From contig CAXMWX010000001.1 in NCBI GenBank assembly GCA_963422205.2, positions 256,001 through 320,000 of the forward strand: 64,000 nucleotides of DNA, in the 5' to 3' direction. The stretch's first letter is position 1, and every line of letters begins with the position of its first letter. The stretch is from Gammaproteobacteria bacterium (GTDB taxonomy: Bacteria; Pseudomonadota; Gammaproteobacteria; Eutrophobiales; Eutrophobiaceae). Of this stretch, positions 1 through 64,000 are shown in pieces. Below the pieces are notes generated by a model. That model saw nothing but the letters and a program-made list of their open reading frames with translations. It was not told the origin of the DNA and did no database searches. The position numbers and the translations under genes were made by a program.

Positions 1-1770
1 ATCTCCGCGGCTGATGCCGAAACGTTGCCCGGGCTTTTCCAGCAACGGGTAAAACGTGCACCGGAAGCCCCCGCCTACATGTTTTTTGATGCACTCAATG
101 ACATCTGGACACAGATCAGTTGGATCACTATGCACTTTGAAATCCAACGCTGGGCGACCGCACTTGGCAGGGAGAAGCTGGCGCCCGGCGATCGGGTGGC
201 TATCATGGCGCGCAATTCCCGCTACTGGGTGATGTTTGATCAGGCGGCACTGGCCCTGGGCCTGGTGGTGATCCCTTTATATACCGATGACCGGGTGGAT
301 AATGTGGCCTATATCCTGGCGGATGCCGAGGTCAAATTGCTGGTGGCTGGCGGGGCGGCGCAATGGCAACGGCTGAAGAGCCTGCCGCCCAGGAGCAAAC
401 ACCTAAAGCGCATCGTCAGCATCGGGGATGTGCCTGAAGGCGATGACAAGCGCCTTCGTTTACTGCGTAACTGGCTGCCGCAGCAGGCCGCCCCGCTTGA
501 GCTGCCCAGGCTGGATGGGGATGCCCTCGCCACTATCATCTATACTTCCGGCACGACCGGCCGCCCCAAGGGGGTGATGCTCAGTCACAAGAATATTCTG
601 ACCAATGCACAATCCTGCCTGCAAGCCGTGCCGATAGAAACGCAGCACATCTTGTTATCTTTTCTGCCCCTGTCACACGCCTTTGAAAGAACAGTCGGTT
701 ACTATCTTGCCATCATGGCGGGGGCCTGTGTTGCCCATGCCCGCAGCATTCCTGAACTGGCGCATGATCTGCTGGTCATCAAACCGCATGTGCTGATCTC
801 GGTGCCGCGTATTTACGAACGTATTTATGCCAGGATACGGGAGAGCTTGCAGAGCAAGTCGCCATTACAGCAGTATGTGTTTCAGTTGGCTGTTGAGGTG
901 GGCTGGCATAAGTTTGAAGTGGCGCAGGGACGGGCAAGGAGGCATCCGAGGTTATTAATCTGGTGGCTGTTGAAGCGGCTGGTGGCCGAGCAGGTGATCG
1001 CCAGGCTGGGTGGCAGGCTGGTGCTGGCGATCAGCGGCGGTGCGGCACTCTCGCCGGAGATATCGAAGTTGTTCATCGGCCTGGGGCTGCCGGTCTTGCA
1101 GGGGTACGGCCTGACAGAGACCAGCCCGGTGATCAGCGTCAATCGTCGGCAACACAATCTGCCCGCCAGTGTGGGCTCGCCGGTTGATGGTGTTGAAGTC
1201 CGTATCAATGATGAGGATGAATTACACGTCCGTGGTGAGAATGTGATGCTGGGGTACTGGCATGATCAAGAGGCGACCGACCGCATCATCGATACGGCGG
1301 GCTGGCTGTCAACCGGGGATCAGGCGAAGCTGGTGGATGGGCAGATCTATATCACCGGTCGCACCAAGGATATTATTGTGCTGGCCACCGGTGAGAAGGT
1401 ATCGCCGGCTGATATGGAGCTGGCGATTATCACCGATGAGGTGTTTGAGCAGGTGATGGTGGTGGGGGAGGCCAGACCTTACCTGACCGCCCTGGCGGTA
1501 CTCAATGAAGCGGCCATGCAGGCGGCGTTAGTTAAAGACGATCTTGACCTGCCCGACTTGCAGGCCGGGCAATTACAGCAGTGGCTGCTGCAACGCATGG
1601 CCGAGCGGCTGCACAATTTTCCCGGCTATGCGGTTGTGCATGGGATCAGCATCACGCCTCAGCCCTGGACGGTGGAGCAGGGCCTGCTGACACCGACACT
1701 GAAGATCAAGCGCAGGCAGCTTGAGGAGGTGTCTGCCGAGCAGATAGCGCAGATGTATGCCGGGCATTGA
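1..1770 (+). CDS. Long-chain fatty acid--CoA ligase (AMP-binding), 5' end outside window
   Basis: IIYTSGTTGRPKG AMP-binding motif, QGYGLTETSP, GWLSTGD, LTPTLKIKR; frame open back to position 1. Confidence 0.9.
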   Translation: MSAADAETLPGLFQQRVKRAPEAPAYMFFDALNDIWTQISWITMHFEIQRWATALGREKLAPGDRVAIMARNSRYWVMFDQAALALGLVVIPLYTDDRVDNVAYILADAEVKLLVAGGAAQWQRLKSLPPRSKHLKRIVSIGDVPEGDDKRLRLLRNWLPQQAAPLELPRLDGDALATIIYTSGTTGRPKGVMLSHKNILTNAQSCLQAVPIETQHILLSFLPLSHAFERTVGYYLAIMAGACVAHARSIPELAHDLLVIKPHVLISVPRIYERIYARIRESLQSKSPLQQYVFQLAVEVGWHKFEVAQGRARRHPRLLIWWLLKRLVAEQVIARLGGRLVLAISGGAALSPEISKLFIGLGLPVLQGYGLTETSPVISVNRRQHNLPASVGSPVDGVEVRINDEDELHVRGENVMLGYWHDQEATDRIIDTAGWLSTGDQAKLVDGQIYITGRTKDIIVLATGEKVSPADMELAIITDEVFEQVMVVGEARPYLTALAVLNEAAMQAALVKDDLDLPDLQAGQLQQWLLQRMAERLHNFPGYAVVHGISITPQPWTVEQGLLTPTLKIKRRQLEEVSAEQIAQMYAGH

Positions 1771-1818
1771 CCCCCTCATGGCGTCTTGTCAGGATGGGTT
1801 CTCTGGCTGCCTGATGAG

Positions 1819-2931
1819 TCAAGCCGATGACTCACTCTCCGGGGGCATCATGTGTATCGCCTCGCTTAATAATGACACGGCAACAAGCGCCTCTTCGGCC
1901 AGCCGGTTACGCCGGGCAACGTGGCTGGGAACGTTCAGATAAATGGCCGCTCCCTGCTCGGTGAGCATCTTAATTGAGGTTGATTCACCCAGCCTGACCA
2001 GCTCGGTTATTTTGCCATGCACGGGGTTTTCGCGTTCGCCACGTGATGGCCTGTCCTGCCGGTGCAGGATGACACTTTCCGTCGGGATCACCCAGCGGCA
2101 TGGTGCCCCGGCGGCCATTTCAGGCCGGTAGGCGGCCTCCAGCGTCATGCCCTGCCAGTGCAGCCGGGTGATCTGTCGTTCATGGTCGTGCTGCTCTACA
2201 AGGCCATCATGGATATTGTCGTGGCCGATGAGGCGGGCGACTTTGCTGTTATGGGGCCGGCTCATGATGGCATCGGGCGTATCGAGTTGCAGGGTGTGGC
2301 CATGATGCAGGATGCACAGGCGATCGGCAATGCGTCTGGCCTCGTTCAGGTTATGGGTGACATGGATCAGCGGCGTGGGTATTTGCTGGTGTAATTGCAA
2401 CAGTTCACGTACCAGTTTTCGGCGCGTTTGCTGATCGATGGCGGAGAAAGGCTCATCTAACAGCAACACATCCGGCTCACGTGCCAGGGCCCTTGCCAGG
2501 GCGATACGTTGTTGCTGGCCGCCAGATAGCTGGCCTGGCAGGCGCCCCTCCAGCCCCTGCATGTTAATCAACTCAAGCAACTGTCGGGCCCGTTGGGTTT
2601 TATTTATCTTGTCGTTACGCAGTGCAATCATGATATTCTCCAGCGCCGTCAGGTGCGGAAACAAGGCGTAATGCTGAAACACCATGCCGGTTTTTCGCTG
2701 TTGCACGGGCAGATTGATGCGGGCATCGGTATCCAGCCAGGGGGTTGTATTACTGCTCACCCTGCCATGCTGTGGTGTATACAGGCCGCTGATGGTGCGT
2801 AAGGTGGTTGACTTGCCGCTGCCTGATGGGCCGACAATCACCAGTATGTCACCCGGCTGGCAATCAAATGCAACATGCAGCGGTATGATGGTATCTTGTT
2901 GCAGACGTACTTTGACTCCCTCAGCCGGCAT
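1819..2931 (-). CDS. modC: Molybdate ABC transporter ATP-binding protein with C-terminal TOBE-like domain
   Basis: Walker A GPSGSGKS, LSGGQQQR signature, LLLDEPF; downstream of modAB. Confidence 0.85.
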   Translation of the reverse strand: MPAEGVKVRLQQDTIIPLHVAFDCQPGDILVIVGPSGSGKSTTLRTISGLYTPQHGRVSSNTTPWLDTDARINLPVQQRKTGMVFQHYALFPHLTALENIMIALRNDKINKTQRARQLLELINMQGLEGRLPGQLSGGQQQRIALARALAREPDVLLLDEPFSAIDQQTRRKLVRELLQLHQQIPTPLIHVTHNLNEARRIADRLCILHHGHTLQLDTPDAIMSRPHNSKVARLIGHDNIHDGLVEQHDHERQITRLHWQGMTLEAAYRPEMAAGAPCRWVIPTESVILHRQDRPSRGERENPVHGKITELVRLGESTSIKMLTEQGAAIYLNVPSHVARRNRLAEEALVAVSLLSEAIHMMPPESESSA

Positions 2932-3592
2932 GGTGTTTACCGGCTCGCTCGGTCAACATATAGATCAGGGTGATTGCCAGAAAAGAGCCAAGCAGTAACA
3001 CAGCCGACATGATGGCGGCACTTTGATTATCAAATGCCTGTACCCGATCATAAATCGCAATCGCGATGGTACGTGTCTCGCCGGCTATGCTGCCGCCCAC
3101 CATGAGGATGACGCCAAACTCGCCCAGCGTGTGTGCGATTGTCAAGATAGCCGCAGCAACGATACCCGGCCAGGCCAGCGGCAGTTCAATGCGGGTAAAC
3201 GTCTGCCAGCCCGACAGACCACAGCACCAGGCCGCTTCCCGGATGCTGTGTGAGATGGATTCAAAGCTGCGCTGTATGGGTTGAATGGCAAAAGGGATGT
3301 TAAAGATGACCGAGGCAATCAGTATGCCTTCAAATGAAAACACCAGCGTACGACCAGCCACGCCTTCATACACCTGGCCGAGCCATGATTCTCTGCCAAG
3401 CAGCATCAGCAGGTAAAACCCCAGCACGGTTGGTGGCAGGATCAACGGCAGGGCGATCACGGCCTGGGCGATATGTCTGCCGGTGAACCGGTGCCAGGCA
3501 AGCCATCTGGCGATGATGATGGCCAGAGGGATCAGAATTGCCGCCGTTGCCAGCCCCAGTATGAGCGAGATCAGTAAGGCGTCCCAGTCCAT
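2921..3592 (-). CDS. modB: Molybdate ABC transporter permease
   Basis: LPLILPPTVLGFYLL, AHTLGEFG, GGSIAGETRT motifs. Confidence 0.92.
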   Translation of the reverse strand: MDWDALLISLILGLATAAILIPLAIIIARWLAWHRFTGRHIAQAVIALPLILPPTVLGFYLLMLLGRESWLGQVYEGVAGRTLVFSFEGILIASVIFNIPFAIQPIQRSFESISHSIREAAWCCGLSGWQTFTRIELPLAWPGIVAAAILTIAHTLGEFGVILMVGGSIAGETRTIAIAIYDRVQAFDNQSAAIMSAVLLLGSFLAITLIYMLTERAGKHHAG

Positions 3593-4344
3593 TAATCTGT
3601 CGGCAGATAGCCGAACCTGGCCAACACCGCTTTTGTCTTCTCCGATACCAGGGTCTGGAAAAGCTGTCTGCTTGTCCTGGTATCATCCAGCAGGGCGATG
3701 TACTGTCTAATCGGTTTGTGCCAGTTGTGCGGGATGGGGAAGTGCTTGCCTTGCTGGTTGCCTGCTATCGCATACATAAACGATGTTGGCACGATACAGG
3801 TATCGACATTGTTGGTAGTGCAGAATTGCATTGCTTGAGCTGCATTCTCGCCCAGTACAAGCTGACGGGTTTTGATAGCCCACACGCCCGCCTGGCTGAG
3901 TGCCTGCCGGGCGGCGATGCCGTACGGTGCATATTCAGGATTGGGGATGGCCAGCCGGGAAAACTCGCCCGTTTGCAGGGCGTACATGACCTCAGCTAGG
4001 CGGGTTTTATCGTACAGGCGGGAGTTTTGCGGGAGGTAGATGCTCAACTGCCCTTCGGCAAAGACAGCGAGTTCGGCAATCGCAATATGATGTTGCTCAA
4101 GTTGTTTAATATATTCCCTGCTGGCGGAGATAAATATATCAAACGGTGCCCCCTGTATGATTTGTCGGCTGAAATTTCCCGAGGAACCGAACGACAGCCT
4201 GACATTGACCGACTCATCGTCATCCAGTCTAAGCCGAGGTATTACATGCACAAAATTGGAGGCAATCGCCGTGAATACCACAGGGTCGGCCTGAACTGGC
4301 ACTGACAGGAGCAACATAAAGAGTAGTCGAGAAAATTTCTGCAT
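3592..4344 (-). CDS. modA: Molybdate ABC transporter periplasmic binding protein
   Basis: Signal peptide from ATG 4344; FGSSG..RQIIQGAPFDIFISAS; AIPNPEYAPYGIAA. Confidence 0.88.
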   Translation of the reverse strand: MQKFSRLLFMLLLSVPVQADPVVFTAIASNFVHVIPRLRLDDDESVNVRLSFGSSGNFSRQIIQGAPFDIFISASREYIKQLEQHHIAIAELAVFAEGQLSIYLPQNSRLYDKTRLAEVMYALQTGEFSRLAIPNPEYAPYGIAARQALSQAGVWAIKTRQLVLGENAAQAMQFCTTNNVDTCIVPTSFMYAIAGNQQGKHFPIPHNWHKPIRQYIALLDDTRTSRQLFQTLVSEKTKAVLARFGYLPTD

Positions 4345-4511
4345 AGCAAGTTGGCATAACAGCGGCTTGGTTGGTGCTGAGACTGCACAGCGGCCCATCA
4401 ACCAGCAGTATAAACAAAATACGGGTTGAAAATAAGCATGATTTATTGATGGCTTGCCGGAGGCCGGCCTGGCTGGCGGGGGTGGTGTTTGGCGTGCTGC
4501 CTGCCGCCCGA

Positions 4512-5231
4512 TCAGCGCGGCGATGATGTATCCTCATCAGGGAAGATGATCGACACCCGATAGTTATCTCCCCGCTGATTACGCATATTTGATATCCCGG
4601 TGAACCTGCGTAGCTGTGGTGCCGTCAGTGCATAGTCCAGCACGACCTTGCCGGCGATCAGGTTGACAAAGAAATTATCCGGTTCGATGACCATCCGCCT
4701 CAGCGTGTCCGTTGCCTGTTGCTGGTAGATCCTGAAGGTGACAAAACGCAGTAACGAGGGCACTAAAAAGGCTTTTTTTATCCTCTCACCTGCGGTCAGC
4801 TTATCCCAGTGTTGTGCAATCAGCCGATCAAAGCCGGCATCAACCAGCGCATTGTCGGGGATAGTGAGACGGGCTGTCCTGGTTTTATCTCCGGTTTTCC
4901 TGATAAATGTGACGATAAGCTCATCGGCAGTTTTTCTTGCCATTTCATAATGGCCGGATAAATGATTATCCAACGTAAAATCCGGCGTCAGTTGTGAGTG
5001 GGTATAGTCGACTGTCTTGCTGGCGAGCAAGCCGCCGTCAGGCAGCAGATACGTAACATCGTCTTTAAGCAGGGTAGCCCCATCCCAGGTCTCATGATGC
5101 ACTTCTGTGTACAAAAGCTGTTCGGTCTTGAGATCATAGGCATGACCCCGGCGTATTTTCACCTCCGCCAGGGCGGCATTGCCAGCAAGCAGGAAAACAA
5201 ACAGGCAGACAACACAGGATATGAGCGGCAT
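4512..5231 (-). CDS. Exported hypothetical protein, last gene of the lipid cluster
   Basis: Signal peptide (MPLISCVV...AALAE); LVDAGFD motif; 5 bp from upstream gene. Confidence 0.65.
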   Translation of the reverse strand: MPLISCVVCLFVFLLAGNAALAEVKIRRGHAYDLKTEQLLYTEVHHETWDGATLLKDDVTYLLPDGGLLASKTVDYTHSQLTPDFTLDNHLSGHYEMARKTADELIVTFIRKTGDKTRTARLTIPDNALVDAGFDRLIAQHWDKLTAGERIKKAFLVPSLLRFVTFRIYQQQATDTLRRMVIEPDNFFVNLIAGKVVLDYALTAPQLRRFTGISNMRNQRGDNYRVSIIFPDEDTSSPR

Positions 5232-5235
5232 GATG

Positions 5236-5580
5236 TTATATGCGCCTGCCATGGATAAATTTTTGTACATCACCAGCACTGCTGTAAATTGCATACAGGA
5301 TATACACGCAGGAGAACAGATTCCCCAGTAGCAAAATCGGGATAAAAAACAGGGCGGCCTTGAGGGGATGGACTTCACGCCACAGTATCCAGACCCCAAG
5401 CAGGAAAAAACCGATATAAATATCAAGAAACGTCACCAGCCCCCAGGGCATGGCAGTGATGCGGCTGATCTCCGCGGCAAAATTGCCGTTGGCTATGCCG
5501 TAGAGGAGGCCGATGCACATCATCAGCAGTAGCAAGCCGATGAACACCGCCAGTTTTTTCAATGCGGCTGGTTCATACAT
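5236..5580 (-). CDS. Small membrane protein, DUF1475-like
   Basis: PWGLVTFLDIYIGF..WILWRE; three hydrophobic segments; start overlaps upstream stop. Confidence 0.7.
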   Translation of the reverse strand: MYEPAALKKLAVFIGLLLLMMCIGLLYGIANGNFAAEISRITAMPWGLVTFLDIYIGFFLLGVWILWREVHPLKAALFFIPILLLGNLFSCVYILYAIYSSAGDVQKFIHGRRI

Positions 5581-6638
5581 TACCGAGCCTTTGTGAACAA
5601 GTAGTGACTGACCCACCATTGCTGGCCGTTTTCGTAGCCGAATAACTGGGCGCAGGCGATAAAGAAGACCCGCCAGCGTACCCACCATTGCATCGCATGT
5701 TCAGCCCCATACGTTGCTGTGAATAAATCAAGCACTCTGCCCTTGTTGGCATCCATGTTCGCCAGCCACGCCGTGGCCGTTTTTTTATAGTGGCGGCCGT
5801 CCCAGCGCCATTTTTTATCCAGCAGCATGGCTTGTTGAAAACGTAACGGCAACTCATCGGCCGGCATCATGCCGCCGGTAAAAAAATACTGACTCATCCA
5901 GTCGGAGGAGTACCTGGCGATGAAATAGTAAGGCGTACTCTTGTGACAGAATATGTGCATGAAAAACTTGCCTGTATCTTTCAGCCAGCCGGCAATCCGC
6001 TGCATCAACAGTTCGTGATTACGTATATGTTCAAACATCTCTATGGAAATAACCCGGTCAAACTGTTTGTCAATGTCAAATGTATTCATATCCGCCGTTA
6101 TGATCGCAATATTGTTAAGCCCTTCCTTGCGGGCTGCTTGCAGAATATATGCTCTTTGCGAATGGGAATTTGACACGGCGGTAATGTGCGCTGCCGGATA
6201 GTGCCTGGCGAGCCATAAAGTCCATGCCCCCCAGCCACAGCCGAGCTCCAGGATCTGCATACCATCTTCCAACTCCGCCCGGGCGCTGCTGATACGCAGG
6301 GCGTTAATTTCTGCCTGATTCAGATCAGCAGTCGCCGCATCCCAAAAACAACAACTGTATTTTCTGCTCTCACCCAGCACCACGGTAAAAAATTCTGCCG
6401 GGACTTCATAATGCTGTGCATTGGCGGCGGCGGTAGCAACGGCGATGGGTGCCTGCCTCATGTTTTTCACAAATGCCTCAAGCCGCCGCCCGCTCTGCTC
6501 ACAATCATCAATTTGCAATTCATTCAGCCGGGTTTTTAGCAAGGCATTGATGCCTGTGCGGATGATGATATCAGGGGCATAACCCCTCTCCACCAGATCG
6601 ATTGCCCAGTCAATGGCGTGCGTGGTTAAACTTCTCAT
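5580..6638 (-). CDS. SAM-dependent methyltransferase, CFA-synthase/CMAS family (second copy)
   Basis: ANAQHYE, KYSCC, ILELGCGWG, SIEMFEH, YFFTGGMMP. Confidence 0.88.
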   Translation of the reverse strand: MRSLTTHAIDWAIDLVERGYAPDIIIRTGINALLKTRLNELQIDDCEQSGRRLEAFVKNMRQAPIAVATAAANAQHYEVPAEFFTVVLGESRKYSCCFWDAATADLNQAEINALRISSARAELEDGMQILELGCGWGAWTLWLARHYPAAHITAVSNSHSQRAYILQAARKEGLNNIAIITADMNTFDIDKQFDRVISIEMFEHIRNHELLMQRIAGWLKDTGKFFMHIFCHKSTPYYFIARYSSDWMSQYFFTGGMMPADELPLRFQQAMLLDKKWRWDGRHYKKTATAWLANMDANKGRVLDLFTATYGAEHAMQWWVRWRVFFIACAQLFGYENGQQWWVSHYLFTKAR

Positions 6639-7447
6639 CCGCCACTTCCCGGCATAGGCTTTGCCGGCCAGGGGAAAAAACGGCTGGTGCTTTGCTGGTA
6701 GCGCCGATAGGCATCACCACGGCTTCGTACCAGTTGTTGCTCGGTATGGGGAATGCCGGTGAGCCGGGTGATAAAGACATACATGATGGCCACCCCGGCC
6801 AGCGTCAGCCACCACCACGATGAGCCGATACCGATAAACACGAACGCCCACCAGGTCAGCCATTCAAAAAAATAATTCGGGTGTCGGGACAAGCGCCACA
6901 AGCCGATACGGCATACCTTGCCCTGATTGTCCGGGTTGGCCTTGAAGCGGCTTAACTGGGCATCGGCGATGGTCTCCCCGGCCATGGCGATGAGCCAGAC
7001 AAGCACGCCCACCAGATCGAACAGCCCCAGCCGTGCCGTTGATGCCGCTGCCGCCATGTACGGAATACAGAACAGCACCACCCAGGAGGCCTGTAGCTGA
7101 AAAAATAGCAACAGGATGAGGCTGGCCCGCTTGCCGTAACGCTCATGCAGGTAGCCACGCAGGTAGCGATAGCGGCTATCTTCCGGCTTGCCGATGACAC
7201 GCCTGAAAAGAAACGTGCCCAGACGCAATCCCCACAGCAGTGCCATGATGGCCAGCAGGAGCTTTCTTTCGGCTAAACCGCCGGGCACGGACAACACCAG
7301 GATAGCGGCGCTCACGCCGGTCAGATAGGCCCAGGCAACATCAACCACGCCGGCATTCTCGCTGCGTAATTGCTGATACCACAGCAGCAACATGATGCCG
7401 GCGACCACAGCCCAGCAGAGCAATACATTGATCATCATGTCATTCAT
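6635..7447 (-). CDS. DUF1295 / steroid 5-alpha-reductase-like membrane protein
   Basis: VVDVAW, EDSRY, GLWRLSRHPNYFFE, YQQSTSRFFPW. Confidence 0.88.
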   Translation of the reverse strand: MNDMMINVLLCWAVVAGIMLLLWYQQLRSENAGVVDVAWAYLTGVSAAILVLSVPGGLAERKLLLAIMALLWGLRLGTFLFRRVIGKPEDSRYRYLRGYLHERYGKRASLILLLFFQLQASWVVLFCIPYMAAAASTARLGLFDLVGVLVWLIAMAGETIADAQLSRFKANPDNQGKVCRIGLWRLSRHPNYFFEWLTWWAFVFIGIGSSWWWLTLAGVAIMYVFITRLTGIPHTEQQLVRSRGDAYRRYQQSTSRFFPWPAKPMPGSGG

Positions 7448-8004
7448 GCGCTATCACCACCTGTCATCGGTGTTATCTTGCTCATCGCCGTCCCCGGCAG
7501 GAACCGGCCCGAAGCATACAACAGCCCAGGCATGGCAACTGCCCACAGCAGGCCGATGGCGATGAGGGAGGTCATCTCTTTGAGTAGCATAATGGCGTTC
7601 ATGGTGCTGCCAAGATAATACGCCGCCGGCCCGCCCAGCAGACCAAATGCCATACCTAACCATGGGCGGCCAGCCAACCAGGCCAGGCTGTGGTTGATGG
7701 TCATGCCGAGGTTAAGCCACAGGGCGACCATCCAGAGGGTCGAAGGCCAGCCGAGTTGGGCGGTTGGCGGAAAGGCGAGCATACCCGCCAGCACCAGCAG
7801 GGAGTCGGCCACATACCCTGCCAGCGCACATAACAGCAGAAATTGCAATTCAATAACGGGTTGGCGGCTGAACAGAGGCAGATGCACAGCCAGCCAGGCC
7901 AGCGTGAATACCGGCCCCAGCCATGGGTAAGCCGCCGCCGCCCCGACAACTGTGGCCAGCCAGCCCAGCTGGAAGAGGATAAAATTCAGCACATTGCCCA
8001 GCAT
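7444..8004 (-). CDS. DUF2878 family membrane protein
   Basis: NFILFQLGW, LWMVALW..G.TINHSLAWL, GGPAAYY. Confidence 0.85.
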   Translation of the reverse strand: MLGNVLNFILFQLGWLATVVGAAAAYPWLGPVFTLAWLAVHLPLFSRQPVIELQFLLLCALAGYVADSLLVLAGMLAFPPTAQLGWPSTLWMVALWLNLGMTINHSLAWLAGRPWLGMAFGLLGGPAAYYLGSTMNAIMLLKEMTSLIAIGLLWAVAMPGLLYASGRFLPGTAMSKITPMTGGDSA

Positions 8005-9261
8005 TTATATCGCCCCTGACAGATAGGTATGTTGACAGGCGGGTTTGTTAAACATCAGTTGCACATCACCGATATAATTCTGCTTGAAACCGGCCTCGCA
8101 ATAACAAAAGTAATACTGCCAGAGACGAATGAAGTCATCACCAAATCCCAGCGCGCGAATTTTGATCTCATTCGCCTGAAAGTTCTCCCGCCATTTTCGT
8201 AAAGTCCTGGCATAATGCGGGCCGATGTCCTCCAGGTGTTTAAGCTGTAGCTCGCTGCCTTGTGCGGCTGCATTCAGCAGCGCCGAGATGGACGGCACAC
8301 AACTTCCCGGGAAGATAAACTGCTGGATAAAGTCACTGGTTTTTAAATATTTTTCGTACCGTCGATCCGGCATGGTGATCGCCTGCATGAACATGTTCCC
8401 ATCGGCTTTTAACAAGCGATCGCATTGCTGGAAAAACCCCGGCAGGAAGGCATGACCCACAGCCTCGATCATCTCAACTGAGACGATGGCATCGTATTGT
8501 CCGGTCAACTCCCGGTAGTCACAGTGCAGCAGTTTTATTCTCTCTGTCAGCCTGTGTGCATGAATGCGCTCCTGCACCAGGGTGTATTGTTGTGCTGAAA
8601 TTGTCGTGGTGGTGATCTTGCAGCCATAGTTGCGGGCCGCATGGATAGCAAAACTTCCCCAGCCACTGCCGATCTCCAGAATATGTTGCTCAGGTTTGAG
8701 TTGCAGTTTACGGCAGATACGATCGAGCTTCTCCACGGATGCCTGTTGCAGGCTGGTCTCTGGCGTTGTGAAAATACCGGCGGAATACGTCATGGTCTCA
8801 TCAAGAAACAAGGCAAACATCTCATTACCAAGATCATAATGTGCCTTGATGTTATCCTTGCTGCCGGCCTGTGTATTGATGCGTTGTTTATGGCGTCGTT
8901 TGAGCCAGAAATTACCCAGCACCGCGAGACCAGCATTCAGCCGATCCATCTGTGGGCTGTTACCAAGCAGCAATTCAAACAGGCGGGTCAAGTCGTTGCA
9001 TGACCAGAAGCCATCACGCCAGGCGCTGGCAGCACCGTTACTGCCGGCCAGCAAGACATCCAGATAAAACCGAACATCATGGACGATGATTTCAACTGCT
9101 ATGTTATCTGCATCACCAATACACCATGCACCCCATGTATCCTGAATGCGGATCCCGCCCTGTCGTAATTGTCCAAGGCGATTTTTAATGTGATTACGAA
9201 GCAGGCAGATGGGCATCAGCATACCGCCGCTGGCCGCTTCGGTAATGGCGCCGGGTCTCAT
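8005..9261 (-). CDS. cfa: Cyclopropane-fatty-acyl-phospholipid synthase / fatty-acyl methylase (UfaM-like)
   Basis: NIKAHYDLGN, LDETMTYS, LEIGSGWG, SVEMIEAVG, IFPG, YYFCYCEAGF. Confidence 0.9.
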   Translation of the reverse strand: MRPGAITEAASGGMLMPICLLRNHIKNRLGQLRQGGIRIQDTWGAWCIGDADNIAVEIIVHDVRFYLDVLLAGSNGAASAWRDGFWSCNDLTRLFELLLGNSPQMDRLNAGLAVLGNFWLKRRHKQRINTQAGSKDNIKAHYDLGNEMFALFLDETMTYSAGIFTTPETSLQQASVEKLDRICRKLQLKPEQHILEIGSGWGSFAIHAARNYGCKITTTTISAQQYTLVQERIHAHRLTERIKLLHCDYRELTGQYDAIVSVEMIEAVGHAFLPGFFQQCDRLLKADGNMFMQAITMPDRRYEKYLKTSDFIQQFIFPGSCVPSISALLNAAAQGSELQLKHLEDIGPHYARTLRKWRENFQANEIKIRALGFGDDFIRLWQYYFCYCEAGFKQNYIGDVQLMFNKPACQHTYLSGAI

Positions 9262-10049
9262 GTTTTCAACGCCTTGTTCTGATAACTTTTCACTTCATGC
9301 TGGCGGTGTTTTGGGTGAGCATAAAACGGCACTTGCTTTAATTTAAGTTGCAATGCTTGCCAGTAAATGCCAGTGAGAATTCTTAACGTCATGAACGGGT
9401 AGTGCAGCAATGTACTGTGCAGGTTAGCGCTCGTGATAGCCTGTGCCTGTAACACCAGGTGGGCAGAGAAAATCTCATCATCCTCCTGCCGGTTACTCAT
9501 CTGCACATGCAGTTGCTCATCCGGGTTGGACAACCGCCAGCGATAGTCCTGCTGCATGGGCATGAATGGTGAGACATGAAAGGCTTTCTGGAAGTGAAAC
9601 TCATGCCCATTGCCAGGGGGGGTATCCCGGCAGTCCAGCACATAACAATGGGTCTCGCCCCAGGGCGTGTTATGAACCTCGGCGATGATAAAATCGGTGC
9701 GGGTATCGCTATGGTTGCGGCAGTAATAGAAACTGACCGGGTTCATGCAGTAGCCGAAGTAACGCAGATGAGTCAACAGGCGGATGCGGCCTTGCGGCCA
9801 TGCGGCGGTCTTTTGATACACCAGTTCAGCTATGCTCTCAGACAAAGGCTGCTTCGGGTCGCCATAATGATCGCTGCGTTTGAACCAGGCCAGGGCGGGC
9901 TTATCTGCTGACCAGAGGAGAAACGGCGCAAACAGATCGGGCAACTCGTCCAGGTCAAGATACAGCATAAACAGACGATAGGTAAATGCGTGCAACACCG
10001 GTTTATTGCGCCTGTGCCGCATCCAGCCGGTATAAAGCCTGCTGTGCAT
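9258..10049 (-). CDS. DUF1365 family protein (UfaO-like)
   Basis: HRR..PVLHAFTY, FGYCMNPVSFYYC, EVHNTPWGE, KAFHVSPFM, IYWQA. Confidence 0.9.
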   Translation of the reverse strand: MHSRLYTGWMRHRRNKPVLHAFTYRLFMLYLDLDELPDLFAPFLLWSADKPALAWFKRSDHYGDPKQPLSESIAELVYQKTAAWPQGRIRLLTHLRYFGYCMNPVSFYYCRNHSDTRTDFIIAEVHNTPWGETHCYVLDCRDTPPGNGHEFHFQKAFHVSPFMPMQQDYRWRLSNPDEQLHVQMSNRQEDDEIFSAHLVLQAQAITSANLHSTLLHYPFMTLRILTGIYWQALQLKLKQVPFYAHPKHRQHEVKSYQNKALKT

Positions 10050-11299
10050 CAGCCCATCACCCGATCAAATGCCGCGGCCACGGCCAGGCCGCTGTTGATA
10101 CCATCCTCATGAAAACCATAGCCCCAGTATGCACCGCAATACGAGATGCGCTTGCGGCGTATCAGTTGTTCGTGTTGGCTTTGTGCAGCATCCCTGCCAG
10201 GTGTGAACACCGGGTGATGGTAGCCGATCTTTTTTATGATCCTGTCGGTACGAATGGCATCGGCCTGATTCAGCGATACGCAGTAAGTGTGTGTCGACTC
10301 AATGCCTTGCAGCATGTTCATGTTATAACTTACCTGTGTGTTGCCCTGATGCCGGGTCGGGATACGGTAATTCCAACTGGCCCAGGCGGGTTTTTGCTTC
10401 GGCAGGATCGTGCTGTCGGTGTGCAGGATGGCCTCGTTATACTGGTAGTTGAAAGCCGATAACAGGTGTTTCTCGGCCTCATCAGGATCAGCGATCAGTC
10501 GCAGGCTTTGATCGGCATGGCAGGCCATGATGACCTCATCGAATTCTTCCTGCTTGCCGCTGATGAGTCTCACGGTCACGCGGTTGTCATGACGTATCAC
10601 TTGCTTTACAGGTGACTTGACAAAGATACGGCTGGCGAATGGCGGTATGAGTTTTTTGATGTACGTGTTGGCACCGCCTGCCACCGTCTTCCAGACCGGT
10701 CGGTTGTTGATCTGTAACATGCCGTGGTTGTTGAGAAATTCCAGCACAAAACGCATCGGGAAGTGTTTGAATGCTGCCGGCGGACACGACCACAGCGAGG
10801 CCCCCAGGGGCAGCAGGTAGTTATTCATGAAATACTCTGAATAACCGTGTTGCCGTGCATAGTCGGCCACTGTGATCGCCTCATCCAGGCCATTCGCCAG
10901 GTGCTTTGGTGCTCGCCTGTGCAAGGTGAGGATATCTTTTAGCATGCGCAGAAAAGCCGGTTTGAAGATATTGCGCTTCTGCGTGAACAGGGTGCGTAGT
11001 GAGCTGCCTTTATATTCCAGGCCGCTGGCTTCGCATTTCACACTGAAGCTCATGTCCGAATCACGGCTTGGTATTTGCAGGCGGTCAAACAGCCGGCACA
11101 GATTAGGATAGTTCTGCTGATTAAAGACAATAAAACCGGTATCCACCGGGATCGATTGTTGCCCTTCCTTCACCCGCACCGTGTTGGTATGACCACCGAT
11201 ATAATCATTGGCTTCAAACAGCGTGAGCTCGTTGCCCTCAGCCAGAAGCCAGGCGGCTGACAGACCGGAGATACCGGTTCCAACAATGGCAATCCGCAT
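10049..11299 (-). CDS. FAD-dependent oxidoreductase, amine-oxidase-like (UfaD-like)
   Basis: GTGISGL Rossmann motif, GGHTNT, VDTGFIVFN, WASWNY, GAYWGYGFHEDG. Confidence 0.9.
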   Translation of the reverse strand: MRIAIVGTGISGLSAAWLLAEGNELTLFEANDYIGGHTNTVRVKEGQQSIPVDTGFIVFNQQNYPNLCRLFDRLQIPSRDSDMSFSVKCEASGLEYKGSSLRTLFTQKRNIFKPAFLRMLKDILTLHRRAPKHLANGLDEAITVADYARQHGYSEYFMNNYLLPLGASLWSCPPAAFKHFPMRFVLEFLNNHGMLQINNRPVWKTVAGGANTYIKKLIPPFASRIFVKSPVKQVIRHDNRVTVRLISGKQEEFDEVIMACHADQSLRLIADPDEAEKHLLSAFNYQYNEAILHTDSTILPKQKPAWASWNYRIPTRHQGNTQVSYNMNMLQGIESTHTYCVSLNQADAIRTDRIIKKIGYHHPVFTPGRDAAQSQHEQLIRRKRISYCGAYWGYGFHEDGINSGLAVAAAFDRVMG

Positions 11300-11305
11300 C
11301 TGTGA

Positions 11306-12220
11306 TTACCGACTGCCTTCCTGCAATACCGGCTCAGGCACCGGCCGCAGATCAGAGATCAACCCCAGACCGGCCATCAACCTGATCCCCCAATAGCTGA
11401 TGTCTATCTCGCCCCGGTAGAATCCCTGCTGCACCGAAGCGGGGTAGCGATGGTGATTATTATGCCAGCCCTCGCCCAGCGTCAGCAGCGCCAGCAGCAG
11501 ATTGTTCCTGCTGTCATCACGGGTGTTAAAACGCCTGCTGCCAAAGCGATGTGCCAGGGAGTTGATCGTGTAGGTGGCGTGGTACAGCAGGACGGTGGAG
11601 ATAAAAAAGCCCCACACCAGCAGTTGCAGGCCACTGGTTTCAAGGGCGGGATGGTGGGCTTGCAGATAAGCACCCAGGCTATAGCAGGCGATGGCTAACA
11701 GCAGGAAAGGCAACCAGGCCAGCCGCTCCAACAACCGCAGTTCAGAATAGCGCTGCCAGTCTCCCACACGTTTTGCAACGATGGGAAAATTCACGCACCT
11801 GAGAAACCATAACACGTGGCTGTTGAGAAAACCATGACGGGGTGAATGCGGATCACTGGCTGAGTCTGATCTCAGATGATGGGTACGATGGTGTGAGGCC
11901 CACCACAGCGGGCCACGTTGACCGGCGGTGCATCCGAGCACCGCCATAATGAACTGCATCAGGCGGCCAGCGTGATAGGTCTTGTGTGAGAAATAGCGAT
12001 GATAAAACGCGGTGATAAAGAACATGCGAATGAAATACAATGCCAACATCAGCACGATGGCCGTGCCGCTGATGCCGGTGAACAAGGCCAGCAGACAGGC
12101 CAGATGCAGGGCAATGAAAAGGGTAAGACGGATCGGATCAAGCCGCTGGCTTGCCGCTTTGTCCAAATCTGCATAAAGCGTGGCATCATTGAATAACCAA
12201 CGTATAAGGCCGCTTATCAT
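11306..12220 (-). CDS. Delta-9-type acyl-CoA/fatty acid desaturase
   Basis: Three His boxes HRYFSH, HRTHH, HNNHH; INSLAH; start taken at ATG 12220. Confidence 0.9.
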   Translation of the reverse strand: MISGLIRWLFNDATLYADLDKAASQRLDPIRLTLFIALHLACLLALFTGISGTAIVLMLALYFIRMFFITAFYHRYFSHKTYHAGRLMQFIMAVLGCTAGQRGPLWWASHHRTHHLRSDSASDPHSPRHGFLNSHVLWFLRCVNFPIVAKRVGDWQRYSELRLLERLAWLPFLLLAIACYSLGAYLQAHHPALETSGLQLLVWGFFISTVLLYHATYTINSLAHRFGSRRFNTRDDSRNNLLLALLTLGEGWHNNHHRYPASVQQGFYRGEIDISYWGIRLMAGLGLISDLRPVPEPVLQEGSR

Positions 12221-12299
12221 CTTGCTTGCACGTTTGCCCGGTAAGTTCTCATTTATCTTTAAGTATTCCGGGCTGGCTGTGAATACAGGGTCGACCTGC

Positions 12300-12317
12300 T
12301 GTGAAGAAAATGTGAAG
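12300..12317 (-). promoter_or_regulatory. Putative OmpR/ColR-type binding box upstream of the desaturase operon
   Basis: Minus strand CTTCACATTTTCTTCACA: TTCACA direct repeat at 11-bp period. Confidence 0.55.
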
Positions 12318-12318
12318 T

Positions 12319-13626
12319 TCACTGTTCAACTGAGTGGCTGAAATCTATCATGATGACCGTACCCTTGTGCAGCTCACTGTTGATGATGATCGGCCAGTTA
12401 AAAGTATCTGACAGCATTTTCACGATCGTCAGCCCCACACCGTGTCCGCCCCGCTGTTTGTTACCGGCCCGATTAAATGGCTGGAAGACATTTTGCATCT
12501 CCCCATCCGGGATGCCGATACCGGAGTCCGCAACAGTAAGCCTGGCTTTATCGATGTGGATACTGACCTTGCCCTCATCGGTATACGACCAGGCATTCCT
12601 GATAATATTGCCAATCAATACCGACACTACTTTCTCTGAGCCGTTGATTATAAGCTCGGCATCGGTGTTTATCTCCAGCTCAATTTTTTTATTCTGAAAC
12701 ACGATAGCGGCCTGTTCGCACTCCTCAGCGACAATCGCATTGATGCTGACCGGATCGCTGGATAGCGCACCCTCTGACTCTCTGGCCAGCAGCAGCAGCG
12801 CTTCAATCAGCTCTTCCATGTCCGTGGCGGAGCGTTTGATACGCTTTGCCGAGGCAGTGGCCGACTCATCCAGCCGGGTTTCACTCAGCAACATATCTGC
12901 CGCTATCTTGATGACAGTGATGGGTGTGCGTAATTCGTGGCTGGCATCTCGGGTAAAATTCCTCTCCCGCAGGATAAAGGCATCAATACGCCCGGATAAC
13001 TTGAGCAGGGCATCAGCCAGAATACGCAATTCCTGATCAGGTTCTCTGGGCAGGGAGTGTTTGATGACCGCCGAGACATCTTCCCTGGAGGGATCCACCT
13101 GTTCAATTTCCGCCGCAAGCTGCAAGATGGGGGAGATGGCCCGGCTGGAGAAGCGATAGGCGATCCAACTGGACAGGTACAAGACGATCAACACACCCGC
13201 CAGCGGGAACAGACCGAAGAAGATGGCCAACTCGCCGACATTCTTGCCATCGAACACCAGATACAGGGTGCGCCCGTATTGCTCTGTGATGTAGATGATA
13301 TAAAAGCCGGAGTCCGCCTGCGGCAGACGGTGAAAGCCCGGCGCCAGGGGGATAATCTCAGCCGGTATGTCGGTATCCATACCGCTGACATAGCCGCGCA
13401 GGTTGTATGTTTGCGGCCTTGAGAAAGCCGGCTCATCTTGATACAGACGCCAGTAAAACTTCGCCTCATCGCGCAACGCCTGCTTGATCAGTACATCGCC
13501 TAAAATAAAACGGGCAGCAAACACGCCGAGGATGGCGGCGATGCTGATCAGCCCTGCCTGTAGCAGGAACACGCGCCAGAGTCGTTGATCCAGCCCGCGC
13601 CTCTCTCTCATCCGTACCCGGCTCAT
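12319..13626 (-). CDS. Sensor histidine kinase (ColS-like)
   Basis: Two TM segments, FTRDASHELRTP H-box, N-box NIIRNA, DSGIG, GHGVGL. Confidence 0.9.
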   Translation of the reverse strand: MSRVRMRERRGLDQRLWRVFLLQAGLISIAAILGVFAARFILGDVLIKQALRDEAKFYWRLYQDEPAFSRPQTYNLRGYVSGMDTDIPAEIIPLAPGFHRLPQADSGFYIIYITEQYGRTLYLVFDGKNVGELAIFFGLFPLAGVLIVLYLSSWIAYRFSSRAISPILQLAAEIEQVDPSREDVSAVIKHSLPREPDQELRILADALLKLSGRIDAFILRERNFTRDASHELRTPITVIKIAADMLLSETRLDESATASAKRIKRSATDMEELIEALLLLARESEGALSSDPVSINAIVAEECEQAAIVFQNKKIELEINTDAELIINGSEKVVSVLIGNIIRNAWSYTDEGKVSIHIDKARLTVADSGIGIPDGEMQNVFQPFNRAGNKQRGGHGVGLTIVKMLSDTFNWPIIINSELHKGTVIMIDFSHSVEQ

Positions 13627-13635
13627 CTGGTTATG

Positions 13636-14325
13636 TCAGCCTGCTTTTGTCAGTTTATAACCGGTGTTTTGCACCGTGTGCAGTAACTGCACGGTGAATG
13701 GCCGGTCAATGGTTTTACGCAGATTATACATGTGGCTTCGCAGGGTATCGCTGTCGGGGAGAATGTCGCCCCACACCTGGCGTTCAATGTCGCGACGGTT
13801 GACCACGCGCGGTGCAGCGCGCATCAGGATCCTTAGGATCTGCATGCCTGTGGGGGTGAGTTTTATGGTTTGCCCGGCGCGGCTGACGGTCATGGTACCG
13901 GTGTCAAACACCAGATCATGCACGGTCAATATCTCCGGGCTGACCAGGCCACGATGACGGCGGATCAGGGCACGGATGCGGGCTTCCAGCTCTTTGATGT
14001 CAAATGGTTTGACCAGGTAGTCGTCCGCTCCCGCATCCAGTCCGGCGATCTTCTCTTGCAGGGTATCACGGGCTGTGAGGATGAGCAGCGGGGTGGCCTT
14101 CAGGGCATCGTTCCTGAGTTTGTTGAGTAACTCAATCCCGTCAATGCCCGGCAACATCAAGTCCAGCACAAGCATATCGTATTCGTGGGTTACGGCCAGA
14201 TGCAGGCCGGTGATACCATCGGCGGCGTAATCCACTATAAAGCCGCGACGTTCCAGATACTCACAGATCATATCGGCAATATCACGGTGATCTTCAATCA
14301 GCAGGATGGCACCTGAATTTTCCAC
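13636..14325 (-). CDS. OmpR-family response regulator (ColR-like)
   Basis: LLIED, LDLMLPG, LTARD, GADDYLVKPF, PDSDTLRSH winged helix; GTG start after GAGG (could extend to 14355). Confidence 0.9.
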   Translation of the reverse strand: MENSGAILLIEDHRDIADMICEYLERRGFIVDYAADGITGLHLAVTHEYDMLVLDLMLPGIDGIELLNKLRNDALKATPLLILTARDTLQEKIAGLDAGADDYLVKPFDIKELEARIRALIRRHRGLVSPEILTVHDLVFDTGTMTVSRAGQTIKLTPTGMQILRILMRAAPRVVNRRDIERQVWGDILPDSDTLRSHMYNLRKTIDRPFTVQLLHTVQNTGYKLTKAG

Positions 14326-14458
14326 TACCCCACCTCGGCTCATCTTATGGCCCATTGGCTAGTGCTGTACCAGCGGTGAATGGGCTGATCCAACGGCTGT
14401 CATTCCCGCACAGGCGGGGAGACAGCGCATTGATATGCCTGGATCAAACGCCTGTTGA

Positions 14459-14476
14459 TGTGATTTTCATGTGAAG
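14459..14476 (-). promoter_or_regulatory. Putative autoregulatory OmpR-type box upstream of the response regulator
   Basis: Minus strand CTTCACATGAAAATCACA: TCACA repeat at 11-bp period, same orientation as the 12300 box. Confidence 0.45.
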
Positions 14477-14484
14477 TTATGCGT

Positions 14485-15837
14485 TTACGATGCGGGTGTT
14501 CGCATACTGACGAATTCTTCTGCCGCCGTGGGGTGGATGCCGATGGTGGCATCAAAGGTGGCCTTGCTCGCCCCGGCCTTGATGGCAATGGCCAGGCCTT
14601 GGATGATCTCGCCCGCATCGTCCCCCACCATGTGTGCGCCGATGACGTTATCCGTCGCTTTGTCGATAATGAGCTTTAAGAATGCCTGCTCTTGGCTGCC
14701 GGAAAGCGTGTGTTTGAGCGGCCGGAAACGGGAATGAAATACCGCTATCTCATCATATTCTGCCAGCGCCTGTTGCTCGGTCAGCCCGACTGTGCCGATG
14801 GCCGGCTGGCTGAACACACAGGTGGGTATATCACGATAATCCACGGTACTGCTCTCCTGATTAAACAGCTTATTTGCCAGGGCCGTGCCTTCGGCGATGG
14901 CAACCGGCGTAAGATTGATCCGACTCGTCACATCGCCGAGTGCATATATAGAGGGTATATTGGTTTGATAATCGGCATTGACGATGATCGCCCCTTGCTC
15001 ATCGGCAGCAACTCCGGCGGCTTGCAGACCGATATCTGCCGTATTCGGATGACGGCCAGTGGCATATAAAAACAGATCACTCTTGTGCTGGCTGCCGTCA
15101 GCCAGGCGGGCAATCAGCTGATGCTGGTCTTTTTCAATCGCCGTGATGGTGGTATTAAAACGCAACGTTACCCCTTGTTTTGTCATTTCCTGCTGTAGAA
15201 ACTGACGCACCTCGGTATCAAAACCGCGCAGAAAAAGATCACCACGATAGATCAGCGTGGTATCCACACCCAGGCCGTTAAAGATCCCGGCAAACTCAAC
15301 GGCGATGTAACCGCCGCCGACGATCGTGATCTGATCTGGCAGGGCATCGAGAAAGAAGACCTCATTGGAGGTGATGATGTGTTCCCTGCCAGCAATCGCC
15401 GGCACCGTCGGCCAGCCGCCCGTGGCGATCAGGATGCGCTCAGCGGTGATGTGTTGCCCGGCAATAGCCACCGTATGGGCATCGGCCAGGGTGGCACGTT
15501 GTTCATACAAGGTCACACCGCTGTCGGTCAGCAGTTTGCGATACACCGCATTCAGCCGTTTGATTTCGGCGTTTTTATTTGCTATGAGCGTCTGCCAGTT
15601 AAACGTGGCTGGCGACACCTGCCAGCCAAAACCCGCAGCGGCACGGAATGCTTCGGAGAAATGAGAAGCATAGACCAGCAGTTTTTTTGGCACACAGCCA
15701 ACGTTGACACAGGTGCCTCCCAGGTAGCGCTGTTCTGCGATGGCTATGCGTGCGCCCAGCCCCGCCGCCGTGCGCGCAGCACGGACCCCACCGGAACCGG
15801 CACCGATGACAAACATATCAACGTCGTAGCGACTCAT
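14485..15837 (-). CDS. gorA: Glutathione-disulfide reductase
   Basis: [44 protein letters not shown]; start ATG 15837. Confidence 0.93.
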
Positions 15838-15913
15838 TATTGGATTGTACGGCCAATCAGGCGCATGGTCTAACCGCCGGGGGTTTTTTAGTCTATTAAG
15901 CGACTGCCACCTG

Positions 15914-17368
15914 TCAGCCCCGCATCCAGGTATGGAATTTTTGCGCCATCGCCAGTGCCCACGCCGGGGCATGGGCGCTCTTCCAGGCACCGGCGGCGTA
16001 TTTATTCGCCTCAGCCAGGGTGGGGTAGATATGAATAGTGCTAAGGATCTTGTTCAAGCCATAGCCGTGCTTCATGGCGCTGATAAATTCGGTTAGCAGA
16101 TCGCCTGCATGTTCGCCCACGATGGTGGCGCCCAGGATGTTGTCTTTGCCCGGCACGGTCAAGACCTTCACCAGGCCGCAGGCCGCCTCATCGGCGATCG
16201 CACGATCCAGATCATCCAGGCCATAGCGGGTCACTTCACAGGCGATGCCTTTTTCTCTGGCGTCGGTTTCATTCAGGCCGACACGGGCGATTTCCGGATC
16301 GGTAAACGTTGCCCAGGGAATGACTGAATAATCCACCTTGAATTTTTTAACGCATCCGAACAAGGCATTGACCGCGGCATACCAGGCTTGATGGGCGGCG
16401 GTATGGGTAAACTGAAACGGCCCGGCAACATCCCCACAGACAAATATATTCGGGTGGTTGGTTTGCAGAAATTCATTATGTTCAATCGTGCCGTTTTTGT
16501 TCAACTGGATCGCCAGCCCTTCCAGGCCAAGATCGCAGGTATGCGCCTGCCTGCCAACGGCAATAATGACCTCATCAAATGCGATTGCAGTCTCTTCACC
16601 TGCCCTCTCGCAGATGAGGAATTTGCTGCCCTCTTTTTTAATAAAAGACCTGGCACGGTGACCTGTACGCACATCAATCCCCTCGGCGATAAATTTTTCT
16701 GTCAGCAGGGCTGAAACGTCCTCATCTTCACGGCTCATGATACGGGGCAGCATCTCCACCTGGGTGACTTTGCTGCCATAGCGGGCAAAGGCCTGGGCTA
16801 ACTCCGAGCCGATCGGGCCGCCACCGAGGATGAGCAGTCTTTCCGGTAACGCACGCAGCGTCCACAGATTGTCAGAGGTCAGATAGCGAATGTTCTCAAT
16901 GCCATCTATGGGGGGAATGAACGGGCCTGCACCGCTGGCAATGATGATGTTACGGGTGCTGATGGTCCTGCCGTTGACCGCCACCGTCCAGGGCGAGGTG
17001 ATCTTTGCCTCGCCGGTAATGCAGTCAACGCCCAAGGCGGTATAGCGTGCCGCCGAATCGTGGGGTTCAATGGTCTTGATGATGCGCTGTATGCGTGCCA
17101 TCACCTCGGCAAAATCAAATGTGACCTCGATCTTTTTGAATCCGTAGGCTTTGGCTTTTTTTGCCTGTGCCAGTAATTTTGCCGAGCGGATGAATGCCTT
17201 GGACGGGACACAACCGGTATACAGGCAATCGCCTCCCATCTGTTGTTTTTCGATCAGTGTGACTTTCGCCTTGACCGCAGCAGCAATATAGGCGGCCACC
17301 AGCCCGCCGGCACCCGCCCCGATGACAATGATGTTATTATCAAATTTCCTAGGTTTGGGCATCGCCAT
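15914..17368 (-). CDS. Pyridine nucleotide-disulfide oxidoreductase (MerA/LpdA-like)
   Basis: [39 protein letters not shown]; no C-terminal CC pair of true MerA. Confidence 0.85.
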
Positions 17369-18056
17369 GATGTTTTGCTCGAAGATGTTTTCTCAAAGCA
17401 CCGGCCAGCCTGTTGGCAAGCAGCGGGAACAGGCCAAGCAACACAAAGGCAACCAGCAATTCAAATGACAGTATATCGGCCGTGCTGTTGATTTTTGCCA
17501 GTTGCGTACCGGCATTCACATACACGATCGTGCCTGCCAGCATACCGATTTGACTGATCAGGAAATAAACCGGCAGGCGCATTGTTGTTAAGCCCATCAG
17601 CAGGTTGATGATAAAAAATGGAAATAAAGGCACCAGTCTTAACGTGAACAAATACCAGGCCCCCTCTTCTTCTATGCCTTTATTGATGACGATGAGCTTC
17701 TCGGCAAAGCGCCTCTGCACAGTCTCTCTGAACAGGTAACGGGCGATAAGAAAGGCGAGCATGGCGCCGATTGTCGAGGCAAAAGAGACGATGATGGTGC
17801 CCCACAAGAGACCGAATACCGCCCCGCCCGCCAGTGTCAATATGGCGGCACCGGGCAGGGACAGGCCGGTTATCAGCACATACAGGATAAAATACAGCAG
17901 CAGGGTCAGCAGCGTGTTGGCCCGGTAAAATTCAGCAATGAGATGTTGCTGTTGTTTTAGATAATCCAGCTGGAGGTATTGCCCAAGATCAAGCAGGAGA
18001 AAACCGGCCATGAATAGCACGAGCAGCAGGATGATGATGCGTTGTGATTTTTTCAT
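17349..18056 (-). CDS. TVP38/TMEM64 (VTT/DedA-like) membrane protein
   Basis: LSLPGAAILTLAGGAVFG, LRLVPLFPFFIINL, SQIGMLAGT. Confidence 0.85.
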   Translation of the reverse strand: MKKSQRIIILLLVLFMAGFLLLDLGQYLQLDYLKQQQHLIAEFYRANTLLTLLLYFILYVLITGLSLPGAAILTLAGGAVFGLLWGTIIVSFASTIGAMLAFLIARYLFRETVQRRFAEKLIVINKGIEEEGAWYLFTLRLVPLFPFFIINLLMGLTTMRLPVYFLISQIGMLAGTIVYVNAGTQLAKINSTADILSFELLVAFVLLGLFPLLANRLAGALRKHLRAKHHGDAQT

Positions 18057-18063
18057 GATGGTG

Positions 18064-19356
18064 TCAAGAGGAAGCGGCTGGCTGTTGCCGCCTGCCATCG
18101 GGCAGTTCCACCACCTTAATCATCTTGATCGCATTATCAGTCACCTGCATGATCTCCATCGCCAGATTATCAATTTTTATGCTGGTGCCGGCATCTGGCA
18201 TGGCCTCCAGATGTTCCAGTATCAGGCCATTTAGCGTCTTTGGCCCATCTTCACGCAGGCCCCAGTGCAATTCACGGTTAATATCACGTATCGTGGCCGA
18301 GCCATCGATGATCACAGCGCCGTCCTCCTGCCTGTGTATATCCAGGTTATAGGTCTGCATGTCGGTGGTAAATTCACCGACGATCTCTTCCAGGATATCT
18401 TCCAGTGTCACCAGCCCTTGAATCACGCCGTACTCATCAACCACCAATCCTAAGCGCTGTTTATGCTTTTGGAAATTGGCTAACTGGGTATGTAATGGTG
18501 TACCCATGGGGACAAAATACGGTGCTGCCGTGATTGCCTTTAGCTGCTCGTGCGTCAGGTTGTCCTGATCTTTGAGGATGCGTGGAATACGGCGCACATG
18601 CACCATGCCGATCATCTCATCCAGGCTTTCTGCATAGACCGGCAGGCGCGTGTGTGATGTCTGTGACAATGAGTTGATGATTTCGATCATGTCTTGATTG
18701 ATATTGATGCCTGCGATCTCATTCCTTGGCACCATGATGTCATCCACCGTCACTTTTTCCAGATCAAGAATACTCAGCAGCATCTGCCTGTGTCGGTGCG
18801 GGATGAGGCCGCCCGCCTCATTGACCATCGTCCTTAACTCATCGCGCGACAGGCGTGTGTCATCGACATGTGCTGTCTTAACCCCCGCCATACCCAGCAG
18901 CGCATTGGCAAGCCGGTTGATGATCCAGACGGCCGGGTAGAGCATTGACGACAGCGGTGTTAATACACAGGCGGCGGGGAAGGCAATGCGCTCAGGATAC
19001 AGGGCGGCCACCGTCTTTGGCGCCACCTCGGCAAAGATTAAGAAGATGAATGTCAGCACGATAGGGGCGATCGCATAACCGACATCGCCCATCAGCCTGA
19101 CCGCCATCGCCGCACCGAGTGAGGCCGCAAGAAAATTCACCACGTTATTACCAAACAGGATCAGGCCGATCAGCTTATCCGGTTGTTGCAGCAGGCGTGA
19201 GGCCAGCATGGCCGCATGGTGATTGTCATTGGCCAGGTGTTTCAGCCGGTAACGATTTAACGCCATCATGCTGGTCTCGGCGCTGGAGAAAAATGCAGAC
19301 AGGAAGATGAGCAGAACTAACATACTGCCCAGGGCAGCAAGCGGGATCGCATCCAA
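18064..19356 (-). CDS. HlyC/CorC (CNNM-CBS-CorC) transporter, YfjD-like
   Basis: SAFFSSAETS, AEVAPKT, CBS pair, VVDEYG, TLEDILEEIVGE. Confidence 0.9.
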   Translation of the reverse strand: MDAIPLAALGSMLVLLIFLSAFFSSAETSMMALNRYRLKHLANDNHHAAMLASRLLQQPDKLIGLILFGNNVVNFLAASLGAAMAVRLMGDVGYAIAPIVLTFIFLIFAEVAPKTVAALYPERIAFPAACVLTPLSSMLYPAVWIINRLANALLGMAGVKTAHVDDTRLSRDELRTMVNEAGGLIPHRHRQMLLSILDLEKVTVDDIMVPRNEIAGININQDMIEIINSLSQTSHTRLPVYAESLDEMIGMVHVRRIPRILKDQDNLTHEQLKAITAAPYFVPMGTPLHTQLANFQKHKQRLGLVVDEYGVIQGLVTLEDILEEIVGEFTTDMQTYNLDIHRQEDGAVIIDGSATIRDINRELHWGLREDGPKTLNGLILEHLEAMPDAGTSIKIDNLAMEIMQVTDNAIKMIKVVELPDGRRQQPAASS

Positions 19357-19439
19357 GATAGGTTTACCTGACTAAAATGAAGACGTATTTTCCAGCTAAA
19401 ACCGCCTTGCTTTCAAGCCTTATCTGATGCTGGTCAGGT

Positions 19440-20252
19440 TCACACCCGATCCAGCAACAGATCCAGCACCGCCTTGGTGCCAAAGTAGGCCAGCACCAGA
19501 GAAGTAAAGCCGCCCAGGATCCAGTGCAACAGCTTCCGGCCGCGCCAGCCCCGCGCCCATCGCCCCCACAGCACAATGCCGAACGTACACCAGGCGAGCA
19601 GTGAGAAAAACACCTTGTGTGCCAGGTGCTGGGCAACGATGTTGTGTACGAACACCAGCCCGGTCACCAGGCTTAGGCTGAGTAGAAAAAAGCCGATAGC
19701 CAGGCTGTGTATCAGGAACGCTTCCATGTACTGCATGGGCGGCAGGATGTTCAGTACCTGGTTGGGTTTTTTGTTATGCAGGCTGCGTTGCTGATAGTGC
19801 AGCACCAGGGCCTGCATGGCGGTAATCGTCAACACACTGTAGGCGGTCACGGATAAGAGAATGTGTAATTGTGTGCCAACAGTATCGGCGGCAACAACCA
19901 ACGCCGTATTGGGGAAGGCGTGTTGCAGGATGATGGACACACTGGCAACAGGCAGGAAGATGACGCCCAGGCCCGCCACCGACCGGAACAGGCCAATCAC
20001 AAACACCATGCAAACGACCACCCAGCTCATCAGCGAGAAGGCATGATAGAAACCCAGATAGTAGCCAGCCGGTGCGGGGATGCTTTGCCATAACACATAG
20101 CCGTGCAGCAGCAGGCCGGACAGGAACAGGAGCGATGCCAGCGAGGAAGAAGCCGCCGCCTGATGGGGCTTGAACAGGCGCACTGCCAGCCAGGCTGAGG
20201 TGATGAGATACAGCAGCGGGGCCAGCAGGATGACAGCAGCAGATAGAGCCAT
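19440..20252 (-). CDS. CcsA-like inner membrane protein (YpjD family)
   Basis: HILLS..AYS, LPPMQYME, LAHKVFFS, GWRG, LAYFGTK; divergent from ffh as usual. Confidence 0.85.
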   Translation of the reverse strand: MALSAAVILLAPLLYLITSAWLAVRLFKPHQAAASSSLASLLFLSGLLLHGYVLWQSIPAPAGYYLGFYHAFSLMSWVVVCMVFVIGLFRSVAGLGVIFLPVASVSIILQHAFPNTALVVAADTVGTQLHILLSVTAYSVLTITAMQALVLHYQQRSLHNKKPNQVLNILPPMQYMEAFLIHSLAIGFFLLSLSLVTGLVFVHNIVAQHLAHKVFFSLLAWCTFGIVLWGRWARGWRGRKLLHWILGGFTSLVLAYFGTKAVLDLLLDRV

Positions 20253-20417
20253 GTGACTTAACTGATAGTGCATATTTGCCAGGCATAGTGGCATATTTGT
20301 CAAGTATCTGGAAGATGAGCCGTACCCGCCATTCTTGCCCGTTCTGATCCTTGTCCTGAATCCTGCCCCGAATCTTGTTAAGATCAGCCCTTATGCAATA
20401 ACATTGACGGATTGCCC

Positions 20418-21796
20418 ATGTTCGATAATTTACGTGATCGCCTGACTGGTATCGTCAAGGAGTTGAAGGGCCAGGCACAGATAACCGAGGCAAACATGGC
20501 CGCCACGCTGCGTGAGGTACGCATGGCCCTGCTGGAGGCCGATGTTGCCTTGCCGGTCGTTACCCGGTTTATCGATACCGTCAGGCAAAACGCCCTGGGC
20601 CAGTCGGTCATGACCAGCCTGACGCCGGGACAGGCGATGGTAAAAATTGTACAGCATGAGCTGATCAGCCTGATGGGCGAGACCGGCGCCGAGCTGAATC
20701 TGCACGTGCCGCCGCCTGCGGTGATCCTGCTGGCTGGCCTGCAAGGTGCGGGCAAGACCACCACGGTAGCCAAGCTGGGCTGCTGGCTGCAAGCAGAGAA
20801 GAAAAAAAGCGTGATGGTGGCAAGCTGTGATGTCTACCGGCCAGCCGCCCTGGAGCAACTCGAAATTCTGGCGAGAGATAACGCCCTGGTGCATTTCCCT
20901 GCCACGCCTTCCGAGCAGCCCGTGACCATTGCCGCCGCCGCCTTGCAGCAGGCCAGGACACAGTTTGTCGATGTGCTGCTGGTGGATACGGCCGGTCGTT
21001 TGCATATTGATGCAGAGATGATGCAGGAGATCAGCGAAATCCATGCGGCCTTGTCGCCGAGTGATACGGTGTTTGTGGTGGACAGCATGATGGGTCAGGA
21101 TGCGGTCAATGCGGCTAACGCGTTCAACGCCGCCGTGCCGTTGACCGGCACCATCCTGACCAAGACCGATGGGGATGCCCGTGGTGGTGCGGCATTATCG
21201 GTGCGTCATGTCACGGGCAAGCCCATTCTGTTCATGGGCACGGGTGAAAAATCATCAGCGCTTAGCCCGTTTTATCCAGAGCGCATCGCTTCGCGCATCC
21301 TTGGCATGGGCGATGTGCTTAGCCTGATTGAAGAGGTTGAGCAGAAAGCCGATCAGCAAAAAGCAGAGCGGCTTGCCAGGAAAGTGAAGCAAGGCAAAGG
21401 CTTTAACCTGACCGACTATCAGGAACAGATCAGGCAGATGCAAAACCTCGGCGGCCTGGCGGGGATCATGGACAAGCTGCCGAGCATGGGCGGCACTGTC
21501 CCGGCTGCCGCCATGAACCCGGCCATGAACAGGGGCGGCGATGAGCAACTGGCCAGGGTAGATGCGATCATCAATTCCATGACGCCGGGCGAGCGCCGCC
21601 ATCCTGCGATCATCAACGGCGCCAGAAAAAAACGCATTGCGGGCGGCTCAGGCACACAGATACAGGATGTAAATCGGGTCTTGAAGCAGTTCACCCAGAT
21701 GCAGAAGATGATGAGGAAGCTGTCAAAAAAAAGGCGGCATGAAGAAACATGATGCGCGGTCTTAAAGGCAATCTGCCGCCTGGCTTCAAGTTCTAG
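20418..21796 (+). CDS. ffh: Signal recognition particle protein; last ~20 codons frameshifted in this sequence
   Basis: LLEADV, GLQGAGKTT, DTAGRLH, TKTDGDARGG, RILGMGD; removing two extra A after 21725 restores KKGGMKNMMRGLKGNLPPGFKF* ending at 21796. Confidence 0.93.
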
Positions 21797-21799
21797 TCT

Positions 21800-22346
21800 A
21801 TGCCTTGATGTCGCTGCTGGCGGCGATCAGCGCTTCACAGCGTGCATCGCCAGGGACGATAAATAACAGCACAAAACCAGGCCATGCTCCATTCGGCGAT
21901 GCTCAATGACAGGAAAGGTCCAGTCAACCTCGGCGCATTCACCGGCCCTCGGTCAGGATTAGCGCGATGGCTTCAAAAAAGGGAAAGGCTTGCAGCAGGA
22001 AATCAAGCCCGGGGCCACACTCCGGCACCTGCTCGGCGGGCAGGTGTTGCAGCCAGACCTGCCGACCGGCAAGACCGGCACCGATACCGGCGCTGATACC
22101 GGCCAGGCCGCTGTAGACTTGTCGGCCTGTCTTTCCCAACCCCGCCAGGAGATGGCCATGCAAGAGGCCGAGGCAGGCAGAACAACAGCACAACCCATGA
22201 AGGCAATGCGTTTGCAGAATTGCACAGCGGGCAGGGTTTCCAGGCCGAGGCCAAATTGCAGGTAGTAACCGTAGCCGAGCAGGCCGATACAGAGCAGGAC
22301 AGTCGGCAAATAAAACCGGGCGCGATTGCTGCAATAACCCATTCAT
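21800..22346 (-). pseudogene. dsbB: Disulfide bond formation protein B, multiply frameshifted (likely sequence error); 3' end approximate
   Basis: Fragments across frames: YGYYLQFGLGLE..C..R, AGRQVWLQHLPAEQVPECGPGL, GECAEVDW. Confidence 0.8.
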
Positions 22347-23325
22347 CGGATCACAGGTGTTTGCCTGAGAAATGCCGGGATCCGCTGCTCCAGCCAATAC
22401 ACCGGATGCCACGGACAAGGCCCACTGACAAAGCCGACATGCCCGCCCATGTCGTGATAATTCCAGCCTCACCCGGGACGATAATTCGCTCGCCTGAGGG
22501 ATGGCATCGGCGGTCATGAACGGATCATCTTCAGCATGCAGCAGCAGCGTGGGTACGGTGATGGTGCCAAGGTATTGACGGGAGCTGCTGCGGGCATAGT
22601 AGTCATCAGCATCAGCAAAGCCGTGCAGGGGGGCGGTGATCTGATTATCGAAGTCATAGAAATTTTTCAGTGTCCGGAGGTGATCAACCCGGATAGCCGG
22701 GGGCAGGCGGGTGAATTTATCAAGCAGTTTTTTCCTGAGACTGACGATAAGATGTCGCTGGTAGCCTCTGGATAATCCCCGGTTCAGCTTTTTTGCGCCG
22801 ACTTTCAAGCAGTAGATCACCGAGACGGCAGCAGCAGCACTGATCTTCTCTGCTCTGTCTGCCTCGCCTAAGTATTTGAGCAGGGCATTGCCGCCCAGTG
22901 AATAGCCGATGGCGGCGAGCTTTTGCTCAGGGAATCGTGCCCTCATGGTGTCGACCAGATAGCCAATATCACCCGTGTCACCGGAATGGTAGCCACGTTG
23001 CAGGCGGTTATGTTCACCGCTGCAACCACGAAAGTGCATGAAGACCGCCTGCCAGCCGTGTTGTTTGCAGTGCCGTTAGCATGGGCTTGGCATAATGCGA
23101 ATGGATAGAGCCTTCCAGCCCATGAAAGACCAGCACGACCGGACCCGCTGCCTGCTTTTGTCTTCGCCAGATCAACAAAAATCGCCGTCCGGCAATTCCA
23201 GCCGCTCGCTCGTCAGGGGCAATGTTGGGCGCCGGCGAAAAAAAGTGTGGCCAGATGGTTTGCAGGTGTGCACCGGGGCAACCACCAGGCGGGTTTAAAA
23301 TGCGGAATTGTACGTCCTGCTTCAC
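22343..23325 (-). pseudogene. YheT-family alpha/beta hydrolase, frameshifted (likely sequence error)
   Basis: PGAHLQTIWP, FHGLEGS, HFRGCSGE, GYSLGGN nucleophile elbow, ITAPLHGF, DDPF. Confidence 0.8.
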
Positions 23326-24290
23326 TTCACATACCGGGTCAGCACAGGGTGATTGTTGCATTCTCCACCCCATCAACACGCAGCCCCTGCTCATCCTGGT
23401 ATTGCCGGTCAATCACGCCTAACAGGTGGTGCTGTTTATCTGTCTTTACCGCCGTGATAAACCGTGCCTGCCTTCTTGCCGTTGCGGGCGATGATTTTTG
23501 CTGCCCGCTGGAATGTGCTGCTCGGCCTGGCTTGTTTGCCCGGTGCAGGCGGCGTTTTTACCTGTCCCCGATAGTGTATGCGGGCGATGATCTCTTGGCC
23601 GGGATAACAGCCTTTCTCATAGCTCATGATACCGAACGCATCCAGGCTCATCTCCTGCGGGATAAACGCTTCAGCCGTGGCCTCATCCAGCCAGGGACAG
23701 CGCTGCTGTATCTCCAGCAGTGACCATTGCGCGGCAGCATAGACCGGCAGGGTGGCCGCCAGATCAGCACAGATCGCCTCCGCCTTGTCAGCCTCGACGA
23801 CCAGCAGGCTGCCACCTGTCAGATACGCCATGCCCAGCATACCCTCTTGCGTGATGCACTGATTTTTTATTGGCAATGGGCAGGCCGCTGTGCTGCAAGG
23901 GCGGCATGGCCGGCATGTAAACAGTCCGAGACAGGCAAGCTGCTCCCGTTTATCGGTGATGGTCAGCTGTGCGCGCAGGACAAACATCTGCAAGCGCTGC
24001 ATAACGCCTTGCTGCAAAATCATGCGGTAAGACCAGGGTGTAATTTCTCACCATCAAAGGCAATGATGAAGTTGCAGAGACTGCGGCCCTTGGGGCGTAC
24101 ACCAGGCGCTCAGGCTGGCGGTGCCGGCCGGCATGTTGTTAATATCGCTGATGAAACTGGGCATGGAGGAACTCACCGGCATCCGGGCCGCTTACCTCCA
24201 GCACCGCCCGGTCGGTTAATCGGGCGAGGCCGGGCTGTGTTAATTCATCCAGGGACAGCCTTGGTTGCGGTGGGTTTGTGCAGAAAACGG
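23322..24290 (-). pseudogene. ygfZ: Folate-binding Fe-S protein YgfZ, frameshifted (likely sequence error); start approximate
   Basis: LEVSGPDAGEFL; FIPQ; signature KGCYPGQEIIAR. Confidence 0.8.
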
Positions 24291-24541
24291 CTGCTCTGCC
24301 AGCGGTTGCAACTGCCCGATAATGGGCAGGTACAGCGTGTTGGGCGGGGATGAAACGCCCCATGACCCAGGCATAGATGTCCAAATCAGCCTCTTGCAGC
24401 AACTCGGCAAAAAATTACCTGTTTCCTGCTTGTCGAGTGCGGGAAACTCCTGCTCCAGGAAGCGCAGCAAACAGTATGTCCAAACTCTTTGATACCGCGC
24501 CGACAACGCCAGCGCAGCCGGGATAGTTGTGGCTCATCCAC
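24280..24541 (-). pseudogene. sdhE: Succinate dehydrogenase flavinylation factor, frameshifted (likely sequence error); 3' end approximate
   Basis: GTG 24541 reads MDEPQLSRLRWRCRRGIKE; later LLQEADLDIYAWVMG; directly after sdhB. Confidence 0.8.
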
Positions 24542-24547
24542 GATGGC

Positions 24548-25330
24548 TTACATGGTGCGTGATACCATCAGCTTCTTGATTTCAGCAATGGCCCTGGCAG
24601 GGTTTAATCCCTTGGGACAGGTGTTGGTACAGTTCATAATCGTATGACAACGATACAGGCGGAAGGGGTCTTCGAGATCGTCCAGGCGCTCGCCGGTGTT
24701 CTCATCACGGCTGTCAATGATCCAGCGGTAGGCCTGCAAGAGGGTTGCCGGGCCAAGGTAGCGGTCGCTGTTCCACCAGTAGCTGGGGCAGGAGGTTGAA
24801 CAACAGGCACACAGAATACATTCATACAAACCATCCAGCTTTTCTCTCTCGGCAACCGATTGCAGCCGCTCGCTGTCCGGTGGGGCCGGGGTTTCAGTCT
24901 GCATCCAGGGTTTAATCGCAGCATATTGTGCATAGAAATGAGTCAAGTCCGGCACCAGGTCTTTACGCACGTGCATGTGTGGCAGCGGATAGACCTTGCC
25001 ATCGCCACGGATCTCGTTGATGCCCTTGGTGCAGGCCAGGGTATTGGTGCCGTCAATATTCATGGCACAGGAGCCACAGATCCCCTCACGGCAGGAGCGG
25101 CGGAATGTCAGGGTGGGGTCAAGTGCATTCTTGATATAGATCAGCGCATCAAGCACCATCGGGCCGCATTTGTCCAGATCGATCTCATAGCTGTCAAGGC
25201 GCGGATTCTCATCGGTATCCGGGTCCCAGCGGTAGATGCGAAATACTTTGCTGCGCTGGCTGCCGTTGGCCGCCGATATGCTCTTCCCCGGTGTGATTGT
25301 GGAATGCTTTGGTAAGGTAAATTCCGCCAT
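24548..25330 (-). CDS. sdhB: Succinate dehydrogenase iron-sulfur subunit
   Basis: [46 protein letters not shown]. Confidence 0.96.
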
Positions 25331-25361
25331 GGGTATTCTCTTCGCTGTGTCGTTGATAAAC

Positions 25362-27152
25362 TTAATAAACGCGCTTTTTCGGCGGCACCACGTCCACCTC
25401 ATCCGACAGGGTGAACAGGTGTACCGGCCGGTAGGCAAAGCTCACCGCCCCTGAGTGAATATCCAGCCAGGACAGGGTATGTTGCATCCAGTTCTGATCG
25501 TCACGGTCGGGGTAATCTTCACGGGCATGGGCGCCCCGGCTCTCCTTGCGATTCTCCGCCGAACAAATACTGACCAGCGCATTTTGCAACAGGTTCTCAA
25601 GCTCCAGGGTCTCCACCAGATCCGTATTCCAGATCATGGAACGATCAGAGACATGCACATCGCCCAGCGAGGCATAGATGGCATCCATTTTTTTCATGCC
25701 CTCCTGCAACACCTCACCCGTGCGAAACACCGCAGCGTTGGTCTGCATGGTGCGCTGCATGTCATCCCGGATGGCGGCGGTTTTTCTCTCGCCCCTGGCG
25801 TGACGCAGGCGATCCAGACGGCTCAGGGCCATCTCATTGACCGATGCCGGCAAGGGCTTGTGCGGTGCGCCCGGCGTGATATGGGCAGCGGCATGGTTAG
25901 CGGCCGCCCGGCCAAAGACCACCAGGTCCAGCAGGCTGTTTGAGCCTAGGCGGTTGGCACCATGCACCGAGATACAGGCCGCCTCGCCTATGGCCATCAA
26001 GCCTTCAACGACTGTCTCCGGGTCGCCGTCTTTTAAGGTGAGCACCTGGCCGTGGTAATTGGTGGGGATCCCGCCCATGTTGTAATGCACGGTGGGCAGC
26101 ACCGGTATCGGTGCTTTGCTGACATCAACACCGGCAAAGATACGGGCCGACTCGGCAATCCCCGGCAGACGTTTATGAATGATCTCGGGGCCCAAGTGTT
26201 CCAGGTGCAGGTGAATATGATCGCTATGCTCACCCACACCGCGGCCCTCACGGATCTCCATCGTCATCGAGCGACTGACGACATCGCGTGAGGCCAGGTC
26301 TTTTGCTGACGGGGCGTAGCGCTCCATGAACCTCTCGCCAGCGGCATTGGTCAAGTAGCCGCCCTCGCCGCGCACGCCTTCGGTGATCAGGCAGCCAGCA
26401 CCATAAATGCCCGTGGGATGAAACTGGGTGAATTCCATGTCCTGCAGGGCCAGCCCGGCGCGTAACACCATGGCATTGCCATCGCCCGTGCAGGTGTGCG
26501 CTGAGGTGCAGGAGAAATAACTGCGACCATAACCGCCAGTCGCCAGCACCACGCTGTGACCGCGAAAGACATGCAGGCTGCCATCTTCCAGATTCCAGGC
26601 CAGCACACCGCGGCAGATCCCCTCATCCATGAGTAGATCAATCGCAAAATACTCAACGAAGAACTCGGCATCGTGTTTTAAGGATTGCTGGTAGAGCGTG
26701 TGCAGGATCGCATGGCCGGTACGATCGGCCGCCGCACAGGTGCGTTGTGCCGTGCCTTCCCCGTAGTTGGTGGTCATGCCGCCGAAGGGACGTTGATAGA
26801 TCGTGCCGTGTTCAGTGCGGGAGAAAGGCACACCGTAATGTTCCAGTTCAATCACCGCCGGAATGGCCTCACGGCACATGTATTCAATGGCATCCTGATC
26901 GCCCAGCCAGTCTGAACCCTTAATCGTATCGTACATGTGCCAGCGCCAGTCATCTTCGCCCATGTTGCCCAAAGCGGCGCTCATACCGCCCTGGGCGGCC
27001 ACGGTGTGGCTGCGAGTGGGGAAGACCTTGGTGATGCAGGCCGTCTTCAAGCCCTTGGCCGCCATGCCAAAGGTCGCCCGTAAGCCTGCACCGCCTGCAC
27101 CAACGATGACAATATCGTACTGATGTTCATGGATTGGGTAGGCGGTGGTCAT
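25362..27152 (-). CDS. sdhA: Succinate dehydrogenase flavoprotein subunit
   Basis: [46 protein letters not shown]. Confidence 0.97.
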
Positions 27153-27158
27153 GGGGTG

Positions 27159-27539
27159 TCAAGCGCCTGCGTAAATTTTCATGATGGCCAGCACGGAGAT
27201 AACCGCCGCCAGTGTAGCCAGGAACTTGACCAGGATGATGGCGCTGATCTTCTGCCATTCCGAGTCAATGTAATCTTCAATGATGATCTGTATGCCTAGC
27301 TGGGCATGGTAGAACAGGCAGGGAATAAAGAGAACCAGCAATACGGCGGTCAGCGGGGTCGTGATCCAGGCGATGATATTGCCATAGGCAAACGATGGCA
27401 TCACCGTCAGCGCATAGATAAACCAGAGCGAGAGTGGCACCAGCGCAATCGCACTCAGGCGCTGATACCACCAGTGATGCGTGCCTTCCCTGGCAGAGCC
27501 GAGGCCGCGTACTCTGGCCAGCGGGGTTTGCAGGCTCAC
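27159..27539 (-). CDS. sdhD: Succinate dehydrogenase membrane anchor
   Basis: RVRGLGSAREGTHHWWYQR, HAQLG..IIEDY; GTG start overlapping the sdhC stop. Confidence 0.92.
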   Translation of the reverse strand: MSLQTPLARVRGLGSAREGTHHWWYQRLSAIALVPLSLWFIYALTVMPSFAYGNIIAWITTPLTAVLLVLFIPCLFYHAQLGIQIIIEDYIDSEWQKISAIILVKFLATLAAVISVLAIMKIYAGA

Positions 27540-27919
27540 AGGCTTATCCTGATATAAACAGTCGCCGCCGTGAGCAGCACAGAGGCGATGATCACAGCAT
27601 AACCGGAGCGGTAAGCCGTAGCCAGTTCCAGGCCAGCACCGATGTCCCAGAACAGGTGGCGGATGCCGTTCAGCAGGTGGTAGTAGAGCGAGAACAGGAT
27701 GGCAACGATGAGGGTGATGCCATACCATCGCTGTATATGGGTTAAGATGGCGGTGTAATTCTCTGCCCCATTGGCGATGGCAATCAGCCAGTAACATAGG
27801 AGCAGCGAAGCGATGCTCAGCCCGATGCCCGTGGCCCTGTGGGTGATCGACAACACCGAGGTCAACTGCGGCTTGTAGATTTGCAGGTGCGGTGATAATG
27901 GCGTTTGTCTGTCCGGCAT
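27536..27919 (-). CDS. sdhC: Succinate dehydrogenase cytochrome b556 subunit
   Basis: PLSPHLQIYKPQLTSVLSITHRATG, HLLNGIRHLFWD. Confidence 0.95.
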   Translation of the reverse strand: MPDRQTPLSPHLQIYKPQLTSVLSITHRATGIGLSIASLLLCYWLIAIANGAENYTAILTHIQRWYGITLIVAILFSLYYHLLNGIRHLFWDIGAGLELATAYRSGYAVIIASVLLTAATVYIRISL

Positions 27920-28231
27920 CGTGCGGTTTCCGTGTGGGGTATGTTTGCCTAAAAAACGTCTAACTTTGCCCTGTGATCAGCTAAAAATCAATACAGCGGC
28001 CTTTATGCTCCCAATCACCGTAGCGTGTGGGTTCCGGGCCCCTGGGGCCGCCGGTCTCTTTGATCTGGCCGGGGTTTTTCTTCACTTTATCAGCAACCTG
28101 TTGCTCTGTGCTGTCGTGTTTTTTCTGTGCGTCTTTTCTCATGCGATAGAGCTGCCGTTATTATCTGCCGATGCCATACGTCAATCAACATCAAGGGGCA
28201 GTATGTTTATTATCCGAAAGGATTGCAAGCC

Positions 28232-28726
28232 ATGACTGATCCCTGCCGGCCGGATGCTGCCAGCCCCTCTGACAACCGGCCTGCTTCGCCGTTTGCATCT
28301 GCATTTGAACAGCCCTTGAGCTTCGCCTACCGACCGCCCCGAAGTCTCCTGCTATTGCAGATTCTGGCCTTTGTGTTGGCCTTTTATGCGATCGCCATGG
28401 CGCTGCTGTCAGCGGCTGTTAAGTGGCTGTGTTATGTGGTGCTGGCGGTCTATTTGTTGCGGCAGCTGGATCGGTTTTTGACCGCCGGCGCTGCTCAGGT
28501 GTTACATTTATCTGCAACCGATGAATGGTATCTCTATACGGCGACCGAAAAGCAGAAGCTGACCCTGCGGCATGATGTGTTGATACACCATCGAATCGCC
28601 GTGCTGAATTTTCATGATGCGGCAAAGCGGCGCTATGATTTTATCCTGACCAGAGAGAATGCCGATGCTGAGATGCTGCGGGTATTGCGTGTCAGGTTGC
28701 GGCATAAGCGACAGGTTTGGCGATAG
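28232..28726 (+). CDS. YgfX-like membrane protein
   Basis: Two N-terminal TM segments, C-terminal LRVLRVRLR; sdhE/ygfZ neighbourhood. Confidence 0.6.
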   Translation: MTDPCRPDAASPSDNRPASPFASAFEQPLSFAYRPPRSLLLLQILAFVLAFYAIAMALLSAAVKWLCYVVLAVYLLRQLDRFLTAGAAQVLHLSATDEWYLYTATEKQKLTLRHDVLIHHRIAVLNFHDAAKRRYDFILTRENADAEMLRVLRVRLRHKRQVWR

Positions 28727-28776
28727 CGGCTGATTAAAATTGGTAGTACCATATATGGTATTCAAATTCAACGACC

Positions 28777-29968
28777 ATGGAGGTTACGGAAATGTCACAA
28801 CGATCTCAAAGAATACCTGATGTTATCAAAGAGGTGATGGGTTTATATGAACAGTTGAAGAAAGCACACGGTACTTTTCGTCGGATAACACCGGAGCATG
28901 TAAAAAGTAGTCGAGATGAATATCGTAATGATTGGAGTAACCAAAATACAGACAGGGTAATGAAGAACCGCGAGAAACCTGTAGAGGAGCAGGATCTGAA
29001 GTTATGGGAATTAATTCGCCACCTATATGGAAAAACTGAAGAGATATTTTTCCTGTTTGATGCCGTTAATACGCAATATCTAGAGGGAATTCCGACGGAA
29101 CTGAGCGATTATTTTTACAAAACAATTCGACCACGGCGGAAACAATTATCCGAATTATTCAAAGAGACTGAGATAGTTATCGAGAGTAGGCCACGCAGAG
29201 ATACTGGTGATGACACCCCCGATGACATAAAGAATGAACCCGATGAGATAAAGAAACTCCTGAAAGAGGTTCTGCACTATTACATCAATAATGAGGGGGT
29301 TTTCAAAGAAACCATAGACTACGATCTAATAGAACGGCTAAAAAAACATACGCAGCGAAGATGAGTTTTTAGATGAGTATTTTATCGATGCTATTCTACA
29401 AAGAAGGGACGAATATTACGGTGAAGATGCCTACTTTGGCGGCGAAGAGCAAGCAAAATCCGAAAATACTGGTTATGTCGGCTTATTGCAGGGTTTATTA
29501 CACGAGCCATTCTTTCAACCCCAGATATGGATAGATAATAAGCAGCAGCTTGAACCCATCCTGGTTAGCGATAAGGACGTAAACATTCCAAAACCCGTAC
29601 TTAAAAGGTTGGAAGAACTCAACCAATGTCTATTATTTGGTCTTGATAGAGCCGCCGTCAGCATGGCAAGGGCCACACTTGAGTTTGCTATCAGATACAA
29701 GTACGGGGCTAAGGAGAGCGGGCAGAAACTGCAATGTCTGAAAAATAAAGGCAGGGATAATGATGTTAATTTGAAGAAAATGATTAAAGAGGTCAGCGGC
29801 TTGCTTGATTTTGACTATAAAAAATTAAACGAGATCAGGCTATGCGGTAATCAGGTATTACACCTCATATCCGATGATCCGCCAGCGGAGTTTCCTCTGA
29901 AAGAAGGAATTACTAATAAAATCATGCAGACGCTATGGGAATTTTTGACAAGACTTTATAGCGAGTGA
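28777..29968 (+). CDS. AT-rich gene with C-terminal DUF4145/HEPN-like domain, split by a +1 frameshift at the A7 run 29340-29346
   Basis: Removing one A joins ORF 28777 to ORF 29486 with no stops; AAVSMARATLE and IRLCGNQVLH (RxxGNxxxH). Confidence 0.65.
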
Positions 29969-30031
29969 TACAAGCTACGGGCAGGCTTCGGTGCTTCGCT
30001 GTCGTGGGCAGGGTTTACAGGCACAGGCGTA

Positions 30032-30844
30032 TCATGTATTGCGCCAGGCGATCCACAGTTTGTGCAATGGCGATAAAACAATATGTTGCTGCATGATATT
30101 TTTATCACTGGCCAGGTAAGCGGCCAGTTGTGACAGCAGGGAGCAGCACAACACACGAGCGAAGATCAGGTGTGTATCATCCCTGTTGACAAGGGTGTAT
30201 TTGTCAGCGCGCAGATCCTTCTCCACCCATTGCAACAGCTGCCGTAATAACCTGCTGCAACGCTCATCGGCTGCTTGTTCTGTGAGCGTCTGTAGTGTTA
30301 TCCCGTGTTGGTGCAACAGGTGGGCGGGCAGGGGCTGTCTGCCGGCGGCGATGAGACGATGCAGATAATGCAGTTGCTCTATCATTGAGGCACACGCCAG
30401 TATTCGGGCCAGTATGCTGATGGTCTCCTGCCCTTCGGCATGGCAGAGCCTGGCGATATGCAGGGCGGTGGCGTGACAGCGTTGTTCGTGTTGCTGTTGC
30501 CAGTCATGGTAGCTGTCGATGGGCTGGCATTGCAGCAGCAGATCGCAGGCATGCAGAGATGAGATAAACGCATGATGATCGAGGGTCATGTCATGCTGTT
30601 GCAGGAGACGAGTGATGGGATGGTGCGCCCGGCCCTGCTGTAATCGCATCAGCTCATCGCCCCACCAGGCAAGGCTGAGCCTGGCGGCGCCCGGGTCTGT
30701 GCTTTGAAAAATCAGCGTGGACAACTCATTATGCAGTGCCAGCAGGGGATGTAGCCGGCTTGCTTGTGGCTGATACAGGCAGGCATAGTAGAAATGCGAG
30801 CCGGCGGGTATGCCTTTATCTGCACAGAGCTGGCCTGTGTTCAT
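30032..30844 (-). CDS. Squalene/phytoene synthase-like protein (HpnD-like), catalytic motifs degenerate
   Basis: GSHFYYA, DPGAARLSLAWW..EL, HPI, LSPLHKLWIAW; DDxxD and NxxRD motifs absent. Confidence 0.7.
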   Translation of the reverse strand: MNTGQLCADKGIPAGSHFYYACLYQPQASRLHPLLALHNELSTLIFQSTDPGAARLSLAWWGDELMRLQQGRAHHPITRLLQQHDMTLDHHAFISSLHACDLLLQCQPIDSYHDWQQQHEQRCHATALHIARLCHAEGQETISILARILACASMIEQLHYLHRLIAAGRQPLPAHLLHQHGITLQTLTEQAADERCSRLLRQLLQWVEKDLRADKYTLVNRDDTHLIFARVLCCSLLSQLAAYLASDKNIMQQHIVLSPLHKLWIAWRNT

Positions 30845-31509
30845 GTCGCCTGATCCAGCCAGTCAAGCACCTGTGTCGGGCGGTTGATGATGCCATCGGC
30901 GCCCCACTCAAGCGGCTTATCGTCCGCCCCCAGATAGCCGTATGCTGCCACCAGCGTCTTCATGCCAGCCCCTCTGCCGGCCTGAATGTCACGCTCGGCA
31001 TCGCCGACATACAAGGTCTTTGCGGGATCACATTGTAATAGCTGGCAAGCATGAAGCAGGGGGGCGGGATCGGGCTTGCATACCGTTAAGGTATCGCCAG
31101 AGACGATGCAGGGCGTGCGTTTATCCAGCCCCAGTGCTGTCAGCAGGGGGCCGGTCAGCCAGCCCGGCTTGTTGGTCACAATCCCCCATTTCATGTCATT
31201 GGCCGTGATTCTCTTCAGCACCCTATCCATGCCCGGGAAAGGTGCGCTGTGTACGGCCAGGTTGTCTTGATAGCATTGCAGAAACTGCTGGCGCAGCCTG
31301 TCAAATTCAGGATCAGATTGCCTGATAGCAAATGCCAGTTCCAGCATGGCGGCGGCGCCCAATGAGACCTTCGGCCGGATAGTGGCAAAGGGCAGCCGTG
31401 GCCGATTATTGGCGGCCAGTGTATGGTTCAGGGCATCGGCGATATCCGGCGCCGTGTCCACCAGGGTGCCATCCAGATCAAACAGAATGGCTTGCAGCCC
31501 GGGTTTCAT
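30841..31509 (-). CDS. gph: HAD phosphatase (phosphoglycolate / MurNAc-6-P phosphatase, Gph/MupP-like)
   Basis: FDLDGTLVDTAPD, VTNKP, KPDPAPL, VGDAERDIQAG; follows ubiG. Confidence 0.8.
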   Translation of the reverse strand: MKPGLQAILFDLDGTLVDTAPDIADALNHTLAANNRPRLPFATIRPKVSLGAAAMLELAFAIRQSDPEFDRLRQQFLQCYQDNLAVHSAPFPGMDRVLKRITANDMKWGIVTNKPGWLTGPLLTALGLDKRTPCIVSGDTLTVCKPDPAPLLHACQLLQCDPAKTLYVGDAERDIQAGRGAGMKTLVAAYGYLGADDKPLEWGADGIINRPTQVLDWLDQAT

Positions 31510-32240
31510 GCGCCAAGGCGTGCATGCACCATGTAGTTAATGGTCGGTGCCGAGGTGAGGGTGCAGTAATTCACGCCGGGCAGATAATGCAGGCCGACAA
31601 TATCCTCGGCGTGAAAGTTGGCGGCCCGTAACCAGCGATAAAGCTCGGAAGGGCGGATAAATCGGCTGTAATCGTGTGTGCCTTTGGGCAGTAAATGCAG
31701 CAGGTATTCGGCGGCCACCACCGCCCCCAGATACGATGGCAGGTTGCGGTTAATCGTTGACAGTACGATGTGGCCGCCAGGATTGAGCAGCCTTGCCAGG
31801 GTGTGCAGCAACTGTTCGGGGTCGGGTACGTGTTCGAGCAACTCCATGCAGGTGATGGCATCAAAACGTTGCTCGCTGGTTTGCAACAGCGCCTCGGCTG
31901 TCAGGCAGTGATAGTCAATACGCAGGTGGTGTTCACTGGCATGTTGCCGGGCTGTACGTATCGCTGCCTGGCTGGCGTCAATACCTGTCATGTTCGCACC
32001 GGCTTTTGCCAGCGCTTCTGTCAACAGGCCACCGCCACAACCGACATCCAGTACGCATCGATCACGCACAGGAAAGCGTGCTGTGATGTACTTCGTCCGT
32101 ACCGGGTTGATGCTGTGCAGGGTCTTGACATCACCGGTTGAATCCCACCAGTCCTGCGCCAGCCGGGTGAATTTTTCGACTTCATTTGCGTCCTGATTGT
32201 CAGATTCAATACCCACGATCTCACAGCTTAACAGACTCAT
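31506..32240 (-). CDS. ubiG: Ubiquinone biosynthesis O-methyltransferase
   Basis: WWD..G..KTLHSINPVR, LDVGCGGG, CMELLEHVPDP, LLPKGTHDY..FIRPSEL. Confidence 0.93.
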   Translation of the reverse strand: MSLLSCEIVGIESDNQDANEVEKFTRLAQDWWDSTGDVKTLHSINPVRTKYITARFPVRDRCVLDVGCGGGLLTEALAKAGANMTGIDASQAAIRTARQHASEHHLRIDYHCLTAEALLQTSEQRFDAITCMELLEHVPDPEQLLHTLARLLNPGGHIVLSTINRNLPSYLGAVVAAEYLLHLLPKGTHDYSRFIRPSELYRWLRAANFHAEDIVGLHYLPGVNYCTLTSAPTINYMVHARLGA

Positions 32241-32321
32241 TGCCCGAATGTGGCTGGTGAACCGGGGAAATTAACGGGCTGCCTGTTTAACGCACAAGCC
32301 ATGCTCAGATGAGGCCGTTAA

Positions 32322-33167
32322 TTAATTCGGCCTGATACGATTGTCATTGATGCCAATTTGTCCGGCAAAATCCACCAGAATTTTTTGCTTGGCGCTGGCC
32401 GCTTCGGCATCAATGACGGACATGGCCTGCTCTTCCAGCAGGCGCTTGTACACCGCATTAACTAACTGACTGTACTCTCCTGAGCCGATGACCGAGGTGC
32501 GATCCTCCTCTTCCAGGCTGCGCCATTGCAGCACGAAGGCATCCAGTTGTTGCTCTGACCAGTTTTTCTCTGCAAGGAAGTTATCAATCAGCTGTGAGGC
32601 AGCGGCAGTGATACGGCTGGCAGGCAGGGCATCTCCATCGTCTGTGGGGGTGGCATCGGCAGTTTGCTCTTCAACAGCCGGTTTGGTTGCCTGTATCTTA
32701 GGGTCGGCGGTTATGGTGGTTTGCTCATCGTTTGCCGGGCGGTCAGCCTGCTCTTCACCGCCCGTGTATACGTACAGTATAACAACGGCAATGACTGCCA
32801 GGGCGATGCCACCGATCAGGCGATATGGCAGCCGTTGGTTTTCGCTGCTGATTTCTGGTTGTTCGGTGTAGAGATCGCCGTAGTCGCTGTCACTGTCCTC
32901 ATCATCAAACGTGTCTGCGTCAGCCGAGGCCGCATATCCCATTTGTGTGATGGCAGCGGCTTGCTCAAGATCGGCGTTCTCTTTGGTAATGTCTTCGCCT
33001 GGATCGGCCGGGATGACCGGTGGCGGAAAGTCCAATTCCTCGACAGCCGCTTTACCGAGAATGACAGCATCCAGCAGTTCAGCCCTGGCGGTGCGGTATT
33101 TTTCCTTATCTATCTCGCCCTCTGCATAAGACTTGGCGAGTTTATTCAATGTGATTGCGGCTGTCAT
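32322..33167 (-). CDS. Hypothetical bitopic membrane protein with acidic cytoplasmic linker
   Basis: 281-aa ORF 20 bp downstream of the kinase; single TM LIGGIALAVIAVVILYVY. Confidence 0.7.
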   Translation of the reverse strand: MTAAITLNKLAKSYAEGEIDKEKYRTARAELLDAVILGKAAVEELDFPPPVIPADPGEDITKENADLEQAAAITQMGYAASADADTFDDEDSDSDYGDLYTEQPEISSENQRLPYRLIGGIALAVIAVVILYVYTGGEEQADRPANDEQTTITADPKIQATKPAVEEQTADATPTDDGDALPASRITAAASQLIDNFLAEKNWSEQQLDAFVLQWRSLEEEDRTSVIGSGEYSQLVNAVYKRLLEEQAMSVIDAEAASAKQKILVDFAGQIGINDNRIRPN

Positions 33168-33187
33168 GGTTATCCTGTTTATCTTAA

Positions 33188-36100
33188 CTAGGCTGCATCG
33201 ACTTCTTCAAGCACCAGCCTGAAGCCGGTGGTCTCATCACCCCCGCCGTTGTGAGGACGTTGCAGACTGATGTCACATTTGGAGTGGGCATCTGACCAGG
33301 ACCCCCCGGCGGCCAGTGTGCCATCACCCGCCATGATCCATTCCTGCACATTACCGATGTAGTTTTTCAGTCCCCAGCCGTTGGCTTTACCGGACTTGAT
33401 GCTGACGATACCGTTACCCTTGAGCACCTTATCCCCCAGCACCACCCGACAATTCACGTCTTTGCGCGGCTGTTTACCGGCGGCCGTGGCGGCATATTCC
33501 CACTCGGCCTGTGTCGGCAGGCGATAGGTCTTGCCGGTTCTCTCTGAAAGCCATTCGGCATATTTTTGTGCATCAGCCAGCGAGATGCCCGTCATCGGAT
33601 CATTAAATCTGCTCTTCTCTGTGATCGGCTTGCAATAGCCCGTCAAGGCACAGTATTTGCTGTAATCGGCAACCGATATTTCATACTTGCCAATGGCAAA
33701 CAGATCACCGAAGCCCTCGCCTGTTGGCACGACCACCATGAGCGGGCCACGCCAGCCGGTATTGACCAGATCAAAACAGACAGCACGGGCACGGACACCG
33801 TAGCCTGCCAGATTGGAGGCACACTCCCGGCCGCTGGACACCGGCTTCCAGTCTGCCTGGGCTTTGAGCAGGGCCTGTTCGCTTGAGGCGGCGATATTCA
33901 CCTGTTCACGCAGCATCACCTTGCGGGCCGGGTTATCTGGGGCGGCGGCGATGAGGTTGTTGATATCCTCTTCGGCCGTGTCAAATTCCGGATTGTCTAC
34001 CCACTGTGCCTGTGCCCGGGAGAGTAATTTTTTTGTCTGCCTTAACTTATTATAATCATCGCCGGAGGCGGTCTTGGCGGCCAGATATTTCTCGTAACTT
34101 GCATTCGCCAGGGCGGTGTTTTTCTGTATGTCTCGAAGCAGCCCGGCGACCTGTGGATGCGTGGCGAAATCGGTATTCGCCGCCTCATCCAGCAAGGCCC
34201 TGGCACGGTTAAGCTCGCCTGCGGCGATGGCGGCCTCGGTCTCACCAACGCCCGGCCAGGGTTCGAGTATGTTCTCTCTGGCAAGGTCCGCCAGGATGCT
34301 GCTGGCCGGGAACATGCGGCTGGATGCGGCGGCCAGGGCGGCGGCGGTGTTTTGATCTGAGCCTTTCAGCGCATTGATGCGCTCGGCCAACCGGTCTTCA
34401 GATTGGTTGCGGAATTCCGTATAGCGCTGTGGATCACCCCGGGAGATTTCGCTGACCTTGCGGGCTATATCAATGATCTCATCTTCGGTGAATACGCTGG
34501 CATTTTTGAACACCTCACCCAGCTCGGCGATGTTCACCTCCACCCGATATTCTTCCTGCAATGCAAGCAATATCGGATTACGTGCCGATAAGGCCAGACC
34601 TGCCTGCACCAGTTTATAGGCGTTCTCGGTATCGCCACTGTTGCTGCGGCTTTGTGCCAGCCGGGCATAGCTTTCCGCCAGCGCATTCGGCGCCGTCTTG
34701 GTGAGATACACATCATCGGCGGGCAACTCGGCCTTCAGTTTTTCAAAGATTGCATTTGCCTCGGCTATCTTGTCGGCATCGGCGACCACCACAAACTGCT
34801 CTTTCAGATCTTTAACCCGCAGTTGTTTCTCAAATTCTTTTTTCGCTTGAGTCACGCTGTTTCGGGTTGTGTTGATCAGGGCGGACCCAGGGGCGAAGCG
34901 CTCGGCACGATCGATATAGTTTGCTGCCGCATCAAAGCGGTTGGCGCTGACCACATCATTGGCGCGGTCGACATAGATCTGGGTGATCGTTGCACGCAAA
35001 TCTGCAAGCTCATCAGCAATGCTGGCATCTTCCTGTTTCAAGCCGTCCAGTTCACGTATGCTGGCCAGCAGGGTGGATTCCCACTGGCTGTCGTTCAGAT
35101 CGACCGTGGCGAGTTGCTCGGTAATCGCCGCCCTGTTGGCATCGGCGATCTCGGCCACCGCTGCCGCCCGTTGCTCGCCCGCCAGATGGGCGAGCTTGAG
35201 TTGGGTCAATTCCTGGCTGAGTTGCAGTGCATTGAGTAATTCGCCATATTGCCCGGCTGATGCTTCGGCGGCTTCCCTGGTGCTGTTCAAGACGGTTTCA
35301 AGCTCGCCATTAATCGCTGTTTGCATGGCCTTTGCCAGGGTGGTTAGCACCGGGGTTTGTGCAGGTGTGCTAAGTTGCGCCAGTTTTTTAATGTCGGCTT
35401 CATTGGCCTTGAACTCTGCCAGGTTAGTGATCTCGGCGGCGCTGAGCCGGGTGTTGAGTTCGGCGACGGTAATAGCTGTTTGAATCTTGCTTTCCAGGTC
35501 AGTCAGGCGCACATCATCTGGTGCTGTTTTCAGGCCATTGCCGACCAGCACCAGCGCCTGTTCCAGTTTGTTATCGTTGAATGCCTGCTCGGCGGCCAGC
35601 CGGTAGGCGTTGGCCGGGCGCGGATCATCGAGCAGCGGATGTTGCGGGTCAATGCGCGTACGTAACAGGGCCAGGATGTCATTCGTGGCATTGATGATAT
35701 TGGGATCCTCCACCGCTGCCGATGGATCCAGGGCGGCGATGTATTGTTGATAGAGATCGGATTCAATCGACTTTCTGTTCTCGGCAATGCTGGCCTGCTG
35801 TTCGAGATAAAAAGTCGTCTCCGGGTAGAATTCGCCCACGCTTTGCAGCGTCTTGTTGGCCCTGGGAAAATTGTATTTGTCTGTGCTGATGTCGATCTGC
35901 CGGGCGATTTCCCGGGCAAAATATTTTTGGATCATATCTTTGCTTTCATCAAGGATCCGGGCCTGGTCGGTTTTGTCCAACGCATCCAACTCAGCCAGGG
36001 TCTCTTCAATCACCAGCCGGTCGCCGCTGTTGGTATCGGCAATCATATTGTCGATCTTCCGTGTATGCAGGTAATCCAGCGCCGGGTTGATCAGGATGAT

Positions 36101-37624
36101 ACCGATCAGTGCCAGGATAGCGGCGGCGATAGTCAGCGGATTTTTATGCCAGGTGGGTCTGCCTTTGAATTCTTCCAGGAAGTGATCAACGGTGGGGCTG
36201 CGCTCCTCGCGCTTGAACGCCAGCGCATGACGGAGGGCGCGGTTTGATTTCTTGTTCAGACCTTTAATCGGCGCCGGAATCAGGCCGTTCTCCCGCGCCG
36301 TGGTGGCAGGCAGCTTGTCAAACGGGTGTTTGCCGGTCAATAACTCATAGGCCACACACCCCAGGGCGTAGGTGTCATCGCGGGTGTCCGGCTCTTCGCC
36401 TTCGAGCATCTCCAGGCTGGCATACGCTGGCGTCAGTGCGCCCAGCTTGCCCGGGTCAAACAGGGTCTTGTCTGCCTCGCCGGTGACCGGGTTTTTCACT
36501 GCCCTGGCGATGCCGAAGTCGAGCGTCTTGACCGTGCCATCGTTACACAGAAAGGCGTTACCGGGTTTAAAGTCAGAATGCACCAGGCGCCTTGCATGGG
36601 CATAGGATAATGCCGAGCCAAGCTGCTCAACAACGCCATACGCCTCATCAAATGGCAGACCGCCTTGTTTGCGTACCGTTTTTTTGATGTAGGTGTTCAG
36701 CGGCGAGCCTTCCATTAATTCCATGGTGATGTAGACCGGTGTCCCCTTGCCGCCTACGCGGTCAAAGTCATACACGGTGGCAATATTCGGGTGTGCAAGT
36801 TTTTGCTGACGGGATGATTCACGTTGCAGTGAAATGAAGGCTTCGGGGTGTGACTTGAAGTCATCGTTCAGCAGTTTGATCGCCACATAGGGATTTTTGT
36901 CGCGCGCCTCTTCTTTTAACAGATCAATCCCCCGATACACCTTGCCCATGCCGCCCACACCCAGCACGTCCAGCAATTTAAAGCGGTACTTGATGACATC
37001 GCCCGGGCCGAACTCTTTGCCGGGCACATATTCCTCGTCCTGGAACTCCTGCCCGCCTGCACCATCAAGGCCGCTGCCGGAAGTGCTGGACAGCTCGCCT
37101 GTCATCAGATCGAAATCAACGCCGGTATCTGTGTCCTGTCCAGTCTCCAGGTGTGTGCGGACGGTGATCTCCTCGGATGCGTCCATATCTGTGCGGACGG
37201 TGATGTCTTCGGTCTCCTCCAGGCGGGTTCTAACCGTGATGTCCTCGGAGGCATCCAGGTCGGTTCGGACGGTGATATCCTCTGAGTCCGCATCATAATT
37301 CTGGAGTGTTTTATCATCATCCTCAGGGGCATCTCCGGCGCTGTCTGCGGGACTGACATCATCCGGGTCGAGCACGGTTGCCTCATCCGGGTCAAGCACG
37401 GTTGCCTCTGCCGGGCCGTGAACGGCATCGTTAATCTGGCGTTTCAGCTCGAGGTAGCAGGACTCTTCAATGCCGCCTGCCACCTGCACTTCATCCAGTT
37501 GAGAGAGCATGCCTTCGGCATAGCGTATATCGGCATTCAGCAGCTTGTCGATCTGCTCGCTTAGAACGTCCAGCTTCAGCTTGCCGGTACCCAGCGCTTT
37601 AAGGGCGGTTTTAAAGTCAGCCAC
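33188..37624 (-). CDS. Large transmembrane Ser/Thr protein kinase with helical periplasmic repeats and C-terminal FGE-sulfatase (SUMF1-like) domain
   Basis: LGVGGMGKVY, VAIK, HSDFKPGN, DFG, TPAYASLEM; TM IAAAILALIGIILI; YRLPTQAEWEYAA, NGWGL...GNVQEW, TGFRLV; GTG start after GAGGTG. Confidence 0.9.
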   Translation of the reverse strand: MADFKTALKALGTGKLKLDVLSEQIDKLLNADIRYAEGMLSQLDEVQVAGGIEESCYLELKRQINDAVHGPAEATVLDPDEATVLDPDDVSPADSAGDAPEDDDKTLQNYDADSEDITVRTDLDASEDITVRTRLEETEDITVRTDMDASEEITVRTHLETGQDTDTGVDFDLMTGELSSTSGSGLDGAGGQEFQDEEYVPGKEFGPGDVIKYRFKLLDVLGVGGMGKVYRGIDLLKEEARDKNPYVAIKLLNDDFKSHPEAFISLQRESSRQQKLAHPNIATVYDFDRVGGKGTPVYITMELMEGSPLNTYIKKTVRKQGGLPFDEAYGVVEQLGSALSYAHARRLVHSDFKPGNAFLCNDGTVKTLDFGIARAVKNPVTGEADKTLFDPGKLGALTPAYASLEMLEGEEPDTRDDTYALGCVAYELLTGKHPFDKLPATTARENGLIPAPIKGLNKKSNRALRHALAFKREERSPTVDHFLEEFKGRPTWHKNPLTIAAAILALIGIILINPALDYLHTRKIDNMIADTNSGDRLVIEETLAELDALDKTDQARILDESKDMIQKYFAREIARQIDISTDKYNFPRANKTLQSVGEFYPETTFYLEQQASIAENRKSIESDLYQQYIAALDPSAAVEDPNIINATNDILALLRTRIDPQHPLLDDPRPANAYRLAAEQAFNDNKLEQALVLVGNGLKTAPDDVRLTDLESKIQTAITVAELNTRLSAAEITNLAEFKANEADIKKLAQLSTPAQTPVLTTLAKAMQTAINGELETVLNSTREAAEASAGQYGELLNALQLSQELTQLKLAHLAGEQRAAAVAEIADANRAAITEQLATVDLNDSQWESTLLASIRELDGLKQEDASIADELADLRATITQIYVDRANDVVSANRFDAAANYIDRAERFAPGSALINTTRNSVTQAKKEFEKQLRVKDLKEQFVVVADADKIAEANAIFEKLKAELPADDVYLTKTAPNALAESYARLAQSRSNSGDTENAYKLVQAGLALSARNPILLALQEEYRVEVNIAELGEVFKNASVFTEDEIIDIARKVSEISRGDPQRYTEFRNQSEDRLAERINALKGSDQNTAAALAAASSRMFPASSILADLARENILEPWPGVGETEAAIAAGELNRARALLDEAANTDFATHPQVAGLLRDIQKNTALANASYEKYLAAKTASGDDYNKLRQTKKLLSRAQAQWVDNPEFDTAEEDINNLIAAAPDNPARKVMLREQVNIAASSEQALLKAQADWKPVSSGRECASNLAGYGVRARAVCFDLVNTGWRGPLMVVVPTGEGFGDLFAIGKYEISVADYSKYCALTGYCKPITEKSRFNDPMTGISLADAQKYAEWLSERTGKTYRLPTQAEWEYAATAAGKQPRKDVNCRVVLGDKVLKGNGIVSIKSGKANGWGLKNYIGNVQEWIMAGDGTLAAGGSWSDAHSKCDISLQRPHNGGGDETTGFRLVLEEVDAA
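37143..37294 (-). repeat. Four ~36-bp tandem coding repeats (E[DE]ITVRT units)
   Basis: SEDITVRTDLDA SEDITVRTRLEE TEDITVRTDMDA SEEITVRTHLET. Confidence 0.9.
37361..37408 (-). repeat. Two 24-bp tandem coding repeats (EATVLDPD x2)
   Basis: atccgggtcgagcacggttgcctc / atccgggtcaagcacggttgcctc, one mismatch. Confidence 0.9.
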
Positions 37625-37654
37625 GGTTACACCTCGCAAAAATATCTGATTGCT

Positions 37655-38401
37655 TTATTTAATATCAACGATGATAGCCGTCACGTTGTCACCCGCACCC
37701 CGCTCCAGGGTGGTGTCAATCAGTTGGCGACAACAGGTCTCAGCATTGCCTTCTTTCATAAAGGCTTCGATTTCAAGGTCCAGGATATGTTTGGTCAGCC
37801 CATCACTACAGAGCAGGTATCGGTCGCTTTTGTGTATCTCCTGAATACCTATGTCCAGATACAGATCGTCTGTTGCCCCTACCGCACGGGTGATCATGTT
37901 GCCATGGGGGTGGGTTGCGGCCTCCTCACGGGTGATCAGCCCTTGCTCTATGTACACTTCAACCTGTGAATGGTCGGTGGTAATCTGCCGAATCTGTTTA
38001 TTACGTAACCGGTATAATCTGCTGTCGCCCGCCCAGAGGTAAATGCAGTATTTTTTATAGGCAATCATGCTGACAATGGTGCTGCCTATGGTGGTTCGTT
38101 TTTTTGCCTCTTTCGCCTGTTGGAGTAATTTTTTGTTTACCTCGGTTATCGAATCTTCTATCGCATCAATAAAGTGCGACAGGCGGGTGCCTTCCTTGAC
38201 TTGCTGCAATGTAGAGACGATCATCTGGCTTGCCACATCGCCTTTCGCATGACCGCCCATGCCATCGGCAACCACCCACAGACCGGCCGCAGAGCGCTCC
38301 AGCATGGAATCCTCGTTATGCTTGCGTACCTTGCCGGTGTCGGTTATGCCGAAGGATGACCAGCGCAGCTTGTTGTTTGTGTCAGAGGTGGTCGCAGACA
38401 T
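37655..38401 (-). CDS. PP2C-family Ser/Thr phosphatase (Stp1/PppA-like)
   Basis: GKVRKHNED, VADGMGGH, WAGDSRLY, LLCSDGL, GAGDNVT. Confidence 0.92.
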   Translation of the reverse strand: MSATTSDTNNKLRWSSFGITDTGKVRKHNEDSMLERSAAGLWVVADGMGGHAKGDVASQMIVSTLQQVKEGTRLSHFIDAIEDSITEVNKKLLQQAKEAKKRTTIGSTIVSMIAYKKYCIYLWAGDSRLYRLRNKQIRQITTDHSQVEVYIEQGLITREEAATHPHGNMITRAVGATDDLYLDIGIQEIHKSDRYLLCSDGLTKHILDLEIEAFMKEGNAETCCRQLIDTTLERGAGDNVTAIIVDIK

Positions 38402-38456
38402 CAGGTTCGTATCCCGGTCAAGTGTGTTACGTGGGTGATCATTATGTGGTTGCTCG

Positions 38457-39365
38457 CTAACTGGTGGCGCGCTTGAATGTGACCACTTCCTCGGGGTGTT
38501 CATCAAACCCGCGCCCCAGGCTTAATCGCCCATCACTATTGATCGGCATCTCTTCACGTCTTAGAAAAGCCTTCTCGGCATTATCAAACAAGACAAACGT
38601 GCCGTTGGTGCTTTGATCGATGATAAAGAACTTGTCTTTCCGCAACTCAAGACGCACATGTTGTCTGGATGCCAGCTTTTCATTCACCAGCAGATCACAG
38701 TTTCGGCTGCGCCCCAGAATGAGGCTGCTTTTTGATTTGTCCAGGGCCATTTCGTTATCGTGGTAACGCAATATCAGGGATAAGTCTTTATCCTCATTGA
38801 CCATACGCCCGCTTGCCATGCGGGTGACATCTTCTTCTTGCCAGATGATCTCGTAGATATCAATTTCTTCTTTCTTGCCCTTGATCGCTGCACGATCGAC
38901 AAAACGGGTGCTGGCCTGTAGCAGCGTCGGCAGCTTGTCTACAGTGATTTTTGAGGTGATGATCTGGCCGCCTTTTGCCTGTGCAGCCATGCGGGCGGCG
39001 ACATTGACCGCATCCCCGAAGACATCATCGGACTCCAAAATAGCAGGCCCGAAGTGCATGCCCACCCGAATCCGCATGGCGATATCCCCATCAACAGAGT
39101 CGCCTTCGGTCACATCCTCATCAATCTCCTCCTGCATGGCGATAGCGGCTTTTGCCGCCGCTTCAGCCGAGGGGAAGGTAGACATGATCTCATCACCGAT
39201 GGTCTTGATGACCTTGCCTTTGTACTCATTGGTGATATTGGTCAGAGTGGCCAGGCATTCGGCCACCTTGACTCGTGCAACGGCATCACCCAGCGTCTCA
39301 AATAGCTGGGTGCTGCCACTCACATCGGCAAATAGAATTGCCAGATTTGCTGTTTTTGGTGCCAT
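38457..39365 (-). CDS. Class III adenylate cyclase fused to a C-terminal FHA domain
   Basis: LFADVSGST, KTIGDEIM, DVFGDAVNVAAR; FHA motifs LGR, SRQH, STNGTFV. Confidence 0.9.
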   Translation of the reverse strand: MAPKTANLAILFADVSGSTQLFETLGDAVARVKVAECLATLTNITNEYKGKVIKTIGDEIMSTFPSAEAAAKAAIAMQEEIDEDVTEGDSVDGDIAMRIRVGMHFGPAILESDDVFGDAVNVAARMAAQAKGGQIITSKITVDKLPTLLQASTRFVDRAAIKGKKEEIDIYEIIWQEEDVTRMASGRMVNEDKDLSLILRYHDNEMALDKSKSSLILGRSRNCDLLVNEKLASRQHVRLELRKDKFFIIDQSTNGTFVLFDNAEKAFLRREEMPINSDGRLSLGRGFDEHPEEVVTFKRATS

Positions 39366-39785
39366 TCAAACGGTGTCGAGTGCTAATTTGACTTAACGCT
39401 GTGCGATCACTGATATTTTGAAGTTTGTCCGGTATGTTTGCCCAATATATTTTCCCAGTATAATCATTATGTTAGCCCATACAACAGGGATTTGACATTA
39501 CCTTACAGCCACACCGTTTATACGCCTGCCCACCCAGCCGCCGACAGGCCGACCAGGGTATGCTGTTATGAATTTGCTGTCATGCCGTCCAATGCTATCA
39601 TACCTTGCTATTATTAAAGGAAAAAATACGTCACATTCCCCATAAGGTTCGAGCCGGATTTGCCAGCGGCTCAAGCCGGGTTTGAGATCATTCTGCCTTG
39701 CTTGTACCATAAATGCCGCCGGGTCAATGGGCAATCTAATGGCCTGGGGGCTTTTTCAGTGATCAACGAGTTGGGTTAATTAGTC

Positions 39786-40790
39786 ATGAATATCAAATAT
39801 TATCTGGCCGGTGCTGGCATTTTATGTGTGCTGGTGTCAGGTGTGCTTGTCAGCGCAAATGCCTTCTCTATCAAGGAACTGCTTGGTTTTGATGACGATG
39901 AGGCAACGCTCACAGCAGAGAAAGAGGCAAAACAGGCCGAACCGGGCGCTGACTGGGGAGAGCAGCTGGGTGCAGATTCAGCCCCCCTGTCGATTGACAC
40001 CCTCAAGCAGATACTGGCGAACCTCAATCAGGGGCAGCGTACTGTCTTGTTGCAGGATGAGGAACGTTTTAAGCAATTCGTTGGCCAGGAGGCGCGTAAT
40101 AAATCCGTGTTCGCCGCCGCTGTGGCCAATAACCTGCACAAAGATCCCAATGCGGTTTTTCTCATGCAGCGTGGTGCTGAAACCGTGTTGCGGGAGGCCT
40201 ACCTAAACCACTTGTTGAACAGCAAAATCCCGAACGACTTTCCCTCGGATGAGCAGGTCAGGGAGTATTATGAAAAGAACAAGGATCAGTTTGTGATCGG
40301 TGAACGAGTCCACGTCTGGCAGATATTTTTCTCCACCGAGGAGAGAGATGAGAATGAGATCAAGGCGATAAAAAAGAAGGCGGATGATCTGGCAAAGCAG
40401 ATCGCTGCCGGCAAGGTGAATTTTGCGGACGCTGTCAAGACTCATTCGGAACACGAACAAAGCCGCACTAATGCCGGTTATGTGGGCCTGCCCAAGGTGA
40501 CCGAATTGAAACCGGAGGTGCGTGATGTGATCGTGGGTTTGCGGCCCGGCCGGGTGAGCAAGGCGATCGAAAGCGACACCGGCATACATATCTTCAAGCG
40601 GGGCGACAAGGTGGCAGAACAGGATGTGGAACTGGAGCAGATCAGCGGCCAGGTGCGGGATTTGTTGCGTAAACAGGCCACCACACAGCTACTGGATGCC
40701 ATCTTCCAGCAGGCCGAAGAGACCTATCCCGGCGGTATCAGTGATGAGCAGATTGAGCAATGGCGAGTACAACTCAGCCAGGAATCATAG
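39786..40790 (+). CDS. Exported parvulin/PpiC-type peptidyl-prolyl isomerase
   Basis: Signal peptide; SDEQVREYYEKNKDQF, VHVWQIF, FADAVKTHS, VSKAIESDTGIHI. Confidence 0.8.
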   Translation: MNIKYYLAGAGILCVLVSGVLVSANAFSIKELLGFDDDEATLTAEKEAKQAEPGADWGEQLGADSAPLSIDTLKQILANLNQGQRTVLLQDEERFKQFVGQEARNKSVFAAAVANNLHKDPNAVFLMQRGAETVLREAYLNHLLNSKIPNDFPSDEQVREYYEKNKDQFVIGERVHVWQIFFSTEERDENEIKAIKKKADDLAKQIAAGKVNFADAVKTHSEHEQSRTNAGYVGLPKVTELKPEVRDVIVGLRPGRVSKAIESDTGIHIFKRGDKVAEQDVELEQISGQVRDLLRKQATTQLLDAIFQQAEETYPGGISDEQIEQWRVQLSQES

Positions 40791-40834
40791 CCGTGACTCT
40801 CTCCATGGCGGGTAAAATAATTTTATAAATCACT

Positions 40835-40864
40835 TAGTTAAATAATAAATAGTTAAATAATAAA
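40835..40864. repeat. Exact 15-bp tandem duplication
   Basis: TAGTTAAATAATAAA x2. Confidence 0.9.
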
Positions 40865-41387
40865 ACCCGGCCGTTATCCTGAACGATGGAGGAATAGAGC
40901 ACGGGTTTGCCTTCATGCACATCAACAGCCGCCTGACCATGCCTGGCGGCTTGTCTTGCTATCGCTGCTACTCTTACTCTTACCCTTACCCTTCTTACCC
41001 TTGGGCCTGCTGCCTCAAGCCTGCCCCCGGACTTGCTGCCCCGGCAGGGCCGGACGGAATTTTTTCCCTGCCACCTGCCCGGCGTTGACAGGTTTCGCTT
41101 GTTCCAGCCAGAGAAAATCAGCCCCTGATCAGGCTGAATTTATTGCGATGCAACAAAAAGACTGCGTACTTTGGTGGATAAAAAAAGTTTTATTTTTCAT
41201 GATCTAACGTGTTTTTTTTATTGCAGCGTATGCAGATTATTGCTTTACCTGATCAACTGCCTTCTGCTATAGTCAAACGTTGCCAGTGGTGTGTGTACAG
41301 CTTGCTTGATTAAAGACTGCTTACACTTGGAATTTTACATGACATAATAAGTTGTAAGTATTTAAAATATAAAGCAAAAAAACTAAC

Positions 41388-43235
41388 GTGAGCTACGTTT
41401 TGGGTAGTAGAGAAAATACACTGCTGATCGGGCTGTTAGTTATCCTCACAGTGGCCCCGGCACATGATACGGCCGCCGGCCCGCTGGGTTTGCCTGATGC
41501 GACCCGCCCGGGTGCTGTTCGCCCCGAAGAGCAGCCTGAGGGTCGGGCAGGACCGCCAGCCTCTGCTGCCGAGATGCCTGGTGAGGTCCCGGGCGAAGTT
41601 CTGGAAGTGCCTGCTGTGATTGACCGGCCATTTGAGGTCAATGAGGGGCCGACCATGATCGTCAGGCAATTCCGCTTGCTTGATGCCCGTGATCTGCCGG
41701 AGTTCGGCATCAAGCTGTCTGAGGTGCAGGCGCTGCTGGCACAGGAAAAACAAAAATACCCTGACGGCTTCACCATCGGCCAACTCCAGGAAGCCGCTGA
41801 TGCCGTGACCCGTTATTATCGGGAGAAAGGGCTGATCCTGGCACAGGCTGTGCTGCCGGTGCAGACCATCAGCGGCGGCCTGGTGGATTTGCAGATATAC
41901 GAGGGCAGGCTGGGTAATGTCCTCACGGAAGGGAATGTGGATTACAGTGATCTGATGTTACGGGCGCCCCTCAAGGGCTTGCTGGGTAAGCCGGTAACAA
42001 AAGATACCATCGAGACTGTCTTGTTATACTTAACTGACTTTCCGGGCCTGTCTGTGTTTGGCGTGTTCGTACCGGGCAAACAGGTAGGCACGGCCGACAT
42101 CGTGTTGAGGGTACAGGATGAGGATCGCCTGGATGTGGCCTTTCGGGCGGATAACCACGGCTTGCAGGAAACCGGCCGTATGCGCTGGCGCACCACGATT
42201 GACTGGAATAACCCCACGGGTGGGGCGGATAAATTCAGCACCACGATTCAGCAGACATACAATCCCAAAAATAATGTTTTTCTGTCGTTTGATTATCAAC
42301 GCTACCTGGCGCCCGGCTGGACGGCGGGCGGCTTTTGGCAGAAAAACCGCTTTACTGTCGGCGGTGAATTTGCCGATCTGAACATCACGGGTGAGACCAA
42401 ACTGATCGGCTTGTGGCTGGATAAGGCCTGGCGGCGCTCTCGTCAGTTTAATCTATCAACCCGCCTGGGCCTGACCAAGAAGGACTCGGACAGTCTCGCC
42501 AGAGGCTCTCAAACCAACCGTGATCGTCTGGCTGTCGCCTCGCTGGAGTTCAACATGGATCACGTTGATACACGTTTTAAGGGCATCAATTTTGGCACGC
42601 TGGAGTTCAGCCGGGGTTTCAATGATCTGTTCGGTGCCATGGGTTCAAGTGCCAGTGCGACCGCCCTGCCGGTCGGTGTCAGGCCCTCAAGACAAGCGGG
42701 TGATGGACGCTTTGCCTCCGGTCAGTTCTCCAAGGTGTTTCTCAGCGCCTCACGTCTGCAAACCCTGTGGAAGAATGCTTCGCTGCTGGGCCGGCTTGAG
42801 TATCAATGGACGGATGACTTTCTGTTATCGAGCGAGCAGTATTCGGTCGGTGGCCCGGATAATGTCCGGGCCTACTCACAGGCGCAGTTCCTGCTTGACC
42901 GGGCAGCGTTCTTATCGCTGGAGTATATCCAGAATATGCCGTTCATCACGGATGTGCCGGCATTTGGTAACCGCACCTGGGGCGAGTTGGTGCAGCTATC
43001 GCTGTTCTATGATCATGCTGTCGGTCGGCTGGAGAGGCCATTGCCTACGCAACAGCAGGGGTATATCAATTTTCGTGGGGCCGGTATACAGGCACGTTTC
43101 ACCTTGCCGGGCGTGCTCGAATCCCGTTTGATGTGGGCCTGGGAGTTATCCGGTCATGATGATCCTGAATCTCCCAAGACGCCAGCAAATGGCAGGAAGC
43201 CGCAGTTCTGGGGTGAATTGATTTACCGCTTTTAG
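41388..43235 (+). CDS. ShlB/FhaC/HecB (TpsB) outer-membrane secretion/activation protein
   Basis: Signal peptide, POTRA (LQEAADAVTRYYREKG..LAQAVLPVQ), DNHG..TGR, VGGPDNVRAY loop, terminal Phe. Confidence 0.88.
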   Translation: MSYVLGSRENTLLIGLLVILTVAPAHDTAAGPLGLPDATRPGAVRPEEQPEGRAGPPASAAEMPGEVPGEVLEVPAVIDRPFEVNEGPTMIVRQFRLLDARDLPEFGIKLSEVQALLAQEKQKYPDGFTIGQLQEAADAVTRYYREKGLILAQAVLPVQTISGGLVDLQIYEGRLGNVLTEGNVDYSDLMLRAPLKGLLGKPVTKDTIETVLLYLTDFPGLSVFGVFVPGKQVGTADIVLRVQDEDRLDVAFRADNHGLQETGRMRWRTTIDWNNPTGGADKFSTTIQQTYNPKNNVFLSFDYQRYLAPGWTAGGFWQKNRFTVGGEFADLNITGETKLIGLWLDKAWRRSRQFNLSTRLGLTKKDSDSLARGSQTNRDRLAVASLEFNMDHVDTRFKGINFGTLEFSRGFNDLFGAMGSSASATALPVGVRPSRQAGDGRFASGQFSKVFLSASRLQTLWKNASLLGRLEYQWTDDFLLSSEQYSVGGPDNVRAYSQAQFLLDRAAFLSLEYIQNMPFITDVPAFGNRTWGELVQLSLFYDHAVGRLERPLPTQQQGYINFRGAGIQARFTLPGVLESRLMWAWELSGHDDPESPKTPANGRKPQFWGELIYRF

Positions 43236-43347
43236 GCGGCATTTTATCGTGATGCTAAAAATCATTCCGGGCAGGTACGTGTATGATGCTGGTCATATTG
43301 TTTGTACCATGTTGCAACGTGATTACCCCTCAAGAATCAGTTAAGAC

Positions 43348-43926
43348 ATGAAAATGGCTATCAGGCAGATGAGTCTCATGACACTGGCTGGTGTGGTCAT
43401 GTTGTTACAGTCTGTCGTCCAGGCGGCGGCCGGTTTTGTGGATGTGGATGAGATCAAAGCCGTTGGCATTGAGCAGTTGATGTCTGAGATCTCGCTGATC
43501 GATACCATCGGCAAAGGTATATTGCTGGCTATCAGCCAGTGTGAGACTGACGAGGTTTGCCTTGGGCATGTTGACCGGGCGGAGGTGCAGCAGATGATCG
43601 AGGCGATCGATGATCGTGTCCAACTGCTTGGTGAGCGCAGAGAGGAGACTGGCGAGCCGGGGCTTGAGGATGTGCTGATTGCCTATGTTGAGCAGCGGGA
43701 AAATCTGACGAATTATCTTGAGAGAATCGATGTGATTGTGCCTGATGATGCCGAGGAGGATGTCGGCAATGACTTCTTTGGCATTACCACCACCAGCGTA
43801 TCTTCAATCGCTGAGCGCTATCGCATCTTCAATGACGTGGATGAGGCATTGGAAGATGAGGTGTTTCAACCTGACGATGAGGCGGCTGAGGCCGCTCAAG
43901 TGCCACAGGATAATGTGCCTGAATAA
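43348..43926 (+). CDS. Secreted, very acidic helical hypothetical protein
   Basis: Signal peptide ending VQA; CETDEVC cysteine pair; Asp/Glu-rich. Confidence 0.65.
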   Translation: MKMAIRQMSLMTLAGVVMLLQSVVQAAAGFVDVDEIKAVGIEQLMSEISLIDTIGKGILLAISQCETDEVCLGHVDRAEVQQMIEAIDDRVQLLGERREETGEPGLEDVLIAYVEQRENLTNYLERIDVIVPDDAEEDVGNDFFGITTTSVSSIAERYRIFNDVDEALEDEVFQPDDEAAEAAQVPQDNVPE

Positions 43927-44021
43927 TCATAAACAATCATGTCTGCCCGTATCATGATATTGCTGGAGAATCGTTTTAAGGCAAAGCACGCCATAAGCCG
44001 GTACGGCTGCACTGAACGAAG

Positions 44022-44771
44022 ATGACCATGAACACACTGCCGCTGTTTTACAAAAAAGTTGTGCCCGTCAATCAGGAGCAACATCGCCAACTGCGTATCA
44101 AGGCAGTTGATAATTATGGCTTTGCCCGCCAGACGAACAGCGTGTATATAGCGGCTGTTGAATTTTCTAGGGCATGTCAGCATTACCCGATAGTATTTGC
44201 AGAAGATAGCGCAGGGGCTGCCTTTCCGCTGGTGTTATTGGGCTTGCAGGCCAATCAGAACCTGTATGTGGATAGTCACGGTGCATGGAACGCTGGCTAT
44301 ATTCCCGCCTATGCCCGTCGTTATCCCTTCATTCTGGCGAGTCCGGCGGCAGACAGTGATCAGTTTACGGTGTGTATCGATGAGGGTTATGCCGGTTTTA
44401 CCACTGCCAAGCAAGGCCAGCCCTTGTTTGATGAGGCCGGCGAGCAGGCGGCCTCACTCAAGCAGGCCGTTGATTTTCTCAAAGAGTATCAGTCCCATGT
44501 CACGCTGACCCAACAGTTCTGTCAGCGATTGGCGGAGATAAGGGTGCTTGAGCCGATGCAGGCCAGTGTCAAAATGCACTCAGGCGAGGAGTTTAATCTC
44601 GCTGGTTTTACCTGTGTGAGCAGAGAGAAACTGAAGGCACTGGATGCCGAGCAGCTGGCCGCTTTGCTCAAAGCAGAGCAGCTGGAGTTGGTTTACGCCC
44701 ATTTATTATCGCTGCAAAATCTTGAGTTGCTGATGAGACGAATCGCTAAAGACAAAGACGCCACATCCTAG
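44022..44771 (+). CDS. SapC family protein
   Basis: LFYKKVVPVNQEQH, EFSRACQHYPIVF, YIPAYARRYPF, YAHLLSLQN. Confidence 0.85.
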   Translation: MTMNTLPLFYKKVVPVNQEQHRQLRIKAVDNYGFARQTNSVYIAAVEFSRACQHYPIVFAEDSAGAAFPLVLLGLQANQNLYVDSHGAWNAGYIPAYARRYPFILASPAADSDQFTVCIDEGYAGFTTAKQGQPLFDEAGEQAASLKQAVDFLKEYQSHVTLTQQFCQRLAEIRVLEPMQASVKMHSGEEFNLAGFTCVSREKLKALDAEQLAALLKAEQLELVYAHLLSLQNLELLMRRIAKDKDATS

Positions 44772-44847
44772 CAGGCAATAGAGCGAGTCCGGCGGCGGAT
44801 AGCACAGGCGCAACGGCAATGCCACATCCAGGTGCTAGTGGCCGGTG

Positions 44848-45387
44848 TTAATTGATTTTATTTGTGCTGCCGGTGCTCGGTGGGTTCTTGTCCTCTTCAC
44901 GAGGACCATATTTCTGGATCAATTCTGCTGATAATTTTTCTGCCTCCGCCAGCTCGGCGGGCGATAAAAAACGCTTTGCCTCCGCTAGAGCCTGGATGGA
45001 TTGCTTGTGTTTGAACGCTGCCCCGACACGATACCAGGCATAGGCATATTCATAGTCCTTTGGCAGGCCATTGCCTTGCAGATAAAGATTGCCCAGCTTG
45101 AACTGCGCTTGTTCGATATGCCGTTCGGCGGCCTTACGCAGCCATTTGGCCGCCTCGGTATAATCCTGTTCAATGCCTTGGCCGTTGAGATACATGACCC
45201 CCAGATAGTATTGTGCAAGGCCGGTATATTCATCGTTGGTGGTCTCGGAGAGCGAACGCAGGGTGGCATAGGCCCGCTCATACTCGCCCCGGTGAAACGC
45301 GACAACCGCCTGGCTGAAATCAGCGATTGCGGTTGTGCTTGATAATAAAAGCATGACTGATAACAGAACGTGATATTTTATCTGCAT
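44848..45387 (-). CDS. Secreted Sel1-repeat protein
   Basis: AQYYLGVMYLNGQGIEQDYTEAAKWLRKAAE, AQFKLGNLYLQGNG.PKDY..AYAWY. Confidence 0.85.
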   Translation of the reverse strand: MQIKYHVLLSVMLLLSSTTAIADFSQAVVAFHRGEYERAYATLRSLSETTNDEYTGLAQYYLGVMYLNGQGIEQDYTEAAKWLRKAAERHIEQAQFKLGNLYLQGNGLPKDYEYAYAWYRVGAAFKHKQSIQALAEAKRFLSPAELAEAEKLSAELIQKYGPREEDKNPPSTGSTNKIN

Positions 45388-45471
45388 GTCGTATGGTTGG
45401 GTTAAGCGTTGTTGTGTTAGGACTGCCGAGCTGCTGAATTGTTGCATGCGGGCGCTGAAATGTAAACATGG

Positions 45472-46102
45472 TGTATAAGTCCACCACTATATTGCACTTT
45501 TTGTTGTGCTGGATAGGGTTCGACAAGCTCACCAACCAAATGTACTGCACGGGTGTTTGTCATCCCAGCCCCTTGTGTGGCCTTAGCCCGTTATATTTGA
45601 CCAGTCAATCGGCCAATGGTCGAAGCACTGGGACAGGGCAATCCCCTGGCCTGACACCAGGATCTGAGCAGTACCTGACACTGCTCTTTATCCAGATTGG
45701 GCAGGTCTTGGCGCCGTTGGCGTATCTGCTGGATAACCGCTTGTGGTCAGCGGCGAGTGCGCTTCGGTGCTTTGGGGGTCGGACACAAGCCAGACAGTCC
45801 CCACTCGCGGTAGGCTTTGCGCCAGGCATACAGGGTACGGCGGCTCTGGTGGGTGAGCTTGTCGAACCACTGCCACTGTGGTCAAGGGCGGGTCAGGCCA
45901 TGCTTGTCCCAGAATCTAAGCACACTGACTTGCCTGCACGCAGCACGCAAGCAGGGACGCTGTGCGGCGATTTGATTATTCATGTCCGCCCTTATTGCAT
46001 GGCTGCCCGTGCGATAAAAGCCTTTTATTCGATACCCTATATGCTGATAGTGCTCTCGTTCTCTCTCTTACGAATAGGGCAATAGGTTTCTGGACTTATA
46101 CA
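45472..46102 (-). mobile_element. Internally deleted IS481-family element with both terminal inverted repeats and a dead transposase N-terminus
   Basis: Ends TGTATAAGTCCACCACTATATTGC / GCAATAGGTTTCTGGACTTATACA; minus frame reads LRFWDKHGL..SRRTLYAWRK..PKAPKRTR*..PNLDKE..PCPSASTIGRL with stops. Confidence 0.75.
45929..45955. repeat. 27-bp palindromic micro-element, in frame in the IS481 transposase remnant
   Basis: CTTGCCTGCACGCAGCACGCAAGCAGG; removal restores AQRLSVLRFW. Confidence 0.75.
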
Positions 46103-46103
46103 C

Positions 46104-46482
46104 TGCCATTAACGCTGAAAACCGCCATACGGTAACGCCCCGGGGCTGGAGCCACGAGCAGGACAACACCAAAACGGTTCGCAATGACCGCAACACAGAT
46201 AAGATCATTGTGCGTGAGTTTGGTTTTAACGACTACCAGCGCATAGACAATTACGATTTTTCACCGGCCTATAATTACTGGGAAAAAACGTCCGGGTACT
46301 GGGGCAAGGTCAGGGAACTCTGGTCGCAGCGTATCGCTGAAACAGGATTGATTAATCTGAAAACTGAAGTCGATGGCATGCCCATTATCGAAGCCACGTT
46401 TAAACAGGCGGCAGCTATTGAAGAGGGCAGAGCCCGGCCAACTCAGAAAGAGGGGGTTGACGTATCTCTCGACAAATGCTGA
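46104..46482 (+). pseudogene. 3' fragment of a conserved hypothetical gene (DUF6607-like), cut by the IS481 end
   Basis: Frame reads NRHTVTPRGWSHEQDNTK..VREFGFNDY..YWEKTSGYWGKVR with no start; begins at the IS terminus. Confidence 0.55.
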
Positions 46483-46531
46483 CATGAAGCGTGCTATGAT
46501 TGCATATTACAGCGTTAGGTACATATCTTTG

Positions 46532-48702
46532 CTATTTCAATTTTATCATCACTGAATCTGTTGGCATATTAAATTTCTCCATTATATTAGCCAGTCTCAA
46601 TATACAGGTTGGTGCAGGGATGTTAATGTGAATGAACAGCAAGTCATCATTCGGGTCTTTAACTTTATTCTTTGGTATTCCATCAAACGTTTTGTATTTA
46701 TTGTTGAAGTTCACATCTGTTCTTTCTCTTTCTTTCAGCACACTCCATTTTAAAATAGTTTCTTCCCTAATGAATAAATCACGTTGATTATCCATGATGA
46801 ATTCAAAATCAAAGTCCGGATTGTTTTTAATATACTTGAGAAATTGAATAAACACATCCTGCCACGATTTAACTTTAAATACTTGATCTTCTATTGTTAA
46901 TTCTCCAGGTTTATTTCCTTCAGCCATTTCACCAGCATCAGATTCTAATGGAGAAAAGGTAGATTTTTCGACAAGCCGGGTATTCCAATTTGACGCCTCC
47001 TTTAAATTTTCAGGTAACGGAAAGGCATTTAGCAACCAGTTAATCATATTGGATTGGTGTTCCAATATGCTCTGTTCGTTCCAATTTTCACGTTTAATTA
47101 TGTCCAATCTGTAATTAAGCGAAGAGGTTTCAATCTTTCTTTTCTTCTCCTCAAACGATTTATTTCCAATCTCGCTGTTAAATTCTGTAAGGATTAAATT
47201 ACCAATATTGTCTAAATAGGTTTTATGGATTTCTTCATGGTTTTCCCCTAATTCTGATTTCCATTTATCCTCAATCTTTTGAGGCATTATATGCTCAACG
47301 GTCACTTTTTTATTATTTTCTTCAATCTTGCCAAGAATCAATTTAGAGTACTTGCTAAGACCTTTGTAGAAATTCATTGTTTTTAAGTTGTTACTTAGCT
47401 CTGTATCGTTCGGAAGTCTGAGCCTGAAACTCATATTGGTTAACAACTCCAGCATTGATCGTTCACCACGAATGATTTTTGGTATTCTCTTACTTAACGT
47501 TACTATATAATTTTCCCCTTGCGTAAGTCCCAATATTCTTCTTCTGATAAGATAAGTTCTGATTGATTGTAATATGTCTATTAACGCGTCATCCCTCAGC
47601 ATAAGTTCATTCACCTCATACTGGTGATATTCTAATAATCCTAATACAAATGGTTTAAATGCTTCTGATTTAATATCGTGAAATATTATTCTAAGTAATT
47701 CCTTAATCTCCTTATCCTTGGTGTTGTCGGGAGATATAGTGTCAGATGAAACCTCTGTTATTATCGGCTTATAACATTTTACATATCTGATAATGTCATG
47801 TATAAAGTCATTATGCTTTCAAAACTTCCGTCTACAAAATCCTTAAATTGTTGATATAACTCCTTTGTGTTATTGTCGCTTACAACTTTTAATGGTGTTG
47901 CTTTCCTGTATTGAAGATAATCTCGAAAAAACTTTGATGTGTTTTCATTTAAAATTTCTTCAATTTTTGGATACCAGGTTTGTTCGTAAATATCAGATTG
48001 TTTTTCGCTTTCCATGTTAAGCAGTACAAAGTTTCTTACAAGGTCAGATAGTGTTAATGGTTTGCCAAGAGAATTGAGTGTTTCAAAAATGACTTGAGGG
48101 TCTTCACTTTTAAAAGGTCTTTCATCCAGAAATATAACCGCTACATTTATTCTTTGTATAGCAATAATATATTGGTCAAATTTGACTTCCAGATTATCTT
48201 TCTTCTTTTCACGGATGAGTTTTTTAAACAATTCATATGCTATTTTTATTGTGCCAGGGTCTGCTTTCGTACCATTTACCAATGATTTGTATGAATCCCA
48301 ATCTTTTGTAACTTGTTTGAGTTTTATTTTGTCTTGAAATGTTGACGAATTATTCGTTAGATAATTCTGATTGATAAAATCGCTCTTGTCTTGCTCTGTT
48401 TCTGCATCTCTTAAAGCAATTAGAAATATTAATGTGGTTGTTAGCCTTTGTTGACCATCCACAATCACAGATTTATTTGCGAACCCGGCCTTTTCATCTT
48501 TGATAACAAGTGTACCGAAAAAGTGTTCACGTTTGTCTTTTTGCTTTTTATTTAACTCTGAATCAATAATTCTTGCTACATCGCTAAAATATCTTTCAAT
48601 TTCAGGTTTACCCCAAGCGTAGGATCTTTGAAATGGAGGAATGAAGAATGAGGTTGCATTCTTAGCTAATACATCATTTATAGAGTGGCTTTCCGTCTTC
48701 AT
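46532..48702 (-). pseudogene. GmrSD-type (DUF262 + DUF1524/HNH) restriction endonuclease with one frameshift near 47815
   Basis: IPPFQRSYAW, DGQQRLTT, IFETLNSLG, EHIMPQ, NIGNL...NSEIGNKSF; alternate frame 47815-47614 bridges the two ORFs; AT-rich. Confidence 0.85.
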
Positions 48703-48832
48703 TTATATTTTATTTTTTCGTTTTGGTTATGACTAATGTCCAGACAAACTCACTGAGCCTATCCCTTCAAATGTATTCTAAATGTTACTGCCTCGTAAAT
48801 AGATTCGGTGTGCTCATGGGGCTTATCATCTG

Positions 48833-49620
48833 TTACCCCTCGTTGATTTTTTGTTTGAGGGCGTGGAGTTGTTCCAGGGACAAGCCGGTCATTTCAATAA
48901 TGACTTCATCGCTTTTTCCCTGCTGAATCCCGTTTATTGCTACCTGCTCAATTCCTTGCTCAATTCCTTCTTCCCTCGCCGTATCCAGGGAATTCTTTAA
49001 ATCCCGATAGTATTTCAGACTGTCTTCATAGTTATTGAGCTGCTGGATATTGAACCTGGCAATCTCTGCCGTCTCAAACAGTTGGTCAAAGATCCGCTCC
49101 CGCAGCTTTTCAGGGATGCGATCCAGTTTGTTGAGGTTTCTCAGGATGTAAAGCCACTTGTCAAACCGGCTCACCAACTCATCAAGGGTTTTGCTGAACT
49201 TGGGCATTTCAAGGTAAATGAAGGTCAGCTTGTCGTAGAACACCCGGCATGTCTCCTCATCCATTAATTTAACGTCATACCGGTACTTGTGCGGCTCGTT
49301 TGGCCTGTTCGCGGATGGAAAAGGTGGCGTAGTAGACGGTGCGGTCTTTGAAGAAATTCTGCTTGGTTTTTTTGAAGTTCGACGATAAAGCGTTCGCCGC
49401 GCTCATTGGTGCAGTACAGGTCGAAAATGGCCCTGCGGTTCATATCTTGGTCAAGGTGTTCGTTTTTGAGGTAGGTCAACTCGGTGATGTGCCCCTGTTC
49501 TTCTCGGAGGAGTTCGTTGAGGAAGTCCAGCAGTAGGGCTTTGTTGGGTTCTTCTCCAAAGAGCTTTTTGAACCCAAAGTCGGTGAAGGGGTTGACGTAT
49601 TTTTCGACAAATTCTGACAT
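48833..49620 (-). pseudogene. Rpn / PD-(D/E)XK nuclease family transposase, frameshifted and internally deleted
   Basis: YVNPFTDFGFKKLFGEE, AIFDLYC..GERFIVELQK, FIYLEMPKF, AREEGIEQGIEQ; extra A at 49367-49373 and a missing segment near 49300. Confidence 0.85.
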
Positions 49621-49685
49621 GGCGTTTTACGGCAAAGGTACGACATTCAAGATCAGATTTCAATCTCTGTAATTTGAAATCTTGG

Positions 49686-49814
49686 AAGTAACGGTCACGT
49701 GTATGAGTAATGTGGGAGATTATGAGATGAAAACTTATCCAGTTACACCAACTTCTGTACGAGCCACAAACGCTCGCAAACCACTGAAACCCGCATATAC
49801 TATACACATTAGCT
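49686..49814 (-). repeat. attC-like imperfect hairpin
   Basis: Arms GTGTATGAGTAATGTGGG (49699-49716) and CCCGCATATACTATACAC (49790-49807) pair with bulges; flanked by GCTAAT and GTTAC on the minus strand. Confidence 0.5.
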
Positions 49815-49828
49815 GTGCTTTTTTGTTT

Positions 49829-50414
49829 TATTCTCTATTTTCAATTTCTTCCTCTTCTTTCTCAATGTCTCTGGGGATTTCAAAATGTTTATTAATTCCC
49901 TATCTATCAATTATCCACGATACAAGTGTTTCTCGTCTTTGCTTACAACTCTCAGAAGTCCAATCTTCGAATTCGGCTATTTTACGTTCTTGTTTGATGT
50001 CAGAATTTGCGTAACAATGTCCTGTCCCAGAGTTTCCTTTTTTTCTATCAAAGTCAAAATTTAGATAGCCCAGCATTACTACGTTTCCCCGACCACAGGA
50101 AAACTCGGTAAGAAAACAACTCTAAGGCTTTTAGTAAATCAATATATTTCTCGAGGCTTATCTCACCTGCTACAACTCTTTTTCCGAACAGCAATCATTA
50201 ATGGTAAATAATTAGCGACATTACCCGTGTTTTTAATTTTAGTCAGCCATATAAATTCATTTTTTATTTCCGAATCTTCTAATGGCTTAATAATCGCAGA
50301 ATAATGCATAGAGATTTCTGCTAAACCAGAAGTGATGATTGAAATAAAATTCTGTGTATCCTCTTTGGTCTTTTGGGAGAAGTCTCTTAATGGAATAACA
50401 TCATTGGACTTAAA
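49829..50414 (-). pseudogene. C-terminal remnant of a second DUF262/DUF1524-type protein
   Basis: Minus strand reads ELFSYRVFLWSGKRSNAG and WTSESCKQRRETLVSWII; 5' end cut by an IS481 end; AT-rich. Confidence 0.5.
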
Positions 50415-50484
50415 ACCCTATATGCTGATATTGCGCTCGTTCTCTCCCTTAAGAATAGTGCAATATGTTTCTGAACTTATACAC
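50415..50484 (-). mobile_element. Isolated IS481 left end (70 bp)
   Basis: 63/70 identical to 46034-46103, same orientation, ends CTTATACAC. Confidence 0.85.
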
Positions 50485-50529
50485 CTCTCTCTACGAATGC
50501 CTTTGCTGGCACTAAGCCGCAGTTTGGCA

Positions 50530-50559
50530 CCTGTCTGCATGCGGACACGTACAGGCAGA
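50530..50559. repeat. 30-bp palindromic micro-element, in frame in the IS1595 transposase
   Basis: CCTGTCTGCATGCGGACACGTACAGGCAGA adds LPVRVRMQTG; removal gives FWAYAKLRL. Confidence 0.8.
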
Positions 50560-50740
50560 TAAGCCCAGAAGGGCTCCATGCCATGGATGTGACTGGGCTG
50601 GTTGGCAAACGCATTGGCCCCGTGCACAACCCGAAAGTGCCTGGCGTAGCCCATATTGACTAGGCCATGATCGCCGCGCCAATCCTCCGAATGAAGGACG
50701 CTCTCGGGCGCGACTTTTCCCCGGATCACCGCTGGCAGTG

Positions 50741-50767
50741 CCTGCCTGTGCGATGCACGCAGACAGG
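50741..50767. repeat. 27-bp palindromic micro-element, in frame in the IS1595 transposase
   Basis: CCTGCCTGTGCGATGCACGCAGACAGG adds 9 codons; removal gives PDARNATLPAVIRGKV. Confidence 0.85.
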
Positions 50768-51124
50768 TGGCGTTGCGGGCATCGGGCAGGATCTCCGTGA
50801 ACCGCTGCCCGTGGCGCTGGAGTAGACCAAAGACGAGGGTTTTCTGCTTGGCACCGCGACCGCGTTTGCCACGGATGCACTTCCGGCCAAAGCAGGATTC
50901 ATCGACTTCGACCGCGCCGACAAAGGGCGATTGTTGTTCGCAAAAATCCGCAATGCGCTGGCGCAGTTTGAGGGAAATCGGGTGTACCGAGCTCAGGCGG
51001 ATGCCGGTCAATCGGGCACTGTCGGAAACGGTCAACTCCAGGGCAAAACAGCGGATCAGTTGCCGAAATGTCCGCTCGGTGATTTAAGGAACGGATGGAA
51101 TGCCTGTTTTCCCTAGTCATTTCA

Positions 51125-51154
51125 CCTTCCTGTGCGTGTCAGCACGCAGACAGG
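51125..51154. repeat. 30-bp palindromic micro-element just upstream of the IS1595 start codon
   Basis: CCTTCCTGTGCGTGTCAGCACGCAGACAGG. Confidence 0.8.
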
Positions 51155-51407
51155 GAAGCGTAGCACCCATCTGGTAGGGCTTAACTTCCTATGATCCAAA
51201 CAGGATAAAAATCCAGCCATGCCAGCGGCAGCGGGCTGTGCTGTAGCAAGGCCGGGCAGGACGGCAGAACCTCGCCGGCCTCTTCAGACATCCCCCCATC
51301 CGCCTGCTGGAACAACGCTACCGTGCTCATATCCTCTGTATCCCCTGACATCTGCCCCGTTATATTGCCTAAGACAGGCACAACACGCTGCAATATAATG
51401 GCGCACT

Positions 51408-52394
51408 ATGCGTATGCTGACCCAAGTCGGCCTGGTGGCCGGTCTGCTGTTGCTTATCGGCCTGCTGGCCTGGCAGGGTGTGCTGGATATTTTGGCGCTG
51501 CTGCTGGCCTCTGGCTGGTGGCTGCTGGCCCTGCCGTTTGTCTGGCTGCCCAGCCTGCTGGTCGCAACCCAGGGCTGGTTATGCGTGTTCCCCGAAGGTG
51601 CTGCCCCCCGTTATGTCCATGCACTGGTCGCTATGTGGGTAGGCCGGGCGGTCAACGATCTGCTGCCGGTTGCCACCATCGGCGGTGAGATCATCAAGGC
51701 ACGTATGTTGTTCATCAAGGGATATGCGGGGCTGGATGCAGCGGCCTCGGTGATGGTGGACAAGGCAGTACAGGCCCTGTCGGTGGCCTGCTGGGGCTGC
51801 ATCGGCGTGCTCGTATTGTTGATGATTTCACGCCACGCCGAACTGGCCGGTTATGCCGTTATCGGTTTTCTCATTTTGAGCATTTCGGCCATGATCTTCA
51901 TGCGTATGCAGCATCTGGGCATCTTGGGTGTGCTGGCAAAATCAGGCGGCCGGCTGATTAAAACCGATAGCTGGCGGGGATTGACCCTGAACGCACATCA
52001 GGTGGATGAGCGGATAAGGCAGCTCTATAGCCACCACCACCAGATCATCGGCTGCCTGCTGTTAAGAACCGCCTCGCTTGCACTGCAAACCCTGGAAGTC
52101 TGGCTGGCGTGCTATCTGTTAGGCCACCCCATCAGCCTGCCAGAAGCGGTCATGCTCAGGAGCCTGACCTCCACCTTGAGCGATATCGCCTTTATTATCC
52201 CCAATGCCTATGGCGTACAGGAAGGCGCTTTCATTATCATCGGCAGCATGATAGGGCTGAGTGCGGAGCTTGCTCTGGCGCTTTCCCTGTCGCTTCGAAT
52301 TCGTGATCTGTTGCTGGACCCGGCCGGGCTTATCTACCTGCAACACCTCGAAAGTCGGCGCTACCTTGCCCAAAAAAAACTGGCATCGGGCTGA
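51408..52394 (+). CDS. HpnL-like lysylphosphatidylglycerol-synthase-domain (flippase-like) membrane protein
   Basis: AVNDLLPVATIGGE, AFIIPNAYGVQEG; many TM segments; hopanoid gene context. Confidence 0.75.
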   Translation: MRMLTQVGLVAGLLLLIGLLAWQGVLDILALLLASGWWLLALPFVWLPSLLVATQGWLCVFPEGAAPRYVHALVAMWVGRAVNDLLPVATIGGEIIKARMLFIKGYAGLDAAASVMVDKAVQALSVACWGCIGVLVLLMISRHAELAGYAVIGFLILSISAMIFMRMQHLGILGVLAKSGGRLIKTDSWRGLTLNAHQVDERIRQLYSHHHQIIGCLLLRTASLALQTLEVWLACYLLGHPISLPEAVMLRSLTSTLSDIAFIIPNAYGVQEGAFIIIGSMIGLSAELALALSLSLRIRDLLLDPAGLIYLQHLESRRYLAQKKLASG

Positions 52395-52468
52395 ATTGGC
52401 CGGGCATGGTGGTGATTTTTTGCGTATCGTTCGCAGTTTGTCATGCTGCCGTAACATTATAAAATACC

Positions 52469-53554
52469 ATGATGGCTACAGAGAAGACCTCGCCAGCCAA
52501 TGACCTGACGCAGGCTGAAGACTACCAGAACAGAATTCTGCAGGGCGTATCACGTACCTTTGCGCTGACTATCCCGCAACTGCCGGGGCCGCTGGCTTCT
52601 GTGGTCGGTAATGCCTATCTGCTGTGCCGCATTGCAGATACGATCGAAGATGATAAAGACCTGGCCTTTGAACAAAAGCGAAAATATGCCGATCTGTTTA
52701 TCCGCATCGTTGAAGGCCATGCGGCGGCGGATGATTTTGCCTCGGAGCTATCGGCCGCCCTCTCGCCCGGCAACAATGCCGCCGAGTTGGATCTGATTCG
52801 GAACACAGCCACAATCATTCGCATGACGCATTCATTTAATCCGCACCAGCGCCATGCCATGCAACGGTGTATACGTATCATGGCCGATGGTATGGCGAAA
52901 TATCAGGAAAACAGGGTTCACAATGGATTACAAAACCAGGCGGATATGGACAGCTATTGTTATTATGTGGCCGGTGTGGTTGGCGAGATGCTGACTGAAT
53001 TGTTCTGCGACTATTCAGCGGAGATAAACAACAACCGCAAAGCACTGGCCCGCTTGTCCTTGTCCTTTGGGCAGGGGCTGCAAATGACAAACATTCTAAA
53101 AGACATCTGGGATGATCACCGCAGAGGCATGTGCTGGCTGCCCCGCTCGGTCTTTGAGCAACACGGCTCCGGCATTGATGCGCTGAGGAAGGGCAACAAG
53201 GATAAAAATTTTCAAGCGGCGCTGGGACATTTGATCGGCGTTGCACATACGCATTTGCAACAGGCCCTGGCCTATACGCTGCTGCTGCCAGGGCATGAAA
53301 CCGGTCTTCGAAAGTTCTGTCTTTATGCCCTGGGCATGGCCGTGCTGACCTTACGCAAGATAAACCAACATCGGGATTACAGCACGGGCGAGCAGGTGAA
53401 GATCTCCCGAAGCAGTGTCAAGGCAACGATGATCAGCATGAATGTACTGGTTAGACATGACTATCTCCTAAGACAACTTTTCCGTCTGGCTACCCGGTCG
53501 CTGCCTCGCACAGCCTTGGCCGGAGAGTATATGCCGGCTTTGCAACAAGAGTGA
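52469..53554 (+). CDS. Squalene synthase (single-enzyme farnesyl-diphosphate farnesyltransferase type)
   Basis: VSRTFALTI, YLLCRIADTIEDD, YCYYVAGVVGEML, GLQMTNILKDIWDD. Confidence 0.88.
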   Translation: MMATEKTSPANDLTQAEDYQNRILQGVSRTFALTIPQLPGPLASVVGNAYLLCRIADTIEDDKDLAFEQKRKYADLFIRIVEGHAAADDFASELSAALSPGNNAAELDLIRNTATIIRMTHSFNPHQRHAMQRCIRIMADGMAKYQENRVHNGLQNQADMDSYCYYVAGVVGEMLTELFCDYSAEINNNRKALARLSLSFGQGLQMTNILKDIWDDHRRGMCWLPRSVFEQHGSGIDALRKGNKDKNFQAALGHLIGVAHTHLQQALAYTLLLPGHETGLRKFCLYALGMAVLTLRKINQHRDYSTGEQVKISRSSVKATMISMNVLVRHDYLLRQLFRLATRSLPRTALAGEYMPALQQE

Positions 53555-53561
53555 ACACACG

Positions 53562-54269
53562 GTGACCCGGCTTGGCATTATCTGTGCGCTAAAACAAGAG
53601 GCCAAGGTCTTCATCAGCGGTCAATTAACTGCACAAACACTGCTGCCGGTTGATGAGAAGATCATCGTCATCTTATCGGGCATGGGTTTGGATAACGCAG
53701 AACAGATGGCATACAAATTAGTTGCACAAAACATTCAGTGTCTGATCAGCTTCGGCACAGCCGGCGGTTTGTCAGAGGCCCTGAAGGCGGGCGATATTTG
53801 CATCCCTGAGACAGTCAAAGATGACAGGCAATATGCAGCCCGTATCGACAATGCCTATCGGCAGCGATTGATAACCTCACTCATACATGCACAGCATCCC
53901 GTCCACACCGGCCCGTTGTTAAGCATGGGCAACATGATGGTAAGCTGCCGTGAAAAACAACAAACATACGCCCGCTATCAATGCGATCTCGTGGATATGG
54001 AATCGGCCGCTATCGTTCGCATCGCCGCCATACATCATCTCCCGGCATTGGTCATACGGTGTATTATTGATACGGCAGATACCTGCATTCCGGCATCGGT
54101 GTTGCAGCGCACAGGCAGCTTCGGGGATGTCAATCTGCCACGACTGGCAGCAGATCTGATACACCACCCCGCAGATATCATAAAATTAATCCAGCTTGCC
54201 TCGGCCTTTAAAAAAACCCGGCGCTGCCTGCAACTGCTTGGCAGACACACCGTGGCGCTGGCGGCCTGA
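53562..54269 (+). CDS. hpnG: Hopanoid-associated nucleoside phosphorylase
   Basis: LGIICALKQEA, ISFGTAGGL, VDMESAA, IRCIID; hopanoid context. Confidence 0.75.
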   Translation: MTRLGIICALKQEAKVFISGQLTAQTLLPVDEKIIVILSGMGLDNAEQMAYKLVAQNIQCLISFGTAGGLSEALKAGDICIPETVKDDRQYAARIDNAYRQRLITSLIHAQHPVHTGPLLSMGNMMVSCREKQQTYARYQCDLVDMESAAIVRIAAIHHLPALVIRCIIDTADTCIPASVLQRTGSFGDVNLPRLAADLIHHPADIIKLIQLASAFKKTRRCLQLLGRHTVALAA

Positions 54270-54313
54270 AGTCATCGTCACTCCACGGCAATTAGCACGA
54301 TGCTGATGCAAAC

Positions 54314-56938
54314 ATGAACAACGGCAAAAAATTCGGTGTGCAGTTATTGTCCGTTTGGGTTGGATCGGTACAACGCCACAGCCTGGCTGTCTTGATCACC
54401 GCCACGGTCCTCGCCGGCCTCTGCCTTAACTATACGATGAATAATCTGGGCATGAACACCGACACCCTGGACATGCTGTCGAGCGATCTGCCCTGGCGCC
54501 AACTGGACAATCAGTACAAAAAAACCTTCCCCCAATACCGGGACCGCCTGGTCATTGTGATCGAAGCCCCTACCCCGGATCAGGCCAGCGATGCGGCGGA
54601 CTTTCTGCATCAACAGTTGCTGACCCGGGATGAGCTCTATGATGATATGTTCTACAAAGGGGCATTGCCCCCCTTCACAGACTCTGCCCTGCTATATCTT
54701 GGGCAGGACGAACTGGAGCAACTGGCCGATGATCTGGCGCACATTCAACCCTTCCTGGCCCGGCTGACCGAGAACCCGACTCTGGCCGGCCTGTTCGCCA
54801 TGCTAAGGCAGATCATCAATGCCATGGAGGAAGATGAATCGATCGAGATCACGCCGCTGCTGAACGCAATAAACACCAGCCTGGCCGCCAGCGAGACTGA
54901 TCCCGGCCACCGCCTGTCCTGGCAGGCATTGATGACGCCGGGCGGGGCTGAGAAAAGTCGCTACCGAGAATTTATCCTGCTAAAGTCTGCCCTTGATTAC
55001 AGCAGCCTGATGCCTGCTGATGACATCATCAAGGCCATTGGACGCCTGCGAGCAGAGACAAAATTGGAAGAGCGATACGGAGTCAAGCTGCGTGTTACCG
55101 GCGGCGTGGCATTACAACATGAAGAACTGCTTGCTGTCACGGAAGGCACCCAACTGGCCATGGGCCTCGCCCTGCTCATGGTGACCTGCATCCTGTTACT
55201 GGGGTTGCGCTCCGTCAGGCTGCTGCTGTTTACGATCTTCAGCCTGCTGATCGGGCTCATCGTCACCGCCGCATTTGCCACACTGACTGTAGGCCAGTTA
55301 AACCTCATCTCGGTGGCCTTTACCGTGCTTTATATTGGCCTGGGGGTCGATTTCGCGATCCACTTTTGCCTGCGTTATCAGGAACATATACGCCACCAGG
55401 CCAGCAATGAGGCGGCATTGACGGAAACGGCGACCCACATAGGAAGTTCGCTGTTTATTTGTGCATTGAGTACCGCCGTGGGTTTTTTCTCCTTTATGCC
55501 GACAGACTACCAGGGAGTTGCCGAGTTAGGCTGGATCGCTGGCTTCGGCATGTTTTTCAGTTTTCTCTTTACCCTGACCCTGCTGCCTGCCTTGCTCACA
55601 TTATTCCCCTTAAAAATGCAGCCTACCCATCATCGCCCGCCATCCCCGCTGCCGGGAAGGCTTGGCAACTTCCCCGGTCGCCACAGTAAACCGATCATCG
55701 CCGTCACCAGCCTGTTGCTCATCGCTGCCCTGATCATGGTCACCGATATCCGCTTTGATCCCAACACCCTGAACCTGCAGGACCCGAACAGTGAATCGCT
55801 CAAGGCCTACCGAGACCTGCTGGCTGATAAATCGACCTCGCCCTGGACGGCGATCGCCCTGGCGCAGGATCGGGCGGAAGCCGAGGCCATGATCGCCGCA
55901 CTCTCCAGCTTGGACACAGTGGATAAAAGCCGGTACCTCCATGACTTCATCCCCGCCATGCAGGATGAGAAGCTGGCTATCATTGATGAACTGGGGCTGT
56001 TGCTCGGTGAGCTGGACATGACAGAAAATACCGCCACTGCCGATCCTGCAAAAGACCGGGCGGCTATTGATGCGTTGCTGGCAACACTGGCAGGCACTGA
56101 CAGGGCGATACAAAGCCCGGCGCTGATGAGCCAACTGATGACCTTGCAAACCCACCTGAGACGCCTGCAACAGGCAGATGACAGCCGATTGACGCTGCTA
56201 AAGAAAAGCCTGCTGGATACACTGCCGGGGCGGATTAAGGCACTCAAGCGCTCGCTTGATGCCGATTATATCACCCTGGAGACGCTGCCCGCCGCATTAC
56301 GCAAACGCTGGCTAAGTGATGATGGGCATTACCGTATCGAGATTTTTCCCCGCAACGACCTGCAAGATGGGCGGGCGATGCGGGAATTTGTGGAGAGAAT
56401 ACAGGCCGTCAACCCCCAGGTAACGGGCTCACCTGTGGTCAAACTGCACGCCAGTGATTCTGTCGCCATGTCTTTCAAGCAGGCTTTTTTGTATGCCCTC
56501 ATCGTCATCACCCTGATACTGTTGCTGCTGTGTCGGCAAAAGACAGATGTTATCTTTATCCTGGCGCCGATGCTCATGGCCGCCGTCTTTACTGCCGCCA
56601 TCACGACGCTTCTGGGTATGCCGTTGAACTTTGCCAATGTCATCGCCCTGCCGTTATTGCTCGGCATCGGGGTAGATAGCGGGATCCATATCATGCACCG
56701 CTTTCGTACCGACCTGCCTGCCGATGGCAATATATTACACAGCAGCACGGCCCGCGGCGTGTTTATCAGCGCCTTAACGACGATGGTCGGTATCGGCAAT
56801 CTGGCCATATCACCCCATGCCGGCACAGCCAGCATGGGAATTTTACTCGCCTGCGGGATAGGCATGACGATGTTATGTATGCTGGTGGTATTGCCGGCCT
56901 TGCTTTCCTTGACAGGCCGGCAAACGGTAAAGACATGA
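54314..56938 (+). CDS. hpnN: Hopanoid RND/MMPL transporter
   Basis: LNLISVAFTVLYIGLGVDFAIH, GVAELG.IAG, NFANVIALPLLLGIGVDSGIH. Confidence 0.88.
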   Translation: MNNGKKFGVQLLSVWVGSVQRHSLAVLITATVLAGLCLNYTMNNLGMNTDTLDMLSSDLPWRQLDNQYKKTFPQYRDRLVIVIEAPTPDQASDAADFLHQQLLTRDELYDDMFYKGALPPFTDSALLYLGQDELEQLADDLAHIQPFLARLTENPTLAGLFAMLRQIINAMEEDESIEITPLLNAINTSLAASETDPGHRLSWQALMTPGGAEKSRYREFILLKSALDYSSLMPADDIIKAIGRLRAETKLEERYGVKLRVTGGVALQHEELLAVTEGTQLAMGLALLMVTCILLLGLRSVRLLLFTIFSLLIGLIVTAAFATLTVGQLNLISVAFTVLYIGLGVDFAIHFCLRYQEHIRHQASNEAALTETATHIGSSLFICALSTAVGFFSFMPTDYQGVAELGWIAGFGMFFSFLFTLTLLPALLTLFPLKMQPTHHRPPSPLPGRLGNFPGRHSKPIIAVTSLLLIAALIMVTDIRFDPNTLNLQDPNSESLKAYRDLLADKSTSPWTAIALAQDRAEAEAMIAALSSLDTVDKSRYLHDFIPAMQDEKLAIIDELGLLLGELDMTENTATADPAKDRAAIDALLATLAGTDRAIQSPALMSQLMTLQTHLRRLQQADDSRLTLLKKSLLDTLPGRIKALKRSLDADYITLETLPAALRKRWLSDDGHYRIEIFPRNDLQDGRAMREFVERIQAVNPQVTGSPVVKLHASDSVAMSFKQAFLYALIVITLILLLLCRQKTDVIFILAPMLMAAVFTAAITTLLGMPLNFANVIALPLLLGIGVDSGIHIMHRFRTDLPADGNILHSSTARGVFISALTTMVGIGNLAISPHAGTASMGILLACGIGMTMLCMLVVLPALLSLTGRQTVKT

Positions 56939-57555
56939 AACCGGGCAAACCCCGCAGGAAAGCATTAGATGCACATCTGGCCTGCCTGCTGGTGTATCCG
57001 CTGCGTCATACCCGAATAACGCCGAACCATCTGACGACTTTGCGACTGGGCTTTGGGCTGGCAGCCGCAGGGCTGATCGCCCAGGGCACGTATCTGTTGA
57101 TCAACTTAGGTGCCTTGTGTTTTGTATTCTCATTTTTTCTTGACCACACCGATGGCGAACTCGCCCGCCTGACCGGCCGGATGAGCCAATTCGGCCACGC
57201 CTATGATCTGTTGAGCGATCTGCTGATCAACACGCTCTTGTTCATCAGCATCGGCATTGGCCTGATGCGTACTGGTATGGAACATGCGGCGGGCATGGGG
57301 CTGCTGGCCGGGCTCTCGGTGCTGCTGGCCGTTATTTATCACGACCGGCTGGTGCAACTGTCCGCCGAAGCCAAAGACAACACCGCCGCCAGCGGCCAGT
57401 ATGTTGAACTTGAAGACATCTTGTATCTGTTTCCATTGATTACCTTGTTCGATCAACTGCCGCTGTTCCTTGCAGCCGCTGCCATCGGTGCACCGCTCTT
57501 CGCCCTGTGGGTATTGGCACGATGCTTCATCTTCACGCCGGGGAAAACCAAATGA
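56935..57555 (+). CDS. CDP-alcohol phosphatidyltransferase family protein
   Basis: ITPNHLT, DHTDGELARLTG..SQFG..YD..SD signature. Confidence 0.85.
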   Translation: MKPGKPRRKALDAHLACLLVYPLRHTRITPNHLTTLRLGFGLAAAGLIAQGTYLLINLGALCFVFSFFLDHTDGELARLTGRMSQFGHAYDLLSDLLINTLLFISIGIGLMRTGMEHAAGMGLLAGLSVLLAVIYHDRLVQLSAEAKDNTAASGQYVELEDILYLFPLITLFDQLPLFLAAAAIGAPLFALWVLARCFIFTPGKTK

Positions 57556-58547
57556 CGACACTGGTGACCGGTGCCAGCGGTTTTGTTGGTTCAGCCATCG
57601 TCAGGGCGCTGCTCAATGCTGGCCATCGGGTGCGTATATTGCTTCGGCCCGGGAGCGATCACAGGAATATCAAGGCGCTTGATGTGGAACCCGTATACGG
57701 CGATTTGACCGATGCGGAGTCGCTGAAAAAAGCGGTTTCAGCCTGTCGCTATCTGCTGCACGCTGCCGCTGACTACCGCCTGTGGATACCTGATCCAAAA
57801 AACATGTACCGCATCAATGTCGATGGCACGGCGAATTTGATCCGCCTCGCAACCGCAGCCGGGGTAGAGAAAATTGTCTATACCAGCAGTGTCGCCACAT
57901 TGGGCATACATGCAGACCGAACACCGGCTGATGAGACCACCCCGGCTGCCCTGTCGGCGATGGTCGGTCACTACAAGCGCTCCAAATTTCTGGCCGAAGA
58001 ACGCATAGGCCAGTTGATCGGCGAGCAGGGCTGCCCGGTGACGATCGTCAATCCCTCCACACCGATTGGCCCCCGGGACATCAAGCCCACCCCCACCGGT
58101 CGCATCATCGTCGATATGTTAAATCAAAAGCTCCCCGCTTATGTGGATACGGGTTTAAATATTGTTCACGTTGATGACGTTGCCGCCGGGCATCTGCTGG
58201 CACTTGAAAAAGGCCAGACAGGCGAGCGCTATATCCTCGGTGGTGAGGATATGAGCTTGCAGCAGATCCTGGCAACGATTGCCGACCTGGCCGGTATGCG
58301 CCCCCCTAAAATCCGCCTGCCTCATCACCTGGTCATGCCGGTCGCCTGGCTCAGCGAGCGGTTGGCAAAAGTCACCGGGAAAGAACCGCTGGCCACCGTT
58401 GATGGGGTCAGGATGGCAAAGAAATACATGTACTTCTCCAGCGCAAAAGCTGTTGATTTACTGGCCTACCGTTACCGCCCGGCACGGCAAGCCATCAGCG
58501 ATGCGATTAACTGGTTCATCATGCACGGCTATGTGGCGGGCAGATGA
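57552..58547 (+). CDS. hpnA: Hopanoid-associated NAD-dependent epimerase/dehydratase
   Basis: TGASGFVG, HAAADYRLW, GHYKRSK, GPRDIKPTPTG, AYVDTGLN. Confidence 0.88.
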   Translation: MTTLVTGASGFVGSAIVRALLNAGHRVRILLRPGSDHRNIKALDVEPVYGDLTDAESLKKAVSACRYLLHAAADYRLWIPDPKNMYRINVDGTANLIRLATAAGVEKIVYTSSVATLGIHADRTPADETTPAALSAMVGHYKRSKFLAEERIGQLIGEQGCPVTIVNPSTPIGPRDIKPTPTGRIIVDMLNQKLPAYVDTGLNIVHVDDVAAGHLLALEKGQTGERYILGGEDMSLQQILATIADLAGMRPPKIRLPHHLVMPVAWLSERLAKVTGKEPLATVDGVRMAKKYMYFSSAKAVDLLAYRYRPARQAISDAINWFIMHGYVAGR

Positions 58548-58561
58548 CACCCAGGCAACGT

Positions 58562-59632
58562 TCAGGGATGGCTTCTCTCAAGCAGCCAGTGCGCGATCAG
58601 CGGCGCTAGCTTGCTTTGGCTGGTACGGCTTACATACAGGCCGATATGACCACAGTCAAGTTCCACTTCAGTGTAATCCTGGCTGCTGATGCAACCCGCC
58701 AGGGCCTTAGCTGAGTCCACCGGCACAATGTGATCAGTCCTGGCATAGATATTCAACACAGGCAGGGTCAGCGTTTGCAAATCAACAGTATGCCGGGCTA
58801 ACTGCAACTCGCCCTTGATCAGGAGATTTTGTTGATAAAAATATTCGATGAACTCCTGATACGCCCGACCCACCTGATCCGGGCTATCGAAGATCCACTT
58901 CTCCATACGCATAAAGTTTTTGATCTTCCCGGCATCCTCAACCACCTCAAGCAGATCAAAATATTTTCTATCCAGTAACTGATACGGCTTTAGCATAAGG
59001 AAGGTCCAGTTCAGAAACTCGCCCGGGATGTTGCCCATGGCCTCAACGCTGAGTTCAGCATCGACATACTGCACCAGATGGCTGAGCAAATCCTTGTCGG
59101 TCTTAAAATCAACCGGCGTTACCGTGGTCATGAGATTCGCAATCTTGTGCTGGTGCAGGCTGCTGTAGCACAGGCTCAAGGTGCCGCCCTGGCAAATACC
59201 GAGCAGGTTTATCCTGCTGGTGTTGTGTTGGTGTCTGATAAAATCAACCGCCCGGTCAAGGTAGCCGTTGACATAATCATTCAAGCCAAGCGCCTGATCA
59301 GCGGCATCTGGATAACCCCAGTCAAGCAGGTAAATCTCCAGCCCCTGGTGCAGCAGGCTTTCTATCAGGGAGCGGCCGGTCTCCAGATCGACCATATACG
59401 GCCTGTTGACCAGGGCATAAACGATCATGACAGGCGGCACCTCTGCCAGCCGTCTCTCCGGTTGATAGCGATACAGACACACCTTGTCCTGTGCAAACAC
59501 CTGCTCTTTCTCAGAAGCCCCCACATCCAGCGCTGAAATCTCTGCCAGGGCCTGGAAGCCGGCGGCAATTTTCTTATTTATCTGCTCCAGTTCTGACTGA
59601 ATCGCATGGCGATGGAAATTAAACCTGCTCAT
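58562..59632 (-). CDS. phaC: Class III polyhydroxyalkanoate synthase subunit
   Basis: VYALVNRPYMVDL, LGICQGG lipase box, MEKWIFDSPDQ, DHIVP, GHIG. Confidence 0.93.
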   Translation of the reverse strand: MSRFNFHRHAIQSELEQINKKIAAGFQALAEISALDVGASEKEQVFAQDKVCLYRYQPERRLAEVPPVMIVYALVNRPYMVDLETGRSLIESLLHQGLEIYLLDWGYPDAADQALGLNDYVNGYLDRAVDFIRHQHNTSRINLLGICQGGTLSLCYSSLHQHKIANLMTTVTPVDFKTDKDLLSHLVQYVDAELSVEAMGNIPGEFLNWTFLMLKPYQLLDRKYFDLLEVVEDAGKIKNFMRMEKWIFDSPDQVGRAYQEFIEYFYQQNLLIKGELQLARHTVDLQTLTLPVLNIYARTDHIVPVDSAKALAGCISSQDYTEVELDCGHIGLYVSRTSQSKLAPLIAHWLLERSHP

Positions 59633-60651
59633 CAGCCTTTATCCTGCTCATCGGCCAGATGACTGCCGGATGTCTGCATAAAATTTTTCAACTCATCAAG
59701 CTCGCTGGTTAAATCATCAATATCAAGCTGATTTGCCGTTGATGCGTGTTCGGGTGGCTGAGGGTCTGCTTCCGCTGCGTCCTGTTGTTCGAGCAAAGAT
59801 GCCGGCTTGATCTGATCGGCAGCCGTAAATAACTTGGCCGCATCTTCTGATAACTGGTTCAGTTCTCTCTTCAGGCGCATAAAACTGTTGATCATGGCCG
59901 CAAACGCCTTTGCATGCTGATCGGTAAAGACGATTTCCTGGTAGGCATGTGCATGACAGTCAATCCAGAGATGGTAGAGCGTCTTGACACGCTCAATCTG
60001 CCCGTCTGATGTGAATAACTCAACCAGTGCCTGCCTGAATTTCTGCACAGCAAGCCGGCCTGCCCCGGTCAGGCTGGCCTCATAGGCAGTAAATGCCCGG
60101 CTGTATTCCCGCCATAAATCAAGCAATGTATGCAGCTCATCCATGACTTGCCCGCTGATGGTCTTGTGGTTGGTCAGCTCTGCCAGTTGTCGCTCAAAAT
60201 CCTGATCAAGATCATGCACGCATACCGAATGGACAAATTCCTGCCAGTAATTCTGCAACGGATGGATTGCACAGGCAAAACCGAGATGCCACATCACCCC
60301 CTGGTTGAGGGGCTGCCATTGCTGTGCCATGTAGTCGCAGAATTGATCAACCGCCGAGTCGATAGTGGGCTGTTCCTGCCGCTTCAGGTCATGAAAAAAT
60401 TTCCCGACATGCTGATAAAAGGCGTTGACTTTATCAGACTGCAACAGCAAATTGCTGAAAACCGGAAAAGCCTCACGCGTGAAAACCGCCGCCGCGGCCT
60501 GATTAAGCTGCTGAAAAAAAATCGACTCTGGCTGACTGGCAGGCTGGTCCTGTGCCTGTAGTGTCACGAAGTATTGATTAACCGCATTCAGATACTGCGT
60601 CTGCGCCTTCAGGGCTTCAGAGGACCAGGCGTTGTTATCATCGAACTGCAT
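59632..60651 (-). CDS. phaE: Class III PHA synthase PhaE subunit (divergent)
   Basis: LYHLWIDC..AYQE, MINSFMRLK; translationally coupled to phaC. Confidence 0.75.
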   Translation of the reverse strand: MQFDDNNAWSSEALKAQTQYLNAVNQYFVTLQAQDQPASQPESIFFQQLNQAAAAVFTREAFPVFSNLLLQSDKVNAFYQHVGKFFHDLKRQEQPTIDSAVDQFCDYMAQQWQPLNQGVMWHLGFACAIHPLQNYWQEFVHSVCVHDLDQDFERQLAELTNHKTISGQVMDELHTLLDLWREYSRAFTAYEASLTGAGRLAVQKFRQALVELFTSDGQIERVKTLYHLWIDCHAHAYQEIVFTDQHAKAFAAMINSFMRLKRELNQLSEDAAKLFTAADQIKPASLLEQQDAAEADPQPPEHASTANQLDIDDLTSELDELKNFMQTSGSHLADEQDKG

Positions 60652-60859
60652 GTCTCTAGGCTGCCAGGCCGGTTTTGCATGGCAGATCATCGGCCACGGT
60701 GAAATCCCTCAAATCAACAGGGTGAAGGGACAGTATACCCCTTAAATAGCGGCCGTTATGAATAGGCACAAAACGGCCACGGCCTGCAACAAGATGCCGA
60801 CAATGGCGAGGCAGCCGCCCGCCGGATAACAGATTCCGGCGAGCAGATTCAACCAATCG

Positions 60860-61288
60860 CTATGCCGGTCTCCTCGCCGCCCTGCTTTTTGCCGTTTTCT
60901 TCCGGGTTTTTTTGACCGGCTGATCAACGGCTGCCGGGGTTGCTGGCGCTGTTGCTGGTGATGCTTCGGCCGGCCCCGGCAGGATATCCTGATAACCTGT
61001 GGTCACCGTCTGCAACCACGCCTGGCCGATGCGGCTGGCCTTGCTCTGGTATTGCTGCATCAAGTCCGTCTCTGCCACAAAAAAATCCTGGCTGCTTGCC
61101 GGGTCGGTCAACAACTTGAACTGCTCTATGCCCGTATCGACATGCAGCGTCATCAGCTCCCAGTGCAACCGCCCCAGATGATCGCATGTGTTGATATGGG
61201 CGGCGTTGAACGCCGTCATGGACGTGATTGCCGGGGAATCCGCTGCGGACAGGTGGGGGACAAGGTTTGAATAAAGTTCTGTATACAT
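60860..61288 (-). CDS. phaP: Phasin-family granule protein with Ala/Pro/Lys-rich tail
   Basis: Helical core, PATAPATPAA..KKTRKKTAK tail; upstream of phaEC. Confidence 0.6.
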   Translation of the reverse strand: MYTELYSNLVPHLSAADSPAITSMTAFNAAHINTCDHLGRLHWELMTLHVDTGIEQFKLLTDPASSQDFFVAETDLMQQYQSKASRIGQAWLQTVTTGYQDILPGPAEASPATAPATPAAVDQPVKKTRKKTAKSRAARRPA

Positions 61289-61307
61289 GGTCAGTCTGCC
61301 GATAATG

Positions 61308-61324
61308 ATTGTGCAGCGCACAAT
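61308..61324. promoter_or_regulatory. Putative PhaR operator
   Basis: Palindrome ATTGTGC-AGC-GCACAAT 20 bp upstream of the phasin start. Confidence 0.65.
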
Positions 61325-61448
61325 AATCTATTCGAAAGGGGCTGTCAAACCCGCTGGCAGGGTTTATGCGGGTTGGATGTGCCGGGATTTCATGCCGTGC
61401 TGTCTTCGGTATACTTGATTATCCGTTCAACCTCAACGCCCGTGGTGC

Positions 61449-63095
61449 ATGGTGCAAATGCCGCTGCTGACTGTCGATAATCTGGCTGTTCAATTTCATA
61501 CCCGCCAGGGTGTCGTGCAGGCGGTGCAGGGGGTCAGTTTTCAGCTTGAACAAGGCAAAACACTGGGCATTGTCGGGGAATCCGGGGCTGGCAAGTCGGT
61601 GATTTGTCTTGGCCTGATGCGGCTTCTGGCCTCACCACCGGCCAGGCTGACAGCAGATAGACTGCACTTTGCCGGCCAGGAATTGTTGCACCTGGATAAC
61701 AGGCAGATGCGTACCCTGTGCGGGGATCGAATGACCATGATCTTTCAAGACCCCATGACTTCCCTGAATCCATACCTGACCATCGGCCAGCAGCTAATTG
61801 AACCCTTGCGGCTGCATAACCGCCTGAGCAGGACAGAGGCACATGAACGGGCAACCGCCGCACTGGCCGAGACCGGCATAGCACGGGCAAAGCAGCGTAT
61901 GCACAGCTACCCGCATGAGTTTTCCGGCGGCATGCGCCAACGCGTGATGATCGCCATGGCCATGCTCAACCGACCGGATCTGCTGATTGCCGATGAGCCA
62001 ACGACAGCACTGGATGTGACAGTGCAGGCACAGGTGCTGGAGTTGATGCAGAAACTACAGCACGAATATCAGCTTGCCATGATCTTCATCAGCCACGATC
62101 TGGGGGTGATCGCCGGGCTGGCCGATGAGGTTATCGTCATGCAGCATGGCCGCTGTGTTGAGCAAGGCAGCGTGAATGATATCTTCTGCCACAGCACGGC
62201 GGCTTACACCCGGCGTCTGCTGGCCGCCATCCCTGACACGGCGAAACCGCCACAGTACCAGCAGCCGACCGATGACAGTAAACTGCTGGAGTTAGTCGAT
62301 ATCCGCATTGCCTATAGCAGCAGGCCACACATCTTTGGTCGGCGCGAATCTGTCACCGCGGTCGATGGCATCAACCTGACGCTGCACACAGGTGAAATAC
62401 TTGGCCTCGCCGGCGAGTCCGGCAGTGGCAAATCCAGCCTGGCACGTGCCCTGGTGCGCTTGGTCAAGTTGACATCCGGGCGCATCGAATTGGCCGGGCG
62501 GGACCTCGGCCAGCTATCGGGTAAGCACCTGGCATCGGTTCGCCCGGATATACAGATGATCTTTCAAGACCCTTATTCCTCACTAAACCCGCGCATGACC
62601 ATCCACGATTGCCTGGCCGAGGCCATTTGCCACACACTTCATAACCAGGGCCGGCAGAATCAACCCGCCCTCACGGACCGGGTGACAGCACTGCTGGAAG
62701 AGGTGGAACTTGACAGCAGGCAGTTATACCGCTATCCGTACGAGCTCTCCGGTGGACAACGGCAACGGGTTGCCATTGCCCGCAGCCTGGCACTGAAGCC
62801 GAAATTGATCATCGCCGATGAACCGGTGTCCGCACTGGATGTGACCGTGCAGGCGCAGATCCTCAAGCTGTTCATGCAGCTTAATCAACAACACCAGCTC
62901 AGTATTCTCTTTATATCGCACGATCTCTCGGTCATACGTTATATCGCTGATCGAACCGCCATCATGTATCACGGCAAAATTGTTGAACTGGATGACACCG
63001 AGCGAGTCTTTCAGCAGCCACAGCATCACTATACACAGTCTTTATTGAATGCTATCCTTAAAAACAAGCTGCCCGGCATGAGGGCAGAGACGTAA
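61449..63095 (+). CDS. Double-domain peptide ABC transporter ATP-binding protein
   Basis: GESGAGKS and [16 protein letters not shown] and [18 protein letters not shown]. Confidence 0.9.
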
Positions 63096-63169
63096 AAACA
63101 CCTGCAATTTATCGAGATACCGGATATGACAGACTGGCATACGACCGATACATCCTGTGAAGCTAACGC

Positions 63170-63946
63170 ATGAGTCTGCTGGCGGGCAAACGCGCACTGA
63201 TCGTCGGTGTTGCAAGCAAGCGCTCGATCGCCTGGGGGATCGCCAGGGCCATGCACCGTGAGGGGGCGGAGTTGGCATTCACCTATCAAAACGACAAATT
63301 GCAAGGGCGGGTGGAGCAATTTGCCAGCGAGGTCAACTCGGCGATCACCCTGCCCTGTGATGTCGCTGATGACAGGCAGATAGCCGATGTATTTACGCAT
63401 CTAAAGCCCCACTGGGAGCATCTTGATATCATGATACACTCGGTCGCCCATGCGCCGAAGGAGTTGCTGGCCGATGATTATCTGGCAAGCCTCACCCGTG
63501 AGGGGTTTCTGATGGCACACGATATCAGTGCTTACAGTTTCTGCGCCCTGGGCGCCGCTGCCCGGCCGCTGATGGCCGGCCGGCAGGGTGCCATGCTGAC
63601 GCTAAGCTACATCGGCGCTGTGCGTGCCATGCCCAATTACAATGTCATGGGAGTTGCCAAGGCCAGCCTGGAGGCCAGCGTGCGCTACATGGCGGCTGGC
63701 TTGGGGCCAGAGGGGATCCGGGTGAATGCCATCTCTGCCGGCCCTATCCGTACCCTGGCCGCATCCGGCATCAAGGGCTTGAAAAGTTTCCTGGGCAAGG
63801 TCGAAAAAAACGCACCGCTGCGGCGTAATGTGACCATCGATGAGGTCGGCAATGTGGCGGCTTTTCTATGTTCTGATTATGCCTCGGCCATCACGGGCGA
63901 GATCACCTATGTGGACTGCGGCTACAACGCCGTGGGTCTCACCTGA
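63170..63946 (+). CDS. fabI: Enoyl-ACP reductase (NADH)
   Basis: [37 protein letters not shown]. Confidence 0.95.
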
Positions 63947-63956
63947 GGCGGCGGGC

Positions 63957-64000
63957 ATGGAGAACAATCGTCTGCTGATTGCGATCTTCATTAGCGCCCT
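63957..64000 (+). CDS. Start of a membrane-anchored protein, truncated by the window end
   Basis: ATG 11 bp after fabI; MENNRLLIAIFISA. Confidence 0.4.
   Translation, partial: MENNRLLIAIFISA

Follow-up and report, generated by a model that had tools for sequence, protein, structure and literature searches.

Short REP-like hairpins in transposase pseudogenes of a Gammaproteobacteria bacterium and their counterparts in other bacterial phyla

The window, which is the whole 64-kb stretch of DNA that was analysed, carries two degenerate insertion sequences (IS) on its minus strand. The first is an IS1595/ISXO2-type transposase pseudogene (50485..51120; NF033547, PF12762; repeat D1), which is frameshifted after about 10 codons and which the end of another element truncates at 50485. 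The second (45470..46103) is a 634-bp, internally deleted derivative of an rve-type (IS481/IS3-like) IS; it has an HTH region interrupted by no fewer features than 34-nt terminal inverted repeats at its ends and three in-frame stops, and its right end recurs at 50395-50484. The window contains exactly four GC-rich imperfect palindromes, and their coordinates, lengths (27, 30, 27 and 30 bp) and orientations are all as the initial annotation gave them. Copy 1 (45929..45955, minus strand, 27 bp) has variant arms, reads CCTGCTTGCGTG-CTG-CGTGCAGGCAAG on the minus strand, and inserts the peptide PCLRAACRQ, in frame, into the HTH region near the N terminus of the rve/IS481-like transposase pseudogene. 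Copy 2 (50530..50559, plus strand, 30 bp) lies in the opposite orientation to the other copies and has the paired change G10A and C21T; in the minus-strand reading it places LPVRVRMQTG after FWAY and before AKLRL in the IS1595-type transposase. Copy 3 (50741..50767, minus strand, 27 bp), the arms of which are the exact consensus, places CLRASHRQA between DARNAT and LPAVIRG of the same transposase. Copy 4 (51125..51154, minus strand, 30 bp) is non-coding; 4 nt separate its end from the downstream ATG (51120) with which the IS1595-type gene starts, and AGGAAGG in its 3' arm resembles a putative ribosome-binding site.

At the 24 consensus arm positions, copies 1 to 4 have 5, 3, 0 and 1 mismatches, respectively. 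The remaining matches in the window have 6-7 mismatches, and each of 30 shuffles gives 2-11 such matches; a strict degenerate pattern found none in 100 shuffles. A covariance model scored the four copies at 30.4, 37.7, 44.4 and 40.8 bits (E 3e-7 to 2.7e-4), a match that is partly by construction as the model was built from 56 copies which include these four. The best unrelated site in the window reached 15.0 bits (E 0.47), so that the 64 kb contains four copies and no more.

Copies 1 to 3 amount to 9 or 10 extra in-frame codons in two unrelated transposase pseudogenes. It had been proposed that their excision leaves continuous family-like sequence, and the insert-free homologues of both transposase types agree with this. 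Both IS1595-type inserts are absent in 10 of 12 aligned homologues (DARNAT^LPAVIRG and FWAY^AKLRL), no hairpin-encoded peptide is present in 118 of the 120 listed homologues of this type, and all three rve-type homologues read AQR-LRVL without the 9 residues of copy 1. The proposed absence of target duplication was likewise borne out, as the codon-level junctions show exact 27- or 30-bp insertions at the three coding sites of the window, at a position that is unambiguous for copy 1 and has a 1-nt ambiguity for copies 2 and 3.

The IS1595 relative P0001 (88% identical) has the insert of copy 3 at the identical site, and P0057, another relative, holds two inserts and reads LPVRVRTQTG where copy 2 sits; consensus hairpin peptides are present in an IS copy that is just 61-68% identical. 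(Outside the IS, the Ffh protein P0139 has 70% identity to the Ffh of the window.) The IS debris that contains all four copies covers about 1.4 kb of the 64 kb, and the 59 kb of surrounding core genes contain no copy. The window copies are probably passengers inherited with IS copies, a reading supported by the insert sites common to P0001, P0057 and the IS1595 copy of the window. Acquisition by the two IS elements would have come first, for copies 2 and 3 at the least prior to the divergence of the IS1595 lineages, and the copies would then have travelled with them; such earlier acquisition and joint travel would explain why all four copies lie in IS debris and none in core genes.

On the better-pairing strand, the hairpin consists of CCTGTCTGCGTG, a 3- or 6-nt centre of regular form (CNA or CGNNCA) and CGCACAGGCAGG; the whole measures exactly 27 or 30 bp, or in rare cases 33 or 36 bp. 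In the consensus and in each of the 56 aligned copies the first bases are CCTG or CTTG and the last are CAGG, CAGA or CAAG, and the family also includes diverged copies and subfamilies. In predicted DNA folds (-6.7 kcal/mol and z -1.9 for the 27-mer, -9.2 kcal/mol and z -2.8 for the 30-mer) there is an inner stem TGCGT(G) with a loop of 3-4 nt. Among the matches listed, the length is a multiple of three in 99 of 119 copies. The suggestion that the frame is preserved by selection at each site did not hold, since 27 and 30 are the modal lengths in intergenic DNA too, and multiples of three are as common there (37/44 copies) as in ORFs (20/22) among the matches listed. Similarly, 108 of the 119 copies listed have no stop in any of the six frames, and this was rejected as a design feature because it is found in 75% of random palindromes matched for composition.

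A scan of species genomes found at least 119 exact-arm copies in at least 116 loci. The matches listed come from uncultured bacteria of more than 20 phyla and have near-invariant arms; for example, the same arms occur in Planctomycetota, Latescibacterota, Desulfobacterota, Patescibacteria, Firmicutes and Proteobacteria. The flanks are mostly unique between loci, and their GC content ranges over 26-71% compared with 60-74% for the element. Hence, near-invariant arms within unrelated flanks of differing GC content in many phyla imply that the hairpin unit itself moves, and not the region around it. There are at least 1-4 exact copies per metagenome-assembled genome (MAG) and at least 1-2 per complete Latescibacterota chromosome, and in 578 kb of flanks the covariance model found about 14 matches besides the copies already ascertained. 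Among complete genomes, OZ241917.1, OZ244744.1 and CAWDMI010000002.1 are examples of carriers. A collection of 50,697 phage records gave no match, and one of 72,556 plasmids gave a single weak partial match.

All 116 loci among the matches listed are MAG records, and this, together with the lack of phage matches and, among the plasmids of cultured organisms, a lone weak and partial match, might point to an artefact of metagenome assembly or binning. Such an origin is extremely improbable, as the genes concerned are colinear apart from insertions that are exact and in frame, complete chromosomes of several megabases and contigs of more than 50 kb from several phyla carry the element, diverged copies and subfamilies exist, and one orthologous site (L012/L060) is filled in independent assemblies of related species.

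Among the matches listed, 44 of 66 classifiable copies are intergenic, located between divergent, tandem and convergent genes alike. Non-mobile genes hold five of the eight copies that lie well inside Pfam-annotated ORFs in this set, and in-frame copies lie in the core genes for UvrD (L041), a RecJ-like protein, the CCA-adding enzyme (L063) and a GGDEF protein. The restriction to IS elements seen by the initial annotation is therefore true of the window (4/4) and is not supported elsewhere, where transposases are only three of the 16 Pfam-annotated host ORFs among the matches listed. These data also bear on the idea that a host or a rival system marks or disables IS elements by means of the insert. 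It would fit the confinement of the window copies to about 1.4 kb of IS debris, the two inserts of P0057 and the few transposase hosts elsewhere, but it is very improbable given the prevalence of intergenic copies, the copies in core genes, the housekeeping genes that neighbour the multi-copy loci, and the 118 of 120 IS1595 homologues without an insert.

The insertion sites share a junction preference, YR^CR, and no fixed target word: position -1 is G or A in 99 and position +1 is C in 88 of the 116 copies among the matches listed, and the commonest junctions are CG^CA, CA^CG and TG^CG. Filled and empty sites are both found at L019, where a 25-nt repeat has 20 copies, 18 of them empty and two with a 33-nt hairpin placed exactly between GGATGRA and CAGGAT; neither of these two sites has a target duplication. 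Copies also lie inside CGTC-type REP hairpins (L005, L010, L026 and L030) and inside other copies, self-nesting being seen in the flanks of L018, L045, L103, L077, L037, L114, L003 and L081, and the model recovers outer nested copies at L018 (145-201), L045 (3361-3417), L003 (4990-5040) and L037 (4990-5046). Loops of flanking palindromes were rejected as a general target, as 7-8 of the 8 flank bases are complementary in just three of 116 copies (controls 0.7%); such a loop is an occasional target and not the rule. The IS91-type hosts L038 and L112 have no common insert site.

The palindromic anatomy of two arms around a short variable centre, and the position of all four window copies within a transposon graveyard, would also be expected of footprints left by a larger transposon with 12-nt terminal inverted repeats that was lost by nearly precise excision. 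This is distinctly improbable. No separated pair of arms encloses a larger segment in the 663,546 bases of the window and loci, and the lone arms belong to nested copies or variants. Moreover, the target duplication expected from DDE transposons is missing, and the centres are regular (CNA, CGNNCA), with a length that is a multiple of three in most of the copies listed.

At the orthologous site L012/L060, 29 of 30 hairpin bases are alike compared with 79% in the flanks. This conservation in excess of the surroundings is compatible with selection, with conversion or with insertion recurring at one site, and equally with selfish spread. The hairpin could be a functional module under selection that is spread by gene transfer, and not a selfish element, such as a protein-binding site, an RNA-stability or regulatory stem-loop, or a 12-6-12 recombinase core site. 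Consistent with this are arms more conserved than the flanks and than the host IS, the position of copy 4 exactly at the ribosome-binding position of a transposase gene, the low copy number per genome (counts that are lower bounds), and the paired change G10A and C21T in two of 55 distinct sequences. However, the covariation is not significant in either pairing register (42 of 500 shuffles reach the observed level), the 3-bp centre of the 27-bp form is too short as a tyrosine-recombinase spacer, no Rfam family matches, and the copies have either orientation, lie within as well as outside coding sequence, nest in one another and occur between genes of every arrangement. Hence, a functional module is considered unlikely.

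A search of Rfam over 45000-52000 gave no match even at E values as high as 10, and 12 loci had none at gathering scores. In general terms, the hairpins resemble REPs, being imperfect stem-loop palindromes of 27-36 bp (20-40 bp in REPs) that are dispersed and mainly extragenic among the matches listed. REPs have tens to thousands of copies per genome, and the exact copies here, at least 1-4 per MAG, look few beside classic REPs. GTAG REPs and REPINs reportedly come with RAYT (Y1 HUH) transposases, as is said to have been described by Nunvar in 2010, by Bertels and Rainey in 2011 and by Ton-Hoang in 2012. They share with the hairpin a small imperfect palindrome, a proposed role as single-stranded DNA hairpin substrate and the lack of coding capacity (PMC3733652). 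Their unpaired end tag, GTAG (or GYRG), is absent from the consensus and from all 56 aligned copies, and unlike GTAG REPs the hairpins form no doublets, are not species-specific and have no copy-flanked RAYT gene in the loci examined.

Rickettsia palindromic elements (RPEs) are about 100-150 bp long. They are palindromes inserted in frame, and tolerated, in protein-coding genes (PMC3733652), as the hairpins are here. RPEs are known from one genus only, whereas the hairpins, of 27-36 bp, occur across phyla. Coding sequences of fungal mitochondria are likewise invaded by tiny GC-rich hairpins, namely mobile GC clusters and the translational 'byp' elements, of which the byps are skipped by the ribosome. 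These belong to another compartment, the resemblance is one of form, and nothing in the present data points to bypass. MITEs are 70-300 bp long with terminal inverted repeats and target duplication, in contrast to 27-36 bp without duplication. Elements of the IS200/IS605 type (PATEs) likewise make no target duplication; they insert 3' of a fixed tetra- or pentanucleotide, with a strand bias and two different end hairpins, and the present element shows a YR^CR preference, no orientation bias and one symmetric hairpin. A CRISPR repeat was rejected, most loci having one exact match and the multi-copy spacing being irregular (about 50 bp to 4.6 kb). An integron attC site has the core sites RYYYAAC ... 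GTTRRRY, and it was rejected as these R''/R' sites are absent from the consensus.

The CGTC superfamily of REPs includes dRS3 of Neisseria and RPE-4/-6 of Rickettsia (Di Nocera et al., 2013; PMC3733652). These REPs are also GC-rich stem-loops of 20-40 bp, mostly extragenic but present in genes including those for DNA repair, found in several phyla and with no dedicated transposase known (PMC3733652). The hairpin has TGTC, a variant of the CGTC tag, at positions 3-6, directly before the inner stem; however, the tag of CGTC REPs is unpaired (PMC3733652), whereas TGTC pairs with GGCAGG at the 3' end in the predicted fold. Further differences are a stem of 5-6 bp, or 12 bp with mismatches, against 8-9 bp starting with AT, a loop of 3-4 nt against 4-5 nt, a tail CAGG against CCA, and single copies against head-to-head dimers (PMC3733652). 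Few copies per genome (lower bounds) and near-identical arms across more than 20 phyla also set the hairpin apart from CGTC REPs. In the literature no description of the hairpin was found and the 12-nt arm strings match only unrelated primers, though the family consensus lists of PMC3733652, which lay outside the search, could hold a related family.

The initial annotation had stated that the mobilising enzyme is not visible, and indeed no Y1/HUH gene was found in the window. The 77 ORFs of 11 multi-copy loci contain no Y1/HUH gene and no transposase domain by Pfam, which assigned them housekeeping, toxin-antitoxin and defence-type domains, and an all-against-all BLAST of 495 flank ORFs revealed no linked gene family, the largest cluster being four ORFs from three loci. 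There is no orientation bias relative to local GC skew (35 versus 38) or to the coding strand (38 versus 35), a weak test for a near-symmetric element; its absence counts against a strand-specific single-stranded DNA mechanism, which might give such a bias. The hairpin would be non-autonomous and mobilised in trans by an enzyme encoded elsewhere. The most likely kind would be a single-strand DNA transposase of the HUH/Y1 type, such as has been proposed for REPs and RAYTs, because transposition of this type works on hairpins and duplicates no target. Insertion itself proceeds without target duplication, preferably at YR^CR, mostly in intergenic DNA and sometimes at the tips of small repeats or in its own copies, and occasional insertions in genes add 9-12 residues owing to a length that is a multiple of three.

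Taken as a whole, it is moderately probable that the four copies are a non-autonomous REP-like hairpin micro-element that is mobilised in trans and rides as a passenger of the IS of the window. The original idea of an ultra-small mobile element thus stands as regards dispersed, inserted units and is not supported as regards specificity for IS. More tentatively, the hairpin may be minimal mobile DNA of a new kind, 27 or 30 nt that insert without target duplication at YR^CR steps and hairpin tips, cross more than 20 phyla as a passenger of IS, MITEs and small repeats and are moved by a widely transferred enzyme or a universal host enzyme. Such an enzyme, whether dedicated and widely transferred or of the host, would account for arms that do not co-diverge with the host, unlike REP-RAYT pairs.

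As regards the window, the outcome is a modest one, its copies being probably old passengers in IS elements that are dead. The inserts matter for annotation, as they lengthen real proteins (UvrD, RecJ-like, CCA-adding enzyme) by 9-12 residues and give rise to spurious peptides such as PVCVxRTGR, CLRAxxHRQ and LPVRxTQT. As a rule, small palindromic repeats are specific to a lineage and linked to a transposase that co-evolves with them, and a hairpin with the same arms across phyla contrasts with this. As a sharply defined substrate with clean filled and empty sites, it could help to find the mover of transposase-less REPs, for example those of the CGTC class.

The window contains a GC-rich imperfect palindrome in four copies, at 45929-45955 (copy 1, 27 bp), 50530-50559 (copy 2, 30 bp), 50741-50767 (copy 3, 27 bp) and 51125-51154 (copy 4, 30 bp), with copy 2 in the opposite orientation to the other three. 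The consensus on the better-pairing strand consists of CCTGTCTGCGTG, a 3- or 6-nt centre and CGCACAGGCAGG, and copies 1, 2, 3 and 4 show 5, 3, 0 and 1 mismatches, respectively, against its 24 arm positions; weaker matches in the window carry 6-7 mismatches, a level also attained by shuffled sequence. A covariance model scored the four copies at 30.4-44.4 bits, a match that is partly by construction as they are among the 56 family members in the model, and no other unrelated site in the whole 64-kb window exceeded 15.0 bits. Hence, the 64 kb hold exactly four copies, and the sequence confirmed the coordinates, lengths and orientation given in the initial annotation.

Copies 2 and 3 are located within a minus-strand IS1595/ISXO2-type transposase gene (NF033547, PF12762), which begins with an ATG at 51120, is frameshifted after about 10 codons and is truncated at 50485 by the end of another element. 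Copy 4 is non-coding and ends 4 nt upstream of this ATG. Its 3' arm AGGAAGG (region 51118-51154) resembles a ribosome-binding site of the transposase gene, and the hairpin could sequester this putative site. The host of copy 1 is an rve-type (IS481/IS3-like) transposase, with the copy in its HTH region; the gene remains as an internally deleted 634-bp element (45470-46103) with 34-nt terminal inverted repeats and three stop codons.

It had been proposed that excision of the coding copies leaves continuous family-like sequence with no target duplication, and this is borne out by insert-free homologues and codon junctions. Both insert segments are missing from 10 of 12 aligned IS1595 homologues, and the nine residues of copy 1 are absent from all three homologues of the rve-type protein. 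Read codon by codon, the inserts measure exactly 27, 30 and 27 bp, and their excision restores ATLP, AYAK and RLS; a 2-bp duplication model breaks the frame, and hence there is no target duplication. In a pattern scan of 120 listed IS1595 homologues, hairpin-encoded peptides occurred in two only. The first (P0001, 88% identical) carries CLRASHRQA at the copy 3 site, and the other (P0057, 61-68% identical) carries LPVRVRTQTG at the copy 2 site and a second insert between IR and GKRGRG.

The two IS remnants enclose a low-GC island (37-40% GC) in a chromosome of 51-58% GC. The island holds, on the minus strand, a split GmrSD-type restriction endonuclease gene (46535-48702; GmrSD_N ORF 47782-48702, GmrSD_C ORF 46535-47614) and a PD-(D/E)XK (PDDEXK_2, Rpn-like) gene (48836-49620) divided into two ORFs by a frameshift; a 37-nt copy of the 5' end of the latter, 89% identical, lies at 46450-46486. 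A second right end of the rve-type IS (50395-50484, 82% over 90 nt) adjoins and truncates the IS1595-type gene. The remainder of the window is ordinary proteobacterial chromosome with sdh, ffh, hopanoid hpn and class III PHA synthase genes; no other entry of the protein collection exceeds 71% identity to the Ffh encoded there, and gammaproteobacterial MAGs make up the few named relatives. A lone intergenic hairpin at 14396-14427, CTGTCATTCCCGCACAGGCGGGGAGACAG, resembles a CGTC/TGTC-tagged REP and has no second copy in the window.

The species-genome collection was scanned with a pattern of 23 fixed arm positions (four as two-base codes) and 1-12 central bases. At least 117 stretches matched, and the 116 loci examined, all MAG records, comprise 119 matches. 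Among the matches listed, the hosts include Thermodesulfobacteriota and other 'delta' groups, Latescibacterota (four complete chromosomes), Planctomycetota (Kuenenia, Brocadiaceae, Phycisphaerae), Verrucomicrobiota (including Kiritimatiellae and Lentisphaeria), Zeta-, Gamma- and Alphaproteobacteria, Gallionellaceae, Campylobacterota, Methylomirabilota, Nitrospirota, Nitrospinota, Acidobacteriota, Bacteroidota, Firmicutes, Actinobacteria, Chloroflexi, Atribacterota, Bipolaricaulota, WOR-3, Omnitrophota, Patescibacteria, Spirochaeta, Deferribacteres and Binatia. Several loci are on contigs longer than 50 kb. The flanks of different loci are mostly unrelated to one another, with a GC content of 26-71% against 60-74% for the element among the matches listed. 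For the 30-nt form, 50,697 phage records gave no match, and 72,556 plasmids gave a single weak, partial one.

The predicted fold comprises the outer stem CCTGTC/GGCAGG, in which one pair is G·T, a bulge of 2 nt, a perfect inner stem TGCGT(G)/(C)ACGCA and a loop of 3-4 nt. Another register, of 12 bp with one C·A mismatch, is about equally good, and covariation does not separate the two, as the members were collected by their exact arms; the single paired change, G10A with C21T, was seen in locus L105 and window copy 2. The centre is CNA in 27-mers and CGNNCA in 30-mers. Subfamilies exist that keep the outer arms with a different inner stem (CCTGTCTGCCGTGCC...GGCACAGGCAGG) or that have CTTG/CAAG outer arms, as in window copy 1.

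Among the 119 matches listed, the lengths are 27 (58 copies), 30 (36), 33 (3), 36 (2), 26 (9), 29 (7), 28 (2), 31 (1) and 35 nt (1), and thus 99 are multiples of three. The initial annotation took such frame preservation as a hint of selection for translatability or of removal at the DNA or RNA level. Selection at each site is not supported: multiples of three are equally common between genes (37/44) and in ORFs (20/22), and therefore are a property of the family rather than of site-by-site selection. Freedom from stops in all six frames (108/119 of the matches listed) was rejected as a special feature, as it is shared by 75% of random palindromes matched in composition.

Of 66 classifiable copies, 22 fall in ORFs with 110 or more codons; the others are intergenic, with 25 between tandem, 12 between divergent and 7 between convergent genes. 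An open frame of at least 60 codons spans 109 of the 119 matches listed, and 16 of these frames have a Pfam match. The copy falls in the first 50 codons in about half of these 16 (the first 30 in 7/8), and such N-terminal copies probably lie upstream of the true start. Eight copies well inside ORFs were found, in UvrD (L041), dCache-GGDEF (L056), CCA-adding/poly(A) polymerase (L063), an LRR protein (L074), a RecJ-like protein (L077), a UPF0236/ISL3 transposase (L009) and IS91 Y2 transposases (L038, L112). Compared with PcrA, the UvrD (4970-5130 of its locus) is longer by about 45 residues between helicase motifs, a segment with more than one hairpin inside. It consists of two or more hairpin-type inserts, one of which sits within a CCCGCC...GGCGGG palindrome.

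The suggested association with IS elements stands for the window, where some 1.4 kb of IS debris contains all four copies, but IS targeting is not supported, as 44 of 66 classifiable copies elsewhere are intergenic. Two window copies are common to diverged IS1595 copies in other genomes, which, together with the debris setting, points to the window copies having ridden in with the IS elements. The hairpin is also better conserved than its surroundings: in two Zetaproteobacteria MAGs (L012, L060) 29 of 30 bases are the same with flanks at 79%, and consensus hairpin peptides are kept in the IS copy that is 61-68% identical (P0057). This could reflect selection or conversion, or else preferred sites that are hit repeatedly. 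In the same two MAGs (L012 1600-1790; L060, reverse strand) the hairpin lies within a conserved segment of about 190 nt with complementary ends GAGCCAATTGCAAAACTC ... GAGTTTTGCAATTGGCTC, for which no Rfam family match was found.

The insertion sites show some preferences. Among the matches listed, the preceding base is G or A in 99/116 and the following base C in 88/116, the commonest junctions being CG^CA, CA^CG and TG^CG; perfect flank palindromes are rare (3/116). Flank inspection found nested copies, in either orientation, at or beside the centre of another copy in eight loci (L018, L045, L103, L077, L037, L114, L003, L081), and the covariance model recovered the outer copy in L018, L045, L003 and L037. 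Likewise, copies occur inside CGTC-type REP hairpins (L005, L010, L026, L030), and in L050 one occupies the centre of a MITE-like inverted repeat. In a Latescibacterota chromosome (OZ241917.1, L019), a 25-nt repeat, CATGGATGRACAGGATnnnCAGGAT, has 20 copies in 10 kb, partly in 136-nt tandem arrays; 18 are empty, and the other two are filled by a 33-nt hairpin placed exactly between GGATGRA and CAGGAT, with no duplication and with different inner stems in the two hairpins. The repeat also occurs in L020 of that chromosome, and an alphaproteobacterial MAG (L051) has a hairpin in the same target type, ATGGA^CAGGAT. In Desulfobacterota and Kiritimatiellae MAGs, the hairpin has another short repeat nearby, TGACAGGATnAACAGGAT, at a distance of 4-24 nt in L017, L034, L050 and L071 and of 148 nt in L070; this repeat forms MITE-like inverted ends around the hairpin in L050, and L070 and L071 have 59 nt of it in common (97% identical).

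No gene family recurs beside the copies among the flank ORFs compared, no transposase was found among 77 ORFs of multi-copy loci, and the arm search of the window and loci found no separated arm pair bracketing a larger element. The element would be mobilised in trans by an enzyme encoded elsewhere. An ssDNA (HUH-type) route is favoured, as it leaves no duplication and acts on hairpins; copies showed no orientation bias relative to GC skew or coding strand, so strand bias lends this route no support.

The closest known kind is the REP, especially the transposase-less CGTC class, which occurs in several phyla and also inside genes, DNA-repair genes among them (PMC3733652). The present family is likewise found in several phyla and within genes, but its stem, loop, tail and dimer arrangement do not fit the details that define the class. 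It also lacks the tag of GTAG/RAYT REPs, no RAYT gene flanked by copies was found in the loci examined, and for a MITE it is too small and has no target duplication. No Rfam family was found for it (45000-52000 of the window; 12 loci), nor any earlier description of it in the literature searched. It is therefore filed as a REP variant not described before in that literature. Its most unusual trait is the occurrence of one sequence in more than 20 phyla of uncultured bacteria, counted from MAG records only, among the matches listed. Overall, the results show a non-coding unit that is dispersed, inserts precisely and spreads without its flanks; the unit and coding sequence tolerate each other, and it tends to lodge in other small repeats.
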